From IMG/VR virus record IMGVR_UViG_3300034374_009254, positions 37,259 to 101,258 of that record: 64,000 bases of DNA, one strand, 5' to 3'. Source of the DNA: a virus. How positions within the stretch are numbered: position 1 is the first letter of the stretch; each line of letters begins with the position of its first letter. The position numbers were made by a program, and so were the translations under genes. The notes beneath the pieces were generated by a model. It did no database searches, had not been told where the DNA came from, and saw nothing but the letters and a program-made list of their open reading frames with translations. Positions 1 to 64,000 of this stretch are shown here, one piece after another.

Positions 1-412
1 TTAACTCATTTCCATTTGCATCTGTAAAACGATTTAAGTAAGAACTAGGAGTATCCGGATCAATACAAAATTGATGCTCATACTGAACATTATTTAAGGT
101 ATTTGCTCCGTGGCCTCCTTCGTAATGCCAGCAATACATTGTTTCGTCTGCAAGAACTTGACACATCGGAGTACCCGCGCGAAGAGTATATCCGTTACCG
201 TCTGTATTTCGAGTATAATTCGAAGAGTCATTATAGCCCATTTGTGCTTTCTTTTCAGACGAGGCCCTCATCTGAATAGTTCCATTAAAAATCGGAGCAA
301 GAGTAGTTTTGTCATAAGCATCGTGGTCCAAATAGATAGTATTCTTTCCAGGCCTTGGGTCCTCAAAAATTGTACAAACTCTAAAGGATCGTGCGTCTTT
401 AATCTTTGCCAT
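1..412 (-). CDS. Virion/tail-associated protein, partial (runs off window start)
   Basis: ATG at 412 preceded by AAGGAG; frame MAKIKDARSFRVCTIFEDPRPGKN... is open to position 1 (read manually). Confidence 0.75.
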   Translation of the reverse strand, partial: MAKIKDARSFRVCTIFEDPRPGKNTIYLDHDAYDKTTLAPIFNGTIQMRASSEKKAQMGYNDSSNYTRNTDGNGYTLRAGTPMCQVLADETMYCWHYEGGHGANTLNNVQYEHQFCIDPDTPSSYLNRFTDANGNEL

Positions 413-424
413 CAGTTTTTCTCC

Positions 425-655
425 TTAGGCCTGAGCTTGATACCAAGCTACTACTTCATTGAGGTCTGTCCAGTCTGCACGACTGCCATCATCTTGAGTT
501 TTCCAAGGTTGTAAGACCACAGATGTGTGATTATTTTCAGAATCTACTACAAAAATTTCTGCAACTCCGTCTGTAAGAGTTGCGTGAAAATTTTCAGTAA
601 CGTCAACAGGGTTTCCATCTTCATCTGGAACCTGTATAATTTTTGTAAAATCCAT
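425..655 (-). CDS. Small hypothetical protein in the tail fibre cluster
   Basis: 76-aa ORF, AAGGAG RBS, co-oriented with neighbours. Confidence 0.75.
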   Translation of the reverse strand: MDFTKIIQVPDEDGNPVDVTENFHATLTDGVAEIFVVDSENNHTSVVLQPWKTQDDGSRADWTDLNEVVAWYQAQA

Positions 656-666
656 AGATTATCTCC

Positions 667-2433
667 TTAAGTTCTCTTGTGGATAAATTGTAAATATAAA
701 TCTGAGCCAATAGCACTTGTACCAACATTTGTGATATCGACAGTTAAGTAGTCTCCTTCAGCCATTGTCAAAGTAGGATTGCTAACTGTTCCACTTGTGT
801 TTCCTGCAGAAACAGTTACTGTTTGAGCCGATGTTCCGTTTTTCTTTACATCTGCTACAACATCAGCATCCGCTAGACCCCCTAACTTCGCATTTATTTT
901 ACTAACTTCCAGATTGAATGGTGCATACCATCTTTTAGTCCCTGTTCCAACCTCTAAAGACCCGATTTTATGCATATTTATTGCTAACGGCGTATTATCT
1001 CTAACAGTTGCAGGTAAAGACGTCGTTGTTGCAAATTGAGTTGTATTTGTTTCTACAATTTTTTCAATTTTTGCTTGAAATTGAACAGTATCATCTAGAT
1101 ATTCTCCCATATCTTTTACTTTGAATTTGTCCGTTGTGGCATCATATACAAGACACAAGTTTCCAATATCTGCAACAGTAGGAACTGGCTTAACTTCTAC
1201 TGGAGTAACGTGTCCTTCTTGATCATGTTGAAAAAATAATCTATAGTTTCCATTTTCGTAAGTCTCTACTTCGAGAGGCTTAATATTTATTTGCCCTCGC
1301 ATAGCAGAATGATTACCGCACTGATAGTACAAAGTATCCGGCGCGTCGCTTGGAACTACAAATACTAAAGTTCCACTTTCGTTTCTGGAGCCTGTTACAC
1401 CGCTTGTATACTCTCCTATATAACTTCCTGCTGAAAAATTTGTTCCATCATCTGTTGTTAAGTAGAAAGGATGGCCCGAAAGAGAAGCGTCTAAATTGAA
1501 AGTATAAGTTCCTCCCTTGTAAAGAGGGCCAAGAGTAGGATTGTTTCCAGAAGCAGTTCCACTAAAGGTGTAGTACCCTGTCGTTGCAAATTCAACATCA
1601 TAAGTTACAGTGGGAGCAGTAAGAGTAGGTGCTGTAATTGTTGAGGGTACAGCAATAACAAGTCTTTGAACTTCAGTAGCTTGTCCTCCATTTATTGCAG
1701 GATTTGTAACTCCTGTAACATTAAGTGTGGAAGTAGACCAACTTACATTATTATCTGTGCCTGCACCTTCAATCCACTTTAAATAAATTTTATGAGTTTG
1801 AGTCATACTACCATGAAGGTCGTGTGCCGCAAAATTATTTACTGTATAAGTTCCCTGATTATATAAAGGTACTACAGATTGCTGTTGATTTTCAATCTTT
1901 GTTCTAGCATAAGCTACTGTTCCTGCATCCCAAGTCCATAGCCAATCTGCCCCATGGCCTGCCGTAGGATCGTCTACATTAATTGTAAATGTTTCTGGAG
2001 TAATTGAAAGGTCTACTTCAAAACCTGGATTAGTTGCTAAATCTTGTTGTACTTGAGTAAAATTAACGGCACCTGCTGTAGTTGCTGTAGTAGTAGTTTT
2101 TCCATCTTGAGTTACAACTAAAGCTGTAGGGTTTGGAACTTCTGTAGTAGGTGGAGGAATAATTGCAATATTACCATTTGTTTCATCTGTTGTAATTTTT
2201 GCATCCCCGAGATTAATTGTTCCCGCAGATACATACAAGTCTCTCCACTTATTTGTAGAAGACCCCAGATCATAAACTTCATTTCCTACAGGAAGCCAAT
2301 GTTGTCCAACATTTACAGGCAGTCCTTCTGGATCTGGAGTCCAAGCGCCCACAGTAGAGTCATAAGTAAATGTCTTACCTCCTGAGGTATGTGTGTCGCC
2401 GTTATTTGGACTGTCTGGAAAATTTATTGCCAT
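667..2433 (-). CDS. Modular tail fibre/virion protein with cupredoxin-like domain
   Basis: N-terminal NFPDSPxNGD module; YDLGSSTNKWRDLY fibre motif; GHPFYL...YYQCGNHSAM type-1 copper ligand pattern. Confidence 0.75.
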   Translation of the reverse strand: MAINFPDSPNNGDTHTSGGKTFTYDSTVGAWTPDPEGLPVNVGQHWLPVGNEVYDLGSSTNKWRDLYVSAGTINLGDAKITTDETNGNIAIIPPPTTEVPNPTALVVTQDGKTTTTATTAGAVNFTQVQQDLATNPGFEVDLSITPETFTINVDDPTAGHGADWLWTWDAGTVAYARTKIENQQQSVVPLYNQGTYTVNNFAAHDLHGSMTQTHKIYLKWIEGAGTDNNVSWSTSTLNVTGVTNPAINGGQATEVQRLVIAVPSTITAPTLTAPTVTYDVEFATTGYYTFSGTASGNNPTLGPLYKGGTYTFNLDASLSGHPFYLTTDDGTNFSAGSYIGEYTSGVTGSRNESGTLVFVVPSDAPDTLYYQCGNHSAMRGQINIKPLEVETYENGNYRLFFQHDQEGHVTPVEVKPVPTVADIGNLCLVYDATTDKFKVKDMGEYLDDTVQFQAKIEKIVETNTTQFATTTSLPATVRDNTPLAINMHKIGSLEVGTGTKRWYAPFNLEVSKINAKLGGLADADVVADVKKNGTSAQTVTVSAGNTSGTVSNPTLTMAEGDYLTVDITNVGTSAIGSDLYLQFIHKRT

Positions 2434-2443
2434 TGTTTACTCC

Positions 2444-3658
2444 TTAAGGTAGATCAGCTCCATAATACTGAATACTATCTTTGGTGCCATCTTGTGCTGT
2501 AATAAAATACATTCCTGAAAATGTATCTAAATTATAAGTTCCTGCTGAAACATCTTTTCGATATACATTTACCGCACCTTGTCCAGGTATAGCATCAGAA
2601 GAAAGAGTTGCATGGGAAGTATATGTATTTATATCAGATACTGCATTCCAAGAAGAATCGTTTCTTAATAGCCAAATTCTAACCGGGCCATCAAAAGTTA
2701 TAGATCCTGCATCCGCTTGGCCACTATTTACATCTGTAGTACCCCAAGCCCCTTCTAAATATGGAGCAAGCGTAGATAAATTACTTGCATAAGCGACCCA
2801 GTTACCTCCATTTGCAGTTAGTGTTAAGCCGTCTGTTATTTTTGCCATCGGAGCTAGAGAATGATGTTGCCAATTAGTAATATCTGCAACAATAAAGCTC
2901 AAACTGAAGTCTACAAAACGAGTTGTAATTCTTGCTCCATCCGACGCACTTAAACGTGCTCGAAAAGTTCCTGCATTTGCTTTTGTAGTAGTTGGCGTAA
3001 AAGTATATACACCGGTACTTTGATTTATAGTTGTATCTGCACTAAGCTGGGAAGGTCTTGCATTATTCGCAGTTTTATAAGCAATTCCATAAGTAATATC
3101 AAAACCTTCGGGGTCTTGTGCCACCATTGTAACTGTACTTGTAGTTCCATCACTATTTAATTCTTGTGTAGTAGGCGGCTCTGTAGTAATTACAGGACTT
3201 TCATCATTTCCTGCAGCTATTCGATCCCACTCTGTACCATCCCATACATAAAGTGTTTTTGTATCAGAAGTAAAAGCAAAATCTCCTACAGTATTTCCGC
3301 TAGTAGGAACTGCTGCAAAATTTGCATAAGCAGTTACAGAAGAACCATCAGCACCATCAGCACCATCAGCACCATTGGCTCCTGCGGGTCCTGCAGGTCC
3401 TGCGGGTCCAGATACACCTACCCATTGACTTGAAGATCCGTCACTATAGTAAACATAAAGACTACTAACATCTGTACGATACCACAAGTCTCCCGCTTTT
3501 GGATTTAAAGGAGCAGTATCAGAAGAAGTAACTGTCGCGGGCAAAACTCCTACAGCAGTATCCTTCCATACTCCTTTTGTCGAGTTATAGGCATACGTTA
3601 CACCATTTAGTGTAAATGTATCTCCGTTACTCGGACTATCTGGAAAATTATATGCCAT
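2444..3658 (-). CDS. Modular tail fibre/adaptor protein with short collagen segment and Ig/cadherin-like domain
   Basis: NFPDSPSNGD module, APxxPxxGDLW...QWV module, GPA/GAD triplets, DPEGFDITY domain shared with the next two genes. Confidence 0.75.
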   Translation of the reverse strand: MAYNFPDSPSNGDTFTLNGVTYAYNSTKGVWKDTAVGVLPATVTSSDTAPLNPKAGDLWYRTDVSSLYVYYSDGSSSQWVGVSGPAGPAGPAGANGADGADGADGSSVTAYANFAAVPTSGNTVGDFAFTSDTKTLYVWDGTEWDRIAAGNDESPVITTEPPTTQELNSDGTTSTVTMVAQDPEGFDITYGIAYKTANNARPSQLSADTTINQSTGVYTFTPTTTKANAGTFRARLSASDGARITTRFVDFSLSFIVADITNWQHHSLAPMAKITDGLTLTANGGNWVAYASNLSTLAPYLEGAWGTTDVNSGQADAGSITFDGPVRIWLLRNDSSWNAVSDINTYTSHATLSSDAIPGQGAVNVYRKDVSAGTYNLDTFSGMYFITAQDGTKDSIQYYGADLP

Positions 3659-3667
3659 TTTTACTCC

Positions 3668-4969
3668 TTATACAAATGTGATCGTGCAAGATCCGTTACT
3701 ATTTGCGGTTCCTCCACTTGTTGTAGTGCTTCCATTAGTAACTACATTTGAATCAAAATATCCTGAGCCACCCGCTCCTCCAGACCCTGCGTCGGGAAAT
3801 ACAATAGCTCCCCCGCCTCCGCCATAGTAGCCACCACCCCCACCTCCAGCTCCGCCGCCCGAAGGAAAGAAGCAACCTATGCCGCCATTTCCAAATCCCG
3901 GGCCAGAGTTTGCCGGATTGGGATTAGTATAACCTCCTCCCGATGAAGTTCCTGCAGGTGCCGCACCACCATTTCTTCCGGATCCAGGATTTCCATTGTA
4001 TCTATTACCTCCAGCACCTCCACCTGCACCGGTTTGAGTACCTCCTCCCGCTGGAGTATCATTTGAGTTGGTGCTAGTGTCACTACCAGCACCTCCTGTA
4101 GTGCCTCCACCCCCGCCGGTTTGAGTGCCTCCATTCATGCTACCGCCACCACCACCAGCTACCATTATAGGAACTTCTCCAGAACCGTAAGTACCTGTGT
4201 AAATGCCAGTACCTTCTCCGCCATTTCCTCCATATCTTGAATCTGTGCCATTATTACCTTTAGCCCCTACTAAAAGATTAATACTTGAATTCGCAGCAAG
4301 AGTATATCTACCTGATGTAAGCCCTCCTGCACCCCCGCCTAACCCATCGCTACTTCTACCTCCACCTGCTCCACCTTCTAAATCAAAATCTAAATCAAAA
4401 TCAGCGGCAGTATTATTACTTAAAGTATAAACGGTATTAGCTGCAAATCCTGTTACACTTCCTGATGTAAAAGTTGTATTTCCACTTACTGCAGGAGATA
4501 CTGTAAGTGTAGCAAAAGCAAGATATACAGTCGACGTTGTTCGTACTACTTTTCTTCCATCGTCTGCTTTAATTCTTAGTGTAAAGTTTCCCGCATTAGC
4601 AGAATTTGTAGATGGTGTAATTGTAAAAGTTCCATCATTATTATTTACAATTGTTGCTTGTGACTGATCTGCTGGAAGCACGTCATAGCTATATGTTACA
4701 GGAAACCCTTCTGGGTCCGAAGCCGCTACCGTAACTGTAGTAGCTGTACCATCAGATGCAAGAACATAAGAAGATTGTGCTTCTGTAGTAAAAATTAGAC
4801 CTGCATCAGGACCAGAAGCTACACGATCCCACCTACTACCTTTCCAAACATGCAAAGTTCCTGTTGCTTGATCTACAATAATTTCACCTGTATTACCGCT
4901 TGCAGGAAAACTTGCAGAGTTTGCAAAACTTTTTTTACCTCTTGCTTTTATGTCTGAATAGTTTGCCAT
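3668..4969 (-). CDS. Glycine-rich putative adhesin/receptor-binding protein
   Basis: Shared N-terminal module plus C-terminal GGGGGxYGGGGG-type Gly-rich domain. Confidence 0.7.
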   Translation of the reverse strand: MANYSDIKARGKKSFANSASFPASGNTGEIIVDQATGTLHVWKGSRWDRVASGPDAGLIFTTEAQSSYVLASDGTATTVTVAASDPEGFPVTYSYDVLPADQSQATIVNNNDGTFTITPSTNSANAGNFTLRIKADDGRKVVRTTSTVYLAFATLTVSPAVSGNTTFTSGSVTGFAANTVYTLSNNTAADFDLDFDLEGGAGGGRSSDGLGGGAGGLTSGRYTLAANSSINLLVGAKGNNGTDSRYGGNGGEGTGIYTGTYGSGEVPIMVAGGGGGSMNGGTQTGGGGGTTGGAGSDTSTNSNDTPAGGGTQTGAGGGAGGNRYNGNPGSGRNGGAAPAGTSSGGGYTNPNPANSGPGFGNGGIGCFFPSGGGAGGGGGGYYGGGGGAIVFPDAGSGGAGGSGYFDSNVVTNGSTTTSGGTANSNGSCTITFV

Positions 4970-6219
4970 TATGGTACCGGTGTCATCACAATTTTGCCGC
5001 CTGCTTGTTCTGCTCCTCCCGCCGTGTTAGAAACTGAAGTTGCTCCATTTCCTATAAAACCGGAGCCACCGCCACCGCCTGCACCACCCGCAGAAGCGCC
5101 TCCGCCTCCACCGCCGTAGTAGCCTCCGCCACCACCACCTTGCCAGCCGTCTCCACCTTTGTATCCTCCTCTACCTCCAGGAGCCCATCCATCACCTCCT
5201 GGACCATTTGTAGAGTTATAGAATCCATTGCCTCCTTGTCTAAAAGAGCCCGCGCTACCGCTTCCACGATCGCCAGATCCTCCACCGCCTCCAGCAGTTT
5301 GAGTACCTCCACCGCCTCCGTATGCGTTCCAACCACTTACTTTTGTTCCGCCACCGCCCGAGTCACCTCCTCCATTACCTCCTGTAGTATTACCACTACC
5401 GCCACCACCACCGCCTACGATATATGGAGTATCTGCATTTGTACTACTATAAACTGCAGAAGCCCCTCCTCCAGACCCCGTACCAGGCGCAGCAGCTCCT
5501 ACACGTAATTTAATGGATCCGCCCGCAGGAATAGAATAAGTAGCAATAGCACGACCTCCCGTACCGGCAGAACTGCCACCTTGAACATGTCCTGAACCTC
5601 CTTGTACATCAAACTGAAGTACGACAGCATTAGTATTATTATTTGTAACTGTGTATTCTTGGGTTGTATCAGTCAAAGAAATTGAAGCTGCTCCATTAAC
5701 TGAGTCCCAGCTACTAGCTCCATCTATAGAGGGGCTGAAGTCAAGAAGGCCAGAATAGAAAGATAAATTCATAGTGCTTGTTTTTGAAGATACATTCACA
5801 CCGTCACTTGCTTTAAATCTTAAACTAAACGTGCCGGCATCTGCCTCCGTAGTAGTAGGTGTTACAGTAAAGGTTCCACCGCTATTTGTGATTGTAGCCT
5901 GTGCTTGATTACTTGGAACAGTATCATGTGAATATGTTATTGGAAATCCTTCTGGATCAGTCGCAGCAACAGTAATCACTGTTGCAGTACCGTCATCATT
6001 TAAGTCATAACTTGCAGCGGGTTCTGTTGTAAACTCTGGAAGTTCGTCTGCTCCAGAAGCTACACGATCCCACTCTGATCCATCCCAGACATAAATACCT
6101 CCAGTATCTAAAGCAAGTACAAGGTCTCCTGCACTATTTCCACTGGAAGGAAACGCAGCAAAGTTTGCATAAGATTTAACTATTGCTCCGCTTGCTTTTA
6201 CGTCAGAATAATTTGCCAT
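4969..6219 (-). CDS. Glycine-rich putative adhesin, paralog of 3668-4969
   Basis: Start MANYSDVKA (cf. MANYSDIKA of the paralog) at 6219 overlaps the upstream stop; same architecture. Confidence 0.7.
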   Translation of the reverse strand: MANYSDVKASGAIVKSYANFAAFPSSGNSAGDLVLALDTGGIYVWDGSEWDRVASGADELPEFTTEPAASYDLNDDGTATVITVAATDPEGFPITYSHDTVPSNQAQATITNSGGTFTVTPTTTEADAGTFSLRFKASDGVNVSSKTSTMNLSFYSGLLDFSPSIDGASSWDSVNGAASISLTDTTQEYTVTNNNTNAVVLQFDVQGGSGHVQGGSSAGTGGRAIATYSIPAGGSIKLRVGAAAPGTGSGGGASAVYSSTNADTPYIVGGGGGGSGNTTGGNGGGDSGGGGTKVSGWNAYGGGGGTQTAGGGGGSGDRGSGSAGSFRQGGNGFYNSTNGPGGDGWAPGGRGGYKGGDGWQGGGGGGYYGGGGGGASAGGAGGGGGSGFIGNGATSVSNTAGGAEQAGGKIVMTPVP

Positions 6220-9200
6220 TATCGCTCCGTCATTACCCAACCTTGAGTAGCATTATAGTATACTAATCCAAAGGCTGCTCTATCTACATCAATTGTTAAA
6301 TCTGTTGCGCTACCTTCAATATTATGTCCATTTCGTGCTATTGTAATATTATTTGTTGCCGCATTTCCAGTACCATCAATAATTCTTATTTCATCGCCAA
6401 GTACTGCAGCTACAGGAAGTGTAACTGTTACTGCAGTTGAAGTATCTACAATCAACCTGTCTCCAGCTTCTGCAGTATAGGCTGCTGTTTTCTCTGCCCA
6501 AGTACTACTACTTCCACCCCCAGAAGGATTAGTTTTTACCCATTGAGTAGATGAACCATCATCAATGTATACATACAAGAAAAGATCGTCATCGTCAAAC
6601 CACAGGTCCCCTGCCGTTGGCGAAGTAGGTGCGGTATTCCCTACAGTTACAGAGGCACCACCACTTGAGCCTCCTGAGCTACCGCCCGCTCCAGAGGGAT
6701 TAGTTTGTACCCATTGATTTGATGTGCCGTCATTGTAGTATACATATAATACTAAATCTACATCGTCAAACCATAGATCTCCTGCGGACGGACTACTCGG
6801 AGCTGTTCCTGATACGGTTACAGAAGCTCCGCCTCCGCCTCCAAGTCCTGAGATTGCAGCTTGAACAAACGCAGTAGTTGCAATTTGAGTTGTATTCGTA
6901 CCACTTGTAGCAGTAGGTGCAGTAGGTGTCCCTGTCAGTGCAGGATCTGCAAGAGGTGCTTTTAAAGCTAGATTATTTGTTACTGTTGTAGAAAAGTTTG
7001 CATCATCCCCCAAAGCTGCTGCAAGTTCATTGAGAGTGTCTAAAGCTCCTGGCGCTGAATCTATAAGATTTGCAATTTCTGTATCTACATAGGAAACAGA
7101 AGCAGCATCAGTAATACCATAACCTGCCAAGGTAGTAGGAGTACCTGTAAGGCTACTCCAAGCTCCGTCAAAAATTTGAGAGTTATTTGCAAGTTCTACC
7201 CAGTTACCTGCATGAGCAAAATAGGCTTTTCCTGTTCCATGAACGTGTGCAAACATACCATGATAGGTTGATGCACTTGGTAAGTCTCCTGTAGTTGCAA
7301 ACATATTTGCATAGTACGCCTTACCTGTAGTAATAAAATCGTTGCTACCAATATCTATATCTAATAAAGTACTAGCACCATCTGTAATACCATATCCTGC
7401 AAGAGTAGTGGGCTTTCCAGTAATTGTACTAAATGTTACGGGCTTATCAAATGTGCCTCTAGAATCTGATACCTGTATGGAAGTTGCATTGAGTGCTTTA
7501 CCAGCAATAACAGTACTAACAGTAGTAGAAATAGTGCCGTTATCTTGTACATACATTGTTGTATCAGGAGTAAGCGATGAGTGTACATCACTAATTGCTC
7601 CAGCAAGCATTACAGTTACTGTATCGCCATCTGCAACAGTTGATTGTGCAATTCCTAAGTAAGAATCTTTTGTACTTGCAGCAGAAGTACGGAAAAACGA
7701 AGTATAGATATTACTATTATTACTAGGATAAGTGTCCCTATCGCTAGATACCATTGCAAGATAGCCCGCAGGATCATTCTCCCCCGCAGGGAATCTTAGC
7801 GAAGCACTACCATAATCTCTTGTTACTACTAGAGTAGCTCCTAGCTCATTTGCAAATACCCCAGAAGTCGAAACAGATGCTAAAGCTCTATGAATAGTTC
7901 CATCATCATATTTTGTAAGAATACCAAACTTATCATCTGTTTTTGAACACTTTATTGTATGCTCTAAGATATAATAATTTGCATTATTATTTCCAGGCCC
8001 CATACTAAGTACATTTGATTCTGCGTTTGAAGCAAATGCAAAAGTACTTCCATTAAAAGTAGAGCTTCTCATCATTAAATCGACAGGAGCCCCTACATAC
8101 CAATAATTTCTTCGGCTAGAAATGAGCATTTCAGAGCCTACGTGGTAGAATATTTGATTTCCGTTAGTTGCCCAAGTCGTATTTGTTGCAGCAGTAGACC
8201 AAGTAATACTTGTTCCAGAAATTGTACCAATCGAGTATGTTACAGTTCCTCCAGAAAGAGAAGCTGCAACCAATTTATTATAAAGTTTTGACCACTCAAA
8301 AGCTCCATAAGCTGGAGTAAGACCAATTGCTATTGCGCTACCAAAAGTAATTGTAGTTCCTGATACTGTTACAAAATGACAGTCAGAACCATTTAATGCA
8401 ATTAAATCACCAGTTTCAGTAGTAATAATTTTACTATACGCACCCACATTATTTGCGGGACCTATAGATAAAGTTCCTGAACTATTTGTAACAATATAAG
8501 AATTCGTTCCAACTTTAAGAATACCTGTTGAAGTCCCATTAATATGAAAATACTTATCAGGAGTAAGACTAGATAAAAGAGTTTGAGGAGTTCCAGGACT
8601 AAAAGTTAGAGTAGCAAGATTTGTATTCCAAATTACACCTACAGTTTGACCACTAGTATTCTGATAAAATTGTTGGTATACTCCGTCTTGATCGTTGTAA
8701 TCAAGAGCATCTTTTTGAGTATAATAATGAGTAGTGCTACTACTATTTGCCAATTGCGCATGAGCGCCTGCTACAGGCGCTGTAGCTACTGCCGTTACCT
8801 CTCCAGTAGTTGCTCCAAGAGTTACTGCAGTTCCAGAAGTAATTGCACCATCTGCAATAAAATCTATTTGAGAGTCTCCGCCTGATGTACTAAATCCTGC
8901 GATCTCTCCTTGTACAAATGCAGTTGTTGCAAGTTGTGTGCTACTATCTCCTGTTGTTGCCGTCGGGGCTGCGGGAGTACCTGTAAATGTTGGAGAAGCT
9001 AAAGGTGCAGCATCTGTGATACCATATCCTGAAAGAGTAGTAGGAGTACCTGTTAGTGAGCTAAACGCTGCGTCAAAAGTACTGTAGTCAGTGCCTGCCA
9101 CCGCTGCACTAATATTTCCTGCTCCGTCTGCTTTTACAATGCCATTAATTGCACCGACTACAGGATCAGTTTCTGTATAACTTGTGAGATAGCTACTTAA

Positions 9201-10964
9201 ATCGGCGGGAGTAAATGTAAATACGCCCGTAGTATTATTATATGATAATCCACCGTTAGAATTTGGAGTGCCAGTAGTTACACTAAAACTATTAAGACTA
9301 GCATTTCCAAAACTAGAAGTATCTGCAGGAGTAAAGGTAAATACACCTGTAGTATTATTATAGCTAAGGGCGCCTCCTGAAGATGCACTCACAGTACTTA
9401 CACTTAAATCCGTAAGTTCAATATCATTTGCCACTGCGGTCTGTACAAACTCCGTTGTAGCAATTTGAGTAGTGTTTGTTCCACTTGTTGCTGTCGGAGC
9501 TGTTGGAGTACCTGTTAATGCAGGATCTGCTAAAGGAGCTTTGGTTGCTAAACTATTTGTAACTGTAGTTGCAAAATTTGCATCATCATTTAATGCTGCG
9601 GCTAATTCATTTAAGGTATCTAAACTTGTAGGCGCAGAGTCTACAAGATTTGCAATTTCGGTATCAACATATAGCTGAGTTGCATAAGTGCTTAAATTAA
9701 CAGGAGTAAAGTCAAATACGCCTGTAGATGAGTTATATGATAAAGCATTCGTTCCTGCTGCTAACGTATTAACAGAAAAATCTTGTAGTTCTGTTTTTGT
9801 ACTAGAAAGAGCATATAAATCTATAGTAGAAGTTGAGTATAAGAATAGTGTTGAAGCTGACTGTGCTACACCTATTTTTACATCATTATCAAATTGTCTA
9901 CTATTACGAAGAGTTCCTGTTACTCCAATAAATACTTCATCTCCTGCAGTCAGCCCAGAGAGTCCAGTAACTGGACCTGAAATAATAACTTCTACAGAGT
10001 TGCCTGTAGATGCTGTAGAATTTGCAAAACCTATGAAAGTATCATTAGAAGTACTTATTGTAGAAACAGTACCATCACTGTTTAAAACAAGAGCATCTTT
10101 AGCCGTAATATTTCCAGATGCAGTTAAAGACGTTTTTAAAGAGCGATTAGGTCCAGAGGTAGTAGCCCCCACACCTTTATCTAGTTCTGTTGAAATTAAG
10201 TTTCGTGGTACTACACTATCATCATCACCAATTGATGAATTTACAGGAAGTACTAAACCACCTGCAGTACCTTGAGAAAGACCTGCGGTACCAATAAAAA
10301 CAGTATTATTTGCAAAGTGGCCTTCCTTAAAAGGCTTAGCTGCTGTACCAATTGTTGAATTTAACCCTACAGGAATTATAGAATTAACATACAAAGTATC
10401 CCAAGGACTAGTACTATTACCTAAGTTATTTACAGCATTAACATTAGAGCTAAGAGGTGATACATCTCCTACAACATTTTCTAGATGATATGTTACATAG
10501 CCTGAAGTAACTATTGTTGATGTATTAGCTTGGGCTTGCGTATAGCTTAGTGATTGTATATACTGTGGTACAGTAAAAGTATTAGAAGCGGATAAATCAG
10601 CTTTAGTAGCTAGGTCAGCAAAAAGTGCTGCATTTCCCAGTTGAGAATCATTTTGAACACTTAAAATAGGAGCAACTACGTCCTGAACAAACTGTGTATT
10701 AGCTATACTAATACTATCGTCTGAGGCCGCAATTGTCCTATTTAAAGTTGCATTTCCTGTTAATGAAGGGGCTGCCAATGGTGCCAGAGTAGCACTTGCA
10801 TACTGCTCAAATTGAATAATGGCTTCTTTTAAGTTGATAAAATTTGTATCAACTTCTAAAACAGAAAGCAGTCTGTTAACAGCATTCGAGCTGCTACCAT
10901 CACTATACGATTGAGCAGTATCTTTTGTTACAATAACAATGTTAGTGCCGATATGTGCAGACAT
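6219..10964 (-). CDS. Long tail fibre protein (1581 aa)
   Basis: Two LDTLNELAAAL-DDANF-APLADPALTGTPTAPT repeats; TPTTLAGYGITD repeats; two GDLW modules; C-terminal domain of the type seen in T4-like fibre/baseplate proteins. Confidence 0.85.
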   Translation of the reverse strand: MSAHIGTNIVIVTKDTAQSYSDGSSSNAVNRLLSVLEVDTNFINLKEAIIQFEQYASATLAPLAAPSLTGNATLNRTIAASDDSISIANTQFVQDVVAPILSVQNDSQLGNAALFADLATKADLSASNTFTVPQYIQSLSYTQAQANTSTIVTSGYVTYHLENVVGDVSPLSSNVNAVNNLGNSTSPWDTLYVNSIIPVGLNSTIGTAAKPFKEGHFANNTVFIGTAGLSQGTAGGLVLPVNSSIGDDDSVVPRNLISTELDKGVGATTSGPNRSLKTSLTASGNITAKDALVLNSDGTVSTISTSNDTFIGFANSTASTGNSVEVIISGPVTGLSGLTAGDEVFIGVTGTLRNSRQFDNDVKIGVAQSASTLFLYSTSTIDLYALSSTKTELQDFSVNTLAAGTNALSYNSSTGVFDFTPVNLSTYATQLYVDTEIANLVDSAPTSLDTLNELAAALNDDANFATTVTNSLATKAPLADPALTGTPTAPTATSGTNTTQIATTEFVQTAVANDIELTDLSVSTVSASSGGALSYNNTTGVFTFTPADTSSFGNASLNSFSVTTGTPNSNGGLSYNNTTGVFTFTPADLSSYLTSYTETDPVVGAINGIVKADGAGNISAAVAGTDYSTFDAAFSSLTGTPTTLSGYGITDAAPLASPTFTGTPAAPTATTGDSSTQLATTAFVQGEIAGFSTSGGDSQIDFIADGAITSGTAVTLGATTGEVTAVATAPVAGAHAQLANSSSTTHYYTQKDALDYNDQDGVYQQFYQNTSGQTVGVIWNTNLATLTFSPGTPQTLLSSLTPDKYFHINGTSTGILKVGTNSYIVTNSSGTLSIGPANNVGAYSKIITTETGDLIALNGSDCHFVTVSGTTITFGSAIAIGLTPAYGAFEWSKLYNKLVAASLSGGTVTYSIGTISGTSITWSTAATNTTWATNGNQIFYHVGSEMLISSRRNYWYVGAPVDLMMRSSTFNGSTFAFASNAESNVLSMGPGNNNANYYILEHTIKCSKTDDKFGILTKYDDGTIHRALASVSTSGVFANELGATLVVTRDYGSASLRFPAGENDPAGYLAMVSSDRDTYPSNNSNIYTSFFRTSAASTKDSYLGIAQSTVADGDTVTVMLAGAISDVHSSLTPDTTMYVQDNGTISTTVSTVIAGKALNATSIQVSDSRGTFDKPVTFSTITGKPTTLAGYGITDGASTLLDIDIGSNDFITTGKAYYANMFATTGDLPSASTYHGMFAHVHGTGKAYFAHAGNWVELANNSQIFDGAWSSLTGTPTTLAGYGITDAASVSYVDTEIANLIDSAPGALDTLNELAAALGDDANFSTTVTNNLALKAPLADPALTGTPTAPTATSGTNTTQIATTAFVQAAISGLGGGGGASVTVSGTAPSSPSAGDLWFDDVDLVLYVYYNDGTSNQWVQTNPSGAGGSSGGSSGGASVTVGNTAPTSPTAGDLWFDDDDLFLYVYIDDGSSTQWVKTNPSGGGSSSTWAEKTAAYTAEAGDRLIVDTSTAVTVTLPVAAVLGDEIRIIDGTGNAATNNITIARNGHNIEGSATDLTIDVDRAAFGLVYYNATQGWVMTER

Positions 10965-10995
10965 TAAAAACCCCTATATTAACTTACTTTGTAAA

Positions 10996-12489
10996 TTACG
11001 GCGTGTCTTTCAATTGTACAGACCAAGTAATTTGCAGAGTATCATCAGTTGCTTTATTTACTACGTTGAATGTGGTACGACACAGCATAGTTTGACTAAT
11101 AGCACCCTTAGTAGAACCTGGAGCGTTAAGAGTAACGATTGAGCCTCCCAAAGTATTAGTTTGTGCTGTACCTGTTCCGCCGCTTGGAAGAAGGGGTGGA
11201 TCAAATGAAGTTAAGTCTGCATTGGTATTAGCATCTACATCAGGCTCCAGAGCATTAAAAATACCTGCTTCTACGATTGGGCACTCGGTGCCTCCACCTG
11301 TAAAAGTTGTGCCAGTCGGAGCAGGATTCTGCTCTTTAAAAGTAGCTACGTATACAATACGAGTACCGGTCTTTTTAGTACCTGCAACAGCATTCGGAGG
11401 GCTAGTATTTGTGGGATCCGAAGTGTCAACAGGACTAGGCTGAGAACCATAATCATTTTCACTAGTTGGGTACCCTTCAGGATCTACACCTTGGTCAATT
11501 ACAACACTACTACCCGCAACAGTACCTTGGAATACTCCGTCAACAGAAGTACCAAATTGAACAAAAGGATCACCATATGCAATATCTACAGGTACATCGT
11601 CTGCGTCTCCAAAAAATGGGGGCACTGGATCACTGGTGCCATTAATACCAGCATCTCCCTGATTGTAGTAGCCTCCAATAATGCCTCGAGTAGGAATGTT
11701 TCCAGATCCACCAAGATCTGCAGAATTAACACCAGTTACATCCCCCGCGCCACTCCAGCTAACTGTAGATTCTACAACTCCTGTTGATGGATTCAAACGA
11801 CCAACCTGACTTTGAATAGGTGTAAACGTTAATGTTACAGGGGTGCCTGCAGTAGCAAATGCAGAGTTAGTGGTATCAATAGTAGCGTCCAAAGTAAACT
11901 CCAACAGACCGTCAGAATTAATATTTTTTGCAAGAATTTTTGTCCCGTCGGGAAAAGCTTTAGTGCCTCCTGACGTAGTATCGCTTACTGTCATAATTGC
12001 GTCACCAATGTTACCACCTGGCGCACGGATATATCTAGCATTGTAAGCATCTGATCCTTGGTTGGTTGTAGGGGCAATAGTAAGAGTTGTGCCTGAAGCT
12101 CTCAGATATGGAGCAGGAAGCGTGTCTGCAAAGTCTACAGTAAAAGTTGCATACTCTGCATTAAAAGACGTATCTCTTTTAACTTGTACACGAAGCCCTT
12201 CTTCAAATTCCAAGGCACGATCAGTTGCACTAGTGGTAGTAAATGAACCTACATTACCACCTCTACTTGCGTCTGCTTGGCCTGAGCCAATCGCCATATG
12301 GCTCATCATTCGAGGAATAACATGGCTTCCTCGAATATCTTGTTTTGGGTCTATTAAACGGCCGACAATATGGGCCAAACCGTAGTTTGTTACCATATTT
12401 CGAATAGTTTTATGTTGTTTTACTCGACCCGCGTTATCTCTCAAAACGAGATTGACAATTCCCTTGATTTGAGCACTGTCTTTTTGCAT
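10996..12489 (-). CDS. Tail collar/fibre-attachment-like virion protein with insertions
   Basis: NMVTNYG...MAIGSG...EAGIFN...MLCRTTFNVVNKATDDTLQITW pattern. Confidence 0.6.
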   Translation of the reverse strand: MQKDSAQIKGIVNLVLRDNAGRVKQHKTIRNMVTNYGLAHIVGRLIDPKQDIRGSHVIPRMMSHMAIGSGQADASRGGNVGSFTTTSATDRALEFEEGLRVQVKRDTSFNAEYATFTVDFADTLPAPYLRASGTTLTIAPTTNQGSDAYNARYIRAPGGNIGDAIMTVSDTTSGGTKAFPDGTKILAKNINSDGLLEFTLDATIDTTNSAFATAGTPVTLTFTPIQSQVGRLNPSTGVVESTVSWSGAGDVTGVNSADLGGSGNIPTRGIIGGYYNQGDAGINGTSDPVPPFFGDADDVPVDIAYGDPFVQFGTSVDGVFQGTVAGSSVVIDQGVDPEGYPTSENDYGSQPSPVDTSDPTNTSPPNAVAGTKKTGTRIVYVATFKEQNPAPTGTTFTGGGTECPIVEAGIFNALEPDVDANTNADLTSFDPPLLPSGGTGTAQTNTLGGSIVTLNAPGSTKGAISQTMLCRTTFNVVNKATDDTLQITWSVQLKDTP

Positions 12490-12500
12490 TTTAAAATCTC

Positions 12501-15500
12501 CTAAAAACTGGCGGATTTGCCATCTTCGCTGACATAAGGCTCCAAAAAGTATGAAGCGCAGTACACGGGTATAAAGGCGGATCCAGGGTCAGCAACCTCG
12601 ACCGTTTCCGTATGTGTTCTATCAAAATGTCTCAGCTGTTGTACAAATGTATTGTCTGTCGCTGAATTTTCTGAAGCTATAAATATTGGAGAAAGTGTTT
12701 CTCCAGGTACTGGAGTCTGTTTGTCAACAAGAGTTAAATAACTAGCTTGTTGCCAGCTAGTACCGCTACCATTTCCTACTTGACTATTGCTTATATTTCC
12801 TGATGTCAAGACTCCCGAACCATAATAAAGAATTACATATAAGTGATCGTTAGAGCCTTTCAGTAGTTTAAGGCGGGGGTTACTTGCGTATCCTGGGCCG
12901 CCTCCGGGATTATTTATATTATAGTTTATATCTCCCGCATAAATGGCCTCTATATTACCTAAGTTTCTCCACCTAAATTCAGACTGTAATCCACTAGGTA
13001 TATTATACGTTGGATAGAGTATATAATCATTTATTAAACCTCCATTAACTGTATCTTCATATGTAAAATTTCCTGCAGAAGGTCTAGTTGGGTCGGTTCT
13101 ATTAGTTAAAGGCTGTATAAATCCATTTTGCCCATAAGAACCTAAAATATTAGAAATAGATATATCTATATCAGTAACTAGTACCCAATATCCTGCAACA
13201 GAGTTCCACAAAAAAGCAGTTTTAGTGGCAGAATTATAATAGTAAGGAGTGGAAAGAGTACTACCGTCATGCGCTAAATAACTACCTTTCCAAAAAAATC
13301 CAGTACTATAATTAAAGCTCCCTAAAGTTGAAGTACCAGGGCCATAGCCTGGTCGCTGCCAGCTTTCAAGAACATTGTTTGGAGTATAAGTATTATAAGC
13401 TGTATACGTATACCCCCCTACATCCGTTCTACGATTAACTAAAATACTTTCTGAAGCATATAAATTTTTACCCCATCTACGAAGTTGATATAATGATGAA
13501 GGAGCTTCTTTATTTAAATTTATAAGTGCCCCTGAGCTATCAAAGTCAGGAATAATTTCATATAAACTAACTTCACCGTCATTAATATAGGTTTCTCGAG
13601 CTTTTGAAACTTTTTCATTTCCTATATAAAAACGATCTGAAACTATAGGAGAACTACCTGATATAACTAAAGGAAAGTCTTGAAAGTTTAAAGTTTCGTT
13701 AGGGGCGCCTTCAATTCCTTCAATTAATTGTTGAACTTGATTTATTATTAACTTTCTACTAGAATTTTTAAAGTTCTTTCCTACAGTTTCCAATTTTACG
13801 TCATACAAATAATTTCCAAGTGCATCATGTATTGGACCTATATAAGACAATAAAATATCGTCTTTTTGTACTCGATTAGGAGTCATTTTAACATCAGAAG
13901 TTCCGTCTGCCCCGCTTCTTCTACTTCTAACAAATCCTGTATCTAAGGGAAAGCGAGGAAGTGCATATGATATATTTGTAAGAATACTTTTTTCAGCAAA
14001 TGAAGATTCTGCACCTCCAAATAGTCCTTCAATATATTGATTATCAAAAGGATTTAAAAATGTTTTTCTATGGTAATTTGAAAAGTGTTTACTTATAGTT
14101 TCTAATTTTACGTCATATAAATAATTTCCTAATGCATCATTTACAGGACCTACATACCCCGCTCTTAAGAAACTCTTTATAGGTCCACGAGTTTCTTTTA
14201 ATATAACATCTTCTGGTGTTCCGACAGGATTTTGAAGATAGGGGTAGAAAAATGCACCTACTCTATCCGTTTGTACGCTTGTGTTCCCAGAACTCGATAT
14301 TAAAGGCGGCGTTACTTTTATTCCTGCATTGTTTGATAAAAACGGCGTTAGTGATCGACGCTTCTGAAAAGTTCCTCCAAGTAGTCCTAAACGCGCTAGT
14401 TTTTGAAATACAGTAATTCCCGAGTATCTTAATCTACCTTTATTATACCCCGATTGATATTTAACGCCCTGAGAATTTATTAAGTATCTGGGAGCTCTTG
14501 AGTCATTTAAGTCTCTATTAGTAAACTCTCTATAAAATAAGACTCTTTTACCTTGGGCATCCTTTGTAGGAAAATAACTATAGGGTCCAGAAAACCAAGT
14601 TTGAAACGGGTTTGTCCAATATCTATATCGAGTTTTATAGCCTGTTCCCATAAAGCTATAAAAATCTCCCTCTAAACTATATTCCGCATCTGCAACTAAA
14701 GCGTAATCTTCCCTTCTTCCACTGTCTGCTTGAAACCAAGCTAACTCTCTATTTGGAAGAGTTGGAAATGTGTTTGTTCCGTCTATCCAATGTCCTGCTC
14801 CGTACATAGAGCTTATATTAGGATATGTAGGTTGATATACTGGAGGAACCCAAACACCCGAAGAATTCCAATAGCCTCCTTGAGTTTGTTTTAGCTGATG
14901 TTTATAAAAAGTATTCCAAGCTCTCTCATAGTAAGAATCTGTTACTTGGTTAAAACTAGTATGCGATTTAATTTTTGGAGCGCCGGGAGTTCTTGCAGAG
15001 ACTCCTGACTGTTGAAAATCCGTTATAAATTCTACCGGTAGATCTTTGTTTATAAAGTATTTTTCTTTTCTTACTTCTTCAAAATGTAATCTATCTTTAA
15101 ACGTTTTTGTTGCGGAACTAAGCTGAGGTAGCTTATCCGTAAGTTCTACTTCAGATAAAGGATTTTTTCCTGGCCCTAAATCTACAAAACCTAAAGTGTG
15201 TCTCGGTGCAGCTGGTACGCCAGGATGGGGGCGAGTCTGCGGATATCTTCGTACAGTAATCCCTACTTCTTCTTGGGTTTCGTCTCTGATACCCTGTATG
15301 GATAATAAAGGATTGTGAGGATTAACTTCTAAAACTCTGTGCGAATTTGCTATTGTCTTCTTCTGTGAACTTACAAAATTTATTCTATCAGTATTTAGAA
15401 GAGCATCTGAAAAAACTAAAGCATCTTCTTTTACAAATGCATCTTCACTTTTTAAGCCAAGAGTCGCTCCCAGTTTTACAAAATTAAATAAAGGATCTGC

Positions 15501-16919
15501 AGCTCTTTCTGCTTGTACTGCAACAATAAAATCTAACCCGGGCTTTTGAGCAACTCTACCATCTCCAAAGGGATCTACTAGTTGCGTAGCATGTCTTGCA
15601 AATTTATTAAATAGCCAAGGAGCATCATCTTCTTGATAAATTTTATCGCTTAAAAGATGACTTTTTGCTGAAAGAATAGAATCTAAAGTTTTTAAGTTAT
15701 CTTGTACAGGCTTATGAGACTGTTTAAGAATTAATTTAAACTTTCCTGGAACAGATTGAGCATATACAATATTTTTGTTAGTAGTACCAGCACTACTAAT
15801 AGCATTTATATTTAACTGCTTTCCAAATAACCAAGTTGCAGTATCTAGTGTGCGAAGCCTATCTTGCTGTATATCTGTAACTTTTGATATTGATGCTATA
15901 CTGTCCGAGCTAGAAACTTTATCTTGCTTTAATTTACCTATTAAAGTGAATTTAACAAAATTTAGTAAAGGATTAGTAGCCGCACTATTTCTTGCTGTAG
16001 TAGTGTAAAAAATATCTTTACTGGGAGTATTAGCATTTGTATTAAATTGTTTTCCAATTGTTTTATCTTCTTCTTGAGATGTAAATACTTTATCTTTAGG
16101 ATCTACAATTCTACTTATAATAAAGTTTTCGACAGAAGAAGCTCCTTGTTGTATAGGAGCACGGAAAAGAAGAGTATTAATTCTTTCATCTAAAAATTCT
16201 ACAATGTGATCGAAGCCCGGCTTTTGAGGTACACTACCATCACCAAAAGGGTCTACTAACTGCGTCTCATGAGGAGCTGTAATAGCTTGGACGCGTTTAA
16301 TAGAATCTTCTAAAAATACTAAATCTCTTGGATTAGTATACCTATAGATATTTGGAACTTCTAATACTCTTGCTGCATCAAATTGAGGACGATTTCTTAT
16401 TAAAATAAAGTCTATTTGTTCGTCAAAAAACTCTACAATAAAATCAAAATCTGATTTTTCATCCTTAGTAGCGTGTCGAGCTGTTATGTCAGGCAGTCTT
16501 TTGGACACCCGATCGCTTGTAAACAAAAGTTCATTTTTTGTTTTAACTTTAGGAGTAACTATAGAATCTGAAAACAGTATGTTTTCTTGCGGCAGTCGTC
16601 TACGAAGGTGAAAATAATCAAACTTTTCTACAGTAAGTAGCTCTTCATCTTCACTAAGAGCTGGCTGCTTAGATACTAACTCAGGAGTAATTAATACTTC
16701 ATTGAACTTTCGTCTATAGTGTACAATTTTTGCAAAAACATCCTCTTGAAATACTTCATCCAAGAGAAAAAATCGTAAAAGCTGTTCGTGAGTAATTCTT
16801 ACATCTAAAAAAGATAGAAGAGATACCGAAGCAGCATCGATTTCTATAGCAGTATCGCTAGTATCTGCTATTAATAAAGAGTTCTCTATTAAAGAATCTA
16901 TGCGAAACTTTCCGCTCAT
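12501..16919 (-). CDS. Large virion-associated protein with internal duplications (1472 aa)
   Basis: Long ORF in the tail block; duplicated segments TQLVDPFGDG and DALGNYLYDVKLET. Confidence 0.6.
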   Translation of the reverse strand: MSGKFRIDSLIENSLLIADTSDTAIEIDAASVSLLSFLDVRITHEQLLRFFLLDEVFQEDVFAKIVHYRRKFNEVLITPELVSKQPALSEDEELLTVEKFDYFHLRRRLPQENILFSDSIVTPKVKTKNELLFTSDRVSKRLPDITARHATKDEKSDFDFIVEFFDEQIDFILIRNRPQFDAARVLEVPNIYRYTNPRDLVFLEDSIKRVQAITAPHETQLVDPFGDGSVPQKPGFDHIVEFLDERINTLLFRAPIQQGASSVENFIISRIVDPKDKVFTSQEEDKTIGKQFNTNANTPSKDIFYTTTARNSAATNPLLNFVKFTLIGKLKQDKVSSSDSIASISKVTDIQQDRLRTLDTATWLFGKQLNINAISSAGTTNKNIVYAQSVPGKFKLILKQSHKPVQDNLKTLDSILSAKSHLLSDKIYQEDDAPWLFNKFARHATQLVDPFGDGRVAQKPGLDFIVAVQAERAADPLFNFVKLGATLGLKSEDAFVKEDALVFSDALLNTDRINFVSSQKKTIANSHRVLEVNPHNPLLSIQGIRDETQEEVGITVRRYPQTRPHPGVPAAPRHTLGFVDLGPGKNPLSEVELTDKLPQLSSATKTFKDRLHFEEVRKEKYFINKDLPVEFITDFQQSGVSARTPGAPKIKSHTSFNQVTDSYYERAWNTFYKHQLKQTQGGYWNSSGVWVPPVYQPTYPNISSMYGAGHWIDGTNTFPTLPNRELAWFQADSGRREDYALVADAEYSLEGDFYSFMGTGYKTRYRYWTNPFQTWFSGPYSYFPTKDAQGKRVLFYREFTNRDLNDSRAPRYLINSQGVKYQSGYNKGRLRYSGITVFQKLARLGLLGGTFQKRRSLTPFLSNNAGIKVTPPLISSSGNTSVQTDRVGAFFYPYLQNPVGTPEDVILKETRGPIKSFLRAGYVGPVNDALGNYLYDVKLETISKHFSNYHRKTFLNPFDNQYIEGLFGGAESSFAEKSILTNISYALPRFPLDTGFVRSRRSGADGTSDVKMTPNRVQKDDILLSYIGPIHDALGNYLYDVKLETVGKNFKNSSRKLIINQVQQLIEGIEGAPNETLNFQDFPLVISGSSPIVSDRFYIGNEKVSKARETYINDGEVSLYEIIPDFDSSGALINLNKEAPSSLYQLRRWGKNLYASESILVNRRTDVGGYTYTAYNTYTPNNVLESWQRPGYGPGTSTLGSFNYSTGFFWKGSYLAHDGSTLSTPYYYNSATKTAFLWNSVAGYWVLVTDIDISISNILGSYGQNGFIQPLTNRTDPTRPSAGNFTYEDTVNGGLINDYILYPTYNIPSGLQSEFRWRNLGNIEAIYAGDINYNINNPGGGPGYASNPRLKLLKGSNDHLYVILYYGSGVLTSGNISNSQVGNGSGTSWQQASYLTLVDKQTPVPGETLSPIFIASENSATDNTFVQQLRHFDRTHTETVEVADPGSAFIPVYCASYFLEPYVSEDGKSASF

Positions 16920-17284
16920 GTATAATCATCCCGCACCTGTATAGTAATTTGTTCAAAAGTTGTATAAACTTCTGTCAAAGGATTATTACTCTCATCGACG
17001 CCTGCGGGTACAATAAACTCTACCTCTGCTTCATAAAAATCATCGTCTACATCGGCATGAGTTAAAAAAGGCTTCAAATTAAAAACATATTGGCCTTGAG
17101 TATCTGTAGATTTAAATTCGTCTGCCGCAACACTCACAATTGCAGTAGGAGTATCTTTTCGTCGAATATTTAAAAATACATTAGCAGAATCAGTGACAAA
17201 CCTGTCATTGTTTTCATTTTTAACAATAACTACAGTTAAATCAGGTCCTGTATCGTTTTTAACAAGTGTCACTAATCTATTCAT
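16916..17284 (-). CDS. BppU/T5 p132-like collar (fibre attachment) protein
   Basis: Size, position after the central fibre, KNDTGPDL...YEAEVE...ITIQVRDD pattern. Confidence 0.55.
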   Translation of the reverse strand: MNRLVTLVKNDTGPDLTVVIVKNENNDRFVTDSANVFLNIRRKDTPTAIVSVAADEFKSTDTQGQYVFNLKPFLTHADVDDDFYEAEVEFIVPAGVDESNNPLTEVYTTFEQITIQVRDDYT

Positions 17285-17340
17285 TGGAAGGGCGCTAACT
17301 TCTTATTTAAGAAGGCTTTTTTTAAATATTCTATGGTATG

Positions 17341-17369
17341 ATTATAACAAAGCATACCTGCCTTGTCAA
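17341..17369 (-). promoter_or_regulatory. Sigma70 promoter for the side-fibre operon
   Basis: TTGACA-17-TATAAT on minus strand. Confidence 0.85.
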
Positions 17370-17397
17370 GATATATTTTTTGTAAGGGTATTAGTAG

Positions 17398-17622
17398 TTA
17401 AGAAAATGCAATGTCGCATACAGCACGTACTTTTTCATCTCGTTGAGAATAATCATCCTCGGCATAAATTACATAACGATGAAAAGAAGAAGAAAGTAAA
17501 TTACCATCTTCTAAAATTTTTGTTTTTTCTCTTACTTGAACAGCGACTATAGTATTAAAGGACTCATCTTGAGTTTCTACAATCTCTATTCTATCAACCA
17601 CTGTCTGTTTAGTTAACGCCAT
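17398..17622 (-). CDS. Small tail-fibre-associated protein
   Basis: 74-aa ORF with AAGGAG RBS directly after a fibre gene. Confidence 0.65.
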   Translation of the reverse strand: MALTKQTVVDRIEIVETQDESFNTIVAVQVREKTKILEDGNLLSSSFHRYVIYAEDDYSQRDEKVRAVCDIAFS

Positions 17623-17634
17623 TTTTTACTCTCC

Positions 17635-20600
17635 TTATGTCGTTTGATAAGCTATTCCAAATGATAAACCAGTATTGGTTCCTAGCATAGATCCTGGTAC
17701 GGCTGTTGGAGACCCCGATGCGGTATTATACTCTAAATATAAAGTGCTTGTCCCCGCTATAGCGGTTACATAAATACTTGCCCCAGAAACACTAGTAGCA
17801 GAATTCGTTATTCTTACAGGAGCAGTGCCGGATCTACCTATAGCAAAGGGTAGCCCTGTTATTGGAATGGCACCAGCTGTACTAGTACCTATATTAAATG
17901 CAGACACACTAACATGAACCAACTTTCCTGTTTTTACGTAGTATTGAGTTCCTCCAGAATTTCCCGCGATAGTACAAGTCCAAGTTCCAGATTCTACTAC
18001 ATCCAGATCCGATTGCGGAACGTTTTCAAAAGCACTGTTTCCGCTATCGTAAACAAGAACATCCCCTTGAGTTGCACCAAGAATATTTACATCTGTTAGT
18101 CCAGCAAGAGTTTGTCCTGCACTTGCTTGATTTACCCAAGTAAAGTCGCTAGTAGTTCCATCCCAAGCTAAAATTTGTCCAGATGTTGCACTAGAGGTAT
18201 TTAGTCCATAAGGCAGCACACTGTCTACTTCATTTCTAAAATCATTTGATGAGATATCTATATGATAAAAGGGAAGGTGGCGAGAATGCCACTCATTACC
18301 GTCCCAAGATAAAACGTGGTAGGTACCACCGGTATCTACAGCGGAGTCTACATTACTTAAACTACCTAATGTTATGCTGGTGCCGGGAGCTTGAGCCACC
18401 CATTTGCTGTCTATAGACCTCCAAGTTAATACATCGCCATTTGATCTACCTCCTACTGCCGTATCTGCTAAGTTAAATAGATAAAGCATTTGAGGTTCCC
18501 ACTCACTATTTGTGGCATCCCATTTTAAAACAGAGTCAGAAGAAAAAGGAACATTACTACTAACATCCCCTAGATCTCCTAAGTTAAAAGTACTAAAAGC
18601 TTTATTTTGCCACTCTCCGGCTGTAGTATCCCAAAGCAGTAATTCATTATCTGTCGCTGGAGGGTTAGGGCTATATGCTACATCATTAAAGGTAGCTATA
18701 CTTGGCTGTGCATTTACCCAGCCTCCTGTGGGCCCTTGGTAGAAAAGGTAACTACCGGACTGAATACTTGTTATTGTTACATCAGTAAGTCCTGCGACGT
18801 CAAGAGTAGCCTGTACATTTAAGTTACCTGTTCCTATTATAGAATTTCCATTAATTGTATATACATCTGTAAGGTACCCCGCACCATTTGTTAATTGATT
18901 ATTATTTGTAGGTATACTTGGTAAATTACTTAAATCATTATAATTACCTGTAGTAGCTACAGTTGCAAAACTCCCTGAAGTTAAAAATCCTGAATCATTA
19001 GTTAAGTCACTAGTTTTTGTAGGTATAGTTGGTTTATTACTTAAATCATTATAGTTGCCTGAAAAAAGCAAATTAGTAGTATCAGTTAGATCACTAACAT
19101 CACTAGGTATTTGTGCACTTGTAATAAACCCAGAGTCATTTGTTAAATCACTAGTTTTTGTCGGTATGCTTGGTTTATTAATTAAATCATTATAAGAGCC
19201 TGATGTTGCTACTGCATGAAGATTTGGAGTACCATTTAAATCACTATAATTACCACTTGTGGCTACTGCATGAAGGCTGGTCGAAGTAACATAGTTTGCA
19301 TCATTAGCTAGAACAGAAACATTATCCCCCGGCTGTACTGCGGAATCTGCTTTTGCTCCTTGAGCTGCGGTAGCAGCATCGGTAATCCCATAACCTGCTA
19401 AAGTTGTGGGAGTATTAGTTAAGTCAGAAAATGCTACTGTTCCAGGACCCCAATTTGTACCATCATATTTTAAAAGTTTATTCGCGGTAGCCCCAGTAGA
19501 AACATTTGTTAAACTTTCTAACGTATAATCAATATAGCTTAATTTTGTACCATCATGCTGTAAAATTTGAGTGCTAGAACCTCCTGCTACTTTCAGTCCT
19601 CCTGTTCCTATATCTGCGGCGTTTGCAAATAATTCTCCCCATCTTTTAGCTGAACTACCAATATCATAACTATTTGCTGTAGTAGGAATTAAATTTTCTT
19701 CAATTTCCGCATTAAAAGTAACTACATCGGTAGAAGAAGTTCCAAGTAAAACATTTTCTCTTAAATGAGTAGAGCCATAAACAGATAGACCATCAGCAAC
19801 TGTCCATTGAATATTAGATTCCCATGCAGGCCCCGTACCTCCAGATCCATCTGGTAAAGAAGAAGCAATATTATATTGAATTGCTGCAAAAGCTCCGTCA
19901 AGAGTAATACCTCCTCCTTGTGCTGCTGCAGCATTTCCTGCACCATCTGCAAGAACTATATTTTTATCGTCTACAGTCATAATAGTACTATTTACTTCTG
20001 TTGTAGTACCATCTACTTGTAAATTTCCTGCAATAATTACAGTACCCGTATCGTCTCCATGAACTGCTGGGTCAATTACAAAGTTAGCAGGACCTCTTAG
20101 CCAGCCTCTTAATTCTAAATTATTCATTTTAGAATTAATGTCTGTACCATCGTAAGTTATAAAGTCTCCTGCTGCTGGATCTCCTATAGCTACTTTATGT
20201 AAACCGTCTGTAGGATCTACGCCGAACCAAAAACCGGTACCAACACCGTAATCAGTCATTCCCCCACGAATACTTCCTCCAGCTACGTCAATTCCGGCAT
20301 TTGGACCATTTATTGTAATTCCATCACTTGTTCCTGTTTCTGCTTGCTGCTGAGGATTTAAATTAGAAACAGCGCCTATAAAGGAACGATTTAGTATAAA
20401 GTTTAATACGTAAGGTGGCCCATCAGGACCTCTAAGAACTTGTGCAAGAACAGCGTCATTAGAATAGTTAGGACGATAAACAGCTCTATAAGCTGCTTGA
20501 ACTTGAAGTTCGGTTTCAAAAGAACGATCTAAAGTAACTTGGGTATCACTGTTAATTTCTATTACTTTGGCCCCTAATCCTAAGTATTCGTCATTAATAG

Positions 20601-21315
20601 AGCCTACAGGAAAAGTTACAGTATCATTAACTTTAAGAGATTGTCTAAACCCTGAACCTGTCATTATACCGTCAGTTGATACCGCAACATTTCCAATGCT
20701 AAGCCAATTACTGCTATGATCCATAGCACGCGTGCCATCCCCCATAAATCTCCAAAACGGTAATGTTGGCATTGCATGTTTGTCCCACTCCACTAAATGA
20801 ATGGTTCTATACTGCGCTTGAAATAGTATATAAAGTTCGCGTGTCTCGTCAGGAACTACTCCATCTAAGTTTACTACTTGAGGCTCTGATACTGTGATTG
20901 CATTTTGAGGATTTACTATTGAAGATATATTAACAGGATAGCTTTCAAAAGTGTAATCAAATTCGTCAAAATCTTCTGTAGGTTGAGGATTTAAAACGGT
21001 TCCTTCATAAGTCCAGCCGTCAGGATATAACTCTGCTACTAAATCTCTTAAGAAAGGCCAATTTATTAAACCCCTATACCTACTAGATACAGGATCTCCT
21101 GCTCCTTCCTCTGTACTTTGAGTTTCATCGGCTCTAAAGGAATTGACTGTATCTGCATTAAAACTAGCATATGCACCTTTGGGCATACCATCATGAATAC
21201 GAGGGCCTATAAGAGTAAACTTTTGCCCATCTCTATTTATCCGTACTGTTTTAAATTCAGAATAGTTTCCTTTATGAGAAACACTTCTTACTTTAAATGT
21301 AATTTCTTCTGACAT
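17635..21315 (-). CDS. Central/straight tail fibre (T5 pb4 position)
   Basis: Follows the tail-tip hub; IPTKTSDLTNDSGF, VATSGxYxDL and LxDLxDV...W repeats; beta-rich C-terminal tip domain. Confidence 0.75.
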   Translation of the reverse strand: MSEEITFKVRSVSHKGNYSEFKTVRINRDGQKFTLIGPRIHDGMPKGAYASFNADTVNSFRADETQSTEEGAGDPVSSRYRGLINWPFLRDLVAELYPDGWTYEGTVLNPQPTEDFDEFDYTFESYPVNISSIVNPQNAITVSEPQVVNLDGVVPDETRELYILFQAQYRTIHLVEWDKHAMPTLPFWRFMGDGTRAMDHSSNWLSIGNVAVSTDGIMTGSGFRQSLKVNDTVTFPVGSINDEYLGLGAKVIEINSDTQVTLDRSFETELQVQAAYRAVYRPNYSNDAVLAQVLRGPDGPPYVLNFILNRSFIGAVSNLNPQQQAETGTSDGITINGPNAGIDVAGGSIRGGMTDYGVGTGFWFGVDPTDGLHKVAIGDPAAGDFITYDGTDINSKMNNLELRGWLRGPANFVIDPAVHGDDTGTVIIAGNLQVDGTTTEVNSTIMTVDDKNIVLADGAGNAAAAQGGGITLDGAFAAIQYNIASSLPDGSGGTGPAWESNIQWTVADGLSVYGSTHLRENVLLGTSSTDVVTFNAEIEENLIPTTANSYDIGSSAKRWGELFANAADIGTGGLKVAGGSSTQILQHDGTKLSYIDYTLESLTNVSTGATANKLLKYDGTNWGPGTVAFSDLTNTPTTLAGYGITDAATAAQGAKADSAVQPGDNVSVLANDANYVTSTSLHAVATSGNYSDLNGTPNLHAVATSGSYNDLINKPSIPTKTSDLTNDSGFITSAQIPSDVSDLTDTTNLLFSGNYNDLSNKPTIPTKTSDLTNDSGFLTSGSFATVATTGNYNDLSNLPSIPTNNNQLTNGAGYLTDVYTINGNSIIGTGNLNVQATLDVAGLTDVTITSIQSGSYLFYQGPTGGWVNAQPSIATFNDVAYSPNPPATDNELLLWDTTAGEWQNKAFSTFNLGDLGDVSSNVPFSSDSVLKWDATNSEWEPQMLYLFNLADTAVGGRSNGDVLTWRSIDSKWVAQAPGTSITLGSLSNVDSAVDTGGTYHVLSWDGNEWHSRHLPFYHIDISSNDFRNEVDSVLPYGLNTSSATSGQILAWDGTTSDFTWVNQASAGQTLAGLTDVNILGATQGDVLVYDSGNSAFENVPQSDLDVVESGTWTCTIAGNSGGTQYYVKTGKLVHVSVSAFNIGTSTAGAIPITGLPFAIGRSGTAPVRITNSATSVSGASIYVTAIAGTSTLYLEYNTASGSPTAVPGSMLGTNTGLSFGIAYQTT

Positions 21316-24300
21316 TAATCAAATCCTGGAAAGTTTATTGACTTTTCTGTGGTGGTTACAGGAGACACTACTGTATCTGCAGTATGTACTATTTCAAAAT
21401 GACTAATCCATTCGTCATTTTCTGGTCTATCCCACGATAATAAAATTTCAGAGAATGGAGTAGCTTGAGGGCCTTCAAATGAGGCGTGCAGATTTTTAAC
21501 TGAAGGAATGACATCAGGCTCTTTTTCTGCATAAGCACTAGGGGGTATAGCTCCTAAGTCATATTCTTTTTCTATTTCTCCGAATTTTTGATTATAGTGC
21601 TCCACGGCCGTTACAGCAAATATATTTTTAGATTCTTTTGCTATATCTAAAACTTTATACGTTTTTGCTGACCCTAATATTTCGGCCCCGTCTGAATTTA
21701 TTTCTCGTATAGACCAAATTAAATTTGCTCGAGGAACCTTATCTAAACTACTAGCTAAGTTAATGGACGATGTTGTAACTGTCCCGGGGTTAGTTATATC
21801 TACTTTTTGCACATAAGTTGCAGAATGCCAAGACATTTGAAGTAATGTATCTCCAGCAGAACTAGAAAATGCATTTGAAGCTTTACTCTCACTATCTAGA
21901 CTTGTTAAAATATAGTCTTTGCCATTAAAAACATAAGCTTCTGGTATTCTATCGTTAGTATTATAAGTTGTTCCATTTATAGCAATTGATTGAGCTCCGG
22001 TATAAAAAGCCGCGGGCTCTGTAATTACTAGGTACATTTCATAGTCACTTGTAGAATTAAAAGTTATCTCTCTGTCTAAAACTAAAGAATTAAGAGTCCC
22101 TCCACTACTAAGTCTTCCGCCATACGAAATTCCATATCGATCTCCATCTTGTACTGTTATTACGTCCCCTGGCCTTATGAAAGCACTACCAAAAGACGTC
22201 TTAAATGTAACGACTTCTCTTTGATTCTGTGCCGTCCATAGTTTCCACTTTCCCATTCGTATTGCTTGACTTTCAGAAGTACAACCAAAGGCTACTACTT
22301 CTTTTGTCCTAATTTGTCCAGTTTTTGCAATATCTGATTTGTCTTCTATAAGTAGAGGGACTAGCTCATAGTTTGCAGCAGGGTCATTCCAAGTTACAAT
22401 TATTTGATTAAATTTTGTATTCTCAGGAGTTCCTTCATACGCAAAACGCCCATCAATAACATTAGCTTTTGTAAAGTTATAAACGGGATCAGAAGGAACA
22501 TCTTGTACTAAACTTATTTGACCGTCTAGCCAATAAATTATAGAGGCAAAATTGGTTGCCATATCTTTCAATACTTTATAAATTTCGATCGGCTTAGTAA
22601 GAAGTACATTCATTCTATACCGAGGTTCTAATAATTCTGCCGTTCCTTCCATATCAGAAGGAGCGCTATCTGTAGGACGTATGTACCTAAATTCTGTTCC
22701 CACATTTCCATCAGGAGCTCCTATGTCTGTCCAAGGTATTGCTCCTGTTGTTTTAATTCTATAAAACTCTCCTGTTTTAAAACTAGTAAAACCTGCAATT
22801 TTACCTGTACCTACTAGCTCATCACAATATCTAGCAATTCTATATAAAGAGTACTTATCGATATCAAACTCAGAAATGTACTGTCCGGCACCATACCTAT
22901 TATTTGTTACTATATCATAAAAACACCAAGCAGGATTATCAGTATAGTGTAAAACTTTTTTAAAGTTTCCTCCCCAAAAATTTTCATACTCGGCTTTGCC
23001 CGTATGAGAGTACTCCCGAGGAGTGTAAGATTCGGGAATTTTTACTAACATTCCGCGCATTTCATAAGTTCTTCTGGGAGCTTTATTATACTGTTTAGAA
23101 TTAAAAATTGTATTTACTAGTGCTGTGTATGGGTAGGTGAATTTATCTTTTATGACACATTGAATTTTACTAATTACCGATTCTGCAACCGTATAATAGT
23201 CTGTCTTATCATCTTCACTGCCTGCCGATCTTCCAGTTGAGTAAACAGGTAGCCCTGCACTTCTAGTTTGTCTAGCTACTTGTAGTACAAAAGTATCAAA
23301 AGGTCTGAAACTTTCTAAGTCTATAATATGTTCATAAGAAATTCCTGCTCTTGTTCTTCCCCAATGTCTAACAGAATTTCCAAATAAATCAACCCAAGGT
23401 CCTGTAATTCCATTTGTTGTAAATTTTATTCTAAATTTGTATATAGCATAACAAGTCAATAGACTTCCATCCTCTTGATTCATTGTATGTAATCCTTGAG
23501 GGTAGGTAATCATTAAAGAAATTTGATCCATTTCGTTTATTTTTGCATTATTTGCAAAAGCACTTGATGGAATATCTGTAGGATTATTTACAGTATGTGC
23601 GTTTAACTCCAGCTGACCTAACCCTGTTCTATTTACATATCCATTTTCTGGATCGATATTAGGAAGCCCGTGTATATCAAAAATTGTTATTGATTCATTG
23701 GTATTTTTGCCGTAGTCTGAAAGAGTAGGATTATTAGGATCTGGGGCTAATATTTTTAAGTCTGTGGTAATTCCTCCTAAATTTCCTTCTGTAACTACGG
23801 CCGCCCCTACAGTGCCTACTTCTGATAAAGGCTCTTGTATCAAATAGCCCCTACGTTCTTGCGAATAAAGCCCTTCTACTTTTAAAAAATTACCCGCAGT
23901 TCTCCAGCCTCCAGACTGTCGATTATAGTAGTCTACCCAAGCGTCTTTTTCGTCGGGCAATAAATAATTTGGTGCATCGTCTACAGTAACTTCATCTGGT
24001 AATTCTATCTGGGATTCTTCTTCGAAATTAAACTGAAGAGAGCTTGTAATTGAAAATATATAATTTCCTGGTTGTGGTTCGTTTTCGGTTACAACACTTT
24101 TGTTGTTAGGAATACTAGCAAGAGCAAACTTTTTAGCAATAAATAGTTTATACTTTTGGGGGTAAATGGCAACATAAGGATTTTTTGGTTCAAATATAAT
24201 AGTATTTGCAATAGCATATACAGTCTGGCCCCCCATAACACTACCAGCATCTGCTGCTACTAAAAAGGCGCGCGAATTTTCATCATTTAAGGTAATCCAC

Positions 24301-24812
24301 CTTTGTATATCTCCGCTTAAATTATTTGCTGCATCAGCTGTAATTCTTACTTGATTATTTGCATCTCTTACAGTAGATGTAATATCTAAGTCATCTACGA
24401 ATAAATAATCAAATAAAATTATACTTTTTCCGGTTGCATAGTAATCTCCGGTACTGGTATCAATCATATAATCTGGTAGCGTACTCCCACTTGATAAAGT
24501 TCCATTTTTACCAGAAAATGCAATTCTAGTACTAGGATCTATAGCGGAGCCTAATACTCCTTGGGGAGGAATATATCCTAAATATTTTGCATCTTTTACA
24601 GGAACATCATCAAAATAAATAGACCCTGTTCCATTTACCAAACCTGCTACTGGGCCTTCACATATAGCATCAGTAATAGAAATATTTTGTATTACTGTGC
24701 CTGACCCAGTTTGAGTAAATACTCTTTCTGTTTGATTTACATTACCTGAATTATTTGGTCCGCCAATACCTAAATTAAATAGGTAATTCGCACCCCCGAT
24801 ACCATCTGGCAT
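21315..24812 (-). CDS. Tail tip hub / host-specificity protein (lambda gpJ / T5 pb3-like)
   Basis: CEGPVAGL, YTDNPAWCFYD, IDKYSLYRIARYCDELV, EPRY, FGCTSESQAIR motifs. Confidence 0.9.
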   Translation of the reverse strand: MPDGIGGANYLFNLGIGGPNNSGNVNQTERVFTQTGSGTVIQNISITDAICEGPVAGLVNGTGSIYFDDVPVKDAKYLGYIPPQGVLGSAIDPSTRIAFSGKNGTLSSGSTLPDYMIDTSTGDYYATGKSIILFDYLFVDDLDITSTVRDANNQVRITADAANNLSGDIQRWITLNDENSRAFLVAADAGSVMGGQTVYAIANTIIFEPKNPYVAIYPQKYKLFIAKKFALASIPNNKSVVTENEPQPGNYIFSITSSLQFNFEEESQIELPDEVTVDDAPNYLLPDEKDAWVDYYNRQSGGWRTAGNFLKVEGLYSQERRGYLIQEPLSEVGTVGAAVVTEGNLGGITTDLKILAPDPNNPTLSDYGKNTNESITIFDIHGLPNIDPENGYVNRTGLGQLELNAHTVNNPTDIPSSAFANNAKINEMDQISLMITYPQGLHTMNQEDGSLLTCYAIYKFRIKFTTNGITGPWVDLFGNSVRHWGRTRAGISYEHIIDLESFRPFDTFVLQVARQTRSAGLPVYSTGRSAGSEDDKTDYYTVAESVISKIQCVIKDKFTYPYTALVNTIFNSKQYNKAPRRTYEMRGMLVKIPESYTPREYSHTGKAEYENFWGGNFKKVLHYTDNPAWCFYDIVTNNRYGAGQYISEFDIDKYSLYRIARYCDELVGTGKIAGFTSFKTGEFYRIKTTGAIPWTDIGAPDGNVGTEFRYIRPTDSAPSDMEGTAELLEPRYRMNVLLTKPIEIYKVLKDMATNFASIIYWLDGQISLVQDVPSDPVYNFTKANVIDGRFAYEGTPENTKFNQIIVTWNDPAANYELVPLLIEDKSDIAKTGQIRTKEVVAFGCTSESQAIRMGKWKLWTAQNQREVVTFKTSFGSAFIRPGDVITVQDGDRYGISYGGRLSSGGTLNSLVLDREITFNSTSDYEMYLVITEPAAFYTGAQSIAINGTTYNTNDRIPEAYVFNGKDYILTSLDSESKASNAFSSSAGDTLLQMSWHSATYVQKVDITNPGTVTTSSINLASSLDKVPRANLIWSIREINSDGAEILGSAKTYKVLDIAKESKNIFAVTAVEHYNQKFGEIEKEYDLGAIPPSAYAEKEPDVIPSVKNLHASFEGPQATPFSEILLSWDRPENDEWISHFEIVHTADTVVSPVTTTEKSINFPGFD

Positions 24813-24828
24813 AAATTTACTCCTTTAC

Positions 24829-25665
24829 TTAATACTCAAATCTTGGAATAATACTTCGGTCCAAATCAGGCCCACTGGGTGGACGGGTCGGTTGAGTATC
24901 TCCACCATCACCCCCTCCATCAGTTCCTCCGCCATTGCCGCCATCTGTATTTCCGTTATAATTATCTGTGCCTTCCTCATTTGTATTATCGGTATTTGGT
25001 GTGGCAGCGTTTAAAGGGTCTCTATGAACAAATACAGCAGCTGCATTAGCAGTTTGAAAACTAATTGGCCTCCCTGATATTCTTAACTGCCCGTAAAGCA
25101 CCGGGACAGGATCTCCTTCAGCAATTACTTGTCCCGACCCCTGAAAAAGATAAGTATCCTCTTTTGATGCGCCACCATTATCTGTCGCAGGATCAGGCAT
25201 CATCATTTCAGTTAATCCCTGCATTAAAAGTGCTCCCCCAAGAACTGCAAGTCCTAAAGCAGCACCTATTGCTAATCCACTAGCTCCTCCTGCCATAACG
25301 GTTGCAAATAATGTTTTTCCTGCTGCCGCCCCTAAAAACTGCATTCCTGGAACGAATAAAAGTGCTACCATCAAGAAGCCTACAATTGCTTTTACAACTC
25401 CTCCAGAACCTGCTGGTATAGCACGAATTGTCATTGCGCCTGTATCATAGTGAAGCAAAAGCTCGGTCTCATCAGTAATAGGTGTATCATCTACTTCGCA
25501 AACAAATTCTATACCTTTTTCCGAAGATTCTATTAAATATGGACGAAGCTCTGGAAAATTACAATCAAGGCATTTAACAACATCTTGGAAAGAAGATACG
25601 TCCATAGTAAATTCTTTTCCGAACTTTTCGCCTATATCCCCTTCTAAATATATTTTACGCATCAT
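24829..25665 (-). CDS. Tail assembly protein I (lambda gpI-like)
   Basis: IYLEGDIGEKFG N-terminus, hydrophobic middle, EGDPVPVLYG motif. Confidence 0.85.
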   Translation of the reverse strand: MMRKIYLEGDIGEKFGKEFTMDVSSFQDVVKCLDCNFPELRPYLIESSEKGIEFVCEVDDTPITDETELLLHYDTGAMTIRAIPAGSGGVVKAIVGFLMVALLFVPGMQFLGAAAGKTLFATVMAGGASGLAIGAALGLAVLGGALLMQGLTEMMMPDPATDNGGASKEDTYLFQGSGQVIAEGDPVPVLYGQLRISGRPISFQTANAAAVFVHRDPLNAATPNTDNTNEEGTDNYNGNTDGGNGGGTDGGGDGGDTQPTRPPSGPDLDRSIIPRFEY

Positions 25666-26347
25666 ATCTATAAACTCCTACAATTGTGGGGGCCCATCTT
25701 GGAAACAAAGATTCTCGGCAAGAAAGACGATGTACTGCATGGTGAAAAAACATATCCTTGCCTATATAAACTCCGCAATGATTTGGTACATCTGACTCCA
25801 TTTGAAAAATTAATACATCATTTATCTGTAATTCTTTTTTATCTACGCGTTTTCCTCCCCATTGCTTTGCCATATCATCAGTAAAATAATTTAAATCTTC
25901 TTTCTTCCACCAATTTTCTTCAAACAAAGCTCTAGGAGGGATTTCTATATTTTGAGTTTTTAAATAGTCTCTAATAGCTTCGAAACAATCCATTACTCCA
26001 AATTTATATTCTCTACCTATTAAAGGAAATGCTTTTGTGGTTGGTTCTACTATATTTAAATTCATTTCCGAATCAAAAATATAGTAAGGTATTCCCGTAC
26101 TGTTACATCCGTTTATATCAGATTCACTAGGTTCATTACTAGTATTTATATGGTTATGAACTATTCCTAAAATATCTGCTTTTTTAATTACATTTAAATA
26201 ATCTTTTGAACACATTATAAAATCTTGATTATTTGTAGCAATATTTTTACAGGGAAACCATTGTTTTTTTCCTTCAACAATTCCTATAATTCCGCAGCCT
26301 TCTTTAGGATATTCTTTTGCAAAATGTTCTTGTATTTCATCTATCAT
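25655..26347 (-). CDS. Tail tip assembly protein K (JAB/MPN + NlpC/P60)
   Basis: YPKEGCG, HNH...PSESD, GVMDCF, NHCGVY...HH motifs. Confidence 0.92.
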   Translation of the reverse strand: MIDEIQEHFAKEYPKEGCGIIGIVEGKKQWFPCKNIATNNQDFIMCSKDYLNVIKKADILGIVHNHINTSNEPSESDINGCNSTGIPYYIFDSEMNLNIVEPTTKAFPLIGREYKFGVMDCFEAIRDYLKTQNIEIPPRALFEENWWKKEDLNYFTDDMAKQWGGKRVDKKELQINDVLIFQMESDVPNHCGVYIGKDMFFHHAVHRLSCRESLFPRWAPTIVGVYRYDA

Positions 26348-29067
26348 TTAAATTTATTTGTTCCTATAAATCCGCCAAAAGGAAGAGGCAAATAAGTGTC
26401 TAAAACTCCAGGGGTACTAGTTGCTTGAAACCGAACTTTACAAGAGTTTACTCGTTTTCCACAAACATCTATTCTCTTCCAAACGCCTTTTTGAGTATTT
26501 GGATTTCTACCCTTGCTCGGATTAGTTGCCTCCCAAATTCTTATATATCCATCTCCATTATAACCATCAGTAAAACTTATTTCAGTACCTTTTAGTATCG
26601 GGCCAAGAAATGCACGACTAAATGTAATTTTATATTCATATGATAAAACAGTATTACCAGAGGTCATCCCGGGAGTAAGTGTAACATTAGTTACAAGACC
26701 TGGAGAATTTAAAGTACTAGGTATTAAATAATAATTATTTATTTTTGCTAGTATCTGTGCCGCATCGTCAGCTTCCATCCAGTCTCTATTGTACGCAATA
26801 TATAAATCAAAATCTCCAGCATTAGCATTTTTGACTACTTTACTATTATAAGTTGTAGGAATATATACTGCGCTTGCTCCAGTAATAGTTTTTACTCTGT
26901 CGCCCTCTACATAGGATGTTGTTGGGCTCCAGTCAGGAAATGTTGCTGCACCTACTATTAACTCATCATTTTCATCAAAAAATAAGTTACCTCTACTATT
27001 TAAAGGAAAGGTGCACCCTCCTTGACCATTTTCAAAAAAGCCCTGATACTTCCAAGGACAGTATTTACCAATAATATACCTGTTAGGTAGTTTAAACCCT
27101 TCCAGATCTAAAGGACTGGCAAGTTCTAAAGCCATTAAAGGTCCTGTTTCTTGAGCTACTCTATTTATATAATAGGAAGCTTTTGGAAATTCTGTAGGGC
27201 GTTCAGGCAGCTGTCCTTCATTGTAAGTATACTTTAATAGTGTAGTTCTGTATGTTACTTTGCTACCTACTAGATCTTGAGCACTAAAAATACCTTCAGA
27301 CTCTAAAATATTTATAAGTAATTCTTCGTCTCTTGTACCATCTCCGTCATTCATAACGGTTCTTGCAATTCCAGGTATATTTGCTAAAGTTAAAGTGGGT
27401 CTTGAGGAAGCTCCGCTACTTTTAACATCTATACCTTCTATCATTATAGGCATAGCTACATATTCATTTAGTACAGATCCTTTGGAGTCTGGAAAATATA
27501 TATTGTCTAAAGAGCTCTCGTCGAATCCATTGTACAAAAATGCCATGTTTCCTGAAGGTAATTGAATTTCAAATAATTCAATAAAATTATCTCCAATATC
27601 CTGATCTTGTACTACCTCTATTAAATTTAGTCTGCCATCCTTTTGAACATATCCACTAATAGTCCAAGTATAGCTTGAAGAAGGGCTAAATGTGGGATTA
27701 GAGTTTGATCTAAATTCAACTTCGAATGTTGATTCTTCAGTACTGTTAAGAAAAGTGATATCAAAATAAGTAATAGTTGTTCCCGTTAAGGGAGAAACAT
27801 CTGCATTTGTAGTACTTATAACATCTATTACTCTATACGGATCATTTGGATCATTTTCTAAAATTACCCTAATTACATCCTTTTTATATACTAAAAAGTC
27901 ATTATAATTTAAAATATCAGGAGTTAATGTTAGAGAATATATGGAGGGTGCGCCGGTATTTTCGTCGTCTCCTCCTCCGGGTGGAAATGCTGAAATAGCT
28001 AGAGAATTACTAGTTATGAACTCACTGTATCCATCTCCGTCTGTAAAACTAATTGTTAAAGATAAAGAAGTTCCTAAGTCATAAGCAACTGTTGTATATG
28101 TAGCTGCATTTGCTCCTGTTATGGGGTAGCCGTTTCTATTCCATTGATATTCAAAAGTACCTAGTCCGTTACTGTCTGCAATATTTTCCGTATGAGAAAA
28201 CTCATATCCAAATCCTACTTGATTTCCATCAATTGTAACTGTGCCAGTTGCAGCAACATTGGGGGGTACATACTCTTCTACCTCAAAAGTAATTTCATCA
28301 ATAAAAGTATTCCAGCCCCCAGTAGTAGAGGCAGAAGCAGTTCCATTAACAAATTGCGGAGTAGTATTATAATGATGAAGTTTTAGAAAATATCTTCCTG
28401 GAGGACACGATGCAGTTGGTTGAATTTGTACAGCAGTAGTAGTGCTTGTTATAGATACTTGCCCGCTCGTATTTACAAAATAACTAGGATCGATTAAAGT
28501 ATTTGAGCCGCCTCCACTTACAATTCTCCACTGAAAAGTTTCAGGAGTAGCTACAGGAGCATCAGAAACATGATAAGGAGTCCAAGTACCTGCTACATAA
28601 GGAACAAGACTGGTAGGGGCAGATATATTAATAGTTCCACTAGCTCCCTGAAGAATACTAGTTCCTGCAGAATTACCATCCCAGCCAAGAGTAGAAGGAA
28701 GCCATAAAATTCTAACAGAAGCTTGCGCTTTAGTAGTTAACTCATTTCCCGTAGTTGCAGCAGTAAAAAAGTACCACCTAGCATAATGATCATTATTATC
28801 AAAATTGGTATAAGTCCAAGTTTTATCTTTCTCATTATGATCTAACCACGGAGGATCTGGATCTGGATCATTAGCTGTAGGATCTGAGTTAGGAGAACGT
28901 ACATAACGTATTTCTTTAACAATAGCGCCTTCAGTTCCTGTGTATTCTGTTTGTACATTGATAGTGTCTCCGACTTTTGCAATAATTGCGTAGTTATCAG
29001 ATACATCTGTAGTCGGGGGAACATACCCGGGACTATTTAACTCAATGTAATAATCAAATTGACTCAT
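26344..29067 (-). CDS. Minor tail protein L (lambda gpL-like) with large N-terminal extension
   Basis: IELFEI, ELASPLDL...LPNR, CPWKY, DVCGKRVNSCKVRF, LPFGGF; ~470-aa N-terminal extension with an Ig-like domain. Confidence 0.85.
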   Translation of the reverse strand: MSQFDYYIELNSPGYVPPTTDVSDNYAIIAKVGDTINVQTEYTGTEGAIVKEIRYVRSPNSDPTANDPDPDPPWLDHNEKDKTWTYTNFDNNDHYARWYFFTAATTGNELTTKAQASVRILWLPSTLGWDGNSAGTSILQGASGTINISAPTSLVPYVAGTWTPYHVSDAPVATPETFQWRIVSGGGSNTLIDPSYFVNTSGQVSITSTTTAVQIQPTASCPPGRYFLKLHHYNTTPQFVNGTASASTTGGWNTFIDEITFEVEEYVPPNVAATGTVTIDGNQVGFGYEFSHTENIADSNGLGTFEYQWNRNGYPITGANAATYTTVAYDLGTSLSLTISFTDGDGYSEFITSNSLAISAFPPGGGDDENTGAPSIYSLTLTPDILNYNDFLVYKKDVIRVILENDPNDPYRVIDVISTTNADVSPLTGTTITYFDITFLNSTEESTFEVEFRSNSNPTFSPSSSYTWTISGYVQKDGRLNLIEVVQDQDIGDNFIELFEIQLPSGNMAFLYNGFDESSLDNIYFPDSKGSVLNEYVAMPIMIEGIDVKSSGASSRPTLTLANIPGIARTVMNDGDGTRDEELLINILESEGIFSAQDLVGSKVTYRTTLLKYTYNEGQLPERPTEFPKASYYINRVAQETGPLMALELASPLDLEGFKLPNRYIIGKYCPWKYQGFFENGQGGCTFPLNSRGNLFFDENDELIVGAATFPDWSPTTSYVEGDRVKTITGASAVYIPTTYNSKVVKNANAGDFDLYIAYNRDWMEADDAAQILAKINNYYLIPSTLNSPGLVTNVTLTPGMTSGNTVLSYEYKITFSRAFLGPILKGTEISFTDGYNGDGYIRIWEATNPSKGRNPNTQKGVWKRIDVCGKRVNSCKVRFQATSTPGVLDTYLPLPFGGFIGTNKFK

Positions 29068-29591
29068 GGTTCATAAACTCGTCTAAATTCTGCGGTTAGA
29101 GAATGATAACTATGGTACAAATATTTTATATTATATCCCTCACACACTACTTTTATAGTTTGATTTCCATCATACTCTGGAATAATTATATCAAAGTTTT
29201 TTGCTTGATGTACATCTAGAAACTTTGCTATAAGATTAATATCTTCTTTAGTTCTATTAGAAAAAGATACTCCAAACATATCTCTTTTAGAGTTTGTTCC
29301 ATCTATAGCTCTTTGTTCATATCCATCTCCAAATTTTGCGGTCAAAATATTAAAATTTGAAGCCCTACTTAAACCCCTATCAAAAGTATAGAAAGAATCT
29401 GTAAGAGGAACTCCTCCAGATATAGCATCTGCAGGAACTTTTAGTATAAATATCTCTCCATAAGAGGATGTCCCTCCTGCAGTCCCGGGATCAATGCTCC
29501 ATGCTCCTATTACGGCATTATATACATATGTTACTCCATTGTATGTATAAGTATCGCCATTTGAAGGACTACCTGGGAAATCTGCTGCCAT
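29064..29591 (-). CDS. Distal tail protein / minor tail protein M-like with an N-terminal adaptor module
   Basis: FGDGYEQR..DG.N motif and terminal AEFRRVYEP; N-terminal DFPGSPSNGD module. Confidence 0.85.
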   Translation of the reverse strand: MAADFPGSPSNGDTYTYNGVTYVYNAVIGAWSIDPGTAGGTSSYGEIFILKVPADAISGGVPLTDSFYTFDRGLSRASNFNILTAKFGDGYEQRAIDGTNSKRDMFGVSFSNRTKEDINLIAKFLDVHQAKNFDIIIPEYDGNQTIKVVCEGYNIKYLYHSYHSLTAEFRRVYEP

Positions 29592-29601
29592 TTAAGTCTC
29601 C

Positions 29602-32600
29602 TTAATTATCCTCAAGAGCTGCAATAGCTGCTTGAAAAGCCCCATAATCTGGAGAAGCCGCTGCAATTTCTTTCAACTTTGCTGTAGAGATGAGTCGAGT
29701 AGAGGTGCTGGGTGCCCCTCCTGCTTGGTGTTGAGCTACTTTTATATTTCCACTATCAGAGTAAATTGTATTATCTGACAAGTATAAATGTCTTATCTTA
29801 TATTCAGCAGACCCTAAATCATATTGAGCATTTGTATCCGGGATTAAGCTTCCTGACATTCCTAAAGCAGGAAGATTCCCTGTTAAAGCCGATGCATCTA
29901 TAGTTGTGCCTGCTTTAATTATTTGGGTGACTTCCGAAATTGGAGACCGTTTTAAGTTAAAAGTATATACATATACATTTGAGCCGGGCACTGTATCAAC
30001 AGGTATTTCCCAATCATAATAATAATTAGGATCTCCTGCAAAACTTACTGCTGTAAAAGTGGCAGCGCCAGTTGCTTTCAATGTTGTATTTGCTGGGAAG
30101 TTGCCGTTGGCATCAGTTTCACCAGATATCGCGGCACCAGTTAGCAGCTCGAAAGAATCATCTTTTTTAATTGATGCAAATTTTTCATTAAAAGGAGATT
30201 CTGTTGGAGCTCCAGGCCCATTAGTTCGTATAACTAATTTATTTCCTGTTTGCCAATCTACATAAGCAACTCCTCCTGTGCCTTCACCTCCAAAGTCCAT
30301 AGTTTCGCCAAGAACAAGTTGTCCTGACGAATCTGTGCTTAAAGTTTGATCGCCCATAAAAATGGTATTATTATCTAAGTACAAATATCTCCATTTTTGG
30401 GTAGCACTTCCTAAATCGTAACTTACACTGGTTGAGGGAAGGAAATGAGTATCTAACCGTAAGTTATTATTAGAATCAAAATCTAAAGTGCTAGTTCCAT
30501 CTGTAATGCTAGAACTACTGCCGCCCGACCCTGCATCACTCGTATAAATTGTTCCTGCCATTGCGGAGTGGTTTTCGTCCACATAATAGAGAGTAGAAGG
30601 AGCATCTAAAGGTACAGTAAATGAAACCCTATCTCTATCCGCTCCATTATTTGTTACTCCATCTGTAGCCCCTAAAACATTTGCCGCATCATAAGCCCCT
30701 GAAGTACTTTGAATCCATAAAGGATGTCCACTGCTTAGTTCAAAATTTCCAAAATCTGCATAGACTTCTGTAGAATCTCCTGAATTATTTCCAAGGTCAA
30801 GTACTCCTAAAAGAGCTACCCACCGATACTGTCCTGTGGTTGTAAAAGTATAACTATACGAAGTAGCAGAACTACTCGTGCCAATGTAGTATCCTTCGCT
30901 ATTTTGAGGATAGGCTCGATAAAAGCCTCCATTTGTTATATCTACTAGCCAAAATTGTGCGCGTACTTCTTTTTCACTAGTTCTTTCATGATAAGAATTG
31001 ATTTTTTCCCAAGTAAGTACATATCCTTCTTTTACATTAAAAGTAGGGGAAGCTGTATAAGCTTTTCTATACCAGTTACTAGACAACAGAAAGTATGTTT
31101 TTGTATAAAGCCTTACATAATTTCCCGCTCCTGCAGCTGTAAATACATAAACACCTTGAGTTGTAGTTTGTGAGTTTCCTTCAAACTGTGTATCTGTATG
31201 CGCTTGGGCTGGAAAAGTTTGACCATTTATACTATCCGCAGAAGTAATATAGTTACTGCTAGAAAAGGCCCAGCCGTCTGAACTGGTAATAGGACTTAAA
31301 CTGTCAAAATCACCCGGATCAAAATAATATGTTATACCCTTTTGAAGATATAGATCAGGATTTGTTCTTGCAACGGGAAATCCTGCCCCTGAGAAAGAAA
31401 AAGCAGAAGGAGTTCCACTAGTATAAGTAGGCTCGACATCAAATACAATTGAACTTGCACCATCAGCACCATCAGCACCATCTACTCCATTTACGCCGCG
31501 TAAATCTCCTGTGCTAAAACCTAGTCCATCATCAGAAGTAAATGTTACAGTACCTGTACTTATATCGTAAGAGCCCCCAGTAAACCCGGTGCCATCAGTT
31601 CCATTAGTACCATCTGCTCCATCAACTCCATCAGCACCATCTGCTCCAGCAGGTCCCGTAGCCCCAGTAGGGCCAGTAGGACCAGTGGGACCAGTGGGCC
31701 CTTGCGGGCCTACCACTGTTCCGGCATTAATAGTTGTACTATCTGCAAGAGTAAGAATTAAATCATCATTTGCATTTACTGTCGCTGAAGAAATACCTCT
31801 ATTTCCATCGCCACGTAAATCTCCTGTGCTAAAACCTAGTCCATCATCAGAAGTAAACGTTACGACTCCTGTTGAAACAGTATAACTACCTCCAGTAAAC
31901 CCTGTTCCATTAGTACCAGCAGGGCCGGTAGGTCCTGTCGCTCCTGTCGCTCCTGTGGGTCCAACCACCGGTCCGGCATTAATAGTTGTACTATCTGCGA
32001 GAGTAAGAATTAAATCATCATTTACATCTACTATTGCTGAAGAAATACCTCTATTCCCATCACCGCGTAAATCTGCAGTACTAAATCCTAGACCATCATC
32101 AGAGCTAAAGGTTACAATACCTGTTGAAGCAGTATAGCTACCTCCAGTAAATCCTAACCCTTGATTACCTTGTGGCCCTGTTAATCCTACAGGTCCGGCG
32201 GGACCTTGAGCACCATCTAGACCATCTGCTCCTTGAGGTCCTTGAGGGCCGGCGGGGCCTTGAATACCTGTAGCACCAGTAGGCCCAGCAGGTCCGACAG
32301 GTCCGGTAGGTCCAGTATTTCCTGTATCCCCTTTCTCTCCTTGAGGTCCCACAGGGCCTTGAGCACCCGTTTGTCCTTGAGGGCCATCATTTCCTGTAGG
32401 ACCCGTGGGTCCAATAGGTCCTTGAGGTCCTTGAGGGCCAGTATTTCCTATTGGTCCAGTTGGTCCAGCAGGTCCAGTCGCTCCTGTAGCACCAACAGGT
32501 CCAGCAGGTCCAGCAGGTCCAGTAGCTCCTGTTTCGCCTGTATCTCCTTGAGGGCCATCATTTCCTATTGGGCCGGCAGGTCCTTGAGGTCCTTGAGGTC

Positions 32601-33378
32601 CGGCGGGGCCAGTACTTCCTATTGGTCCAGTTGGTCCAGCAGGTCCCGTAGGTCCAGTTGGTCCAGCAGGGCCCGTGGGTCCTGCGGGTCCAGTAGCTCC
32701 TATATCTCCTGTATCTCCTTGAGGCCCATCATTTCCTATCGGTCCTTGAGGTCCGGCGGGACCAGTTAATCCAATAGGCCCAGTGGGTCCCGCGGGTCCA
32801 ATAGGTCCAGTAGGTCCAGTAGGTCCAGCAGGTCCTTGAGGGCCTTCTGGGCCTTCTGCACCATCATTTCCAGCAGGTCCTTGAGGGCCGGTAGGTCCAG
32901 TAGGGCCAGTTACAGAAGCTCCTGCGGGTCCAGTAGCTCCTTGAGGGCCATCATCACCTTTATCTCCTTGAGGCCCGACAGGGCCATCGGGTCCAATAGG
33001 TCCTTGAGGCCCAGTTAATCCAATAGCCCCAGTATCACCTTTATCTCCTTTAGGCCCAGTAGGTCCGGTAGCTCCAACTGGTCCTTGAGGGCCGGTTGTA
33101 CCTATACCAATAGGTCCTTGTGGTCCTTGTGGTCCTTGTGGTCCTGTAAGACCTTGAGGTCCAGTAGGTCCAGCTACTCCAGCAGGTCCTGAAGTACCGG
33201 TGGGGCCTGTGGGTCCTGCGTCTCCTGTCTCACCTTTTAATCCTGTGGGGCCAGTAATTACCCATTGCTGAGTATTTCCATCATCATAATAGATATACAT
33301 TCGAAGATTTACGCTATCAAACCATAAATCTCCATCACTTGGATTACTAGGCGCTGCTGCTGAAACTGTTGCTGCCAT
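29602..33378 (-). CDS. Collagen-like fibre protein
   Basis: Long near-uninterrupted Gly-X-Y run, three [16 protein letters not shown] repeats, degenerate cupredoxin-like domain, YDLGS fibre motifs. Confidence 0.85.
32150..33255 (-). repeat. Gly-X-Y (GPT/GPQ/GPA) coding repeat
   Basis: 9-nt periodic GGTCC-rich repeats on the + strand encoding collagen triplets. Confidence 0.9.
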
Positions 33379-36300
33379 TTACGCTGCTCCGTAGGGGCTT
33401 AAAATGCCGCCTGCTCTTTTTTGATTTTGAAGTTCTCTCTGTACCGCTGCTGCAACTGCAGTTCCTAACTGATTTGCATCTTGTCCGTTGCTACTTTGAG
33501 TTCTGCTTCCAGCTCCAGAGTTATCCATACTAATATTTACGGTTACATTATTATTTTGGCCACCGCCACCTTTCATCTCTACAGGTATTTCTCTGCCGTT
33601 TGGTAATGGTACTACTGCTTCTGTTCCGTGCATGATTACAGGATACCCTGCATTCGGCCCTTTAAAGACACCTCCGATTGCTGCCATTTGAGGTGCTTCT
33701 GTATAGCCTCCATATCTGTAACCTCGTGGCTTGACGATTCCACCGTATCTCATCTTTGGACCGCTTGGGGACGCAACTCCACCATCTGCCATTCCCATTG
33801 CTGCCATAATTGCTCTTTGAATAAGAAGTTTAATTATTATTCTCATAATGTCGGCAATCATTGCTTTTGCCATCTCGCCAAAAGCTTGTTTTACTGATTT
33901 AGTCCCATCCATAATAGACATAAAGGCATCTGTGAAGCCTGAAGTAAGAGTATCAGGCATATTAGCCATGTACTCATTCAACTCACCGTCTCCAAAAGTA
34001 TCATTTAATTTCTGCTTCATTATCTCTAGCTGTTCATTTGCAGCCGCAAGTCCATCACTCACCTCGGAACTTGCTAAAGTTTTCGCAGTATCTCTCATAG
34101 AGCCTTCACCAGTGTCTCCATAAGCGTCTGCTTGTGTTTCTAGCCTGCCGGCCATTTCGTTTGTTCTTGTAACTAGAGAATCTTGAGAGGGATCTTGCTT
34201 ATCCTGTCTTAATGCTTCTGATCGTTCCAAAGCTAGTCGTCGAAGTCTTGTTGCTTCAAGATCTGTTTGTAGCGCTAAAAGATCGTATTCTAAATCAATT
34301 GCTTGATTTTTTGCTGCTAGTTGCGCTGCGGACTGTTGCTCCATTCTAGCTATTAAAGCTTCCTGTGCTGCTATTTGGTCTTTTAGAGTTAGTCCTTCAT
34401 TAATAAAGCCTCCCTGCATAGGAGTTCGACTTCTTTCTCTGCTTGCTGCATTTATTTCTCTTTGAAGTTGCTTATCCTTAAGATCTGCAATATTTTGCTC
34501 CATCTGTAGACGCTTACTGATAACATCATTTAGAGTTTTTGCTACTTGTGTTAATTGTATTTCTTTTTGCAATAAATCTGCTTGTTGATCAAGGTCTCGT
34601 AATTTCATTGCAACCGTTTCTTGTTCTTGTTTTATTTCAAGAATAGCTTTTTCTTTCTCAATTTGCTGTTCTAGTGCATATATTACTTCATCTCTCGCAG
34701 CTACTTCGTCTGCATTTAATAAAGCTCGAGTTTTTTGTAAGTATCTCAATTCATTTTCTTTAAGAGCAATTGAAGCCATTGCGGCTAGTTCATCGTCTAA
34801 AAACTTTTGTCTAGCCTGTGCGAATCTATCTAACATTCCTGCTGTTTTTTCACGCCTAATAGCATCTTCGTTACCCAAGCGTATAGCGTCTCTTCTATTC
34901 GAAATTTCGTCTTGCACAAATGCTAAGAATTGGTCGTTTGTCATACCCATTTTTTCGGAGAGAGCATCTAAATCTTTTTGAAGTTTTTCGGATAAAGCTC
35001 CTGGGCCTATCTTATTTTGAGCATCTTTGAGTGTCTTTTGAATTTGTAATATTTTCATTGAAAGAGACGCAGGATCGCTAGGATCTCGCATTGCATCCTC
35101 AAGGCCGGTTAGTTGTTCTTCAAAAGACGTTAAAGTCCCTAAGCTATCATTTGCAGCACTTTGTAATTCTGCGAAAGATTCTGCCCAAGTATTTATAGGC
35201 TGCTGAAGTATTTGAGCAACTCTAGGAGAGACAGTGGCTAGCTTTTCTAACTCGGGATTTAGCTTCTTCAAAAGTTTGTTAGCTTCGTCTGTTGCACCAC
35301 TAGCCTGCATACGGGCAATATCGGTAACTTTCTCCATTATACTTTCTAAGGGAAGAGTTGCCATGGCAGTTATTCTCATACGATCTTGTTTTGCAAAAGC
35401 TTCTAAAGCATCTTTATCGTCACCTGCCTTTAATGAATTGAATCCTTGCTTTTGAACTTTGTTCATGCCTTTTACAATTCCATCAATATCTCCCGACATA
35501 TTTTTAATAGCGTCTCCTGCGCTGTCTGCAGCAGATTTTAATTCTTTATGTTTTTCTATTAAAACTGAAGTTTGAGCTAAAGCTTTTCCAAGGTCTGAAT
35601 TTTTATAGGTATCTTCCATACCAAAAAACTTTGCTACCTTTCTGAACATGCCGTCTAATGCTTGGGTAAACTCCATAGCAAGACTACCAAATATTTGAGC
35701 CAGTCCAACTACGGATAGAATTCTTACTACTTTCATGAAAGCATTTCCAACTGCATTTGCCATATTTATCATAGCAGTTGTAGCTGTTCTGGTTGCAGCT
35801 ACCAAGCCTGACAGCATAATTTTTCCAAACGTCTGAATATTTTTAAAACTTAACTTCCATCGACCTTCTGTAATCTTGACCCTACTATCTATCTTGGCAA
35901 ACGCCGAGTTCATTTCTTGAACTACTGAAATATGTACACCCTTAAATACTCCGGACATTACTCTACCAGAAGCATCAACATTTTGCTCTGCTTTTTTCAA
36001 GAATCTTTTTAAGTTGGCTTGATCTACTTTTGCAAGACTATCTATTCCCCCTGCAGCTACTTTTTTCAACAATGCACTACTTGAGCCTTGGTCTAAAGCT
36101 TTTTGTGCAGATCCTTGAAGAGTTTTTTTGGCGGCCTCTTTTAGTTTTTTCTGGGCTGCTTCGGAACGCTCAATTTGAGTTCGATAAGCTTCCATGTCAT
36201 TTTTTGCCTGAGTCGCAGCCTTGCTATGGGAAGCCGCCCAGTCATCAACTTTTGCTTGAAGTCCTGATAAATTAAACGCCGCTTTTAAAATAGATAAAGA

Positions 36301-37182
36301 AAATAGTCCAAAAACTGTAATAGTAGCTGCAATATTATTAGAAATAATATCAGCTATTCCTGATATTACAGGTAAGAATTTTTGAGTGACTGTCTTAATT
36401 AAATCTTCAAATGCTTTATCTAACTTAATGAACGGGTTGGCCGCCGCTTCATTTTGAAAAATTTCATCTAATTGTCTTTGAGTTTCTAATAAGACTGCTT
36501 GGCTTCTTTGCGCCTCAGTTAGAGCTTTAGCTTCTAGACCTAATGCATCTGCGTAGCTTTTAGTTGCTCTTTCCAGTCTTAAAGTAATTCCTAATTCGTC
36601 TAAAAGTTCAGGTTCTGCTTTAGATACGCCTCGTACCAGTCTATCAAAAGCATCTGCAAAATCTCTACCAAGAGCTACAGAGGCTCTCATTGCACCCTCT
36701 GCTAATTTATTTAATTGCTCTGGAGAAAACCCTTTTGCTGTACCAATAGCAGCAGCTTGAGCAGCTTCTCTGAAACCTAACATTCCTTGGCTTGCTTCTC
36801 TTAATCCGTTAGTAACAGAAGCCATTGCAATACCTGTTGTTTGTGCAAAAGAAAGTTGACTTTTTTCCAAGTTTTCTAGTTGAGACGCATTTTTAAAAAA
36901 GTTAAATGCAGCACTTAATGCAAATAAGTTAGCTGCAAGAGTTGCATACGCAGGAACAAGGCCCCCAGTTATGCCTTGAGCCATCTTAGAAAAGTTTTTT
37001 GTACTATTTGAAGAAGTACGTGCAGTCCCTTTTAGCTGTCTTTCAGCATTTCTAGAACTAGTTTCTAATCCTTCTGTTGCTGCATCTGCTCCTTTTAAAG
37101 CTTTTTCTAGCTTTTTAGCAGAGACCGTGGCTTTTTGCATTTTGCCATTGACTTCAATATCAATTTGTATTTTTTTCGCCAT
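33379..37182 (-). CDS. Tape measure protein (T5 pb2-like)
   Basis: Long helical protein; GGLVPAYATLAANLFA and GVSKAEPELLDELGITLRL motifs; follows the chaperones. Confidence 0.92.
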   Translation of the reverse strand: MAKKIQIDIEVNGKMQKATVSAKKLEKALKGADAATEGLETSSRNAERQLKGTARTSSNSTKNFSKMAQGITGGLVPAYATLAANLFALSAAFNFFKNASQLENLEKSQLSFAQTTGIAMASVTNGLREASQGMLGFREAAQAAAIGTAKGFSPEQLNKLAEGAMRASVALGRDFADAFDRLVRGVSKAEPELLDELGITLRLERATKSYADALGLEAKALTEAQRSQAVLLETQRQLDEIFQNEAAANPFIKLDKAFEDLIKTVTQKFLPVISGIADIISNNIAATITVFGLFSLSILKAAFNLSGLQAKVDDWAASHSKAATQAKNDMEAYRTQIERSEAAQKKLKEAAKKTLQGSAQKALDQGSSSALLKKVAAGGIDSLAKVDQANLKRFLKKAEQNVDASGRVMSGVFKGVHISVVQEMNSAFAKIDSRVKITEGRWKLSFKNIQTFGKIMLSGLVAATRTATTAMINMANAVGNAFMKVVRILSVVGLAQIFGSLAMEFTQALDGMFRKVAKFFGMEDTYKNSDLGKALAQTSVLIEKHKELKSAADSAGDAIKNMSGDIDGIVKGMNKVQKQGFNSLKAGDDKDALEAFAKQDRMRITAMATLPLESIMEKVTDIARMQASGATDEANKLLKKLNPELEKLATVSPRVAQILQQPINTWAESFAELQSAANDSLGTLTSFEEQLTGLEDAMRDPSDPASLSMKILQIQKTLKDAQNKIGPGALSEKLQKDLDALSEKMGMTNDQFLAFVQDEISNRRDAIRLGNEDAIRREKTAGMLDRFAQARQKFLDDELAAMASIALKENELRYLQKTRALLNADEVAARDEVIYALEQQIEKEKAILEIKQEQETVAMKLRDLDQQADLLQKEIQLTQVAKTLNDVISKRLQMEQNIADLKDKQLQREINAASRERSRTPMQGGFINEGLTLKDQIAAQEALIARMEQQSAAQLAAKNQAIDLEYDLLALQTDLEATRLRRLALERSEALRQDKQDPSQDSLVTRTNEMAGRLETQADAYGDTGEGSMRDTAKTLASSEVSDGLAAANEQLEIMKQKLNDTFGDGELNEYMANMPDTLTSGFTDAFMSIMDGTKSVKQAFGEMAKAMIADIMRIIIKLLIQRAIMAAMGMADGGVASPSGPKMRYGGIVKPRGYRYGGYTEAPQMAAIGGVFKGPNAGYPVIMHGTEAVVPLPNGREIPVEMKGGGGQNNNVTVNISMDNSGAGSRTQSSNGQDANQLGTAVAAAVQRELQNQKRAGGILSPYGAA

Positions 37183-37612
37183 TAGCCTTTTACATTATGG
37201 GTGTAATTTTTTCCACCGCCTGCTTGTGTTTGTCGCTCTGCTTGTTTTCTTTGTTTTTCTGCTTTATCTAACTTTTCTGAAACTATAATAGTTTCATACA
37301 TTTTCATAAAATATAAAACCGTTGTTCGATTTTCTACTTGGTACATATCGAATAAAAATGCTATTCCTTCCCAGACTTTTCCCAAATAAGTGCCGCTCAT
37401 GCCTTCGTAGCGATCGGGTAGTAGCCCTAATATAAAAAATGCCACTTGAACTTCCTCTGGAAAATCAGAGAGTTCGAGCGGCATTTTAGCAGGATCAGGT
37501 TCTTGACCTAGTTGTTCACAAATTGTAAGATATTTTTCAACATCTATCTTAGAATCTGTTTGTTTTGCATGACGTTCTAGTAGCTTTTGTATTTCTGCTA
37601 CTTGTTCCCAGT
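37182..37612 (-). CDS. Tail assembly chaperone frameshift extension (gpT-like), expressed as a -1 fusion to 37598-38020
   Basis: The -1 frame after the slippery site is open (YWEQVAEIQKLL...PDPAKMPLELSDF) and continuous with ORF 37182-37484. Confidence 0.85.
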
Positions 37613-38020
37613 AAAATTTTCAAGGTCACCAACAACCTCGGTAATCCATGTATCAAAATCTCCAGAGTTCTTCATAAGAAGCTCTGCGTTGTCTTGTGTA
37701 AAAGGGAGTTCATCATCAGGGTCAAGCTCTGCCACATCTACCAAAAGAAGCTCTTCTAGGTATCGAAATTTGAGGCCCGACCAGCCTTTAATAACACCTT
37801 TTACATACTCAACTAGAAATAAATCTTCGTTCAGCTCTTCTTCGGGCTGACGAGTCTTACGATTAAACTTAGTAGTAACACAACGTTTACGAAGTTTAAG
37901 AAGCTCTTCTCGAGCTAAATAAGTAACATCTACTGTGAAATCCGGGAACCCGGGGAAATCCATAGTAACTGTTTTGCTTGGAGTCATTAGACTCGACAGA
38001 GAAATTGGGGAATCACTCAT
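37598..38020 (-). CDS. Tail assembly chaperone (gpG-like)
   Basis: Between tail tube and TMP; IKGWSGL and AELLMKNS motifs. Confidence 0.85.
   Translation of the reverse strand: MSDSPISLSSLMTPSKTVTMDFPGFPDFTVDVTYLAREELLKLRKRCVTTKFNRKTRQPEEELNEDLFLVEYVKGVIKGWSGLKFRYLEELLLVDVAELDPDDELPFTQDNAELLMKNSGDFDTWITEVVGDLENFTGNK
37613..37619 (-). promoter_or_regulatory. -1 ribosomal frameshift slippery heptamer A AAT TTT
   Basis: X XXY YYZ heptamer in frame near the end of the chaperone gene. Confidence 0.85.
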
Positions 38021-38064
38021 TAAATACGACCTCTTGTAAAAGAATATTTTATTTTTGAATTATA

Positions 38065-38093
38065 AGTATAATATATTATACCATAAATGTCAA
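38065..38093 (-). promoter_or_regulatory. Sigma70 promoter
   Basis: TTGACA-17-TATACT. Confidence 0.8.
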
Positions 38094-38112
38094 GAAAAAT
38101 TTTTGAAAGGTT

Positions 38113-38133
38113 AAAAGGGGCCGAAGCCCCTTT
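38113..38133 (-). terminator. Intrinsic terminator after the tail tube gene
   Basis: AAAGGGGC-TTCG-GCCCCTTTT. Confidence 0.85.
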
Positions 38134-38141
38134 AGCAAAGA

Positions 38142-39443
38142 TTACGCTGAATAAACGTAAGTGACTGTAGCTTCGTCTGCTGCATCCAAGCTGGAAGGCA
38201 GTGCATGCCAATTTGTTTCGAGAGAAATAACATCTTCGATTCCGTGAGTTGGAATTTCAAGATGACAGTTATCAAAATTAAATTCGACACGAGGCGCCAA
38301 AGAGCCTCCTACAGAAAATGCAAGATCAAATCGGTTACTAGTAACTCCTGTCGAAGCTGACAAATCTCGGAAAAGCTCTGCACTTGTATGTAGGGTACCG
38401 CTTCCTGCATTAGCAGTCAAACCTGCGTCAGTTTTTAGCCCGGAATCATCTAAGTAACAAGTGAATGATCCAGAAATTGATCTAGTGCCTGTAACGTGGC
38501 CGATTGGAACATTAACTCGACACAACTCCTCTGGAGTTAGGAAAGTAATATTGTTCTCGAATGTAATACTTCCGCCTGTAAGAGTAAGGCTGTAAGTATC
38601 ATCATACTCGTTTGGAGCGCCGGGATCTTGGTCTACATTTGCAGTAGTTACTGCAAGAGTTGTGAGACGGTTTTTAATAAAGTTATCCGTTGAAGTAGTA
38701 CCAACTTTGAGAGCGCTAGAAGCATTAAATGCAGTGTCATAAATAGTAGAGCCAGTTGTGGACATTGCTATCTGCTCTAAAAGAGTTCCGAAACCGCTCC
38801 AAGTAATTTGAGTGATTCCATCAATATCAAATTCAACCGTTGCTGAATTTACAACACAATTTGACATTTTGTATACAGTTTGTCCATTAGGACTTGCAAA
38901 AGCTGCATCATTTGCTCCTGGTGCACAACCACCAAGGACAAAATAAAGATTAAAAGTACCTAATTCAACTGTATTTGAATCTTCAAAGTCAAATGTTGCG
39001 GATACAGGTGCAGACGTGCTTCTTGTTACTCCTGCATTACCAGTATCTGACAAACGACGCCAATCTCCAGGGGTCGTAGTAGGGGTTGGCTGTGCAACAA
39101 AGTACGTGTTTCCAATAAAACTAGCCCATAAAGCTTCTTCTACTGCACCTGCTATACTAGTGGGTCGAGCATACGTAGTGAAACTCCACTCCGCGGGTTC
39201 TAAAGCATCATTGAACATTGCTCTACCTCTACGAGTTTCGAGCGCTGTATTTTTTGCCATTTCATTCAGAGTAATCTCTGAAGTTGCAACAGACTGACTA
39301 AAAGAAAATCCATCTAGTACAGGAATCTGCCAAAGATGAACATTATTATCAGCAGTTCCGCTGACTAAAGCTTGTAAATTTGTTTGATCTTTTTCAAGAT
39401 AAACATGAGTATTTCTACTCAGTTGTAAATTTGCCGCTGGCAT
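38142..39443 (-). CDS. Major tail tube protein (T5 pb6-like)
   Basis: IPVLDGFSFSQ, FNDALEPAEWSFTTYARP, LTPEEL..VN.PIGHVTGTRSISGS motifs. Confidence 0.92.
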   Translation of the reverse strand: MPAANLQLSRNTHVYLEKDQTNLQALVSGTADNNVHLWQIPVLDGFSFSQSVATSEITLNEMAKNTALETRRGRAMFNDALEPAEWSFTTYARPTSIAGAVEEALWASFIGNTYFVAQPTPTTTPGDWRRLSDTGNAGVTRSTSAPVSATFDFEDSNTVELGTFNLYFVLGGCAPGANDAAFASPNGQTVYKMSNCVVNSATVEFDIDGITQITWSGFGTLLEQIAMSTTGSTIYDTAFNASSALKVGTTSTDNFIKNRLTTLAVTTANVDQDPGAPNEYDDTYSLTLTGGSITFENNITFLTPEELCRVNVPIGHVTGTRSISGSFTCYLDDSGLKTDAGLTANAGSGTLHTSAELFRDLSASTGVTSNRFDLAFSVGGSLAPRVEFNFDNCHLEIPTHGIEDVISLETNWHALPSSLDAADEATVTYVYSA

Positions 39444-39506
39444 AGTTTTCTCCTATGTAGCTTGAAAAGACTTGGACGTGAATCCTTTGATTCGTGCCAG
39501 TATTTT

Positions 39507-39974
39507 CTAATATCGAACCTCTAATAGCATTTCTCCCACTCCTAAAGGTTCAAGTACTCCTTCATCAGTGTCTATACTGACAATAGAAATTTGGTGGGTG
39601 TATTGTGTATTTCCAGTAGGCTGTTGATTATCAATATATTCTAGCCTACTATTATCTTCGATTACAGTTTCTACATCCTCTAATAGTTTTTCCAATGCTT
39701 CTACAGCATCTTCTTCATTTACGTAGCAACGAATGGTTACACTTAAAAATCTATCTCGGTAACCCCCTCCTTGGTACTCTCGGGTCTCACTTCCGGCATT
39801 TAAATGAATAGCAGGAAACTCAGTTACTTCATCCCAAAATTTTAATCGAGGGTGTACATTATTAAAAACATTAGTATGAAAGCCTCCGTTTGCATCTATA
39901 GCTTTTAGTTTATCCACCAAAGCATTTATAATTGCCATTCGGCGAGTACTATAGCGTCTAGCATGGTTGGTCAC
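39507..39974 (-). CDS. Tail terminator protein (T5 p142-like)
   Basis: KFWDEV.EFP, ETREY, IDTDEGVLEPLGVGE motifs; synteny. Confidence 0.85.
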   Translation of the reverse strand: MTNHARRYSTRRMAIINALVDKLKAIDANGGFHTNVFNNVHPRLKFWDEVTEFPAIHLNAGSETREYQGGGYRDRFLSVTIRCYVNEEDAVEALEKLLEDVETVIEDNSRLEYIDNQQPTGNTQYTHQISIVSIDTDEGVLEPLGVGEMLLEVRY

Positions 39975-41270
39975 TTACATTCTCCTTGTATAGAATCTCC
40001 CGATTGCCATGCCTGCAGCAATTTCTCTAATAGACTTATCAATTAAGCGTCTAGGGTCTCTTTCTTGGGTTCCCCTGCTATTTCCTAATTCATATACTTG
40101 ATATGGATCTCTTTGATACGTATATCCAATACTTGGAAATCCTTGTCTTGTTTGACTAATATCCGTTATTCTAACACTACTAGCAAATCTGCCTGTTTGG
40201 TACTGTAGTGCGGGAGGTTGCATATTTTTTGCTACAACTTGTGGTAATTTTTGATTTAAAACCCCTATAAAAGTTGCTATAGAATAGTCGGACTTTTTTA
40301 CAGGAGCTTTTCGTTTTTTTGCTGGTTTTCCTTTGGTTACAGGTAGTATTTTTGCATTTTTTCTAAGAGTACTAGATTTTCGTTGACTTGTTTTTGAAAC
40401 CTTTTGTTTTTTAACATTTATTTTTTTTATTTTTACATTACTTCCTGTAAAAGCATTCTCTACTGCATTTATAACTAAATTTATTGTATTCTTTTCTACC
40501 TCTTCAACGAAAGAGTCAGAGCTTGATAAAGTTGCTACAGACTCTAGTTTGCCTATTGCTTTTTCTAAATCTACTAAAAGTTGTTCCTTTATTTTTCTTT
40601 CTTGTGTTCGTCCTTTTAGCCTATTTGCAAAAGAAGATTCTAAAGAAACTACTATTGTTTTTCGTCTGTTGTCTTTTTTTAAAACAAAAATATTTTCTAA
40701 TTCTGGTATTTTTGGAATATTAGGGGGCAGCTCCCCATGTCCTAATAATTCATCATAAATTCTTTCTTTAATATTCGAAGTTTGTTCTCCGTGTCCTATA
40801 TCTAAAAAAGAAGTATCTTTTAAAGTAGTTCCTTTTTTAGTATAAATTTTTCTCATATCTGATAAAAATTTGGTATTTGCACCAGAATAAAAATCTTTTA
40901 CAAGTCTGAAAGTATCTCCTACAGTTGTTCCTCTTAAATTAACATAAGTTGCTATCAACTCCATTGTAATTAAAACATATTTAGAAGAAACTCTTTTTGA
41001 ATGAACAACTAAAAATTTATTGGACTCTGCTTTTTTTGCTAAATTTTGTACACTTGTAAAAAAATCGTCCGTAGCTTTTCGTATTGCTTCTCTACTATTT
41101 AAAATCCCATCTTGCTCTGCTTGAACTACTACTTGATTGTAAAGACCTTCTTTAGTTATAAACAAAGTGTGGGGTTTTCTATTAGTTACTGTATTTCTAT
41201 ATGTTTGGCTAGATTTTTGCATTTCGGCTTCTAACTTTCTTAAAAACCCTAGTAAATTTTTTCCAGCCAT
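39975..41270 (-). CDS. Tail completion/neck protein (T5 p143-like)
   Basis: C-terminal TGRFASSV...YQRDPYQVYE...RDPRRLIDKSIREIA. Confidence 0.8.
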   Translation of the reverse strand: MAGKNLLGFLRKLEAEMQKSSQTYRNTVTNRKPHTLFITKEGLYNQVVVQAEQDGILNSREAIRKATDDFFTSVQNLAKKAESNKFLVVHSKRVSSKYVLITMELIATYVNLRGTTVGDTFRLVKDFYSGANTKFLSDMRKIYTKKGTTLKDTSFLDIGHGEQTSNIKERIYDELLGHGELPPNIPKIPELENIFVLKKDNRRKTIVVSLESSFANRLKGRTQERKIKEQLLVDLEKAIGKLESVATLSSSDSFVEEVEKNTINLVINAVENAFTGSNVKIKKINVKKQKVSKTSQRKSSTLRKNAKILPVTKGKPAKKRKAPVKKSDYSIATFIGVLNQKLPQVVAKNMQPPALQYQTGRFASSVRITDISQTRQGFPSIGYTYQRDPYQVYELGNSRGTQERDPRRLIDKSIREIAAGMAIGRFYTRRM

Positions 41271-41860
41271 TAGAAGTTTTTATACAAATCTAGTACGCGT
41301 TTGATATGATCGGGAAAAGCTACGCTACTATCTTGACGAGCAGATTGTGGATTTTGCAGTGTAGCTCCAGCAAGCGTTCGTCTTTCTTTGTATTCGTCTC
41401 TTGCATAATATGTTACAAGATCAATTACTGCAAGTTTTAAATCAAGAGGAGTAGATTGATAGCCTGCTCGATACGTAACTTGAACAGCCCCGGGACCTCG
41501 TGCCCAGTGTTTTTCTGCCCCAGTAGAAGATATACGAAAAATACTATCAGTATCCATATCTAAGTAATAATCTTCATTTACTGTTAAAGTCTGGTAGGCT
41601 GAAGATAAGTTGTCTCTTTCTTCTACAAGACTAACAGAAACTAAAGGAGTTTCTGTTAGCTGTATTATATCTGTACCCCATTTGTGGTGAAAAGTCTCTA
41701 CTTTATTAACATTATAAAAGTCTAAGAAACTTGTTGCACAATAAGTTTTTACTAATACACTCACTGAAGAAATTAGTCGCTGAAGATTATAGTCATCTTT
41801 CGGATTGGAAATTCTTTCCATATCCTTGTATTCTTGTAATGTAATTAAATCTTTAGCCAT
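41270..41860 (-). CDS. Head completion / head-tail adaptor (T5 p144-like)
   Basis: LITLQEYK, VTYRAGY..TPLDLKLAV, FPDHIKRVLDLYK; start placed at MAKDL downstream of a terminator. Confidence 0.88.
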   Translation of the reverse strand: MAKDLITLQEYKDMERISNPKDDYNLQRLISSVSVLVKTYCATSFLDFYNVNKVETFHHKWGTDIIQLTETPLVSVSLVEERDNLSSAYQTLTVNEDYYLDMDTDSIFRISSTGAEKHWARGPGAVQVTYRAGYQSTPLDLKLAVIDLVTYYARDEYKERRTLAGATLQNPQSARQDSSVAFPDHIKRVLDLYKNF

Positions 41861-41871
41861 AAGTATATAAG

Positions 41872-41899
41872 TAAAAACTTGGGGAGGCGAACCTCCCCA
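41872..41899 (-). terminator. Intrinsic terminator after the capsid gene
   Basis: TGGGGAGG-TTCG-CCTCCCCA followed by AGTTTTT. Confidence 0.8.
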
Positions 41900-41916
41900 C
41901 GTTCCAAACCCTGATA

Positions 41917-43356
41917 TTAGGAGAGTTTGATAGCCATACAAGCAGGGTTGTTAGTAGTACCGCCAAACATACGGTCAAAACCGAGTGACTGGCTAGCAAC
42001 TACCAAGCGACGCTGTTCGCGCACTTCGTAATCCTGCTCAACATTAACGCCGCGGAGACGCGGAATAACAAAGTTAGCAGTGTTAACTGCATAAGCAATG
42101 TCATCACCAACAGCATTAGTAGTAGCAAAGTTGTCGGAAATCAGTACGGGCGAGCCATATACTGAACCGATAGCACCAACCAGCTTGGTTGCTACATCAG
42201 AACCGACATCCGTGATGTCTGCAAAACCTGCGTCTGCAATCAGGTCATAGTAACGCTCTTGTGAAACGACATACGTGACGTCAGAAGGCGACAGACCAAA
42301 CTTACCCATACCGGAACGTGCTTCCAGAAGAGCAGCAGCAGTCAAAGAACCTGTAGCAGCAGCAACAGCATTAGCAGTGCTAAGAGTTACTGCAGTAGCA
42401 AAGTTTGCAAGACCTCTAATGAGAGGAGTAGTGTTACCGTTCAGAATCATTTCATCTACTGCACGAGCGTGAGCACGGGCAACATTCTCGGTCATCATGG
42501 GAAGAAGATTTACAAGAATCTCTTCATCAATGTGATTGTCGAGGAACGTGGTAGAAATCATACGATGAGCGGTAAGTACGATTTGACCTACGTCAAACGT
42601 ACCTGCAGTACCGGTACCATTTACACCATCATTAGTTACACCAGTCGTAGAACCGGTGAAACGAGCATTCTCACCACCTTGAGAGAAGACAGCCTTTGAG
42701 GTGTCACTCTGCAGAGGAAGAATCATAGACTGAGAGTTCATGTTCAGCTCACGGAAAGCTTGTGCCAGACGATACTGGAATTGAACTTCTTTTTCAAGAG
42801 CAGTCTGTACGCTAGTAGCGATGTTGGGCTGAGTGCCGGGATTACCTGAGTTGGGGTAGTCCATACCAGCCTTCTCAAGAGTTTCACGACCATACTTGGT
42901 GTCCCAACCTTTTTGAGTGAATACACCCAGCATATGGGCATACATCAACTCTTTTGAGTGCTTTTCGAGATCTGCTGAAGAGGCACGGTCAGCGAATACA
43001 CGCTTAGACTCACGCATCTTATCGAGCTCTTCACTCTTCTCTTCAAGGTCACGCTTATATTGAGCGATAACCTCTGCCATATTGGCATCTTTTTCAGCCA
43101 GCTTAGCTTCAACATCGGCCATCAAACGATCAGCGCCTGACTCGACACCAACCTTAATAGCTGTTTGAACTTCAGCTTCTTGCTGAGCTTTGGCTTGGGC
43201 TTCTGCCTGGGCCTTCTCAGTGGCTTCTTGTGCTGCCTTCTCATCGGCAGCTTTTTGCTCGGCTTGCTTCATTGCAATTTTAGCAGCAGTTTCCTCTGCT
43301 ACCTTCTTAGCAAAAGCTTCCAAGTCGACTTCGGGAGTTTTTACTTCTTCCGACAT
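41917..43356 (-). CDS. Major capsid protein from an internal in-frame start (479 aa)
   Basis: AGGAG-ATCAAA-ATG inside the fusion ORF at MSEEVK. Confidence 0.7.
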   Translation of the reverse strand: MSEEVKTPEVDLEAFAKKVAEETAAKIAMKQAEQKAADEKAAQEATEKAQAEAQAKAQQEAEVQTAIKVGVESGADRLMADVEAKLAEKDANMAEVIAQYKRDLEEKSEELDKMRESKRVFADRASSADLEKHSKELMYAHMLGVFTQKGWDTKYGRETLEKAGMDYPNSGNPGTQPNIATSVQTALEKEVQFQYRLAQAFRELNMNSQSMILPLQSDTSKAVFSQGGENARFTGSTTGVTNDGVNGTGTAGTFDVGQIVLTAHRMISTTFLDNHIDEEILVNLLPMMTENVARAHARAVDEMILNGNTTPLIRGLANFATAVTLSTANAVAAATGSLTAAALLEARSGMGKFGLSPSDVTYVVSQERYYDLIADAGFADITDVGSDVATKLVGAIGSVYGSPVLISDNFATTNAVGDDIAYAVNTANFVIPRLRGVNVEQDYEVREQRRLVVASQSLGFDRMFGGTTNNPACMAIKLS

Positions 43357-43971
43357 TTTGATCTCCTGTTTAACGGAATTGTCCGCTTCGTCCGGTGTTT
43401 CACTAGCTACAGATGATTTTTCATCCTTAGCCAGAGACTGACCGGCTAGATCTACACGATTGGTGAAAGTTTTCTTAAAATCATTGTATTCTTCCATAGA
43501 ATCAAATGATTTTGCCAGAGAAAAAGTTGCTGCTTGGTTACAAGGTACCGATACAACTGATACTTCGAACAATTCAGCATCCTTAATCTTTAATCCGTCA
43601 GTTTCCGTTATATAATCAGCATCCTTGACTCGGAAACCAACAGAAAAAGCTCCAAGAATGCCTTCTTTTACTAATTGCGCCACATGATCTGGCGCAGATT
43701 TAGAAATTTTTGCTTTGAGTTCCAGGCCATTTTCTGTCACTTTAAGACCTGTTGCTCTGCCAATCGGCTTATTATAATCGTGATTAAAAAGAATGATTGG
43801 ATTCTTTTCAAAATTTCGAAGCCCACCTTTTGTCCATGCTTCTGCCATAATGACATCGTTTGCACGATCCTCATCATGAGTACTTGCCATACCGCAGATA
43901 TGAACGCCTCCGTCTTCATCTTCATGAAGAGCTTTAAAAGTGGACGTAAAATTAAAAACCTTATTTATCAT
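41917..43971 (-). CDS. HK97-type prohead protease fused in frame to the major capsid protein
   Basis: N-terminal PIILFNHD..KPIG, AFSVGF, ELFEVSVVSVPCNQ; coiled-coil delta region; HK97-fold capsid C-terminus. Confidence 0.92.
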   Translation of the reverse strand: MINKVFNFTSTFKALHEDEDGGVHICGMASTHDEDRANDVIMAEAWTKGGLRNFEKNPIILFNHDYNKPIGRATGLKVTENGLELKAKISKSAPDHVAQLVKEGILGAFSVGFRVKDADYITETDGLKIKDAELFEVSVVSVPCNQAATFSLAKSFDSMEEYNDFKKTFTNRVDLAGQSLAKDEKSSVASETPDEADNSVKQEIKMSEEVKTPEVDLEAFAKKVAEETAAKIAMKQAEQKAADEKAAQEATEKAQAEAQAKAQQEAEVQTAIKVGVESGADRLMADVEAKLAEKDANMAEVIAQYKRDLEEKSEELDKMRESKRVFADRASSADLEKHSKELMYAHMLGVFTQKGWDTKYGRETLEKAGMDYPNSGNPGTQPNIATSVQTALEKEVQFQYRLAQAFRELNMNSQSMILPLQSDTSKAVFSQGGENARFTGSTTGVTNDGVNGTGTAGTFDVGQIVLTAHRMISTTFLDNHIDEEILVNLLPMMTENVARAHARAVDEMILNGNTTPLIRGLANFATAVTLSTANAVAAATGSLTAAALLEARSGMGKFGLSPSDVTYVVSQERYYDLIADAGFADITDVGSDVATKLVGAIGSVYGSPVLISDNFATTNAVGDDIAYAVNTANFVIPRLRGVNVEQDYEVREQRRLVVASQSLGFDRMFGGTTNNPACMAIKLS

Positions 43972-44263
43972 CTTTTTTACTCTCTACTTTCTTAGCAGGT
44001 TCTTTTGGAGCTTCTTTTTTAGGCTCTTCTTTTTTAGGCGCTGCTTTCTGCTTGGGAGCAAATACTGATTTATCCATAACTCTAACGGAATGAACAGCAG
44101 TTCTCCAGTTATAAAAAGATTTTTGAATTTGCTTAGGAGTTACAGGCTTATCAACAATGTTGCAATAGCTTTTGTAGTCAATATCCTCTGGGAGTCCCCA
44201 ATCTTTAAATTGCTGTATTAATATCTTATTTACAGCTTGTCTTAATCTGTTTCGTGAAGCCAT
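43961..44263 (-). CDS. Hypothetical head-region protein with K/E/P-rich tail
   Basis: ORF coupled to the portal and protease genes. Confidence 0.7.
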   Translation of the reverse strand: MASRNRLRQAVNKILIQQFKDWGLPEDIDYKSYCNIVDKPVTPKQIQKSFYNWRTAVHSVRVMDKSVFAPKQKAAPKKEEPKKEAPKEPAKKVESKKDDK

Positions 44264-45459
44264 TAGTCATCATCTCCATTTTCAGTAGGTCGACCACCTT
44301 GTGATGGATCTACTGCGCTGCCAGCTATATTTTGAGGTACGCGAATTTCATCTGCATCAGGCAGTTCATCAAAATTCATAGCAACTCTAGCTTCGTTAGG
44401 TGTTATAATTCCTGCATTTACAAGGGAAGTGTAAAAAGTTGCTTGGTCTCTCAGCTCAGGCTGTAGAGCAGGAATATCTGTAATATCTTCTCCAATATCA
44501 AATCCAAAAAATCGAGAATAAGCTTTATTTGTTTTCTTGACGATAGGAAGAATTGTTTCTAAATAGTACATTCGCATATTTGGACGAATGTTTGCATTAT
44601 TACCGGAGTCCATAAGTAACGGAGGAACTCCCAATGCTTTTAATATAATCTTTTCATTTTCAGAAATAGCTTGTTGAAAGTCTAATTCTCTAAAATTAAT
44701 TTTAGAAAGCTCGTCTACTTCAATACCACCATCTAGCACTAAAGGACGCTTGCCACCTGCGTCTGGACGGTATCGTGCTGTCCAAGATTGTATCATTCTT
44801 TCTTTATTTTTCTCAGAAAGAGTATTTGGAGATTTAATTACAAGTCCCGGGACTGCGCCGTTTCTAAAAAAGTTATCTTGAAAATCCCGCATACTTCTCA
44901 TGAGACGCATTGTTCGAAGTGCGGGCTTTAATCTGGATACGCCTCGATAAATAGAATAAAAAGAATTTTCTTTTACGTGAATAATCTCACTTGGAGAAAA
45001 TTTTTGCTCATTACCGTCAAAGCTGTAATGGTCTATGAAAGTCTTTTTACTTGCATGAATTGTCATCTTACTAGCAGGCAAATGGTATAAATGTACACCA
45101 TCATAATAAATAAATATATTGCCGTCTAGAATGTAATCAGTAAAAAGATTTCGTCGAAAAGAGGAAATATCTTGAAAAGGGTTTGGCTCTTGGTTAAGTA
45201 GCTTTGCTATACGAGAGCCTTTTATTCCTTTTATAACTCCTTGTATGGGCATTTGCTCATGAACAACTGCATCAATTTCAGCACAATCATCTACAAGAAT
45301 ATTTACTCCACGATTTACAATCTCTAAATCTTCGTAGGCTCTTTCGTAACTATACGTATACTCCTTGCTTGGCTCGGTAGTTTTTTCGTAGTATGGCTGT
45401 ATTGGATTCAGTTTTTCTTCTGTATCCTTTTTTCCAAATCCAAAGTTATACCATGCCAT
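44263..45459 (-). CDS. Portal protein (HK97 family, T5 pb7-like)
   Basis: LLNQEPNPFQ, DGNIF, EIIHVKE, FFRNGAVPG, ALGVPP, GIITPNEAR. Confidence 0.95.
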   Translation of the reverse strand: MAWYNFGFGKKDTEEKLNPIQPYYEKTTEPSKEYTYSYERAYEDLEIVNRGVNILVDDCAEIDAVVHEQMPIQGVIKGIKGSRIAKLLNQEPNPFQDISSFRRNLFTDYILDGNIFIYYDGVHLYHLPASKMTIHASKKTFIDHYSFDGNEQKFSPSEIIHVKENSFYSIYRGVSRLKPALRTMRLMRSMRDFQDNFFRNGAVPGLVIKSPNTLSEKNKERMIQSWTARYRPDAGGKRPLVLDGGIEVDELSKINFRELDFQQAISENEKIILKALGVPPLLMDSGNNANIRPNMRMYYLETILPIVKKTNKAYSRFFGFDIGEDITDIPALQPELRDQATFYTSLVNAGIITPNEARVAMNFDELPDADEIRVPQNIAGSAVDPSQGGRPTENGDDD

Positions 45460-45850
45460 GTTTAGTTCTCTGTATCTCTACCCAATTTTTCTGCTTGTCT
45501 GCAGTTGCTAAAGAAGGGTTTCGCCCGTATATACCATGAAGTTGTACATGATGATTATGGCACAGTGTTACGGTATGCTCGTAAAGTTCTGCCCAGTTAT
45601 CTTCTATGAATTCATCTCGCCAAATGACTATATATTCGTCAATGTAATGCTCTGGGCGAGCTTTTTGTTTTTCTTGTAACCACTTCCTTAAAAGTGGCGT
45701 TAACGTATAAAAATGGTGAAAGTCTAGTGTAGTTGATTGACCACAAATATAACATTCAGTGTCTTTTTCGTATAGAGATTTTGCTTTATCTCGTATGTAT
45801 TTTACAGGGTCTCTTTTTAGCCTTGAACTTTTCTTTCGGGCCTTTTTCAT
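45446..45850 (-). CDS. HNH endonuclease (position of the T5 nicking endonuclease)
   Basis: CYICG...DFHH...TLCHNHH..LH. Confidence 0.85.
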   Translation of the reverse strand: MKKARKKSSRLKRDPVKYIRDKAKSLYEKDTECYICGQSTTLDFHHFYTLTPLLRKWLQEKQKARPEHYIDEYIVIWRDEFIEDNWAELYEHTVTLCHNHHVQLHGIYGRNPSLATADKQKNWVEIQRTKHGMV

Positions 45851-45864
45851 ATTTTTATACCAGA

Positions 45865-45893
45865 ATTATATAACGGGAAGGATAATTTGTCAA
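45865..45893 (-). promoter_or_regulatory. Sigma70 promoter for the head operon
   Basis: TTGACA-17-TATAAT. Confidence 0.85.
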
Positions 45894-45915
45894 ACATTAT
45901 TTTTGAAAAGGTGTC

Positions 45916-47220
45916 TTAAAAACTAGTTGAAGAAGTTTCAAAAGAATATAATCCGTATCGTAAAGCATCTGCCATATGAGATGCCATATTATGCCGAGGT
46001 TTTTCTTTTGCTAAGTTAGGATTAGGGTCCCACTGGTATTGATCCAAAGAAGCAATTACTTCTTTGCAGTTCTGATCTACAATAAGTTTATCATTATCCA
46101 CTATACGTTCAACATGAGCAATTCCATCAAGTACGGATTTTTTAGCATTATTAGTACTTATATCATATTGCTGTGCAAAGTCAAATCGAGTTTGCTGAGC
46201 GGCAGAATCTATAAATATAAAATCAATGTTCCACTTATGCTGTAAACGAGAAATTTCTGCTGCATGCTGCTCTGTTGTTCTTTCACTGTTCATGTACTCA
46301 TCAAGTACGTAATATGTTTCTGTTTCCCAATCATATCCAATTACACAAAAAGCAGTAGGGTCTCTGTACCCTACGTCAAGCCCTGCAATAATTTCCATCC
46401 GAGACGTGTCAAGCTCTTCTAGATTTGCGATACACTCTTCGTGATTGAAATTCCATATCTGGCCTTCATAAGTATTAAAGTCGGCTTCATATTCTTGCTT
46501 AAACTCAGCTTCGGACATACTTTTTCGAGCTTCCGCAATATCCGTTTCAGACATTCTCGGATTATCTCTATAAGTTGCTCGTATTGAGGCCCATTCGGAA
46601 AATTCATCACTAAATCCTCTGTGAAAGAACTTTGCAAACCAATTGTTCTTTCCTCTCGGTGTAGATATAAAAATTGCCTTAGAATTGTCTTTGTCAAGAG
46701 TAGGACGAAGTGCTACATTAAAAGCGTCTTCTCCATCTGCTAGAGCCGCTTCGTCAAAAATAATTAGATCATAAGAACGACCAACACAAGAATCTACTTG
46801 GTTTACAGAACCCATACGAATTGTAGATCCGTTAGTAAGTTCAATAACTTTATCTTTTGCGTTGTCTTTTGCTACCTCTAAATCAAAATGTTTAATTAGT
46901 TGTCTTTGTAAGTCGAAAGAAATCTGAGACAAGGAGTAATTGGGAGACATGATTAGAATATTAGATCCAGGTACTAAAGAAACTAGTTGCCCGATAATAT
47001 TCGCTATATATGTTTTTCCTTGTCGCCTTGAAATTGAAGCAACAACGAAGCGATACTTATTATTATTTATCGCATTTATAATTGCCATCTGAGAGGGCAG
47101 AGGACTTACGCCGAGTAGTTCAAGATATTGAGCTACTGGTAGTTTGAGAAATCTTGTCTCAGATTGTGAATCGACTAATTTTTCTGAAATTATATCAGCT
47201 CGGCTAACTTCTACTGCCAT
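45916..47220 (-). CDS. terL: Terminase large subunit
   Basis: Walker A SRRQGKT, Walker B IIFDEAA, ISTPRG, GLDVGYRDPTA, HMADALRY. Confidence 0.97.
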   Translation of the reverse strand: MAVEVSRADIISEKLVDSQSETRFLKLPVAQYLELLGVSPLPSQMAIINAINNNKYRFVVASISRRQGKTYIANIIGQLVSLVPGSNILIMSPNYSLSQISFDLQRQLIKHFDLEVAKDNAKDKVIELTNGSTIRMGSVNQVDSCVGRSYDLIIFDEAALADGEDAFNVALRPTLDKDNSKAIFISTPRGKNNWFAKFFHRGFSDEFSEWASIRATYRDNPRMSETDIAEARKSMSEAEFKQEYEADFNTYEGQIWNFNHEECIANLEELDTSRMEIIAGLDVGYRDPTAFCVIGYDWETETYYVLDEYMNSERTTEQHAAEISRLQHKWNIDFIFIDSAAQQTRFDFAQQYDISTNNAKKSVLDGIAHVERIVDNDKLIVDQNCKEVIASLDQYQWDPNPNLAKEKPRHNMASHMADALRYGLYSFETSSTSF

Positions 47221-47222
47221 AG

Positions 47223-47597
47223 CTACTGGCCTTCTACTTTGGTGGCTTCTCTATAATAAATAATTATTTCTTTTTGCTGCCGTATATATCTTCGCAGTTC
47301 TTGAAGATTATAAGCCATATTCTCATAGTCTTGAGGAGTTAGCCCAAAAATTACAAAAGTACCATCTTGCATTTTTGAAATTCTTTCAATTTGCTCCTCA
47401 AGATTTTTTTCTGTGACTACAAAAAATTCTACTTCCTGCAAATCTATTCTTTTTGGTAATTGTGGCTGATAGATTTCCAGTGTTTTATATTCTGTAACTG
47501 TTTTTATAATCGGCTCGGGGGTTGGTAGAGGCTCAGATTTTAGAAAAGAACACCCCGATAAAAATCCTATCATCAAAAAACTAATTGCTATCCGCAT
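47223..47597 (-). CDS. Outer-membrane spanin (Rz1-like lipoprotein)
   Basis: Signal peptide with lipobox LSGC, Pro-rich segment, overlaps the i-spanin gene. Confidence 0.75.
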   Translation of the reverse strand: MRIAISFLMIGFLSGCSFLKSEPLPTPEPIIKTVTEYKTLEIYQPQLPKRIDLQEVEFFVVTEKNLEEQIERISKMQDGTFVIFGLTPQDYENMAYNLQELRRYIRQQKEIIIYYREATKVEGQ

Positions 47598-48003
47598 TTT
47601 CTACCTCTACACTATCTTGCTCTATGGCTTCAAACACTTCTTTTGTGCCTTTATTTATTCGTGGTTCTATAAGTCCGGGCTTTACTCGAGCTAACTTAGT
47701 TAAACTGTGTCTTTTAAAAATAGAAAGATAGTCGTCCATGTCTGCTTGCATTTCGTTATTTTTTTCGGTTAAGTCATTAACTGCTTGCAGTTGAATTTGT
47801 AAGTTTTGTTCTGAACGCTCTCTTGCAGCTTTTTCCGCTTCGAAGGCTGCATCCAGTTTTGCAGCATTTTCTTTTAGCACTACTACATTTACTTCAAGTC
47901 TTGCAATTTTTGCCTCTGCTTTACTGACTGTAGTAGTATGATAAGCATATGCTCCGCCTGCTACAACAAGAATTAAAGGCATTGCTTTTATGAGTCCTAA
48001 CAT
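47581..48003 (-). CDS. Inner-membrane spanin (Rz-like)
   Basis: N-terminal TM, coiled coil, KPGLIE..IN motif. Confidence 0.75.
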   Translation of the reverse strand: MLGLIKAMPLILVVAGGAYAYHTTTVSKAEAKIARLEVNVVVLKENAAKLDAAFEAEKAARERSEQNLQIQLQAVNDLTEKNNEMQADMDDYLSIFKRHSLTKLARVKPGLIEPRINKGTKEVFEAIEQDSVEVENADSN

Positions 48004-48269
48004 TAGTATACTTTCCTTAAATCGTATCCAACAGGGTTTACAACTTTAATTTCATGTTTTACGCCCTCTAAGTCAACAAATATTAAATGGGTAGTACTTA
48101 TTTTTTTAAGTTCTTTTGCACGATAAGTTTTTGGGTTAGTTGACTCTAGTCTTGTACCGTCCACTAAAAAACGAGTTTCACCAGGGAAAAATACAGTAAG
48201 CTCCCACTCTTCTCGAATGAGAGTTAACCACCAATGTTTAATCTTTTGGATCATGTTTACGATGTCCAT
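48003..48269 (-). CDS. Hypothetical protein
   Basis: ORF in a coupled operon; start uncertain. Confidence 0.65.
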   Translation of the reverse strand: MDIVNMIQKIKHWWLTLIREEWELTVFFPGETRFLVDGTRLESTNPKTYRAKELKKISTTHLIFVDLEGVKHEIKVVNPVGYDLRKVY

Positions 48270-48813
48270 TCCATGCTACAAAACCTCCGAGCCTTAATGC
48301 CCAGTATGCCAAATAATTCAATAGTTTAAAACCGTTCTGCTCAATACAAATGTCTCGAAAAAGTTTGTCCATCCATTTTTGAGTTTGAGGCCCAATAACG
48401 GTACGGTCACCTTTCATAAGTGTCCCATACTTATAGCCATAATCGTGAACAAGACCGCCCATAAGAAGGACTCCAGTGGGCGATAACCACATTGCGAGAA
48501 ACTTAGGTACTGATGCACCATCAAATTGGAAACCTTTGGGAATAACATATCTTTCTCCGTCTAGAGAGAAATGAAAGTCGTCACAAATTTCCCAATGTCT
48601 TACACCAAGTAGCCACATCCAGATTGCTTTCCAAAATCCTTTATCTGCTGTTTCTATTTTTAGGGGCTTCATGTGCGGCATTTCTGAGTATTCAAAGTTT
48701 ACTCGTTTCTCTCCTTGACCATCAAAAATACTTGCAATAAAACCAATTATAATAAGTGTTATAACAATAGTCCACTGCCAAAAGGTTACTGCAAGATCAA
48801 GTATGAGGTCCAT
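48238..48813 (-). CDS. DUF1353-like protein with N-terminal TM
   Basis: IPKGFQFDGASVP...LVHDYGY...D.LF...LRLGG. Confidence 0.8.
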   Translation of the reverse strand: MDLILDLAVTFWQWTIVITLIIIGFIASIFDGQGEKRVNFEYSEMPHMKPLKIETADKGFWKAIWMWLLGVRHWEICDDFHFSLDGERYVIPKGFQFDGASVPKFLAMWLSPTGVLLMGGLVHDYGYKYGTLMKGDRTVIGPQTQKWMDKLFRDICIEQNGFKLLNYLAYWALRLGGFVAWNGHRKHDPKD

Positions 48814-49140
48814 TTACTTTTTACCACTCCAGGCTTGTGCTCCGAAGAATGCAGCAACTAGACCAGCAACTGCGACAAAATATGTGGGAGCCATGTCTCC
48901 AAGAATTGCTGCGGCTTTATCAAGTTCAATAAAATCAGTTACAACAACCATTCCAGGGTACATCAACATTCCAAACAGAGCAAACCAAGTCATGTTTCTC
49001 TGAGCATCTCGCATTGCATCTGCATCTTCAAGCTCTTTTCGCTTGAACTCCATATACATTGCATGCTCTTCTGGATCTACCTTGCCATCTCCATTTGAAT
49101 CTGCTGGATGATACCCGTTTTTCTCTAGTTCTTCGTCCAT
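48814..49140 (-). CDS. Holin-like two-TM membrane protein with an EF-hand loop
   Basis: DSNGDGKVDPEE followed by two hydrophobic helices and a basic C-terminus; near the spanins. Confidence 0.55.
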   Translation of the reverse strand: MDEELEKNGYHPADSNGDGKVDPEEHAMYMEFKRKELEDADAMRDAQRNMTWFALFGMLMYPGMVVVTDFIELDKAAAILGDMAPTYFVAVAGLVAAFFGAQAWSGKK

Positions 49141-49148
49141 ATTAGTTT

Positions 49149-49934
49149 TTAGTTATCTTTCAAGATAATATCAAAAATGGCGCCGCCACCTACATTATTC
49201 TGTGAAAGAGCTTTGACTTCTATATCAGTCTTTTCTTCAAATTTTAAAGGTACGGGATAATCATAATTAAATCCAGAAGCAAATACTCCAAATTGTCCTT
49301 TTACATTGAACGCCCCACCAAAAGGTCTTGCATACAACCTAAAGAGTGCATCATTATTTGCATCAATAGATCCATTTACTTTAAGTAAATAACCTGTCTT
49401 ACCTGCAGGAATTGTATACAAGGCCATAAGAGTCTGACCTGCTCCTGCTTTTATAATTGCTTCGTCCGTGCTTCCGTTTTGAATACGAATTTCATCAAAG
49501 TTTGTTAAGCCCGTATTTGCAGTAACCATTCGTGCTCGAAAAACTCGAACAAATTGAGCCGTTGAAGCAGGTCCTCCAATAGTTAAAGTTTCAGTTACAG
49601 GATTGTAATTTTGATCTAGTCCTTGTACTTCTACAGTACCGCCATCATCAGTAGCAGGAGTATCCGAAACAGCACTTACAACTGCTGCAGCACTGTATGC
49701 ATAATCTGTAGTTCCATCCCAAATTGTTTGAAAAGTGTTTGGAATACTATCTCGATATCCAAACTTATTAATATGAGAAAAACCTACTACATTTCCTTCT
49801 GCAATTGGAATATTTGCAGAAGCTCCAAAACTACTGATTAAGTTTGCGTCTTTGTCGGCAAGTGTTACTACTTGTAGTGGATGGGTAGTTGCACCCTTTG
49901 TTGGAATTGTATAAGTTTTATTCATCATCACCAC
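49149..49934 (-). CDS. Hypothetical (possibly virion) protein
   Basis: 261-aa beta-rich ORF; INKFG, YTIPAGKTGYL motifs. Confidence 0.7.
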   Translation of the reverse strand: MVMMNKTYTIPTKGATTHPLQVVTLADKDANLISSFGASANIPIAEGNVVGFSHINKFGYRDSIPNTFQTIWDGTTDYAYSAAAVVSAVSDTPATDDGGTVEVQGLDQNYNPVTETLTIGGPASTAQFVRVFRARMVTANTGLTNFDEIRIQNGSTDEAIIKAGAGQTLMALYTIPAGKTGYLLKVNGSIDANNDALFRLYARPFGGAFNVKGQFGVFASGFNYDYPVPLKFEEKTDIEVKALSQNNVGGGAIFDIILKDN

Positions 49935-50230
49935 TTTACCTTATTCGCCCAGTAGGCGGCAGACATTTTGCCCTTTGCAATATTCTTTGCATGACGAGCT
50001 TTGAAAGAACGACGACGAGCAGCATATGCTTTGCTCTCACCTTTTTTCTTTGGAGAACCTTTTACGCCTTGCTGACCAAATCGAATAGTTTTAATCTTGC
50101 TGCCAACTTTTGCGACAACAACATGAGATTTTTTTGCATGACCTGGAGTTCTCTTGGGCTTATTAAAAGCAGAGACTCCAGCTCTTTTGAGAGCGGGATG
50201 TTTTTTTCTACCGCCTTTTCGTTTTTTCAT
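49928..50230 (-). CDS. Highly basic small protein
   Basis: K/R-rich; IRFGQQG...RRSFKARH...SAAYWA. Confidence 0.8.
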   Translation of the reverse strand: MKKRKGGRKKHPALKRAGVSAFNKPKRTPGHAKKSHVVVAKVGSKIKTIRFGQQGVKGSPKKKGESKAYAARRRSFKARHAKNIAKGKMSAAYWANKVKW

Positions 50231-50415
50231 ATTATATAATCTAAATAACGGATATTTGTGCTTTGATCGAGTTTACCGTTCTTGTCATAAGTTATGACAG
50301 TATAGATTGTATCTGTTACTTTATATTTTGCATCGGGAGCTTTGGCAATGGATTGTACGGTGTAATCTTTTTCATAAGAAGTAGGTACAGTAGCAGCTAT
50401 AGAATTAACTTCCAT
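50227..50415 (-). CDS. Hypothetical protein
   Basis: GGGAG RBS before MEVNS. Confidence 0.6.
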   Translation of the reverse strand: MEVNSIAATVPTSYEKDYTVQSIAKAPDAKYKVTDTIYTVITYDKNGKLDQSTNIRYLDYII

Positions 50416-50477
50416 TCTACTTCTCCCGTTTTTTGGCCCCGCGTTTGATATCATTACGAGTTGCAGCTGAAAGAGGT

Positions 50478-50702
50478 TTAGCTGTCCTCTTCTTCCTCGT
50501 CGAGGTCTTCTTCCTCGTCGTTGATCTCCTCTTCGTAGTCGTCGAGCCAGTCTTTCTTCTCGTCGACTTTTTCCTGCGTCTTACTGCCATCCCCGTTCTC
50601 TTCCCAGTATTTCATTAACTGGCTGCGGCTTTTGAATCTAGCAATTTCTTCATTCTTATCATCCATAAGAATCCAAGCCCTATTTTTATAAGCTATGTTC
50701 AT
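50478..50702 (-). CDS. Small protein with acidic C-terminal tail
   Basis: 74 aa, D/E-rich end. Confidence 0.7.
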   Translation of the reverse strand: MNIAYKNRAWILMDDKNEEIARFKSRSQLMKYWEENGDGSKTQEKVDEKKDWLDDYEEEINDEEEDLDEEEEDS

Positions 50703-50703
50703 T

Positions 50704-50802
50704 TTATTCGCCCTTATTTAGGTCTACGAGGTTGTGACCCCACTTGGCCCATGCAATATGTGCAAACCAGCCAATAACTGCTCCAATTAGTATGTCAATC
50801 AT
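50704..50802 (-). CDS. 32-aa single-TM peptide (not in ORF track)
   Basis: MIDILIGAVIGWFAHIAWAKWGHNLVDLNKGE; GAGGAG RBS; ATGA overlap with the upstream stop. Confidence 0.6.
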   Translation of the reverse strand: MIDILIGAVIGWFAHIAWAKWGHNLVDLNKGE

Positions 50803-50894
50803 TTCATGCTCCTCTTTTTCTTCTTGCCGCGCTTTTTTGCAGCTTTCGATGGTCTACCACGTTTTTTACCGTAAGTTCCTTTACCGTAAGGCAT
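50799..50894 (-). CDS. 31-aa basic AT-hook-like peptide (not in ORF track)
   Basis: MPYGKGTYGKKRGRPSKAAKKRGKKKKRSMK. Confidence 0.7.
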   Translation of the reverse strand: MPYGKGTYGKKRGRPSKAAKKRGKKKKRSMK

Positions 50895-50903
50895 TGTTTT
50901 CTC

Positions 50904-51092
50904 TTATGGAAGATAATCCCATTCTTGCATATAACAATTATGCTGTTGACTTTTTACCCAACATAGTTCTTGAATAAGTCGATTATACCATTGCTTATCG
51001 TACTCATCCGAAGCTTTATTCATATCTTGCTTTAATTGCGAGATACGAACATTAATATACTTATCAATGTCTTTTGGCCTATTTCTTTTCAT
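50904..51092 (-). CDS. Hypothetical protein
   Basis: Coupled ORF. Confidence 0.65.
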   Translation of the reverse strand: MKRNRPKDIDKYINVRISQLKQDMNKASDEYDKQWYNRLIQELCWVKSQQHNCYMQEWDYLP

Positions 51093-51292
51093 TCGAGTAA
51101 CAATGATACAATTACACCTGCCAAAAATAGAATCATGCTTCCTGCGCCTACAAGAAGTCGACTCTCCATTCGAGATAATGTCTCTTCAATTTCTTCAAGT
51201 CGATTGAAGGTAGTTTTCCACCTTTCTTCGCACTGAGCTTCATGAGTAGACATTTCTTTTTCAATTGCTACAACTCGATCTTCTATATCCAT
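51089..51292 (-). CDS. Coiled-coil + C-terminal TM protein (XhlA-like)
   Basis: HEAQCEERW coiled coil followed by a hydrophobic helix. Confidence 0.6.
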   Translation of the reverse strand: MDIEDRVVAIEKEMSTHEAQCEERWKTTFNRLEEIEETLSRMESRLLVGAGSMILFLAGVIVSLLLE

Positions 51293-51717
51293 TATTTTAG
51301 TAGTGTAAGAATAAGAAACAATGTAGGCACAAAAAGTGCTATTCCACAGATAAAGTATACTACGTACAACGCAAGTTGAGCATAGTATGCTCGCTTTTCA
51401 CGTTCCTCTCTTTCTCTTTGCTCTCGTTCTTCTTTGGCTTTCTTTTGAAACTGAAGCCAGTCATCCCACATTCCTGGACGACCCGCCCAGATCATATGCT
51501 CTTTAAGATGTTCTTCCATCTCTTTGATTTTTTCAAGCTCCATGAAAGCTTGTAAATCACTTTTGTATCCATTTTTATTGGATTTTCTCTGTAGTTCAGT
51601 TTTGCTATCAAAGAACTTAGAAACGACTCCAGCTATATCATACAGCTCTTTACCGTTTCCAATTGCTTCTTTTATTACGCCAAACGCAGCATTCGCCATC
51701 GCAATTTCTGCGAGCAT
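51292..51717 (-). CDS. Hypothetical membrane-anchored protein
   Basis: Helical protein with C-terminal TM. Confidence 0.7.
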   Translation of the reverse strand: MLAEIAMANAAFGVIKEAIGNGKELYDIAGVVSKFFDSKTELQRKSNKNGYKSDLQAFMELEKIKEMEEHLKEHMIWAGRPGMWDDWLQFQKKAKEEREQREREEREKRAYYAQLALYVVYFICGIALFVPTLFLILTLLK

Positions 51718-51733
51718 TGAAGTTCTCTAAGGA

Positions 51734-52195
51734 TTAGTCCTCCTTGAGTAGTTTCTCCATCAGCTTTCCGTAATTACCTTGGCCAAATGGCAAACCCTCA
51801 GTATTGATTTGTACATTGTTTTGAGTTCTTACGTTTGAAGTCTCTGCTTTCACCATTTCGGCTTGAGCTTTGATTTCATCCATTCTCATACGATGCGCCA
51901 TCTGAAGTAAGTCTGCCAAGTCTTTACTTGAGTATACTCCGGTTTCTTGCGCCTCCTCTAATTTTGATTTAATGATTTCGTCAAGGGCTGTAGCAATATT
52001 ATTCTTGTTACGAAACCCCATGTCTAAGTATACAGTATCTATATACTTTTTTACTTCTCGCTTATTAAGTATATCAACAACTTTATTTTCAGGAACGGCT
52101 AAATACTCGCACACTGCACGAATATTTCCAAATTGCAAATAGCAATTTGCCACTTCCAACCCTTCTGGAGAGATTGTTGTTAATTCCTTACTCAT
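51734..52195 (-). CDS. terS: Terminase small subunit (T5-type)
   Basis: SPEGLEVANCYLQ...EVKKYID..Y.D.GFRN...KLEEAQETG..S.KDL.DLL.MAH.MRMDE closely resembles T5 TerS as recalled. Confidence 0.88.
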   Translation of the reverse strand: MSKELTTISPEGLEVANCYLQFGNIRAVCEYLAVPENKVVDILNKREVKKYIDTVYLDMGFRNKNNIATALDEIIKSKLEEAQETGVYSSKDLADLLQMAHRMRMDEIKAQAEMVKAETSNVRTQNNVQINTEGLPFGQGNYGKLMEKLLKED

Positions 52196-52200
52196 TTTTA

Positions 52201-52229
52201 ATTATACCTCTAAGGGGATGTTTTGTCAA
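52201..52229 (-). promoter_or_regulatory. Sigma70 promoter for the terS operon
   Basis: TTGACA-17-TATAAT. Confidence 0.85.
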
Positions 52230-52324
52230 GGTTTAAATTTCGGTAGTATTTCCATAGTTTGTACGCATAGTTTGCGTGCATAGGACAGTGTTTAGGGTTG
52301 TACTTAACATAAGACATAAATTCT

Positions 52325-52924
52325 TTAAGATCCCCACTGATCTGCCATTGCTGCGGCAATTCCAAAGAACGTGATAGATCGTTCTTTGCCCTGTCCTCCT
52401 CCGAACTTGTCATATCCAGTATCTCCTTGGTTGCCCCATCTTGGCTTACCATTTACTATTCGAGGTTCAACATACCCCGTAGGTTGTAAGGGTGCCAAGC
52501 CCCTCAGCCACAAACCCGTTTTCTTTGACGCATCTTCTTCGTAGTTATAGGGCTGGACGTATTGGGGCTTTGGCATAAAATCGAGGCGGGTATTAATGCA
52601 ACCCACCGGGTTCTCAATGCACATTTTTTCTACGGGAGCTTCCCATAGTTTTGTAATAAATTTTAAGGCTTCTTCTGTTTTTTCCGCTCTTCCCGGGACT
52701 TTGTTGTTCCAATGTAGTCCAGAAGAAGCCAGATAGGTGCAAGGAGGGTGCAAAATAGCAATATCCCAGTCATTGTTATATAGTACATCTAGTACGTCTC
52801 CTTGGTAGTGAACGCCATGAGGACTCTCGCTAGGCAAGAGATCGCAAGAAACAGCATCGTGCCCCATTGCATTGAAACAATCTCGCACGGTTCCTGAAAA
52901 CTCACACCCTACTAATACTTTCAA
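52325..52924 (-). CDS. Short DNA cytosine-C5 methyltransferase-like protein
   Basis: KVLVGCEFSG (SAM-binding), HPPC (catalytic), IENP motifs. Confidence 0.8.
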   Translation of the reverse strand: MKVLVGCEFSGTVRDCFNAMGHDAVSCDLLPSESPHGVHYQGDVLDVLYNNDWDIAILHPPCTYLASSGLHWNNKVPGRAEKTEEALKFITKLWEAPVEKMCIENPVGCINTRLDFMPKPQYVQPYNYEEDASKKTGLWLRGLAPLQPTGYVEPRIVNGKPRWGNQGDTGYDKFGGGQGKERSITFFGIAAAMADQWGS

Positions 52925-53081
52925 TTCTAATCACCGTTGATTTTAAAACGTCTTCGAAAGAGCCATCGCTTTTGAGAATAATCAGACGATCGCTACTACC
53001 ATTATTTAATTCTTTTGGCATTGCACCAGTTACTTCAAGTGTATGCCCTTTTGTCCAATGTTTGTAAATTACTTTTACCAT
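52902..53081 (-). CDS. 59-aa hypothetical protein (not in ORF track)
   Basis: GAGG RBS, MVKVIYKHWTKGH...; downstream of a TTGACA-18-TACAAT promoter. Confidence 0.6.
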   Translation of the reverse strand: MVKVIYKHWTKGHTLEVTGAMPKELNNGSSDRLIILKSDGSFEDVLKSTVIRIESISRV

Positions 53082-53198
53082 GTGTACCTCTGTGAGATTA
53101 TGCTATATTGTATCCCGAAAGAGCACCAAATGTCAAGGCTTATTTTTGGTTAGGTGTTCAAAAAACCCCAAAGTTTTACGTGTGGGGTAGCGCGCGCA

Positions 53199-53217
53199 AA
53201 TGAGAATCATTCTCGTC
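53199..53217. promoter_or_regulatory. Fur-box-like operator
   Basis: AATGAGAATCATTCTCGTC, a 7-1-7 inverted repeat matching AATGAnAATnATTnTCATT. Confidence 0.7.
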
Positions 53218-53386
53218 TAGAAACCGCCCACCCCGGCCTGGCCTATAGCACAGACCCGGCCCGGCGTCAAGCAATTTTTTTGTGAAATATTCACATAAAA
53301 AAAGCTGTACTTTTGGGCACGGGTTCGGTTATAATCTTTTCATCGGATGGGGATTGGCCCTGTCCCTTTTTAAAAGGTAGCATCTT

Positions 53387-53680
53387 ATGTCTAACTACAC
53401 TGATAAAATGGTCGCGGCGATTCGCTCTGCGGCTCCTCTTAACCTCGCCAAAGCTAAGGCACTTGCCGAGCAATTCGGGAGCGTATCACATCGCTCGGTC
53501 ATTAGCAAGGCGCAAAGCCTCGGCGTTGAATACGTCAAGGCCGCTCCCGCCGCGCGTCAGCCTCGCGGCATCACTAAGGCGGAATATCTAGCCGCCATTC
53601 GCAAGGGTTTAAACCTTGCTGATCGCGAAGGCGATCTAACCAAGGCGGAGCTTTCCGCCGTGTTGCAGGCTATCGCATGA
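53387..53680 (+). CDS. T5 A2/D3-like DNA-binding protein
   Basis: NYT...LAEQFG..S.RSVISK...GVEYVK...TKAEYL pattern. Confidence 0.75.
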   Translation: MSNYTDKMVAAIRSAAPLNLAKAKALAEQFGSVSHRSVISKAQSLGVEYVKAAPAARQPRGITKAEYLAAIRKGLNLADREGDLTKAELSAVLQAIA

Positions 53681-53874
53681 TAGCCTTTGCCGCTTGGATC
53701 GGGGCCGCTTGCATGATGGCGGCCCCTTTCATCATCGACACGAGCGCGGGAAAATATCTTGCGATTGTCGGTTTGGCATTATTAACATTGCAAGCGATTG
53801 CCAATCGGTGCTATAATCTGGTCTTGCTTAACATCGTTGGTATCGGAGGATATTTTTATGCGCTTTATCTATGA
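53677..53874 (+). CDS. Small multi-TM membrane protein
   Basis: Hydrophobic 65 aa, ATGA overlap. Confidence 0.7.
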   Translation: MIAFAAWIGAACMMAAPFIIDTSAGKYLAIVGLALLTLQAIANRCYNLVLLNIVGIGGYFYALYL

Positions 53875-54331
53875 TTTAGATCACACTGTGATCGACTCGT
53901 CACATCGTCAGCTTACACTTGCTGACGGCTCACTCGATCTGGATCACTGGATCGAAAACAACACGCCCGAAAAAATCGCGCGTGACCGACTGCTACCGCT
54001 TGCCCGTCACTGGCGAGCGCAACGCGAACGCGGCTGTGAGATCGTGGTCTGCACTGCTCGCGTTATGGGTGCGGCAGATTACGAATATCTGCGCGCAAAT
54101 AACCTCGAATGGGATGCTTGCCTATCGCGCCCACTCGGTAACACTAACCCAGACGGCGAGCTAAAATTTGCACTATTGCAAAAATACGCTCGCGCAAAGA
54201 CTCACTCATGGGCTAGGTTTTGCAAATTTAGCCTAATGATAGATGACAATAAAAACGTCATCTCTTACTTGACTGCTCGCGGCTTGCGGGTTTATAATGC
54301 ACTTGAAATTAACGCGAGGTTAGCGGCATGA
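53858..54331 (+). CDS. HAD-family phosphatase
   Basis: Motif I DLDHTV, motif II TAR, K, motif IV IDD; GGAGG RBS before ATG 53858. Confidence 0.85.
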   Translation: MRFIYDLDHTVIDSSHRQLTLADGSLDLDHWIENNTPEKIARDRLLPLARHWRAQRERGCEIVVCTARVMGAADYEYLRANNLEWDACLSRPLGNTNPDGELKFALLQKYARAKTHSWARFCKFSLMIDDNKNVISYLTARGLRVYNALEINARLAA

Positions 54332-54837
54332 TAATTCGATCTACTGACTCAATCCCAGAAATCACCCCGATCTCTGGCATGGCTTGGCACTACGTTTGGG
54401 AATTGCTCGAATTTGGTGTTTTCAAAAACGGCTACGCTCGACACGCCTACAAGAACGGCAAGCATGGCGGCATTGAGCGTGTGCGCTGGTGTTTGCAAGA
54501 TTGCGAGGACGCTTTCGGCTACAATCGCGGAGAGCTTCACGCTCGCATCTGGCGGATGCGTTTGGGCGACAACGAAACGGTGCTCGCGGCAGAGCAATTT
54601 GTTCACTCACGCGAGGCAAACCGCGAGGACAAAGCCATGCTGTATGACAAGCGTTGGCTTGACGTTGGCGGTAAATCGGAATTTTATTTCTGTGACCAAA
54701 AAACTGCGTTGACTCGCTACGCCAATAGCTACCGCAAAACCAATCTGGCAATCGGTGCGGCGGTGCGTGATTTCAAACGCGCAAAGGGAATCCACGGCTG
54801 TCCCTACCCTGTTGACTATGAGGAGGTTTTAGCATGA
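54328..54837 (+). CDS. Hypothetical protein, possibly GIY-YIG/T5orf172-like
   Basis: Weak pattern FKNGY...R...EQFVH...EFY. Confidence 0.45.
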   Translation: MIIRSTDSIPEITPISGMAWHYVWELLEFGVFKNGYARHAYKNGKHGGIERVRWCLQDCEDAFGYNRGELHARIWRMRLGDNETVLAAEQFVHSREANREDKAMLYDKRWLDVGGKSEFYFCDQKTALTRYANSYRKTNLAIGAAVRDFKRAKGIHGCPYPVDYEEVLA

Positions 54838-55433
54838 AAAACCTACAAGCAAAACTAAACCGGCTCGCGGAGAATCTCTCCGCTCCGGTTGCGGTAATTT
54901 TAGAAGGGCGAGACACTGCGGGCAAATCCTCGACCATTCGAGAATTGACCCACTACCTGCCGCCCGATCTTTATAGCGTTTGCCTTTCGCACAAACCTAG
55001 CAAACGCGCAATGTCATCATGGCTGGCATATTGGGAAACCAAACTACCAAAGCAAAACCAAATCGTGTTTTTTGATCGCTCTTGGTATTCTCGCGCGATG
55101 GTGCAACATATCAACGGATGGTGTACACCGAAACAATACGAGATTTTTATGCGCGACCATAAAAATTGGGAAGCTAATCAGCCGGTGCGCTTGATTAAAT
55201 TTTGGCTTTCGATTTCGGAAGATGAACAAAAACGCCGAATCGAAATGCGAAAAAATTCTCCGCTGACTTATTGGAAATTTTCGCCCAACGATGAAAATGC
55301 GCTTTCACACTATGACAGAATGAGCATTTTGAAAGAGCGCGTTATTGATTCCGATTGGCACACAATTAATTTTGAAAATAAACGCGCGGGAATAAAAAAA
55401 TTGCTTGACACATTATGCCGCGATCTGGCATAA
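54834..55433 (+). CDS. ppk2: Polyphosphate kinase 2
   Basis: Walker A EGRDTAGKSS, FDRSWY, KFWLSISEDEQKRR, WKFSPND. Confidence 0.93.
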   Translation: MKNLQAKLNRLAENLSAPVAVILEGRDTAGKSSTIRELTHYLPPDLYSVCLSHKPSKRAMSSWLAYWETKLPKQNQIVFFDRSWYSRAMVQHINGWCTPKQYEIFMRDHKNWEANQPVRLIKFWLSISEDEQKRRIEMRKNSPLTYWKFSPNDENALSHYDRMSILKERVIDSDWHTINFENKRAGIKKLLDTLCRDLA

Positions 55434-55479
55434 TGTTTTTATCGACTCGGGGATTGGCCCCATTTAAGGAGAGCGAAAA

Positions 55480-55695
55480 ATGTCTGCACAATACTCTAGC
55501 CACGTTACTCAGGAAGACCTTTTCGACTTGGCGGCTTACCGTCACTTTGACACTTGCCGGAGCTGTGGCAAGACCTGCCCTGCCGCTAACTACTACGAAG
55601 GGCGCGTTTGCCACGTTTGCTACAACGAAGACCTAGACTTTTGGTCAGCTTGGGACTGGAGGTTCGAGTGGGAGTGGAGCCGAAAAGCCAAGTGA
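55480..55695 (+). CDS. Small Zn-finger protein with Trp-rich tail
   Basis: CRSC...CHVC; AAGGAG RBS; own promoter TTGACA-18-CATAAT. Confidence 0.7.
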   Translation: MSAQYSSHVTQEDLFDLAAYRHFDTCRSCGKTCPAANYYEGRVCHVCYNEDLDFWSAWDWRFEWEWSRKAK

Positions 55696-55697
55696 CG

Positions 55698-55713
55698 TGT
55701 TCCACGTGGAACA
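55698..55713. promoter_or_regulatory. parS: parS centromere-like site
   Basis: Perfect 16-bp palindrome TGTTCCACGTGGAACA matching the chromosomal ParB-binding consensus. Confidence 0.8.
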
Positions 55714-55750
55714 ACGCTAGGCCACGACCCTACCTGCCTTCGGCCAGGAC

Positions 55751-55795
55751 CAAGCGACCAAGCGGTCGCTTGACAATTTTGGCGCGGCCGCGCCA
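55751..55795. repeat. Two adjacent inverted repeats
   Basis: CAAGCGACC-AAGC-GGTCGCTTG and TGGCGCGGCCGCGCCA. Confidence 0.85.
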
Positions 55796-55836
55796 GTAGT
55801 AGTTCGACGACGACTTTTTTTGGTGTACCGCGCGCC

Positions 55837-56160
55837 AGAATAAGTGCAAACGCGACCAATGTCAAGTCTTTTTTGCACGATTGGATAAAATTTTTTTAAA
55901 TTGTTTTGGTCTTATAAAAGCGCCGCGCCGATTATACAGTGCGGGGTCAATGCTGTCAAGTACTTTTTGCACAATTGCCCAAAATAATTCGACGCGCTGG
56001 TCTCTGCTAGACCCCGTGCCCACCCTGGTAGTATACGCGCAAGGCCCGGAATTGTCAAGAACTTTTTGCGGCAATTGTGCAAGATTTTTAAAAGCGCGAG
56101 CCTGGCGGCGCCGATTATACAGTAGTGCGCCGACGATGTCAAGTACTTTTTGCACAATTC
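55837..56160 (-). repeat. Array of four ~84-99-bp units, each a leftward sigma70 promoter
   Basis: TTGACA-17-TATTCT/TATAAT/TATACT/TATAAT; -35 at 55860-65, 55954-59, 56053-58, 56137-42; shared GCAAAAA upstream tract. Confidence 0.85.
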
Positions 56161-56175
56161 GTGAAAATAAATCGC

Positions 56176-56374
56176 TTGACTAGTCTCTGCGGGGACGGTA
56201 TAATTAGCGCAAATTGTAGAAACCTGGGGCATCCCCGCGACAATTTTTGATAATTTTGGTAGATTCGAGAAAATAATTCTTGACACGATTAGGTCGTGTG
56301 CGGCCCCCCGGAATTCGCTTGCGTTGGGGTTACGACAAAAAAGATTTGACATTTGTAACCGAAGCGAGTATAAT
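56176..56374 (+). promoter_or_regulatory. Two rightward early promoters
   Basis: TTGACT-17-TATAAT (56176-56204) and TTGACA-17-TATAAT (56346-56374). Confidence 0.85.
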
Positions 56375-56400
56375 ATGTACCATAAATCGGAGGAATATAC

Positions 56401-56589
56401 ATGACTGATGTACAATTCGAAGCCTTTAGCTTATACGCAGGTATGCGCTATGACGGTATGTCTAAGCTGGATGCATTTATGTACACCATACGGTGTCTGC
56501 TTCCAGAAGAGGACTACCCTAACGGATACGATGATAGTGCGATTGAATTATACTCTTGGCTTCGACAAAAGGTAAAACTGGATGACTAG
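56401..56589 (+). CDS. Hypothetical early protein
   Basis: GGAGG RBS, first gene after the promoter. Confidence 0.75.
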   Translation: MTDVQFEAFSLYAGMRYDGMSKLDAFMYTIRCLLPEEDYPNGYDDSAIELYSWLRQKVKLDD

Positions 56590-57016
56590 AATAAAAGTAA
56601 AAGCAAAAAAGCAATGGTCAATGGCTGAAAGACAATTAGCCAAAAAAGCCATTGAATTTGCACTGGATGAGCTTGATTTACGAGTAACCCCAGTACCAAT
56701 TGATATTCGACTAAAAGGTAAGTCGGAAACAGATTTCGGTGATTCTATTGACCTGGATCACAAAATTGTAGTAAGATTACACAAAAATGATAACTGGTTG
56801 TCTACTTTGTTTCATGAGCTGGAACACGCACGCCAGTACATTTACTGCGAGCTTGAGTTAGAACACGACCATGCTATTTGGCAAGGTACTTTATCAAAGC
56901 GCAACGAAAAATGCTGGGATGAGTATTGGAACTCTCCGTGGGAAGTAGCTGCAAGGGAAAAAGAAGAAGAATTATTTGCAGCTTTCCAAAAAAATCTCTT
57001 GACATCATCCTCATAA
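56582..57016 (+). CDS. Zincin-like metallopeptidase
   Basis: HELEHARQY (HExxH) and Y...PWE..A motif. Confidence 0.8.
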   Translation: MTRIKVKAKKQWSMAERQLAKKAIEFALDELDLRVTPVPIDIRLKGKSETDFGDSIDLDHKIVVRLHKNDNWLSTLFHELEHARQYIYCELELEHDHAIWQGTLSKRNEKCWDEYWNSPWEVAAREKEEELFAAFQKNLLTSSS

Positions 57017-57073
57017 ACTTGTATAATATATTTTCAAAAGTGGTAAAACATTTAATTTTTAGGGAGAATTTTA

Positions 57074-57403
57074 ATGACTGATATGACTGCAAAGGCTTCG
57101 GCCAACTACACTCAAGAAATGGTTGACACCATCTCTTCTGACTACTCTGCTAACCCTACTCGTGCTACTGTTGATGCGCTTGCTGACAAGTTCGACAAGA
57201 CTCCTCGTAGTATCATCGCTAAGCTCTCTGCTTTGGGCATCTATGTCAAGGCTGAGCGTGTAACCAAGCGCGGTGAGCCGATTGTTCGCAAGGACGAGTT
57301 GGTTGCTCAGGTTCAGGCAAGCCTTGGTTTCGAAGTACCCTCTTTGGTCAAAATGACTAAGGTTGATCTTCAGAACCTCATCAGCTTCTTCGAAGCAGCT
57401 TAA
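57074..57403 (+). CDS. T5 A2/D3-like DNA-binding protein, probably highly expressed
   Basis: NYTQEM...LA..F.KT.RSIIAKLS..GIYVK...RKDELV; own promoter (56999-57027) and terminator; strongly biased codons. Confidence 0.8.
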   Translation: MTDMTAKASANYTQEMVDTISSDYSANPTRATVDALADKFDKTPRSIIAKLSALGIYVKAERVTKRGEPIVRKDELVAQVQASLGFEVPSLVKMTKVDLQNLISFFEAA

Positions 57404-57409
57404 TTTTCT

Positions 57410-57428
57410 AGGGCCTTCGGGCCCTTTT
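57410..57428 (+). terminator. Intrinsic terminator
   Basis: AGGGCC-TTCG-GGCCCT-TTT. Confidence 0.85.
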
Positions 57429-57444
57429 ACTTCAGGGCTTTGTA

Positions 57445-57612
57445 ATGTACATAGTATTTTGTGTATTATCAGGTAAACCAGACTGGGTAAGCACTTGGCT
57501 GGAATACTACGATGCTTACAGGGAAGCAGAGTCCTTAAATAAAAGGGATTACAAGGCATTTTACTACGTAAGATATAAGGAGAAATTTAATGGCAAAGAC
57601 ACTTATCTTTGA
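57445..57612 (+). CDS. 55-aa hypothetical protein (not in ORF track)
   Basis: MYIVFCVLSGKPDWVSTWLEYY... fills the gap between genes; weak RBS. Confidence 0.5.
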   Translation: MYIVFCVLSGKPDWVSTWLEYYDAYREAESLNKRDYKAFYYVRYKEKFNGKDTYL

Positions 57613-57805
57613 CCCCGCTTTGACTCGAAAGTTCAAAGCCAATGCCGCTATGAAAGGCAAGAAAGTGACTTCTCACGGTGCATTTCGTGCGAAGCGTAAG
57701 CCTAACTCACCTGTGATTCAGCGTGCTGAGCGAGCAAAGGCTGCTGCAGTTTTTGGCAAAGACCCGGGATTTAAGTCCGAAATCTATGGTATCGAGGTAG
57801 AGTAA
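57590..57805 (+). CDS. Small basic protein
   Basis: AAGGAG RBS, K/R/A-rich. Confidence 0.75.
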   Translation: MAKTLIFDPALTRKFKANAAMKGKKVTSHGAFRAKRKPNSPVIQRAERAKAAAVFGKDPGFKSEIYGIEVE

Positions 57806-58011
57806 TGTGGGGATTTGTTGTAGTTCTTGCATTATGGATGACATACGTCGAAACTGAAATGCCAAACAGAGTGCACGAATGTGAATTTGATAACTCTTGC
57901 GGATTGCAAGAAGAAGAGGAAGCAGCATAATGAGTAGAGAAGAACAAGACGCAGTGTACAATTTTGTAGGATTTTGTTCAGCTTGTGCGATATTATTATT
58001 TATTATAATAA

Positions 58012-58239
58012 GTGCGTAGGAGTTACAAAATGCACATGATTCAAGAAGTATTAAGTCCCGGGAGATACAAGTATAAAGTGTACAATGCTCGGGGCGCGCT
58101 TTTGTTTGTAGGAGAAAGTGCTAGTATTGCACAAAGTATCTATCAACAAGGCAAAGCAAAGGAATTGGAGGCAGAAAAAAATGCTAGATTATCAAGAAAT
58201 GATCGCAGTAACAGATCGAGCGACATCAGTGAAGGTTAA
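58012..58239 (+). CDS. Hypothetical protein
   Basis: AGGAG RBS suggests a start near 58030. Confidence 0.6.
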   Translation: MRRSYKMHMIQEVLSPGRYKYKVYNARGALLFVGESASIAQSIYQQGKAKELEAEKNARLSRNDRSNRSSDISEG

Positions 58240-58396
58240 CCCTGACGGGTCTAGCTATACTTATACTAATATTGAGAGTATCCGTAGCGAGCTATGGCAT
58301 AACTGGGCTCTAAATTACTTAGAGATTGAACAGAACATTGAGTCTATGCGACGCCAGGGCCTGCTTGTAGATTACTCGGAAGGAGCGAATAATTAA
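58181..58396 (+). CDS. Hypothetical protein
   Basis: GGAGG RBS before MLDYQ. Confidence 0.6.
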   Translation: MLDYQEMIAVTDRATSVKVNPDGSSYTYTNIESIRSELWHNWALNYLEIEQNIESMRRQGLLVDYSEGANN

Positions 58397-58575
58397 TGGA
58401 AATAAAAGAAGTTGAATCAGTAACAGTTCAATTCTGTGCAAACGGATGCGTGTTAGAGTTTAGCGCAAGAATTGATGGCGAGTGGACTACTAGAAAAGAA
58501 CTTTTTATAGTAGGAGACGAAGCTGATATGTTTGCACGAATTGCACACTTGCAGGTAATACATCGTGGAGCTTAA
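58396..58575 (+). CDS. 59-aa hypothetical protein (not in ORF track)
   Basis: AAGGAG RBS, TAATG coupling, MEIKEVESVTVQFCANG... Confidence 0.65.
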   Translation: MEIKEVESVTVQFCANGCVLEFSARIDGEWTTRKELFIVGDEADMFARIAHLQVIHRGA

Positions 58576-58756
58576 AGATAGTGCGGAAAATGTAGCATTT
58601 CGTATACGCACTTTTTGTATGTACGAAGCTGACGTAGAAAAGTTCGAACCCAAACTTCATATGAACAATGATGGGCTCGTACTGGAGTACAATGAGAAGA
58701 GTACTGGGTATAAAAGATTTGAAAAAATGTGTGGGGTAACGAAAAATAATTCTTGA
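58565..58756 (+). CDS. Hypothetical protein
   Basis: Coupled ORF. Confidence 0.55.
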   Translation: MELKDSAENVAFRIRTFCMYEADVEKFEPKLHMNNDGLVLEYNEKSTGYKRFEKMCGVTKNNS

Positions 58757-58788
58757 CATTTTGTGGTCACTTCTTGTATAATATCTTC

Positions 58789-59347
58789 TTAAATGGTGAG
58801 GAATCGCCAAAAGTTTGAGGGAAGTCAGGGACGCCATTAGTGTTGCTACCCACTATGCGATAAGACAGTAAAGATCCCGGTAAAAGTTAACTCGGCCTAT
58901 CCGGAGCCCTCATCATTATCCATCTACAGTTGTTGACCAGTCCACCGACGGGTGAGAGGGCATCTATCTGTAGATCAGCCAGCCTGAAGCTAGAATTCAG
59001 GTAGTGCAAGGGACGCACTCGTTAGTTCCCCGCCCTACGCCGAGGTTGTCTGTCGGTGTACGTTCGGAAGGCGTATAACTTCTGTCCAGTTACCAGTTGG
59101 TGCGATTTGTATTCTGGGGTATCAAAAACAAAAACGCGGTGAAGTTGTAATCTGCAGTACAGCTTCAGGTATGTGAGGAGGGGGTGCATATCACTTTAAC
59201 TATAGGAGGAAGTCCTGTAAGTAGCAAATCGCGATAGAGCGTCGAAAACTCTCATGGCTACTTAAAGGCACTATATAGCCTAGTGGCAGTTCGCGGCTCT
59301 AAACCTAACTGTAAAATCCCTGCATAGAAATATGTGGGGATTTTTTT
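58789..59347 (+). ncRNA. Candidate ~550-nt structured non-coding RNA
   Basis: Promoter TTGACA-18-TATAAT (58753-58782), no long ORF, at least 10 hairpins, strong terminator at 59313-59347. Confidence 0.75.
59313..59347 (+). terminator. Intrinsic terminator
   Basis: AAAATCCCTGCATA-GAAA-TATGTGGGGATTTT-TTT. Confidence 0.88.
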
Positions 59348-59418
59348 ATGCCTTCAGAAAATTTTTCTTGACATTTTTTGGCAGGTGCGATATAATATGT
59401 GGTTCTGAGGAGAATTTT

Positions 59419-59763
59419 ATGAGTGATAATATTATTGAATTTCCAGTACACCTTACAGCGGGGTCTCAACGAACCAGAAATGAACTGGCAGACATGGGAC
59501 ACAGTCTCGAGCGAGTGTATGAAAGCCTGGAGGAAGCAATGACTGCAATGTCAGAGATGGAAACAGCAATTAAAGAGCTGGAAAATCGTTACAATGAGAA
59601 ATTGCTGGAACTTGCGGAACAGGTGGGAATTGAAAACCTTACAATTGATGATGTAAAGTACGCAACCAATATCGGGGTCGGTACGGGGTCGCGGGAGTTT
59701 ACATTTGAGTTGGAAGACGGAAAGATGTTTAAATTCGTACTAGAGGAAGATCCGAATGAGTAA
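59419..59763 (+). CDS. Coiled-coil acidic protein
   Basis: Promoter 59368-59396, GAGGAG RBS, MSDNIIEFP start. Confidence 0.75.
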   Translation: MSDNIIEFPVHLTAGSQRTRNELADMGHSLERVYESLEEAMTAMSEMETAIKELENRYNEKLLELAEQVGIENLTIDDVKYATNIGVGTGSREFTFELEDGKMFKFVLEEDPNE

Positions 59764-60070
59764 TTATTCAGAAAACGAAGTAAAAGAGATGCTAGAAGTT
59801 TACACTGCAAATCCGTGCAGAGAAAGTGTAAACGAACTGGCAGAAAAAATGGGTCGAAGTGTAAAGTCAATTATAGGAAAGCTCTCGCGTGAGGGAGTTT
59901 ATAGGCGAGAGAAGTACTTGACTAAAACTGGAGAAAACCCTGTCACAAAAGTAGAAATACTAGAAGAAATTGCAGAAAAACTTGATCTAGACGTGACCAA
60001 GTTATCAGGATTGGAGAAGGCTCCTAAGCCAGTTTTAAAATTATTGGCAGAACGTGTTGGATTAAGTTAA
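59756..60070 (+). CDS. T5 A2/D3-like DNA-binding protein (third paralog)
   Basis: NYSE...ELAEKMGRSVKSIIGKLSREGVY...TKTGENPVTKVE...LEKAPK. Confidence 0.8.
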   Translation: MSNYSENEVKEMLEVYTANPCRESVNELAEKMGRSVKSIIGKLSREGVYRREKYLTKTGENPVTKVEILEEIAEKLDLDVTKLSGLEKAPKPVLKLLAERVGLS

Positions 60071-60395
60071 AATCACGCTCTTATTATTTGCGTTTGGGCA
60101 AAATTGTGTTTGCTTTAGACGGAATTGTAGTAAAGCAGTTTGAATGTTTAGACCCGCTTTAGTTATATTTAATTATCGGGGTCATTAGCGATTAGGTCAG
60201 AATGTAATCCAAATTGAAATTGAATTAGCGGGGATTTCAATAGTCAATATGCAACAACGAGCTAATCTTGTGGTTTTACCACCGGATGCTCCCTTAATTC
60301 CGCATCCGAGGTAATAGCACAAATAACTCTATGCACAATGACTATTTTTTGGTTAGATAGAATAGTGACTGACCTTATTGTCTATCAATTTATGA
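60071..60395 (-). ncRNA. Candidate ~320-nt structured non-coding RNA (strand inferred)
   Basis: No ORF; nested and crossing stems; minus-strand extended -10 TGGTAAAAT near 60399-60407. Confidence 0.5.
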
Positions 60396-60477
60396 TATAT
60401 TTTACCACACTTTTTGCAAAAACACAACAACTATTTTTCCCAGGTATCGCTTTTCTGGACTGGGATGGAGATCTAAT

Positions 60478-60678
60478 ATGTATATACTAAAAGATGAGAA
60501 AAACATACACGGCGTATTCAGTAATGAATCTTACGCTACCCTGGCTTCACGTTTTGTGCAGGCCGAACACGGCCCCGGGCCTTATCCAGAACTACGAATT
60601 GTACACGTTCATCCAGATACAATTCGTAAAGTAGATATTCGTACTCTACTTCGATTTTATGAAAGTGCGGAAAAATAA
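60478..60678 (+). CDS. Hypothetical protein
   Basis: GGAG RBS. Confidence 0.65.
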   Translation: MYILKDEKNIHGVFSNESYATLASRFVQAEHGPGPYPELRIVHVHPDTIRKVDIRTLLRFYESAEK

Positions 60679-60679
60679 A

Positions 60680-61441
60680 ATGAGAACAGAGATATTAGTA
60701 GATGGACAAGTTCTTTCTATCGAAGATGCCCACGGAACAGTTACAGATGACTTTGGGTATTCGTGGGTTTGTGTAAAAGGAGAGGAAAAAGCTTGGCATT
60801 ATAGAGTTCCTCCTGGAATGAGACATACACAACAAGAGTATGACGAATTTTTAGAACGAGCTCAAATGAGTAAGTGGCATAAAGAAATGCAACAGATGAT
60901 GACAAAGGGTTATCCACACGGAAGGCTTGAGTATTATCGTCCAGAAATTGACAGAAGAGCAGACTTTATGTTAGGAACTAGAGTATGGGAATTTCAGTAC
61001 TCAGATCTAACAGAAGACGTAATTATGGGCAGAACAGAAGATTGGAACAGTTTAGATTTTGATGTTACTTGGGTTTTGCATACAGATTTGTTAAGTCCAA
61101 TTAAGTATCAGCCCCGACTTATGTGGCACGGGGAGTGTATCTCAACTGCAAATTTTCCTACAAAAACTTTATGTAAATGGTTTAAGCCTTTAGAGTTAAA
61201 TGCTGTTGTAATGAGCGTTCAGCCTTTGTTTCAGTGGGGAGGGCACGGAACCGACAGCTATGGTCGTCCAGGCCTACGCATACGAAGTGATGCTAAAGAC
61301 TTTATACCAAAAACCGGAGAAGACGCTTTATATAGGTTTTATAACGCATCTTATAATAAAGAATATAAAAGCTATATTGTTTTAGGAGGTGTAACATTTA
61401 ATTGGGTGCATGCTTTTAAGGCAGAAAGGGGAAGAATGTAG
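60680..61441 (+). CDS. CoiA-like PD-(D/E)XK nuclease
   Basis: MSKWH, RRAD, EFQYS....I..RT, VTWV. Confidence 0.7.
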   Translation: MRTEILVDGQVLSIEDAHGTVTDDFGYSWVCVKGEEKAWHYRVPPGMRHTQQEYDEFLERAQMSKWHKEMQQMMTKGYPHGRLEYYRPEIDRRADFMLGTRVWEFQYSDLTEDVIMGRTEDWNSLDFDVTWVLHTDLLSPIKYQPRLMWHGECISTANFPTKTLCKWFKPLELNAVVMSVQPLFQWGGHGTDSYGRPGLRIRSDAKDFIPKTGEDALYRFYNASYNKEYKSYIVLGGVTFNWVHAFKAERGRM

Positions 61442-61585
61442 TAGTGAGCAAAGAAAAAAAGTTCTTGACAAGTTTGGTACCAAAATGTTACAATTTTGTT
61501 ACAAAATGATATTTTTCATTTTAAAACTTACTAAATTTGTCGTGAGACAACGGAAATCGTCGTGATGACGAATAGGAGAAAACGT

Positions 61586-61828
61586 ATGAAATATTTTATA
61601 GCAGCACTGTGCCTAGTGTTTGCCGGGGCAGCATACGCAGACAAAGAACAAGCAGTAGTAGTTCGGGATAAGAATAATAATTTTTATGTAGTAGTGTATG
61701 ATTGTGGAACACCAGCAGTAAGAGCATGGCTTCGAGGAGCCGCAGAAGTCGGAGAGATTATTCGTATTCGCGATAAACGAGATCGAACAAGACTCTGTAC
61801 TATTACAGATGTAAAAGAACTAGCATAA
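61586..61828 (+). CDS. Small secreted/periplasmic protein
   Basis: Signal peptide MKYFIAALCLVFAGAAYA; AGGAG RBS. Confidence 0.75.
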   Translation: MKYFIAALCLVFAGAAYADKEQAVVVRDKNNNFYVVVYDCGTPAVRAWLRGAAEVGEIIRIRDKRDRTRLCTITDVKELA

Positions 61829-61830
61829 AG

Positions 61831-61854
61831 AAAGGGGCATTGCGCCCCTTTTTT
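61831..61854. terminator. Bidirectional terminator
   Basis: AAAGGGGC-ATTGC-GCCCCTTTT between convergent genes. Confidence 0.85.
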
Positions 61855-62233
61855 AATAGAGTATCTTTTTTAGATCTGGAGCAAAGAAATTTGGTCCTTT
61901 TACAACTTTACCATCAAAGCGTTTGATAGGCTTACCATCTTCTCCTAGCTTGCTCATATTGCTTTCGTGTACTTCTACGAAGCAAGCATCAAGATCAATG
62001 CCAAAAGCATGACCGGCTCCGTAAACCACGTAGAGCAAATCTGTAAGAGCATCAGCAATTTCAATAATGTCTTTCGCACCCATAGCTTCATGTAGCTCCT
62101 CCAATTCTTCTCTGATAAGTTCGTGCCGGAGCGCTCTTGTTTCCGGGTCACGAAGAGTGGGGTTACTGTGTACATCTTGTTCAAACGCGTGCATGAACTC
62201 GGCGACGAGTTCGAAGTTTGTTTTGTTCTGCAA
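61853..62233 (-). CDS. MazG-like / PRA-PH family NTP pyrophosphohydrolase
   Basis: LIREELEEL, EIADALTDLLYVVYG, EVHESNMSK, DGKVVKGPNF; start probably TTG at 62233. Confidence 0.88.
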   Translation of the reverse strand: MQNKTNFELVAEFMHAFEQDVHSNPTLRDPETRALRHELIREELEELHEAMGAKDIIEIADALTDLLYVVYGAGHAFGIDLDACFVEVHESNMSKLGEDGKPIKRFDGKVVKGPNFFAPDLKKILY

Positions 62234-62399
62234 TTCTTCTTTTCTCCCTTGCTTTAGCTGATAATTTTGCCTTCGATCTTGCAATGGAAGGCTTTTCAAA
62301 ATACTGTTTTTCTTTGTAGTCAAAAAGTTTGTCTGCGTATTTACGTTTAAAAACTTTTAAAGCTGCATTCACATTGTTGTTCCTTACTTTTACGGACAT
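62181..62399 (-). CDS. rpsU: Ribosomal protein bS21
   Basis: VKVRNNNVNAALKVFKRK...YFEKPS...K..AK.R. Confidence 0.88.
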   Translation of the reverse strand: MSVKVRNNNVNAALKVFKRKYADKLFDYKEKQYFEKPSIARSKAKLSAKAREKRRIAEQNKLRTRRRVHARV

Positions 62400-62552
62400 A
62401 AGTTAAGTTTATAGACTACAAAGAGCCTCTTTTTATGAAAAGATCGTATTTCATCTCTAAAAAATCACCAAAATCAGTGGTGATATAGTGAGTTGAAGTA
62501 CGCCACATTTCCTCTAGCTCAACTAGAAAAAACTCTAAAAACTGATCGAAAT

Positions 62553-62735
62553 TCATGCCTCTAGCCTCTTAAAGTACCAACCTCGTTTTTGTAGGTAATG
62601 AGCTTGCGAAGCTATCGCAGTCAGAGTTCGAGATGGCAACAATTCCTGTAGTTTTTCTTTATCTACAGTATAATAATTTTGACGAAGTAATTCTCGTTCT
62701 CGAATACTCCAGGGTTTTCTTTCATATTTTTTCAT
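62553..62735 (-). CDS. Small HTH/Myb-like DNA-binding protein
   Basis: WS..E.ELL...Y....L..LLP.RT..AI...A..L; near-leaderless after promoter 62742-62770. Confidence 0.65.
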   Translation of the reverse strand: MKKYERKPWSIRERELLRQNYYTVDKEKLQELLPSRTLTAIASQAHYLQKRGWYFKRLEA

Positions 62736-62741
62736 CCTAGT

Positions 62742-62830
62742 ATTATAGTGGAAAACTGTAAAAAAGTCAAGTACTTTTTTTGACCACCCCTAAAATACTT
62801 CTTGACTTTAACTCCTTTCTCTGGTATAAT
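62742..62830. promoter_or_regulatory. Divergent sigma70 promoter pair
   Basis: Minus strand TTGACT-17-TATAAT (62742-62770); plus strand TTGACT-17-TATAAT with TG extension (62802-62830). Confidence 0.85.
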
Positions 62831-62886
62831 TGTTGTCATAATGAGAAGTATACCTAGACAATTTTGTTTGGGCAAAGGAGATCCTC

Positions 62887-63033
62887 TTGATAACTACTAC
62901 TGAATTTGCAATTTTTATTTTTTGCCTTCTTGGGTGTGGAATACACTCTTGGAAGTTAGGAAAATCACAAGGAGTAGAGGCTACCGTCCAGTACATGATT
63001 GATACGGGAGTACTCGAAGTAGAAGATGAATAA
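62887..63033 (+). CDS. 48-aa single-TM protein (not in ORF track)
   Basis: AAGGAG RBS, TTG start, MITTTEFAIFIFCLLGCGIHSWKLGKSQGVEATV... Confidence 0.65.
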   Translation: MITTTEFAIFIFCLLGCGIHSWKLGKSQGVEATVQYMIDTGVLEVEDE

Positions 63034-63091
63034 TTCGTTGAAGTAATAAACTAACGGTTGGACTCGGGTGCAATTCCCGACAGCTCCACCA
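63032..63091 (+). ncRNA. ssrA: tmRNA acceptor piece (permuted gene, 3' half first)
   Basis: GAC + T-arm TCGGG-TGCAATT-CCCGA + CAGCTCC-A-CCA. Confidence 0.9.
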
Positions 63092-63105
63092 TAAGGAGTT
63101 TTATA

Positions 63106-63276
63106 ATGCGTATACCAATGAAAGGTGGTGATGAGTTTGATGGACTGTCTCGACGTTCTAAAAGATTTTTTCTTTGGAGAGCCGGAGAAAGAAAGAGCCT
63201 CAAGAGAAAGTACAATAAACGACGCAGAAAGACTTTTTATGATGGGGCTGATACAGACTCGACAGGCGTACAGTAG
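63106..63276 (+). CDS. 56-aa basic protein encoded in the tmRNA intervening segment
   Basis: AAGGAG at 63093-98, ATG at 63106, MRIPMKGGDEFDGLSRRSKRFFLWRAGERKSLKRKYNKRRRKTFYDGADTDSTGVQ. Confidence 0.75.
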   Translation: MRIPMKGGDEFDGLSRRSKRFFLWRAGERKSLKRKYNKRRRKTFYDGADTDSTGVQ

Positions 63277-63410
63277 ACTTATGGAGAATTCGTGCGGAAG
63301 CTACGTTAACGCAACAAACTTAATAAATGCCAACGACGACATTTATGCACTTGCTGCCTAATTAAAGGTAAGCGGGGTGGGAGGAGCCTGGCAACAGAAA
63401 TCCTCAAGCT
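63244..63410 (+). ncRNA. ssrA: tmRNA coding piece; tag ANDDIYALAA
   Basis: GGGGCTGATACAGACTCGAC 5' end, pk1-like element, ATAAAT-GCC resume context, tag 63329-63361. Confidence 0.92.
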
Positions 63411-63429
63411 ACTCCAAAGGAGGAGAAAT

Positions 63430-63822
63430 ATGAAGAAACTTTTAGCGGGGTTTGCACTTCTCGGCCTTTCAGCCGGAATCGGTGCAGAAACTGTAATTAA
63501 CTATGATGATGGCTCTACCTACACTTTGGAAGAGAATCAAGAAATTTATATCAGTACGCCGAACAGTGCTTTATTTAAGCGGCAGCTCATGAAAAATAAG
63601 GACACTTTTTTTCGTGTTCAAGAGCCTTGGACAAAGCGTGACTATGTGCCTGATCCAGACGGAACTGATACTATGGTCGTAGGCTCACACGAATGGTGTA
63701 AAGCATACAAGCCTTGGCACGAAGGTCTTACGTTTAACATGATTTCATGGCAACGTGCTTGTGATACCAACAACGATGGTGTGTATGATGAGGACGACGA
63801 CAGATGGCCTGACGAAGGCTAA
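63430..63822 (+). CDS. Secreted/periplasmic protein with C-terminal EF-hand-like loop
   Basis: Signal peptide; DTNNDGVYDEDD. Confidence 0.75.
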   Translation: MKKLLAGFALLGLSAGIGAETVINYDDGSTYTLEENQEIYISTPNSALFKRQLMKNKDTFFRVQEPWTKRDYVPDPDGTDTMVVGSHEWCKAYKPWHEGLTFNMISWQRACDTNNDGVYDEDDDRWPDEG

Positions 63823-63908
63823 ATTACTGGGGGCTTCGGTCCCCTTCTAAAATCGCATTACTGAAAAGGATGCAAAGCGTGTACCGAAAGGGCACAGGAG
63901 AAAAAACC

Positions 63909-64000
63909 ATGACAAAGCAAAATTTATTGAATATTAACGACTTTCACAAGTTCTTTTTGGGACTTGATCTTCATCCAGATTTCTTTTCAAACTCCCCCAT
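63909..64000 (+). CDS. Probable small heat-shock protein Hsp20, partial
   Basis: AGGAG RBS; MTKQNLLNINDFHKFFLGLD resembles the IbpA-type xIGFD N-terminus; only 30 codons visible. Confidence 0.45.
   Translation, partial: MTKQNLLNINDFHKFFLGLDLHPDFFSNSP

Follow-up and report, generated by a model that had tools for sequence, protein, structure and literature searches.

Why would a virulent phage that encodes neither ParA nor ParB carry a perfect copy of the bacterial partition site parS, and which protein would read it? On chromosomes, ParB binds parS and spreads from there as a CTP clamp, and the sites are usually clustered. The locus raising this question lies in a 64,000-nucleotide stretch of viral DNA (hereafter the window), which makes up the right end of an IMG/VR record of 101,258 bp that is rated as 100% complete. 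A sequence-only reading of the window had described a canonical chromosomal-type parS, located between genes at the end of the DNA that would enter the cell first, and had suggested that the phage may exploit the ParB of its host.

The phage and its parS locus

Judged by its genes, the phage is an uncultured marine relative of T5, i.e., a T5-like siphovirus. The late genes (tail fibres, major tail protein, a head protease-capsid fusion, portal, and the large (TerL) and small terminase subunits) occupy the minus strand of the window at 667-52195, and a T5-like replication set (NAD ligase, DnaB-type helicase, PolA, SbcC-like nuclease, and RNR) is encoded elsewhere in the genome. The closest cultured relatives are Pectobacterium phage My1 and the Vibrio T5-like phages (Demerecviridae), with TerL being ~50% identical to theirs, while a megablast of the parS region against 50,697 phage records gave no match. 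Six-frame HMM searches of the whole genome detected no ParB_N, HTH_ParB or ParA-type AAA_31 domain, so that the lack of parA and parB that had been claimed for the window holds for the entire genome. No tyrosine integrase was found in the genome either, and by these domain searches together with the T5-like replication and structural modules, the phage is virulent and devoid of parA, parB, and lysogeny genes. The start and the end of the contig both fall in paralogous genes (~85% identical stretches at window 63430-63822 and genome 31-348), which indicates that a tandem paralogue family interrupted the assembly and that the record is a circularly permuted assembly, its ends not being those of the virion.

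A circularly permuted, alpha-type two-piece tmRNA at window 63032-63408 (RF04321 117 bits, RF01849 92.7 bits) hints at an alphaproteobacterial host. Its tag reads ANDDIYALAA, a pattern that had 0 matches in 185,579 species genomes, and a BLAST search of the tmRNA against 401 Alphaproteobacteria returned weak matches that covered conserved parts only, in genomes of 1.1-5.3 Mb (the best two being 1.5 and 1.8 Mb). A literature search for marine T5-like phages with a tmRNA found nothing.

The site, TGTTCCACGTGGAACA at window 55698-55713, is a perfect 16-bp palindrome in the exact parS form and has the 16-bp inverted repeat of the chromosomal consensus tGTTNCACGTGAAACa. It is the sole match at ≤ 3 mismatches in the 64-kb window (0.09 expected from shuffles) and at ≤ 2 mismatches across the whole 101,258-bp record, and parS half-sites are neither significantly depleted nor enriched in the whole phage genome. 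Two base pairs separate it from the stop codon (TGA) of a 71-aa ORF (55480-55695), and ~690 bp of non-coding repeats and promoters follow on its 3′ side before the next gene starts at 56401; the intergenic position at the head of a repeat and promoter block was thus described correctly. GC content is higher here than elsewhere in the genome. The region is also rich in palindromes, so that the presence of one more palindrome would be unsurprising in itself. The features of the locus (window coordinates, strand) are as follows:

53199-53217, no strand: palindromic motif AATGAGAATCATTCTCGTC, followed by ACCGCCCACCCC (to ~53240), with homology to the My1/T5 left terminus and injection-stop repeats
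53387-53680, plus: 97-aa ORF, first gene of a short rightward operon, without family match
53798-54331, plus: homologue of T5 Dmp (deoxynucleoside-5′-monophosphatase), 177 aa (BLASTP E 6e-14, 30% identity; tblastn; PHROG polynucleotide-kinase/HAD-type match)
54328-54837, plus: 169-aa ORF, no matches in family searches
54834-55433, plus: compact polyphosphate kinase 2 (PPK2), 199 aa (Pfam PF03976, E 8e-41)
55480-55695, plus: 71-aa Cys-rich ORF, last gene before parS, exchangeable cassette
55698-55713, no strand: parS TGTTCCACGTGGAACA, exact match, 16-bp conservation island in 34 of 44 class A relatives
55770-55810, plus: first block unit, with TTGACA, the 16-bp GC palindrome TGGCGCGGCCGCGCCA (55780-55795) and GTAGTAG..CGACGA; motif used for collecting relatives
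55837-55865, 55931-55959, 56030-56058 and 56114-56142, minus: four leftward sigma-70 consensus promoters (TTGACA-17-TATAAT type) facing parS
56176-56204 and 56346-56374, plus: two rightward consensus promoters ahead of the early genes starting at 56401

The rightward operon upstream of parS spans 2.3 kb and includes the homologue of dmp, a pre-early gene in T5. The leftward promoters are near-perfect and spaced 84-99 bp apart.

Conservation of the site and its counterparts in bacteria and other viruses

A first exact-word scan of IMG/VR for parS yielded two syntenic relatives (L009 and L030). In order to avoid selection on parS, relatives were then gathered by the neighbouring block motif GCGCCAGTAGTAGNNCGACGA, which retrieved 61 IMG/VR contigs. 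The resulting 62 loci (window included) comprise 47 of class A and 15 of class B, a sub-clade that has the variant ...CGACGATTGT and no parS in any locus. Upstream sequence was sufficient for judging parS in 44 of the 47 class A loci, and the site (≤ 1 mismatch to TGTTNCACGTGNAACA) was present in 34 of these, 48-263 bp upstream of the first block unit, against a chance expectation of ~6e-5 per locus; no such match was found elsewhere in the ~580 kb of class A loci. The concern that the site might be missing from relatives was therefore not borne out, as it is kept at the same place in these 34 loci.

The 34 sites represent 28 distinct flank contexts. Each of the 16 positions carries 1.3-2.0 bit of information, compared to 0-0.4 bit per column in both 40-nt flanks, although the alignment was anchored on the parS motif and the independent evidence is therefore the count of 34 in 44. 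The genes upstream of the site differ among relatives (PPK2, small membrane-like ORFs, and others), without any constant neighbour, and a conserved stretch of only 16 bp amid flanks and upstream genes that change over 28 contexts is the pattern expected from selection on the site. Variation across these contexts is confined to positions 1, 5, 8/9, and 12, as in the degenerate positions of bacterial parS, and includes a symmetric double change to the universal consensus as well as asymmetric forms that break the palindrome (TGTTCCACGTGAAACA). One parS per genome was found in this phage and in the records of four relatives.

The site is dispensable, as it is missing from ten class A loci. In one of them (L143), which has 91% nucleotide identity with the window in PPK2 and is nearly identical from 10 bp past the parS position, another small ORF replaces the Cys-rich ORF together with parS (7000-7800 compared with window 55480-55720), and no parS was found across its 48-kb record; nine further class A loci lack it as well. 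The stop codon of the upstream gene abuts parS in at least 12 of the 28 contexts, the genes being unrelated, which suggests an insertion hot spot at the left edge of the site. Among cultured phages, parS was found neither in T5 and My1 nor in the Vibrio phages 234P1 and pVp-1.

At least 120 bacterial genome contigs, spread over many phyla, contain the exact 16-mer, and copies frequently lie in groups of 2-5 spanning a few kb, which bears out the description of the phage site as a canonical chromosomal-type parS. ParB was encoded in all five genomes tested among those chosen for the exact 16-mer, two of which belong to Gammaproteobacteria. We also examined for parS and ParB_N the five alphaproteobacterial genomes that the phage tmRNA matched best: all five carry TGTTTCACGTGAAACA, TGTTCCACGTGAAACA, TGTTCCACGTGGAACA or CGTTTCACGTGAAACA sites, and ParB_N was detectable in four, where sites of the parS family lie 1-3 kb from parB. 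The variants in the phages (TGTTCCACGTGAAACA, TGTTTCACGTGAAACA, CGTT..., and CACATG) are those located 1-3 kb from parB in alphaproteobacterial genomes. The phage site thus shares the identical 16-mer and the same variant spectrum with the parS of chromosomal ParB(Spo0J)-CTP complexes, from which it differs in being viral, single, and without adjoining parAB.

Exact parS was also present in at least 120 viral contigs, whereas two composition-matched control palindromes were present in 3 and 12, i.e., an over-representation of at least 10- to 40-fold; the true viral count is higher, since most class A loci with an exact parS are outside the 120 matches listed. ParB_N was absent from 39 of the 41 parS-bearing viral records ≥ 20 kb and from 14 of the 15 that are ≥ 90% complete. 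As the site is over-represented in viral contigs that mostly have no ParB gene, the use of host ParB by phages may be common. Intergenic orphan sites were seen in several unrelated clusters (L057:310-350, L088:3372-3412, L121:1-60, as well as L033, L036, L053, L064, L091, L111, L117, and L118). One viral cluster has a tandem pair of TGTTCCACGTGGAACA and TGTTTCACGTGAAACA, the two commonest variants, 8 bp apart and just after a -10-like box, and in another, parS is placed between a terminator and a gene start, with flanking TGTCAG repeats.

The putative left end of the genome and the injection-stop region of T5

The position of parS relative to the genome end was approached through a 17-nt palindrome, ATGAGAAnCATTnTCAT, which was seen 35 times (~1 expected) and in relatives lies 1.7-2.7 kb upstream of parS or, in loci without parS, 2.0-3.8 kb upstream of the block. 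Eight relatives (L009, L133, L134, L146, L148, L155, L162, and L176) also carry a copy that precedes parS by 23-47 bp, and the window has the motif at 53199-53217. The motif is almost confined to the terminal repeats in T5, including the injection stop signal (iss, 9553-9708), and My1 has it in the annotated left repeat of 12,854 bp, at bases 18-34, with five tandem copies at the right end of this repeat (iss 12188-12332). The sequences at or resembling the left end compare as follows:

My1, left end: starts ...ctaaATGAGAATAAGTCTCATTACCGCCC
Marine relatives, left-end-like: ...ctaaATGAGAATGAGTCTCATTACCGCCCCC
T5, left end: ...AGTCTGCTAACCGCCACCCC near base 30
Window, left-end-like: ATGAGAATCATTCTCGT ctagaa ACCGCCCACCCC

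Window 53160-53300 is homologous to the left termini of My1 (bases 15-42) and T5 (~25-48), sharing ATGAGAAT... and then ACCGCCC(C). Within this segment, the palindrome is preceded by a conserved CCCCA...TGGGG hairpin, and a fifth leftward promoter-like unit (CGTCAAGCAATTTTTTT) and the palindrome TGTGAAATATTCACA follow on its 3′ side. The segment is probably the left boundary of a terminal repeat. Its homology to the termini and injection-stop repeats of My1 and T5 lets us infer that the genome begins on the left near window 53.18 kb with a terminal repeat of ~3 kb, so that parS would lie ~2.5 kb inwards, at the trailing edge of the first-entering segment. The proposed location of parS at the end of the first-step-transfer DNA is accordingly backed by the dmp homologue upstream, by the terminus homology at 53199-53240, and by the iss palindrome, all of it indirect support, with the genome ends deduced from homology. 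An IMG/VR 'direct terminal repeat' in a related record (82.8 kb, locus L125) was rejected as a physical repeat: positions 1-4911 and 77895-82805 form a 4.9-kb, 100% identical assembly overlap that covers the terminase, the portal, and part of the capsid gene.

In T5 and its relatives, conserved DnaA boxes are present in iss, just after the last rightward pre-early gene, and according to the hypothesis of Davison, they arrest DNA entry via membrane-associated DnaA (bioRxiv 10.1101/866236). The layout of our phage matches that of T5 iss in having a non-coding repeat region after a rightward pre-early operon, as far as terminal-repeat ends placed by homology allow the comparison, and the repeat motif ATGAGAAnCATTnTCAT is common to it and to the iss of T5 and My1. 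In both this phage and T5 (Repeat Region 3), the site of a host origin-region protein heads the conserved repeats, yet the sites differ, being DnaA boxes in T5 and parS here, and the terminal repeat would be only ~3 kb, without A1/A2. DnaA boxes were found neither in nor near the block in any of the 62 loci, and no CtrA boxes were found in the marine block. There is thus an apparent swap of DnaA boxes for parS at an iss-like place. As for the pre-early genes, no A1 was found in the phage genome, and the T5 A2 search returned only an unconvincing match (E 0.008, genome 5245-5556); the 97-aa ORF had been a candidate for A2 and was rejected, having no similarity to T5 A2.

The label 'Fur box' that the sequence-only reading had given to a motif of this region was not supported, as the fit of the marine motif to the E. 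coli Fur consensus is poor. Since it is shared with T5 and My1, it looks like an element of the phage lineage. The iss repeats of T5 (9553-9708) and My1 (12188-12332), based on ATGAGAATCATTATCAT, differ from the E. coli Fur-box consensus by 3-4 mismatches in 19, and the word 'Fur' does not occur in the Davison preprint (bioRxiv 10.1101/866236).

Host ParB as the probable reader of the site, and competing readings

As the phage has no ParB and most relatives keep the exact 16 bases, host ParB is most likely borrowed. We consider it likely, with appreciable room for doubt, that the 16-mer is a genuine parS, kept so that the chromosomal ParB of the host loads onto phage DNA, and with practically the same confidence, host ParB is the probable reader of what would be a working loading site.

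The principle that a virulent phage without ParB uses that of its host is already established by the Bacillus phage phi29, which has five parS sites for host Spo0J that aid the segregation of its genome into the prespore (PMC2731898); at the parS sites of phi29 and Nf, the bound protein is the Spo0J/ParB of the host (Meijer et al. 2005, summarized in PMC2731898). Our phage resembles phi29 in being virulent, in lacking parA and parB, and in having a host-type parS (with the use of host ParB being a prediction here), as well as in the sites for other host or regulatory factors near its promoters. It differs from phi29, where five sites are dispersed, in having a single one, and prespore trapping contrasts with a host that is probably a non-sporulating marine proteobacterium; spore entrapment being unlikely in such a host, ParB would have to serve another need of the phage. 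Borrowing of host ParB is hence less novel as an idea than had been implied, and it is the T5-like setting that is new, namely the T5-like lineage, the single site at an iss-like platform, the apparent replacement of DnaA boxes, and the non-spore host.

Other known cases are more distant. A literature search for lytic phages with a native parS returned nothing but SGI1 and systems in which phage DNA was labelled with an engineered parS. In the engineered lambda-parS, ParB occupies the site within minutes after injection (10.1101/2025.11.03.685801), and the parS copies of SGI1 hijack the ParABS system of IncC plasmids (PMC10954446). SGI1 is comparable as a mobile element that has no ParAB of its own and bears the parS of another replicon to use its partition proteins, but it is an integrative mobilisable element that relies on a plasmid system for stable inheritance, and not a lytic phage relying on a chromosomal one. 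In the plasmid-prophages P1 and N15, phage DNA is likewise handled by a ParB-parS complex; unlike the genome described here, they are temperate and have their own ParA and ParB along with a private parS.

Regarding the role of the site, ParB dimers would nucleate at parS and close as CTP clamps upon arrival of the first-entering segment, and the clamped phage DNA could be coupled to the host partition apparatus (ParA, or polar anchoring in Alphaproteobacteria). Such coupling might hold or position the incoming genome, or permit its inheritance if infection stalls, as for phi29 via Spo0J, and the strong leftward promoter array beside parS would limit the sliding of clamps into the early genes. 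Tethering and positioning, or partition, is the most likely among the roles considered, albeit a tentative choice. It is followed by a transcriptional gate, which we regard as unlikely, and at slightly longer odds still by a true injection stop. The reeling-in of the genome through SMC and the titration of ParB, both suggested in the sequence-only reading, gained no support from the sequence analysis. If host ParB is indeed borrowed, the phi29-type strategy would extend to a very different and abundant group, i.e., marine T5-like siphoviruses, probably of Alphaproteobacteria, and the occurrence of parS at the place of the T5 DnaA boxes would lend separate comparative weight to the view that the first-entering DNA of T5-like phages is acted on by host proteins that organise the chromosome.

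A wider generalization is that the halt or tethering of this DNA depends, in T5-like phages, on a host origin-region protein whose site heads iss, with DnaA in the phages of Enterobacterales having been swapped to ParB/parS in the marine clade. To our knowledge, Enterobacterales have no chromosomal ParB. We hold this generalization to be doubtful, about as improbable as the injection stop; if true, this position would have been filled by two independent solutions, and host-factor mutants would allow a direct test of how T5 transfers its DNA in two steps, a long-standing puzzle. Mutants of parS and ParB depletion would provide a simple handle on the old question of T5 DNA entry.

In the gate reading, the ParB-parS complex would block or silence transcription running from the four leftward promoters towards the dmp/PPK2 operon (in the right-hand repeat, also towards the late genes further left), and multiplying phage genomes would titrate ParB until the gate opens, in the manner of a copy-number timer. 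Chromosomal ParB is generally no strong repressor, which counts against such a function, as does the distance from parS to the first promoter, ranging from ~50 to > 260 bp among relatives. The geometry would nonetheless suit it, with parS directly between the promoter array (55837-56142) and everything to its left, and in other phage clusters an orphan parS directly follows a -10 box or separates a terminator from a gene start. Clamps of the ParB family, KorB among them, are described as silencing distant promoters (PMC13768133), and the promoters of phi29 also carry boxes for host Spo0A, parS being paired with these (PMC2731898).

The remaining readings are each poorly supported. According to the first of them, the palindrome belongs to the injection-stop or terminal-repeat machinery of the phage, as a phage-protein site or a DNA structure, and is identical to parS by coincidence or convergence. 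Its place within a phage-specific block of palindromes and repeats, the layout homologous to T5 iss, and the relatives without parS would be in keeping with this, whereas the chance of a 16/16 identity (~1.5e-5 per window), the variants that follow bacterial parS degeneracy even where they break the palindrome (TGTTCCACGTGAAACA), the lack of such a site in T5, My1, and two Vibrio T5-like phages, the missing constant neighbour gene, and the over-representation of parS in unrelated viral contigs all speak against it, leaving it improbable. A neutral remnant of captured host DNA, or a hitch-hiker with the upstream small-ORF cassette, could account for the exchange in L143 of the segment that includes the window parS and for the elevated GC content of the region; it was already disfavoured by conservation limited to 16 bp, with flanks and upstream gene varying in 28 contexts, and we give it very little credence. 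Least plausible of all is that the site ends the operon as an RNA hairpin or terminator: although the transcript can form a 6-bp stem at the site, no U-tract follows, the terminator scan was empty there, the spacing from the upstream stop codon varies, and single-sided variants that break the pairing (C5 with A12, CACATG) are retained and fit a ParB site better than a hairpin, so that on the terminator scan, folding, and these variants, both forms of this reading were rejected.

Three minor observations concern the surroundings of parS. PPK2 stands in the presumed first-expressed operon; it is upstream of parS in the window and in L009 and downstream of the block in the L125 record (G001). In a right-hand copy of the terminal repeat, the leftward promoters would point, via the dmp operon in antisense, at the late-gene strand (MTase, terminase, head, and tail). 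Finally, the block unit TGGCGCG(G/C)nCGCGCCA-GTAGTAG-nn-CGACGA (55780-55810; relatives L122-L180) is a GC-rich palindrome in an AT-rich phage, kept in 61 IMG/VR contigs and often repeated ~126 bp apart. As the nick sites of T5 begin with GCGC, a nick or terminase role for this unit is conceivable.

Follow-up and report, generated by a model that had tools for sequence, protein, structure and literature searches.

The window analysed here, a stretch of 64,000 nucleotides from an uncultured marine T5-like phage, carries a conserved battery of strong tandem promoters that has no gene of its own to transcribe. We read it, with a probability of roughly 0.4, as a conditional device of three to four promoters that would send convoys of RNA polymerase against a convergent, pre-early-like operon and across the parS site lying between the two. 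A consensus scan and a separate genome-wide scan agree on four sigma-70 promoters on the minus strand, with -35 boxes at 55865, 55959, 56058 and 56142 and start-to-start distances of 94, 99 and 84 bp, and thereby confirm the tandem units with TTGACA and 17-bp spacers that the initial annotation had described (Table 1). All four combine a TTGACA-like -35 with a TATAAT-like -10 box at the 16-18 bp that define this promoter class, and the claim of near-perfect -10 boxes translates into 10-12 matches out of 12 over both hexamers. A first-order Markov model of the genome predicts about 6 sites with ≥10/12 matches and a 17-bp spacer per strand per 101 kb; the probability of four of them falling within 306 bp is about 4e-9, or about 3e-6 after correction for all windows.

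Table 1. Promoter units of the array and features around it, in coordinates of the window
Feature	Position	Strand	Sequence or remark
Convergent operon	53387..55695	+	G+C-richer; the array points into it
T5 dmp-like HAD phosphatase	53798-54331	+	in convergent operon
PPK2	54834-55433	+	in convergent operon
Small Cys-rich ORF	55480-55695	+	in convergent operon
Host-type parS	55698..55713	.	TGTTCCACGTGGAACA; about +118 to +133 from U1 start
Hairpin	55751..55772	+	CAAGCGACC-AAGC-GGTCGCTTG then ACAATTTT; possible terminator of convergent operon
GC hairpin/palindrome	55781..55794	.	GGCGC-GGCC-GCGCC; about +37 to +50 of U1 transcript
U1, type C promoter	55837..55865	-	TTGACA-17-TATTCT, 10/12, then GGCGCGCG
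U1 upstream tract	to about 55905	-	AAAAAAATTTT...GCAAAAAAGAC
U2, type A promoter	55931..55959	-	TTGACA-17-TATAAT, 12/12, then CGGCGCGGCGC-TTTT
DnaA-box-like motif	55965..55973	+	TTTTGCACA; fits TTWTNCACA; within conserved CAATTGTGCAAAAAGTAC upstream of U2
Invariant 20-nt element	56010..56029	-	ACCAGGGTGGGCACGGGGTC; abuts U3 -10; discriminator and first transcribed bases
U3, type B promoter	56030..56058	-	TTGACA-17-TATACT, 11/12
U4, type A promoter	56114..56142	-	TTGACA-17-TATAAT, 12/12, then CGGCGCCGCC...GCGC-TTTT
DnaA-box-like motif	56148..56156	+	TTTTGCACA; fits TTWTNCACA; upstream of U4
Rightward promoter	56176..56204	+	TTGACT-17-TATAAT; back-to-back with U4
Rightward consensus promoter	56346..56374	+	12/12; first early gene (56401-56589)

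Each unit is a complete promoter, made up of an upstream A/T-rich (UP-like) tract, the -35 and -10 hexamers and a G+C-rich discriminator. In the four-unit alignment only the hexamers and about 20 bp upstream of them (CAATTGTGCAAAAAGTAC) are common to U1-U4, the spacers differ, and U2 proves to be a duplicate of U4 (86-nt direct repeat D2, 77% identity). The upstream A-tract first noticed in the array is indeed present, but is not special to it, as every strong promoter of the phage has AAAAAT-N4-5 ahead of its -35. The very GC-rich discriminators hold for U1, U2 and U4, where all 8 nt after the -10 are G or C, and less so for U3 with 5 of 8; in the other 22 strong promoters of the genome the same stretch has 0-4, and the array promoters therefore form a distinct kinetic class. 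The two DnaA-box-like motifs, already pointed out in the initial annotation, fit the box consensus, but each lies in the upstream segment that is conserved for one type of promoter; they are single and unpaired, lie in direct orientation 183 bp apart, and belong to 11 matches to TTWTNCACA genome-wide versus about 6 expected by our estimate with uniform base frequencies.

This architecture is shared with E. coli rrnB P1/P2, two strong promoters in tandem at a distance of about 100-120 bp that likewise combine A/T-rich upstream elements with G+C-rich discriminators (P1 TATAAT-GCGCCACC, P2 TATTAT-GCACACCCCGCGCC, 119 bp between them). The rrn promoters, however, have 16-bp spacers and imperfect hexamers and drive rRNA, whereas the phage units have spacers of 17-18 bp and consensus hexamers and drive nothing; the second base past the -10 is C in rrn, but G in U1, U2 and U4 and C in U3 only. 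The ppGpp-sensitive checkpoint that had been proposed on first inspection thus stands in part: an A/T-rich UP element at -40 to -60 and a G+C-rich discriminator recall a P1-type promoter, while the kinetically weak core of such a promoter (16-bp spacer, imperfect -35, C two bases past the -10) is absent from these consensus units. Promoters of the P1 type are inhibited by ppGpp/DksA and depend on the initiating NTP and on supercoiling. When the units were aligned with rrnB P1 in MAFFT, nothing meaningful was shared apart from the architecture.

The array is kept in 61 distinct relatives, all uncultured and from marine or estuarine sources, and three units are by far the commonest number (2 units in 4 arrays, 3 in 48, 4 in 6 and 5 in 3); most unit spacings across these arrays are 75-107 bp, and the spacers within units are 17-18 bp. 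The U1-type promoter (type C) is conserved in 59 relatives, preceded by the conserved upstream tracts AAAAAAATTTT and GCAAAAAAGAC, and the U2-type duplicate occurs only in a minority (L031/L004, L010 and L073). Among 52-61 distinct sequences the -35 carries 1.9 bits of information per base and the -10 carries 1.4-2.0, compared with 0.75-0.95 in the spacers and 0.2-0.55 beyond +20. The hexamers are thus near-invariant while spacers and distal transcribed DNA drift, which supports the initial inference that the sites are under selection as promoters. In cultured phages we found no counterpart: neither the region nor the U3 module had a blastn match among 50,697 records.

The same pattern bears on whether the array is non-functional debris of tandem duplication or cassette shuffling, that is, a row of empty units of promoter plus stem-loop, comparable to the PeSL repeats found in T4-type phages. 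The units are related by duplication, U2 being copied from U4, the GC hairpin resembles a unit without its -10, and degenerate extra copies of the U3 module occur at 53.2-53.3 kb in the window. Debris would decay, yet the hexamers stay near consensus in 61 distinct arrays despite the drift of the spacers, so that this already disfavoured explanation is scarcely credible. PeSL repeats proper flank small ORFs that are shuffled between genomes, whereas the units here abut and have no ORFs between them.

The conserved region comprises 700 bp of untranslated DNA with many repeats and palindromes and borders on the first operon, and the array always lies where the convergent operon gives way to the early promoters. 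As initially reported, the units face left toward parS, antisense to the operon and back-to-back with the early promoters; the genes beyond the array are convergent to it in 39 of 39 relatives with enough flanking sequence. On the other side, the rightward promoter next to U4 has lost its -10 in some relatives, and the consensus promoter of the first early gene is kept in the T5-like relatives that reach that far. A parS with ≤3 mismatches, counting the symmetric variant TGTTTCACGTGAAACA, follows 40-84 bp past the GC hairpin in 59 of 68 relatives (87%) and is missing from the remaining 9 (13%), so ParB cannot be the sole target of the array. The phage itself encodes no ParB_N gene. The 4-nt centre of the GC hairpin varies among relatives but is always G/C, and the element resembles a promoter unit in decay whose TATAAT is gone. 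The plus-strand hairpin beside it has counterparts with different stems in the relatives, and a strict terminator rule is satisfied by a plus-strand hairpin beyond parS in 11 of 53 relatives only. Between U1 and the operon, no leftward terminator was found in the window and none consistently in the relatives.

We searched for a product of the leftward promoters. No ORF of the array's own exists in the window or is conserved in any relative, in line with the first impression that the promoters point at no gene; no Rfam family was detected over 52.5-57.5 kb at E up to 1, and RNAalifold on 32 three-unit arrays predicted pairs only between invariant columns, with 0 compensatory changes. With the footprint of a promoter and its UP element taken as about -60 to +20 (our estimate, no tool), a spacing of 75-107 bp means that what one unit transcribes already serves its neighbour as upstream element, which leaves no room for a payload. 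Unstranded RNA-library contigs from three metatranscriptomes cover the array and give no transcript starts; depth differences and uncovered stretches in these data were given no weight as evidence. Metatranscriptomes in which the phage occurs include ones from salt marsh and freshwater. One such contig spans 55769-56159 and is not a U4-initiated RNA because the U4 promoter lies inside it; it may represent DNA carry-over or read-through of the plus strand.

A leftward small RNA had been named at the outset as something that could explain the promoters, and this applies in part to U3 and not to the other units. The 20-nt element ACCAGGGTGGGCACGGGGTC, present as a single copy in the window, is exact or has 1 mismatch in 7 of 7 relatives found independently via a neighbouring protein, and it recurs in three phage lineages with otherwise unrelated flanks, always abutting a -10 hexamer. 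In one of these lineages (class ii) a transcript of about 110 nt begins with it and ends at a clean terminator, AGCCGCGAAGCGGCTTTTT. U3, perhaps alone, could encode a small RNA, either regulatory or a leader acting in cis, with the 5' end GUGGGCACGGGGUC..., the other units being accessory promoters, and a GTCT...AGAC pairing 3' of the element is possible in all T5-like relatives. We regard this as unlikely. A defined transcript of this kind was seen in class ii alone, an unrelated lineage; in the T5-like arrays U3 is followed by no terminator that would define a 3' end, and covariation is absent. Conservation of the U3 transcript extends over about its first 14 nt only, and a hairpin anchored on the element (stem ≥5 bp) forms in 93% of sequences versus 81% of shuffles, which is not convincing. 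The untranscribed discriminator is also invariant, which argues for a role at the level of the DNA or the promoter complex. No complementary target was found in the phage, and a search of 185,579 species genomes for the 20-nt element and a 19-nt upstream/-35 motif yielded no genuine host copy, the matches being chance hits in high-GC coding DNA plus one 1.1-kb phage fragment binned into a MAG. Host mimicry was rejected; the conserved motifs were not found upstream of rRNA genes in this collection. Two further observations on U3 were set aside: contigs that break at its element are best explained as assembly breaks at a shared k-mer and not as genome ends, and a sigma-54-like TGGCAC-N5-CTGCA, which some relatives have in the U3 loop, lacks conservation and was dismissed as chance.

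Of the four mechanisms initially considered (injection stop, polymerase sink, ppGpp checkpoint and antisense switch), the antisense or convergent one fits the anatomy best, the operon being convergent in every relative with sufficient flank and no terminator intervening. In the polymerase-traffic reading that we prefer, distal and proximal UP-like A/T tracts, together with a -35 at consensus, a -10 close to it and 17-18 bp between the two, would provide maximal recruitment of polymerase, and the G+C-rich discriminator and start region would make DNA opening and escape the controllable step. Supercoiling, the NTP or ppGpp level, or the order of DNA entry may set the time of firing. Once licensed, the battery would launch closely spaced polymerases leftward, past the GC hairpin and the tail of the convergent first operon, in 87% of relatives also across the host-type parS, and from there in antisense direction into PPK2 and its upstream genes. 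The output would be the traffic itself and not a product: head-on collision and antisense RNA may shut down the convergent operon, and clamps of host ParB may be stripped from parS or kept from sliding rightward into the early genes. RNA-library contigs over the array are, being unstranded, only weakly in favour of such traffic. On the other hand, antisense control would need no more than a single strong promoter, and promoters in tandem suffer from mutual occlusion.

Parts of this mechanism have precedents. In temperate phages, convergent control is exerted by the lambda oop antisense RNA against cII, by pR/pL interference in coliphage 186 and by P22 sar. There, a promoter without a gene is directed at an operon's 3' part or promoter, no terminator separates the two, and the effect comes from collision or antisense RNA, as proposed for the array. 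However, those systems use either one promoter that makes a defined short RNA or two promoters facing each other in a lysis-lysogeny switch, whereas our array is a battery of 3-5 units in a lytic-type T5-like phage, 2.3-2.7 kb from the start of the operon and with parS in the collision zone. The early promoters A1-A2-A3 of T7 are also three tandem strong promoters for the host polymerase near a genome end; they point into the genome, transcribe early genes and help to pull the DNA in, while the array points at DNA already upstream and at no gene. With regard to ParB, the passage on Debaugny 2018 in Walter 2020 (PMC7725951) reports a strong dip in ParB occupancy at a promoter facing parS, read as transcription blocking the diffusion of ParB clamps, and ParB-DNA clusters are mechanically weak relative to RNA polymerase, which transcribes through them (PMC10786196). 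In the Debaugny case transcription at parS lowers ParB locally, as proposed here, but the promoter is an incidental chromosomal one, whereas here a dedicated array stands in a lytic phage with a host-type parS and no ParB of its own, and 13% of the arrays are without parS. We found no earlier description in the literature of a dedicated multi-promoter array beside a phage parS.

Fully consensus promoters with G+C-rich starts may be limited in escape and give little full-length RNA, which would favour a static occupancy of the array over polymerase traffic. Polymerases held in closed, open or abortively cycling complexes on three to four abutting over-consensus sites would form a barrier of ~330 bp, with the first operon and parS on one side and the early genes on the other, that blocks one-dimensional sliders such as ParB clamps as well as read-through polymerases, and might act as a sink for host polymerase after phage replication. 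All recognition modules are at or near consensus, including the UP-like tracts and the G two bases past the -10 in U1, U2 and U4; the spacing of 75-107 bp is near the polymerase footprint by our estimate; payload and terminator are both missing; and the position between convergent operon and early promoters never changes. Stable DNA-bound proteins are established roadblocks for ParB (PMC7725951). A static barrier needs no fixed orientation, yet the orientation is invariant, although tandem duplication and common descent explain this too; as a sink, four sites per genome would be negligible before replication, and the region is covered by RNA-library contigs. We regard such a fence as doubtful, if worth keeping in mind beside polymerase traffic.

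The motifs around U3 also invite comparison with an origin of replication. The primary origin of T7 consists of tandem promoters and A/T-rich DNA, and T4 oriF and ColE1 use R-loops. In the array, G-runs on the non-template strand just past the U3 start and A7T4 tracts 30-40 bp downstream might let G-rich nascent U3 RNA form a persistent R-loop beside A/T-rich DNA, with two TTWTNCACA-type boxes and an adjoining parS as in a bacterial oriC region. Such a transcription-primed origin, or a mimic of one, is very unlikely: the A/T tracts are fully accounted for as UP-like tracts of the next promoter, the boxes are single, lie inside a promoter upstream segment and belong to 11 matches against about 6 expected, and neither iterons nor an initiator gene are nearby. 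The cumulative GC-skew minimum is located at 53-55 kb, at the switch in gene orientation, and not at the array.

An injection stop, the first of the mechanisms in the initial annotation, finds no support in a comparison with T5. As a functional analogue of the T5 injection-stop signal (iss), the array or the adjoining GC palindromes would halt the incoming DNA once a short first-step segment had passed, and the promoters would enter and fire in the second step only. In T5 the signal is located close to the inner end of a long terminal repeat, where first-step DNA shears. The right end of T5, beside its terminal repeat, has the gene order terminase and dmp-like gene, which the adjacency of terS and the dmp-like gene here (tblastn with T5 proteins, E 6e-11) resembles, and the conserved 700-bp region at the border of the first operon is similar to T5 repeat regions. 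The T5 iss (Repeat Region 3) has eight DnaA/DnaA* boxes, paired 3 bp apart, in IRD'-52 bp-IRC' inverted repeats and no promoters (Davison 2020, bioRxiv 10.1101/866236); the inverted repeats are given as 131-bp. Both regions are an untranslated, repeat-rich and conserved border after the first genes with DnaA-box-like motifs, but the boxes here are single, in direct repeat and within promoter upstream segments, and no inverted repeat >27 nt exists in 52.8-57.2 kb. Of A1 and A2, the T5 proteins that restart transfer, A1 is lacking (tblastn with T5 proteins, best E 5.7), and the sole A2 signal is weak and elsewhere (E 0.008, only at genome 5245-5556); the first ORF (53387-53680, 97 aa) was tried as an A2 homologue and gave no BLASTP alignment. 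No DNA similarity to any cultured phage was found either. The first 523 bp of the contig match its last 505 bp at 86% identity as in a circular-like assembly, and because the contig closes on itself and the relatives are permuted differently, no terminus can be inferred. Taken together, we consider an injection stop highly improbable.

T5 Repeat Region 1 with its leftward pre-early promoters P1, P2 and P3 (AY587007) is a further parallel. It is likewise a conserved untranslated repeat region with strong tandem sigma-70 promoters, which, like the array units, have an A-tract three or four bases before TTGACA, run in the same direction relative to the dmp-type cluster and have rightward promoters on the other side. 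However, the T5 promoters drive A2, A1 and dmp, whereas the neighbours of the array are on the opposite strand in 39/39 relatives, and P1 and P2 are A/T-rich after the -10 where the array is G+C-rich. The four annotated T5 nick sites read CCCTGCGC or CCCGCGC; this motif is absent from the array, and GGCGC-type motifs showed no strand-specific genome-wide pattern, so nick sites were rejected.

Promoters are usually explained by the genes they drive, while here purifying selection keeps a battery without payload in at least 61 distinct phage sequences. The 20-nt start element common to three phage lineages is a separate signal. A more far-reaching, and in our estimate distinctly improbable, extension of polymerase traffic would make the array the switch of a conditional centromere, in which a lytic T5-like phage borrows host ParB via parS and the promoter battery gates it. 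Their G+C-rich discriminators would restrict firing of the promoters to supercoiled DNA and high NTP with low ppGpp. In a growing host, convoys would sweep ParB off and silence the first operon, and lytic development would go on; in a starved host the battery would be silent and ParB would hold the genome, to be carried and segregated until growth resumes. If polymerase traffic is the true function, the array would show in compact, natural form how RNA polymerase itself can regulate, by colliding, by making antisense RNA and by sweeping clamps off DNA. A further gain would be a handle on how the first genes are shut off without a recognisable A1 in T5-like phages outside the Escherichia/Salmonella group, and on what a lytic phage does with the ParB of its host. 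The units themselves are candidates for very strong, possibly physiology-gated promoters for marine proteobacterial hosts.

Two independent scans recovered all four minus-strand promoters of the array (units U1 to U4, which lack a gene of their own), each with a spacer of 17 bp (see table), and the chance of four such sites within 306 bp, with the genome modelled as a first-order Markov chain, is ~3e-6 genome-wide. Only the hexamers and ~20 bp upstream are common to all units. The A-tract listed among their features in the initial annotation is present but not special to the array, as promoters of this phage generally follow the pattern AAAAAT-N4-5-TTGAC(A/T)-17-TATAAT-ATAT; it is the sequence after the -10 box that distinguishes the four units. 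The GC-rich discriminator described there holds for U1, U2 and U4 with 8/8 G+C, but U3 reaches only 5/8, while the other 22 strong promoters of the phage have 0-4 of 8. The motif reported to fit the DnaA box was found at both positions given for it, and parS, a host-type ParB-binding centromere site, lies to the left of the array.

Table. Features of the window (window coordinates; for U1-U4 the position is that of the -35 box, followed by hexamer matches and the type found in relatives)
Feature	Position	Strand	Sequence or remark
Small terminase	51734-52195	-	near end of long leftward structural block
Methyltransferase	52325-52924	-	end of long leftward structural block
G+C 0.47-0.52 stretch	53000-56000		contains first operon and array; phage ~0.38
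Degenerate U3-module copy	53190-53270	-	left intergenic; TTGACG-17-TATAGG-CCAGGCCGGGGTGGGCGGTTTCTAG
Palindrome	53203-53217		left intergenic; ATGAGAAnnnTTCTCAT; directly adjoins parS in relative L025 (~5275-5300)
Degenerate U3-module copy	53309-53326	+	TGGGCACGGGTTC, within promoter spacer
Short hairpin	53349-53363; 55445-55459		GGGGATTGGCCCC; between promoter and RBS of two first-operon genes
First operon	53387-55695	+	
parS	55698-55713		TGTTCCACGTGGAACA
U1	55865	-	10/12; type C (at least one copy), AAAAAAATTTT...GCAAAAAAGAC-TTGACA-17-TA(T/A)A(A/C/T)T-GGCGC
U2	55959	-	12/12; duplicate of U4
Putative DnaA box motif	55965-55973; 56148-56156		TTTTGCACA
U3 element	56010-56029	-	ACCAGGGTGGGCACGGGGTC
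U3	56058	-	11/12; type B, TTGACA-17-TATACT-ACCAGGGTGGGCACGGGGTC
U4	56142	-	12/12; type A, CAATTGTGCAAAAAGTAC-TTGACA-17/18-TATAAT-CGGCGC..GCGC-TTTT
Rightward promoter	56176 (56155-56216)	+	AAATAAAT-GCTTGAC; GCGGG-A-GG in spacer
Permuted two-piece tmRNA gene (ARAGORN)	62999-63452	+	tag ANDDIYALAA
Contig-end repeat	63496-64000		contig 100754-101258

The source is an IMG/VR virus contig of 101,258 bp, of which the window is the final 64 kb, and its capsid and protease region is ~32% identical to T5-like phage counterparts. From ~53.4 kb on all genes are directed rightward. The first rightward operon, convergent with the array, has a G+C content of 0.49-0.52 (~0.38 in the remaining phage) and encodes a protein homologous to T5 dmp (30% identity, E 6e-11), together with a PPK2 kinase (E 8e-41). 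The search of the contig for A1 turned up no homologue, the sole A2 signal is a weak match at the opposite contig end, and the operon's first ORF bears no similarity to A2. Contig positions 1-523 match the last 505 bp at 86% identity over ~520 bp, and the contigs of relatives are permuted differently, so the assembly, allowing for strain variation, closes on itself and the right end of the window is not a physical genome end.

Seven IMG/VR contigs were retrieved through a neighboring 144-aa protein (72-77% identity), independently of the array sequence, and in all seven the array occupies the same position. A query with the sequence after the U3 -10 box yielded ~130 additional contigs, for the most part marine and estuarine, from collections of viral and metagenome sequences. 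After duplicate removal 61 arrays with enough flank were left, most with promoters 75-107 bp apart: 48 have three promoters, six have four, four have two and three have five. Three promoter types, A, B and C, recur in fixed order. The information content amounts to 1.9 bits per base in the -35 box and 1.4-2.0 in the -10 box, falling to 0.75-0.95 across the spacers and to 0.2-0.55 downstream of +20, a profile that bears the mark of selection for promoter function.

In array orientation, the last promoter is always followed by a variable stretch of ~45 nt, a GC hairpin (GGCGC-N4-GCGCC, with only G or C in its variable centre), AAAA(T)n, another hairpin with stem sequences that vary between relatives, and parS. 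The sequence flanking the GC hairpin, ACTACTACT-GGCGC, corresponds to the spacer end and discriminator of type C minus TATAAT, so that the hairpin looks like a decayed promoter unit. Of 68 distinct arrays, 59 have a parS site (≤3 mismatches, including the symmetric variant TGTTTCACGTGAAACA) 40-84 bp past the GC hairpin; the other nine lack parS, and there the parS-proximal gene is swapped for a different convergent gene. Genes past parS are convergent with the array in all 39 relatives with enough flank. As the phage has no ParB_N gene, any ParB must be host-supplied.

The leftward transcripts contain no conserved ORF in the window or in relatives, have no Rfam match and show no covarying structure (0 compensatory pairs among 32 sequences). 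Nor was a conserved leftward terminator found in the window or across relatives, so predicted transcripts should reach at least 140-270 nt into the PPK2 antisense strand. Contigs from three unstranded metatranscriptomes cover the array, one running across the U4 promoter itself, which shows no more than that RNA libraries contain the region. With a footprint of promoter plus UP element that we estimate ourselves at ~-60 to +20, the prevailing distance between -35 boxes means that the transcribed stretch of each unit doubles as the upstream element of the next. This predicted layout makes the array a tight row of complete promoters, and such packing with no payload argues that polymerase binding and firing would themselves be the function.

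The 20 nt element after the U3 -10 box does not vary in any T5-like relative, and this holds for the seven independent finds too. It occurs in three phage lineages and always abuts the -10 hexamer, in the two others following extended -10 promoters (class ii: L052, L094, L048; class iii: L132, L046, L039). In class ii the predicted transcript headed by the element ends ~110 nt on at a clean terminator, AGCCGCGAAGCGGCTTTTT, after which a second promoter also has a G-rich start (TGGACGGTGGCTGGGGACGGAGGTGG); in T5-like arrays we found no terminator after U3 and no significant hairpin evidence. Cultured phages lack the element, and 185,579 species genomes gave only chance matches in high-GC coding DNA. 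It may be a small-RNA 5' end or a signal at the level of the promoter complex. For the two degenerate U3 copies of the left intergenic region, no counterpart turned up in relatives.

The initial annotation had also offered an injection-stop element, an RNA polymerase sink, a ppGpp-sensitive checkpoint and an antisense switch. The T5 injection-stop region has eight DnaA-type boxes, paired, inside long inverted repeats and bears no promoters; neither paired boxes nor long inverted repeats are present here, which speaks against that reading. T5 Repeat Region 1 is a nearer analogue: it is untranslated and contains P1 and P2, a leftward tandem of pre-early promoters, although these drive A2, A1 and dmp whereas the array has no own gene. 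Tandem promoters, UP elements and GC-rich discriminators also recall E. coli rrnB P1 and P2, but core kinetic features of that pair are not common to the array. The rightward promoter at the array's edge resembles rrnB P2 outside the hexamers, which may be chance.

The best-supported reading, to which we assign a probability of roughly 0.4, is that of a promoter battery working through polymerase traffic. G+C-rich discriminators set the array apart from every other promoter of this phage and suggest a distinct kinetic class. Such discriminators make firing conditional in stringent, supercoiling-sensitive promoters, and firing of the battery should thus depend on superhelicity, NTP and ppGpp. 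Once active, closely spaced polymerases would meet the convergent operon head-on, giving collision and antisense RNA, and in most relatives would additionally cross parS. ParB occupancy drops sharply where a promoter is aimed at parS, a pattern interpreted as transcription keeping the clamps from diffusing (PMC7725951), and ParB-DNA clusters yield at forces far below that of RNA polymerase, which transcribes through them (PMC10786196). Since 13% of arrays lack parS, the convergent operon would be the universal target, with ParB control often added to it. A static polymerase fence or sink, which is the main rival, seems unlikely to us; it would gain if the over-consensus promoters prove escape-limited. 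For the promoter battery, tandem promoters and convergent-promoter control are known kinds of arrangement; unusual are its multiplicity, the missing payload, the fixed association with a host-type parS and the broad conservation in uncultured phages.

Follow-up and report, generated by a model that had tools for sequence, protein, structure and literature searches.

The window analyzed here, a stretch of 64 kb, is the final part of a 101,258-bp IMG/VR virus record that is rated complete. The large terminase of this virus shares about 50% identity with its counterparts in Pectobacterium phage My1 (Demerecviridae) and in 113-kb Vibrio phages, and terminases closer than these cultured ones occur on about 600 marine viral contigs; based on these relationships, the virus is an uncultured marine T5-like phage. 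At positions 58789-59347 of the window, on the + strand like all of the elements described below, lies an RNA gene of about 560 nt. It is situated in the early region, in which consensus promoters are dense (38 found vs. 17 expected) and in which its neighbors encode polynucleotide kinase, MazG and a tmRNA. This tmRNA, a two-piece form encoded 3.6 kb downstream of the RNA gene, is missing from three of the four RNA-bearing relatives searched, and ARAGORN found no tRNA genes in the 101-kb genome, only the tmRNA. Two paralogous HTH-like DNA-binding proteins flank the RNA gene. The synteny is fixed across the homologous loci, comprising a 63-aa gene, the RNA, a variable 114-aa gene and the gene for a DNA-binding protein; the 114-aa neighbor ranges from 26 to 98% identity across loci and is undetectable in some.

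Upstream of the RNA is a sigma-70 consensus promoter (58753-58782) consisting of TTGACA, an 18-nt spacer and TATAAT, with matches to the consensus at 12 of 12 positions and an A-tract preceding it. Both hexamers and the A-tract are kept in all 30 full-length homologs, and the transcript, judging from the promoter sequence, should start near 58789-58791. The unit ends in an intrinsic terminator (59313-59347) with a 14-bp stem, a GAAA loop and a U7 tail, which is kept across homologs and carries compensatory changes in one lineage (helices 17-18 of the model described below). No ORF of at least 30 aa is found on the + strand in 58789-59347, and the 30 homologs share none at a constant position or in a constant frame. 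The first-pass annotation, which had read the region as a unit with its own promoter and terminator and without an ORF, is therefore borne out on all of these points. Further, the next gene has a consensus promoter of its own (59368-59396). Given its own promoter, its strong terminator and this second promoter, the RNA is a separate transcription unit rather than a leader, and the continuity with a downstream coding region that characterizes cis-regulatory leaders and riboswitches is absent, as the downstream gene is exchanged among homologs.

The first homolog was found at a single locus through a search for the MazG neighbor, which exposed an invariant stretch. Used as a probe, the 18-mer AAAGATCCCGGTAAAAGT recovered 11 viral contigs, and in metagenomes it gave 83 matching stretches, from which 80 loci were read, 38 of them true homologs and 42 chance matches. 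A second pattern added three more viral loci, two identical in sequence and one (L223) a divergent member without the 18-mer. Other routes were unproductive: searches with the neighboring proteins (260 and 114 aa) in viral contigs gave nothing useful, a first DNA pattern, GAGGGAAGTCAGGGACGCC, had zero matches, and the region had no blastn match among 50,697 phage records. The homologs comprise 43 loci with 37 distinct 5′ domains, and the covariance model of this domain (domain 1) scores 83-148 bits. The alignment used throughout consists of 30 distinct full-length copies, 483-685 nt long. All 43 loci are on marine viral or metagenome contigs, belong to one T5-like phage clade and occupy the same gene slot; RNA-bearing contigs of 72-95 kb encode a terminase that is 83% identical to that of the window.

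The domain 1 model found no match in 30 records of terminase-related phages, mostly fragments, and domain 1 is absent from the cultured T5-like phages My1 and Vibrio phage D252. In a 48-kb relative (G004) the flanking gene is present and the slot holds a different unit of about 200 nt. Among prokaryotes, sampled as one genome per species (185,579 species), the 18-mer had chance matches only. A 17-mer of the hairpin P12 occurs outside the family in unrelated, mostly coding contexts, with no other RNA context in viral contigs, and neither domain 1 nor the P12 module was ever found alone or elsewhere in viral and metagenome contigs. As far as searched, all carriers of the RNA family are uncultured marine T5-like phages of a single clade.

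Covariance models of Rfam 15 assigned no family either to the region or to its homologs. The region had no match at the gathering score in a scan of the window, none at E ≤10 over 58600-59500 and none at E ≤1 over twelve homologous loci, the sole weak matches being to terminator-like ends of unrelated small RNAs; the models of ROOL, GOLLD, OLE, raiA, RNase P, 6S and tmRNA all fail. The RNA had been proposed from the single sequence as an uncharacterized large phage ncRNA, and it is indeed conserved and covarying, without an Rfam match and without a conserved ORF. It is a new family, uncatalogued in Rfam, and pieces of it may be among the 8,495 anonymous csRNA candidates of the IMG/VR catalogue (PMC10690425).

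Folded as a single sequence, the RNA scores just slightly better than its shuffled versions (z = −2.5), and the case for a structured RNA rests on comparative evidence. Helices were taken from RNAalifold blocks and single-sequence folds and mapped onto the 30-copy alignment, giving a model of 86 pairs (18 helix segments by the tool's count, whose numbering is used here). Over 2,479 cells the model is 91.2% paired, compared with 32-48% in controls in which the partners were moved by 1-3 columns. Double (two-sided) changes are found in 42 of the 86 pairs, vs. 12-15 in the slid controls and 28 in shuffles, and none of 500 shuffles reaches the observed value. The median identity to the window is 87% for the 5′ domain and 80% for the flanking gene; outside the 5′ domain the RNA has only 60% sequence identity, and the pairing is nonetheless kept. 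The helix cells hold 227 G-U as against 63 A-C combinations, which indicates selection on the + strand RNA, as the first-pass annotation had proposed from the G-U pairs, and since the helices tolerate G-U but not A-C, the selection is on RNA and not on duplex DNA. All of the supported helices are local. No helix closing the whole molecule was found, column-pair statistics for long-range pseudoknots returned noise only, and candidate partners of the P4 loop were inconsistent.

Nine of the twelve stems originally listed are present. Seven of these were counted on the alignments, namely TGAGGG/CCCTCA, ATCTACAG/CTGTAGAT, TGAAGTTGTA/TACAGCTTCA, GGTATGT/GCATATC, AAGTAGC/GCTACTT, AGTGC/GCACT, which varies on one side only, and TACGCCGA/TCGGTGTA, which holds as a core of only 5 bp; the other two, GGTGA/TCGCC and CCTGAA/TTCAGG, were judged by eye. 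A tenth, TATAGG/CCTGTA, survives as its core AGGA/UCCU and fails for the remainder, and the last two, CACTA/TAGTG and CAGTT/AACTG, fall in an optional, almost invariant 3′ module. Among the proposed stems, compensatory changes occur in P1, P6, P8, P10 and P11, and P13 is paired mainly within the lineage of the window.

The 5′ end of the RNA begins with an optional hairpin, P0 (58795-58808; GGUGA/UCGCC), which is absent from about one third of the homologs. Its loop is GGAA in the window and GAAA or AAGA in relatives, and is therefore a GNRA-type tetraloop. Domain 1 (58816-58912) is a three-way-junction core composed of P1 (58816-58821/58907-58912), an arm of P2 (58824-58826/58864-58866), P3 (58832-58834/58857-58859) and P4 (58839-58842/58851-58854, with the loop NGCYACC), and P5 (58877-58880/58901-58904). 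Over the 37 distinct sequences, in a model-based alignment, domain 1 is 96.8% paired and 8 of its 22 pairs covary, including a GYC/GRC switch in P2, while its junction and loop nucleotides are nearly invariant; a stretch of 23 nt is identical across the first 12 homologs aligned. The divergent member L223 has a wholly different P4 stem and a change from G-C to A-U in the otherwise invariant P5. Some features noticed in this RNA were discarded. An 8-nt palindrome in the P5 loop, AGUUAACU, was not counted as a contact because it is changed in variants; an RNase P-like reading of GGGAAGUCAGGGAC and ACAGUAAAGAUCCCGG was rejected, as there is no model match and the GYC/GRC pairing is the local P2; and a likeness of the GGGAAGUCAGGGAC/ACAGUAAAGAUCCCGG stretch to the peptidyl-transferase loop of 23S rRNA, seen by eye, was dropped without Rfam support.

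Downstream of domain 1, the P6 domain (58922-58975) comprises an outer stem (58922-58929/58968-58975), a conserved internal loop (GUUGACC ... GGCAUC) and an apical hairpin, and all five outer pairs counted show double changes (UCUAC, UCCAC, CCCGC and CAAAC variants; helices 6-8). The following hairpin P7 (58982-59002; CCUGAA/UUCAGG) is specific to the lineage of the window, within which it reads GCUGAAA/UUUCAGC or GUCUGAA/UUCAGAC (by eye), and its slot is taken in most relatives by a different hairpin, GUGCU...AGCAC. Next to it is an H-type pseudoknot, PK1 (59003-59030), with S1 at 59003-59007/59015-59019 (AGUGC/GCACU) and S2 at 59010-59013/59027-59030 (GGGA/UCCC). PK1 is 100% paired, and S2 becomes GUGG/CCAC in another lineage, amounting to two double changes, so that the pseudoknot suggested originally between the loop AAGGGAC and a downstream GTTCC is supported in the form GGGA/UCCC. 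Together, P7 and PK1 of the window stand where most relatives have different modules. P8 (59039-59057; GCCGA/UCGGU; helix 9) is 90.7% paired, with one pair split into CG in 16 and UA in 12 sequences. It is followed by a second H-type pseudoknot, PK2 (59058-59084), whose S1 (59058-59062/59072-59076) and S2 (59065-59070/59079-59084) have three and five pairs with double changes (helices 10-11), and whose topology persists in another lineage although the sequence is unrelated (CCCC/GGG(C)G and GUGUAC/GUGCAC). P9 (59086-59117; CCAG/CUGG; helix 12) closes a variable inner element and is 97.5% paired and nearly invariant.

Downstream of P9 lies a conserved A-rich single strand (59123-59135), CAAAAACAAAAAC, for which a role in A-minor contacts or protein binding is conceivable. 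The hairpin P10 (59141-59166) has a stem in which all eight pairs show double changes (helix 13) and a loop (59149-59158) that contains the palindrome CUGCAG (59152-59157). P11 (59168-59192; helix 14), 98.6% paired and with a pair that is CG in 23 and UA in 5 sequences, displays a purine-rich loop, AGGAGGGGG, which reads GGAGG or GGAAGG in relatives, and P12 (59204-59216; AGGA/UCCU; helix 15) carries the loop GGAAG. The P13 arm (59220-59262) consists of a stem (59220-59225/59257-59262), a 5′ bulge that contains the 8-nt palindrome AUCGCGAU (59228-59235), and P13a (59236-59239/59249-59252) with the conserved loop CGUCGAAAA; three of four pairs of the stem (helix 16) have double changes, with 58.7% pairing overall, and the lineage L097/L100 is without the arm. 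The optional 3′ module (59267-59312), GGCACUAUAUAGCCUAGUGGCAGUUCGCGGCUCUAAACCUAACUGU, is present in about half of the homologs, where it is nearly invariant, and is elsewhere replaced or extended by inserts of 110-130 nt. The 3′ third of the RNA is thus modular, with P12-P13 and the 3′ module missing in one lineage and the inserts present in others.

Two of these elements vary in a peculiar manner. The P10 loop, 9-10 nt long, contains a palindrome in every lineage: CUGCAG; UCGCGG or ACGCGA, with the core CGCG; CCAUGG in L223; and, in L136 and L152, GUUGCAAC with UGCA within it. Its apical tetranucleotide is palindromic in four of four kinds of loop (five if both flank forms of CGCG are counted), being UGCA, CGCG or CAUG. 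Likewise, the P13 bulge changes from AUCGCGAU to AUUGCAAU or UUGCAA, its palindromic tetranucleotide being CGCG or UGCA. At positions 2 and 5 of the P10 hexamer, 17 sequences have UA and 11 have CG; at positions 3 and 6 of the P13 octamer, UA occurs in 17 sequences and CG in 6, and neither site shows a one-sided change. Treated as pairs, the palindromic positions of P10 and P13 are 86.6% paired, vs. 21-64% in slid controls, and four of them have double changes vs. none in the controls. Elsewhere in the RNA, loops and linkers lack such a pattern. Taken alone, each palindrome is only moderately unlikely (P = 0.03-0.35 by loop shuffling), and the switches rest on few evolutionary events.

A tetranucleotide that switches between palindromes, at positions too close to pair within a chain, is the signature of a symmetric kissing loop, and it is found at both P10 and P13. 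Since partners two bases apart cannot pair in one chain, pairing between two copies of the RNA is the simplest reading. In the same way, a loop tetranucleotide that changes from GGCC to GAUC or AGCU was taken as evolutionary support for kissing loops (Kretsch et al., 2025; PMC12286853), and symmetric kissing loops in OLE and GOLLD have been seen by cryo-EM (PMC12286853). The sequence comparison therefore suggests that the P10 loop and the P13 bulge are candidate symmetric intermolecular kissing contacts. Alternatively, the palindromes could be sites for a dimeric protein.

Taken together, the locus is a stand-alone early gene for a strongly conserved and elaborately folded ncRNA of about 560 nt, which forms a new family among the large ornate phage RNAs. 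We hypothesize that this RNA acts as a self-associating particle, and we consider this reading about as likely to be right as wrong. In this model, the host RNA polymerase would transcribe the RNA early in infection from the consensus promoter, and the transcript, which would be neither antisense nor a cis regulator, folds as a series of locally closed domains. These are, in order, an almost invariant 5′ three-way junction, a stem with its conserved internal loop, the two H-type pseudoknots, the A-rich linker, P10 with its self-complementary loop, P11 with its purine loop and an exchangeable 3′ part. Copies of the RNA might then bind one another through the P10 loop and the P13 bulge to give a dimer or a larger assembly, which may be likened to those of the phage RNAs GOLLD and ROOL and of the bacterial OLE RNA, while the invariant 5′ domain would be the site offered to a host or phage partner. 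In a more specific form of this hypothesis, which we put forward tentatively and consider rather doubtful, the RNA would form immediately after infection an RNA-only homo-oligomeric particle, i.e., a dimer or dihedral cage, with a fold unrelated to those of GOLLD, ROOL and OLE, held by two independent symmetric kissing contacts and capturing a host component with its 5′ domain. No long-range helix that closes the molecule was found, and modules are exchanged between lineages; rather than a single compact particle, the RNA may be a flexible string of modules.

The first-pass annotation had offered a ROOL/GOLLD-class RNA as one option, which is apt as an analogy, the RNA being large, ornate, phage-encoded and equipped with palindrome-switching loops, but does not hold as membership, because the models fail and the architecture differs. 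ROOL (RF03087) is likewise an ornate ncRNA associated with phages or prophages; it measures about 500-600 nt, is rich in covarying helices and pseudoknots, varies in an internal or 3′ region that is poorly conserved, and has an obscure function. The RNA described here, with 483-685 nt, double changes in 42 of 86 pairs and an occurrence on phage contigs, is of this type. ROOL self-assembles via kissing loops and A-minor contacts (PMC12286853) into a homo-octameric RNA-only cage, and our RNA carries candidate symmetric kissing loops in the form of palindrome-preserving loops read from its sequence. However, the ROOL model is unmatched; the fold differs, being made of local domains strung together behind a three-way-junction core at the 5′ end; the RNA comes from marine T5-like phages rather than from Lactobacillales and the rumen; and its genome has no tRNA genes, which ROOL often adjoins. 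GOLLD (RF01998) is also a large phage-encoded structured RNA that is found in marine metagenomes and has one conserved and one variable half, and in its kissing loop L21a the central dinucleotide covaries between GC and CG (PMC12286853). By contrast, our RNA does not match the GOLLD model, is shorter (GOLLD exceeds 800 nt), does not adjoin tRNAs and is conserved in the 5′ and variable in the 3′ part, the reverse of GOLLD. The closest precedent for P10 and P13 is OLE RNA (RF01071), which dimerizes via a symmetric palindrome-switching kissing loop, the tetranucleotide of L9.3 switching between GGCC, GAUC and AGCU (PMC12286853), although OLE is bacterial (Firmicutes), works with the proteins OapA/B/C and has no sequence or model similarity to the RNA of the phages.

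As an alternative to self-association, the RNA might act as a monomeric decoy or sponge. Early in infection, the invariant 5′ domain and the purine- and A-rich strands would then tie up a component of the host, whether a single protein or a larger machine; candidates are the ribosome or its 30S subunit, Hfq, RNA polymerase and a defense nuclease, and the first-pass annotation had likewise offered a decoy for defense proteins as an option. Several observations agree with a decoy: the junction and loops of domain 1 are nearly invariant, as a binding site should be; GGAGG or GGAAGG is retained in the P11 loop and GGAAG in that of P12; the A-rich strand is conserved, and the terminator downstream of it has a U tail; the gene lies in the early region beside polynucleotide kinase, MazG and tmRNA; and GOLLD has been reported to pull down ribosomes (PMC12286853). 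However, the Shine-Dalgarno-like GGAGGU is present in only about one third of the P11 loops, and a monomeric decoy leaves the palindrome-preserving changes unexplained. We regard it as somewhat unlikely to be the whole account, and it is compatible with, rather than exclusive of, the self-associating particle.

A second alternative is that the RNA strings together small structured units that can be separated, perhaps by processing of the transcript as a precursor, and that every unit serves a purpose of its own, which would explain why modules are swapped, lost and inserted between lineages. The local nature of all supported helices, with none found that closes the molecule over a long range, the modular 3′ third with total lengths from 483 to 685 nt, and the replacement by P7 and PK1 in the window of other modules present in most relatives agree with such a chain. 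Nevertheless, neither domain 1 nor the P12 module was encountered outside this RNA in viral and metagenome contigs, the core modules keep a constant order, and there is one promoter and one terminator, so that we consider separable modules improbable.

The original reading had also seen hairpins with GGA loops and, from these, a possible CsrA/RsmA sponge. The GGA loops are conserved at P12 and partly at P11, where most relatives keep GGA and the column count is lowered by alignment offsets; the P0 loop, the first of the GGA loops, is instead of the GNRA type and reads GAAA in relatives. Three further GGA are conserved in the 5′ domain. Over the 560 nt there are 10 GGA, vs. 10.1 expected from shuffles, i.e., 1.8 per 100 nt, whereas CsrB or RsmZ have about 5 per 100 nt. 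Although CsrB and RsmZ are likewise stand-alone, terminator-ended RNAs with GGA-containing hairpin loops, of which some are found here, their many loop GGA are far above chance, whereas those of our RNA are not enriched and mostly unconserved, and its fold is far more elaborate than a repeat of GGA hairpins. The GGA in the P11 and P12 loops, about 30 nt apart, could hold one CsrA dimer, but with a GGA density at the level of chance and only two loops that keep GGA, the sponge is not supported. Much the same applies to a DNA element whose palindromes would be operators for the flanking DNA-binding proteins: the two paralogous HTH-like proteins on either side would fit, but the excess of G-U (227) over A-C (63) in the helices points to RNA-level selection. 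We consider a CsrA/RsmA sponge or DNA operators highly improbable.

Equally remote is a ribozyme, either self-cleaving or a reduced RNase P-like catalyst serving the phage tmRNA, for which the large size, the pseudoknots, the invariant core, a loose likeness (by our own reading) of GGGAAGUCAGGGAC and GACAGUAAAGAUCCCGG to CR-I and CR-V of RNase P, and the two-piece tmRNA 3.6 kb away might speak, but RNase P and other ribozyme models are unmatched even at E ≤10, the CR-I-like GYC pairs locally with GRC as the 3-bp P2 instead of forming the P4-type helix of CR-I and CR-V that defines bacterial RNase P, and three of four RNA-bearing relatives searched have no tmRNA.

Large ornate RNAs of still-obscure function are rare, and OLE, ROOL and GOLLD have recently been shown to be protein-free multimers. 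If the self-associating particle proposed here is real, it would add a fourth class to the natural RNAs that self-assemble, one of independent evolutionary origin, and such assemblies would recur in lytic ocean phages. What our analysis adds is a concrete and testable hypothesis of self-association; as the core of about 480-560 nt suits in vitro transcription and cryo-EM, self-assembly can be tested directly, and the invariant 97-nt 5′ domain provides a defined bait for a cellular partner. The family comes with an alignment, two covariation-supported pseudoknots and candidate intermolecular contacts. A further family of unrelated fold in abundant lytic marine phages would suggest that phages routinely include large structured RNAs in their early program.

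The small-gene block that carries the RNA is bounded by genes for a polynucleotide kinase-like protein (window 53798-54331, + strand) and a MazG-like pyrophosphohydrolase (window 61853-62323, - strand), and this arrangement is syntenic in relatives. Within the block, the RNA gene is bracketed by two paralogous small DNA-binding proteins annotated 'D5-like regulator', one of PHROG 1725 about 1.4 kb upstream (window 57074-57403, + strand) and the other of PHROG 323 about 0.4 kb downstream (window 59756-60070, + strand), both of which are kept across all homologous loci. A phage-encoded tmRNA of the circularly permuted, two-piece type lies nearby (window 62982-63408, + strand; RF04321 match, 117 bits), with its own promoter-like site (window 62802-62830) and a tag peptide predicted by ARAGORN as ANDDIYALAA. 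Its distribution among RNA-bearing relatives is patchy, being present in G034 and at locus L150 and absent from G031-G033.

Across the whole 101,258-bp genome (G000), no tRNA genes were found, an unusual feature in a T5-like phage. Consensus promoters are concentrated at 89-101 kb and 3-16 kb of this record. The early region probably continues across the contig ends, because the two terminal stretches of the contig, its first 523 and its last ~505 bases, are 87% identical.

Within the RNA, the loop of P13a, the inner stem of the 3' P13 arm, is near-invariant (CGUCGAAA(A/C), within window 59236-59252), and three of the four pairs of the stem beneath it show covariation. By eye, this loop looks like a T-loop-type motif. 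Directly 5' of the terminator, some homologs carry inserts of ~110 nt (L096, L116, L128, and L136) or ~130 nt (L150 and L160), which are additional, structured-looking modules; one of them contains CUGACGAG. Searching these inserts against Rfam at E-values up to 1 returned no match.

A related phage, G004 (locus L067; record L209), lacks the RNA, yet retains the 63-aa gene that flanks it. There, the slot is occupied by a different promoter-to-terminator unit of ~200 nt (L209:1257-1498, - strand), which has no match in Rfam and shows no sign of folding (z = +0.35). The position of the RNA gene may represent a hot spot for small transcription units that stand alone.

What the first reader, a model, noticed from the sequence alone, without database searches (positions are those of the whole stretch)
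63092..63276. Protein gene inside the tmRNA intervening segment that tmRNA maturation would turn into a non-stop mRNA
Seen: the 152-nt spacer starts with AAGGAG almost immediately after the CCA, then ATG at 63106. The ORF encodes a very basic 56-aa protein whose stop lies 33 nt inside the coding piece. The expected RNase P cut before G63244 falls exactly after codon 46 and removes the stop. Established: arfA and brfA are expressed from non-stop mRNAs, so their small basic ribosome-rescue products accumulate only when trans-translation is saturated. Inference: a self-referential circuit in which tmRNA processing creates its own substrate. The peptide would be tagged and destroyed when rescue works and persist when it fails, and ribosomes reading into GGGGCUG would compete with tmRNA folding. 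The peptide lacks the ArfA KGKGS motif, so it could be a new ribosome-binding or rescue factor. Best candidate for an undescribed system in this window.
Basis: partly seen in the sequence, partly recalled or inferred. Interest (0 to 1): 0.9.

Follow-up and report, generated by a model that had tools for sequence, protein, structure and literature searches.

The report
Stop-less protein gene inside phage tmRNA spacer
The spacer that is cut out when this marine phage's two-piece ribosome-rescue RNA (tmRNA) matures carries a real, selected gene for a small basic phage protein whose stop codon lies inside the mature tmRNA; this layout proves common among small genes lodged in such spacers, so a self-sensing switch is possible but not shown.

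Summary
A permuted alpha-type tmRNA lies at 63032-63408. CCA ends at 63091, AAGGAG is at 63093-98 and ATG at 63106. The tmRNA 5' end G63244 follows codon 46, and the stop TAG is at 63274-76.

The ORF is a real gene. dN/dS is 0.05-0.23. It belongs to a large, phage-only family of ~50-aa basic proteins (phrog_16066; 767 clusters). Most members are free-standing, have their own stop and have no tmRNA nearby.

All copies found embedded in a tmRNA spacer fall in one clade. None has a stop before G1. The conserved protein core ends four codons before the cut.

The last four codons form the 3' arm of a conserved stem that closes the spacer, and the Shine-Dalgarno forms its 5' arm. In a sample of 105 other phage tmRNA spacers I found about 40 unrelated small ORF clusters. 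Among the 15 multi-member clusters with ORFs of 33 aa or more, 6 end at a built-in UGA one nt before G1, 4 stop earlier and 5 read into the tmRNA.

So the spacer is a general cargo slot, and reading into the tmRNA is an ordinary frame outcome there. The processed message is inevitably non-stop. An ArfA-like circuit remains possible (~0.2). A rescue-factor role has no support. Other notes of this scan report the same phenomenon on other genomes.

The parts
62802..62830 (+). Sigma-70-like promoter (TTGACT-17-TATAAT with TG) that probably drives ORF48, the tmRNA precursor and downstream genes
   Evidence: 11 of 12 consensus match with an extended -10. Function is inferred only.
62887..63033 (+). 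Upstream 48-aa ORF whose stop TAA (63031-63033) overlaps the first modelled helix of the acceptor piece
   Evidence: Listed. Conserved at 36-72% identity directly upstream of the tmRNA in L002-L005 (in L006 it lies about 490 nt further upstream). RF04321 starts at 63032.
63032..63091 (+). tmRNA acceptor piece: 5' helices, T arm, acceptor 3' strand CAGCUCC and the encoded CCA
   Evidence: Rfam alignment and ARAGORN.
63092..63243 (+). 152-nt intervening segment (IVS), removed on maturation; it folds as a stem-closed rod
   Evidence: MFE -42.1 kcal/mol, z -4.97, 0 of 200 shuffles as stable. Embedded IVSs have mean z about -2.8, against -0.2 for free-standing homologues.
63092..63102 (+). 5' arm of the IVS-closing stem; contains the Shine-Dalgarno AAGGAG (63093-63098)
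   Evidence: Paired in the MFE and centroid structures. The stem is conserved with compensatory changes across lineages.
63106..63276 (+). 56-aa ORF (P0001), a member of the KGGDE(Y/F)D...KRxYNKRxRK phage protein family. Codons 1-46 lie in the IVS and codons 47-56 plus the stop lie in the mature tmRNA.
63229..63239 (+). 3' arm of the IVS-closing stem; it supplies most of the ORF's last four codons before the cut (ACU UUU UAU GAU, 63232-63243; the final nt are the leader before G1)
   Evidence: An ORF-less IVS (L015) has the same type of arms and the same leader UAUGAU|GGGG.
63244..63408 (+). tmRNA coding piece. G63244 is the expected RNase P 5' end. The tag reading frame is 63329-63361 (ANDDIYALAA, stop TAA).
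   Evidence: The 3' limit is approximate (end of the RF01849 match).
63430..63822 (+). Downstream 130-aa ORF with a signal-peptide-like N terminus, directly after the tmRNA
   Evidence: Listed. Conserved at 68-84% identity in L002-L006. No family match.

Best explanation
This is a cargo gene in the spacer slot of a phage two-piece tmRNA gene. The phage is about 101 kb and distantly T5-like. It transcribes ORF48, the tmRNA acceptor piece, the 56-codon gene, the tmRNA coding piece and ORF130 as one RNA.

The spacer between CCA and G1 is closed by a conserved stem that extends the acceptor stem. A member of a widespread ~50-aa basic phage protein family sits in the loop of that stem. Its own variable tail and stop have been replaced by the stem's 3' arm and the leader UAUGAU. 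These are read in a frame that skips the slot's built-in UGA, so translation ends at the first in-frame stop inside the tmRNA.

The protein is most likely made from the nascent or unprocessed precursor. At that stage the Shine-Dalgarno is still free and the stop codon is still attached. Once ribosomes clear, the stem and the tRNA-like domain fold, RNase P cuts before G63244, and the same molecule becomes tmRNA. Any message left after the cut has no stop, and its product would be tagged.

Shown here: the gene is real and under selection, the layout, the stem, and the general slot. Inferred: the processing sites, the timing of translation, and the fate of the non-stop product. The protein's own function is unknown. 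It is probably a small nucleic-acid-binding helix protein of phage early or replication modules.
For: - tmRNA and exact geometry.
- Purifying selection on the embedded ORF: dN/dS 0.05-0.23 while synonymous sites are near saturation.
- Family: more than 213 viral and more than 366 metagenome loci and 767 clusters at 50% identity. The core ends at K42 and the tails are variable.
- Free-standing copies lie between thyX and primase/helicase or DNA polymerase genes. A 97%-complete 53.8-kb record has the gene but no tmRNA.
- All 20 distinct embedded core sequences used in the tree (26 distinct spacer DNA sequences) lie in one well-supported clade of 30.
- Tails after G1 differ in sequence and length, with stops 12-107 nt inside the tmRNA. 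They simply translate the tmRNA 5' consensus.
- The IVS-closing stem covaries: AAGGAGU/ACUUUUU, AAGGAGU/ACUUCUU, AAGCACA/UGUGCUU, AAACACACGG/CCGUGUGCUU. It is also present in an ORF-less IVS.
- The IVS is unusually structured.
- 105 other phage tmRNA IVSs hold about 40 unrelated ORF clusters. Of the 15 multi-member clusters with ORFs of 33 aa or more, 6 stop at the built-in UGA, 4 stop earlier and 5 read into the tmRNA.
- ORF48, an unrelated gene, also overlaps the tmRNA with its stop codon.
Against:
- Persistence of the stop-less state through deep divergence and in two different frames could also reflect selection for it.
- In the L020 lineage the same family sits upstream of the acceptor piece, again with its stop inside a modelled tmRNA helix. 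That is a second link between this family and tmRNA.
- If the 7-12 bp closing stem is weak in vivo, the processed spacer could be translated efficiently.
Confidence: 0.72

Rival explanations
1. ArfA/BrfA-like sensor. The gene is kept stop-less on purpose. RNase P cleavage makes a non-stop message, so the 46-aa active protein is tagged and destroyed while trans-translation works and accumulates when it is saturated or blocked.
For: - ArfA and BrfA are regulated in exactly this way, through truncated mRNAs (PMC8012679; PMC3989581).
- The full conserved core lies upstream of the cut.
- No embedded copy in six or more sublineages and two frames has a stop before G1.
- The family recurs in, directly before (L020) or 2.5 kb from (L015) phage tmRNA genes.
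- Some family representatives have tails that look like translated tRNA or tmRNA 5' ends (P0020, P0038, P0046).
Against: - About a third of unrelated multi-member cargo families in the same slot also read into the tmRNA, roughly as random frames would give.
- The nucleotides where a stop could arise are base-paired in a conserved stem and occur unchanged in an ORF-less spacer.
- All embedded copies may descend from one insertion.
- Most family members have normal stops and no tmRNA nearby.
- The Shine-Dalgarno is sequestered in the folded spacer.
Confidence: 0.18
2. The peptide is a new ribosome-rescue or ribosome-binding factor that works like ArfA, BrfA or ArfT.
For: It is small and very basic, with a C-terminal helix rich in K and R (model). 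It lies in a region with phage bS21 and tmRNA. It is physically linked to tmRNA in one clade.
Against: - No match to ArfA or any Pfam, NCBIfam or PDB family or fold.
- The motifs shared by known factors are absent from the alignment: KGKGS of ArfA and the KH motif of ArfA and BrfA (PMC8012679).
- Free-standing copies sit in DNA replication and nucleotide modules of podovirus-like contigs that have no tmRNA.
- The family is practically absent from 185,579 cellular genomes: 6 loci, all on MAG contigs.
Confidence: 0.06
3. Translation of the spacer acts mainly in cis, as a timer or chaperone of tmRNA folding. Ribosomes reading through the 3' arm and G1-G7 would delay formation of the acceptor stem, and the protein product would be secondary.
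For: The ORF runs through both the closing stem and the acceptor 5' strand. Many unrelated ORFs occupy the same slot, which suggests that the act of translation or the slot itself matters more than one product.
Against: There is strong purifying selection on the amino-acid sequence, which is shared with hundreds of free-standing homologues. Many phage tmRNAs have short ORF-less spacers (L015, L020).
Confidence: 0.04

Closest known systems
Circularly permuted (two-piece) tmRNA genes of Alphaproteobacteria and of marine and aquatic phages (Rfam RF01849, RF04321; Caulobacter, Keiler et al. 2000; phage Melnitz, PMC9004378)
   Same: Gene order is acceptor piece, CCA, intervening segment, then coding piece. 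The G3:U acceptor stem, the tag ending in LAA and scores well above gathering are all present.
   Different: Here the intervening segment is a 152-nt protein-coding, stem-closed insert. The 2025 tmRNA database paper mentions only a tRNA-Ala gene and a repetitive element in such segments (PMC11915505). No paper combining 'permuted tmRNA', 'intervening' and 'open reading frame' was found.
arfA (RNase III-truncated mRNA) and brfA (terminator before the stop): small rescue factors expressed from non-stop mRNAs
   Same: A small basic protein whose message loses its stop codon through RNA processing, so its product should be a trans-translation substrate. The active core is upstream of the truncation point.
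   Different: The truncating event would be RNase P maturation of the tmRNA itself. There is no sequence similarity and no KGKGS or KH motif. No rescue activity is shown. Most homologues have normal stops.
Group I introns with homing-endonuclease genes in the T-loop of tmRNA genes (PMC11915505)
   Same: A protein ORF carried in a part of the tmRNA gene that is absent from the mature RNA.
   Different: Those are self-splicing selfish introns at a different site, and their ORFs are self-contained. Here the host is the permutation spacer, removal is by tRNA-processing enzymes, and the ORF ends in the mature RNA.
Small ORFs interspersed with tRNA genes in polycistronic transcripts of T4- and T5-like phages (from general knowledge)
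   Same: Stable RNAs and mRNAs are cut from one transcript. Packing is tight in a phage whose capsid protein is distantly T5-like.
   Different: Those ORFs are not nested inside one RNA gene, and their stop codons are not part of the mature RNA.

Membership tests
Permuted two-piece tmRNA (RF04321 / RF01849) | Covariance-model score above the gathering threshold over the full model | tested here: met
   RF04321 117.3 bits (threshold 47), model positions 1-213. RF01849 92.7 bits (threshold 50).
Permuted two-piece tmRNA (RF04321 / RF01849) | Permuted order with encoded CCA, a 7-bp acceptor stem with G3:U, and a tag reading frame ending in LAA | tested here: met
   CAGCUCC-ACCA at 63081-63091 pairs with GGGGCUG at 63244-63250. 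Tag ANDDIYALAA.
Permuted two-piece tmRNA (RF04321 / RF01849) | Precursor cut by RNase P at G1 and trimmed to CCA, giving two RNAs | not testable with these tools
   Inferred from PMC3985003. No RNA data could be obtained.
KGGDE(Y/F)D...KRxYNKRxRK small phage protein family (phrog_16066) | Significant profile or sequence match over the ~42-residue core with the invariant residues | tested here: met
   phrog_16066 E 1.7e-4. tblastn relatives at 53-100% identity. Invariant residues G8 D9 E10 D12 L14 W24 K30 K33 Y36 N37 K38 R39 R41 K42.
KGGDE(Y/F)D...KRxYNKRxRK small phage protein family (phrog_16066) | Free-standing ~50-aa gene with its own stop | tested here: not met
   The window copy and its clade end inside the tmRNA. 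This is a layout variant, not a doubt about homology.
ArfA | Sequence family membership (Pfam ArfA; KGKGS and KH motifs) | tested here: not met
   No Pfam hit at E up to 1. No PDB sequence hit to ArfA. The motifs are absent from alignment A3.
ArfA | Expressed from a processed non-stop mRNA and controlled by tmRNA tagging | not testable with these tools
   The geometry allows it. No expression data.
ArfA | Recruits RF2 to non-stop ribosomes | not testable with these tools
   A biochemical assay is needed.
BrfA | Sequence family membership (Bacillus-restricted factor with a KH motif) | tested here: not met
   No PDB sequence hit to BrfA chains. The family is phage-only.
Cargo genes in the phage tmRNA spacer slot (known only from this scan) | ORF starting within about 60 nt after CCA, inside a stem-closed spacer that ends with the leader ...UGAU before G1 | tested here: met
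   The window has ATG 14 nt after CCA, a closing stem and the leader UAUGAU. 105 other spacers with about 40 ORF clusters share the leader.

The most novel reading that the evidence does not exclude
Phage tmRNA maturation is used as a built-in switch. RNase P cleavage of the precursor converts the mRNA of this conserved basic protein, and perhaps of other stop-less spacer cargos, into a non-stop message. The 46-aa protein would then persist only when trans-translation in the infected cell is saturated or disabled. This would be an ArfA-like feedback wired into the tmRNA gene itself.
Probability: 0.2. Interest if true: 0.85.

Novelty: new variant of a known kind. Interest (0 to 1): 0.62.

Why it matters
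Spacers of permuted tmRNA genes are treated as disposable. Here one is a protein-coding message under selection, and a whole class of phage tmRNA genes uses this spacer as a slot for small genes.

One transcript must choose between being a messenger and being a stable-RNA precursor. After processing, the leftover message is a natural substrate of the very RNA it came from.

This gives a simple, testable system for three questions: how translation, RNA folding and RNase P processing compete; what phage tmRNAs are for; and whether non-stop regulation of the ArfA kind has arisen a further time.

It also matters for annotation, because gene callers mask or mis-extend ORFs that overlap RNA genes.

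Tried and rejected
I therefore could not read the contexts of database proteins, including P0020, P0038 and P0046, whose tails look like translated tRNA or tmRNA. Searches of viral contigs with P0038 and P0020 found only other family members. The tRNA-like tail of P0020 was confirmed only indirectly, by its match to a tRNA-Gly in L305.
- GenBank phages: no DNA match and no meaningful protein match.
- Pfam, NCBIfam, PDB sequence search, Foldseek PDB search and the ESM Atlas gave no named relative. Cluster look-up gave no names.
- A 78-codon frame from 63125 that runs in the tag frame to the tag stop is not conserved in relatives and was rejected as chance.
- The family tree has too few columns (43) to say whether embedding arose once or several times. 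One origin is not excluded.
- The internal hairpins of the spacer are not conserved as a consensus. Only the closing stem and the acceptor stem are.
- The idea that the stop-less state is special to this family was weakened by the slot survey.

Full report
**1. Observation**

The window is the last 64 kb of a 101,258-bp IMG/VR virus record. Its capsid/protease fusion is about 32% identical to those of T5-like phages.

ARAGORN finds a permuted tmRNA with tag ANDDIYALAA. Rfam gives RF04321 117.3 bits and RF01849 92.7 bits.

In the sequence the acceptor 3' strand CAGCUCC-ACCA ends at 63091. AAGGAG is at 63093-98 and ATG at 63106. GGGGCUG starts at 63244 and pairs with CAGCUCC through a G3:U pair. 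The ORF stops at TAG 63274-76.

**2. The ORF is a real gene of a large phage family**

- P0001 has close relatives at 67-94% identity.
- It has more than 213 relatives in viral contigs and more than 366 in metagenome contigs.
- It matches phrog_16066, function unknown, at E 1.7e-4.
- A profile search finds 767 clusters at 50% identity.
- The consensus is M(T)KRIPMKGGDEYDGLTKARKFYLWKAGQLKKIKRAYNKRFRK followed by a variable tail of 6-25 aa. The conserved core ends at K42.
- Between diverged embedded copies dN/dS is 0.05-0.23 while synonymous sites approach saturation.
- The protein (85-94% identical among L002-L006) is better conserved than its neighbours: bS21 47-77%, MazG 60-81%, ORF130 68-84%.
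- AlphaFold2 gives two helices, 8-14 and 28-44, with mean pLDDT 74.
- No Pfam, NCBIfam, PDB sequence or PDB fold relative was found.
- Only six loci, all on MAG contigs, occur in 185,579 cellular genomes. The family is a phage family.

**3. Most members have nothing to do with tmRNA**

Of the first 80 viral loci, only the close relatives of the window plus L020/L021 and L015 have a tmRNA within 3 kb. A 97%-complete 53.8-kb record has the gene and no tmRNA. Two large records have a tmRNA 40 kb away from the gene. Free-standing copies have their own stops and lie between thyX and primase/helicase or DNA polymerase genes of podovirus-like contigs.

**4. The embedded clade**

Scripts over 321 loci found 26 distinct embedded spacer sequences in at least six sublineages: the window group, L007, L008/L009, L242-L257, and L258/L263.

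In every one the ORF starts 12-26 nt after CCA, has no stop before G1, and ends 12-107 nt inside the tmRNA. The residues after the cut (GADTDSTGVQ, GAVSESTNG, GGVLDSTGN, GAEIGSTCILVYKT and others) differ in length and simply translate the tmRNA 5' consensus. L258/L263 use a different frame (..LMM|GLN*).

On a tree of 134 core sequences, all embedded copies lie in one supported clade of 30. That clade also holds ten free copies, including L020. A single origin is not excluded.

In L020 the gene lies directly upstream of the acceptor piece, the spacer is only 8 nt, and the gene's stop UGA sits inside a modelled helix of the acceptor piece.

**5. Why there is no stop**

The spacer ends are a conserved stem that extends the acceptor stem: C75-G(-3), A76-U(-4), then 8-10 further pairs. 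The arms covary between lineages:

- AAGGAGU/ACUUUUU (window)
- AAGGAGU/ACUUCUU (L007)
- AAGCACA/UGUGCUU (L009 group)
- AAACACACGG/CCGUGUGCUU (L258)

The ORF-less 52-nt spacer of L015 has AAGCACAU/AUGUGCUU and the same leader UAUGAU|GGGG.

So the gene sits in the loop of a pre-existing spacer hairpin. Its last four codons (TFYD, TSFV, CAYD) are the 3' arm plus leader. In the window lineage the Shine-Dalgarno is the 5' arm. Any point mutation that creates an in-frame stop there would break pairs of this stem.

The whole spacer is strongly folded: -42.1 kcal/mol, z -4.97. Fifteen embedded spacers average z about -2.8. Equal-length stretches of 25 free-standing homologues average -0.2 +/- 0.9. 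The coding sequence therefore also serves to bring CCA and G1 together.

**6. The spacer is a general cargo slot**

Notes from other windows of this scan suggested that phage tmRNA spacers are exchangeable gene slots. I tested this.

Two pattern scans of IMG/VR, filtered for full acceptor-stem pairing and a T-arm stem, gave 105 distinct spacers of 135-195 nt. Their ORFs fall in about 42 clusters. Nearly all share a leader ending UGAU before G1.

Among the 15 clusters with at least two members and ORFs of 33 aa or more:

- 6 end at that built-in UGA, so the stop ends 1 nt before G1
- 4 have an earlier stop of their own
- 5, including this family, read 12-78 nt into the tmRNA

This is close to what random frames would give. 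Reading into the tmRNA is thus an ordinary outcome in this slot, not a mark of this protein. The unrelated upstream ORF48, conserved in relatives, also overlaps the acceptor piece with its stop.

**7. Mechanism**

Shown: a single promoter-like site precedes ORF48, the acceptor piece, the cargo gene, the coding piece and ORF130 without terminators.

Inferred from established tmRNA biology (PMC3985003): RNase P cuts before G63244, and the 3' trailer is removed back to CCA.

Hence a molecule can give the 56-aa protein only before processing. Afterwards the message has no stop, and its product would receive the tag, as for ArfA and BrfA (PMC8012679).

I consider translation on the nascent precursor the main source of protein, for three reasons:

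- The Shine-Dalgarno is free only until the 3' arm is made.
- The folded spacer sequesters the Shine-Dalgarno.
- Stop placement in the slot looks unselected.

A selected ArfA-like sensor remains possible (about 0.2). In its favour are the persistence of the stop-less state over deep divergence and in two frames, the L020 layout, and the family's repeated linkage to tmRNA. A rescue-factor function has no positive evidence.

**8. Novelty**

Two-piece tmRNAs in marine phages are known (PMC9004378). The 2025 tmRNA database paper lists a tRNA gene and a repeat element in intervening sequences but no protein gene (PMC11915505). No paper combining these terms was found.

Other notes of this scan report the same phenomenon in other genomes. 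Two of them describe a stop-less small basic protein that is probably this family. I treated them as leads only.

**9. Limits**

There are no RNA or protein data. Tools for contig look-up and sequencing runs were unavailable. The slot survey is a capped sample filtered by simple rules, and singleton ORFs in it may be spurious. The number of independent insertions of this family is unresolved.

Noticed in passing
window 62887-63033 (+): A conserved 48-aa ORF with a hydrophobic N terminus and a TTG start lies directly upstream of the tmRNA. Its stop TAA overlaps the first helix of the acceptor piece. The 5' side of the tmRNA therefore also abuts a gene, in the position held by the basic-protein family in L020.
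   Followed up: partly
window 61853-62735 (-): A divergent leftward unit encodes a 60-aa HTH-like protein, a 46-aa ORF, a phage bS21 homologue (62181-62399; Pfam S21 E 1e-5, below the gathering score; phrog_21469) and a MazG/PRA-PH pyrophosphohydrolase (61853-62323). The bS21 3' end overlaps the MazG start.
   Followed up: partly
L322-L530 (viral contigs): Phage permuted tmRNA spacers of 135-195 nt carry about 40 unrelated small ORF clusters. These include membrane-helix proteins ending ...GKISF or ...YLIFF, a CxxC basic protein (MAKYR...) and a KYEDLCK-ending family. Nearly all spacers end with UGAU before G1, which serves as a built-in stop in one frame.
   Followed up: partly
L020:2986-3328 (also L021, L113): The same protein family lies directly upstream of a permuted tmRNA that has only an 8-nt spacer. 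The gene's stop UGA (3147-3149) lies in a helix (UUGA/UCAA) between the acceptor and coding pieces.
   Followed up: partly
proteins P0020, P0046, P0038: Family representatives from other assemblies have C-terminal tails that look like translated tRNA (AGVAQLEERNLAKVKVESSSLFTRS; ARVAQW) or a translated tmRNA 5' end after a 12-aa tail (H|GVETGSTDG). This suggests further cases of reading into RNase P substrates. Their DNA could not be fetched.
   Followed up: partly
window 63125-63361 (+): A 78-codon frame runs from inside the spacer, in the tag reading frame, to the tag stop (...NLINANDDIYALAA). It is not conserved in relatives and is judged to be chance.
   Followed up: yes
window 63430-63822 (+): A 130-aa protein with a signal-peptide-like N terminus and an acidic C terminus follows the tmRNA. 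It is conserved in relatives at 68-84% identity and has no family match.
   Followed up: no
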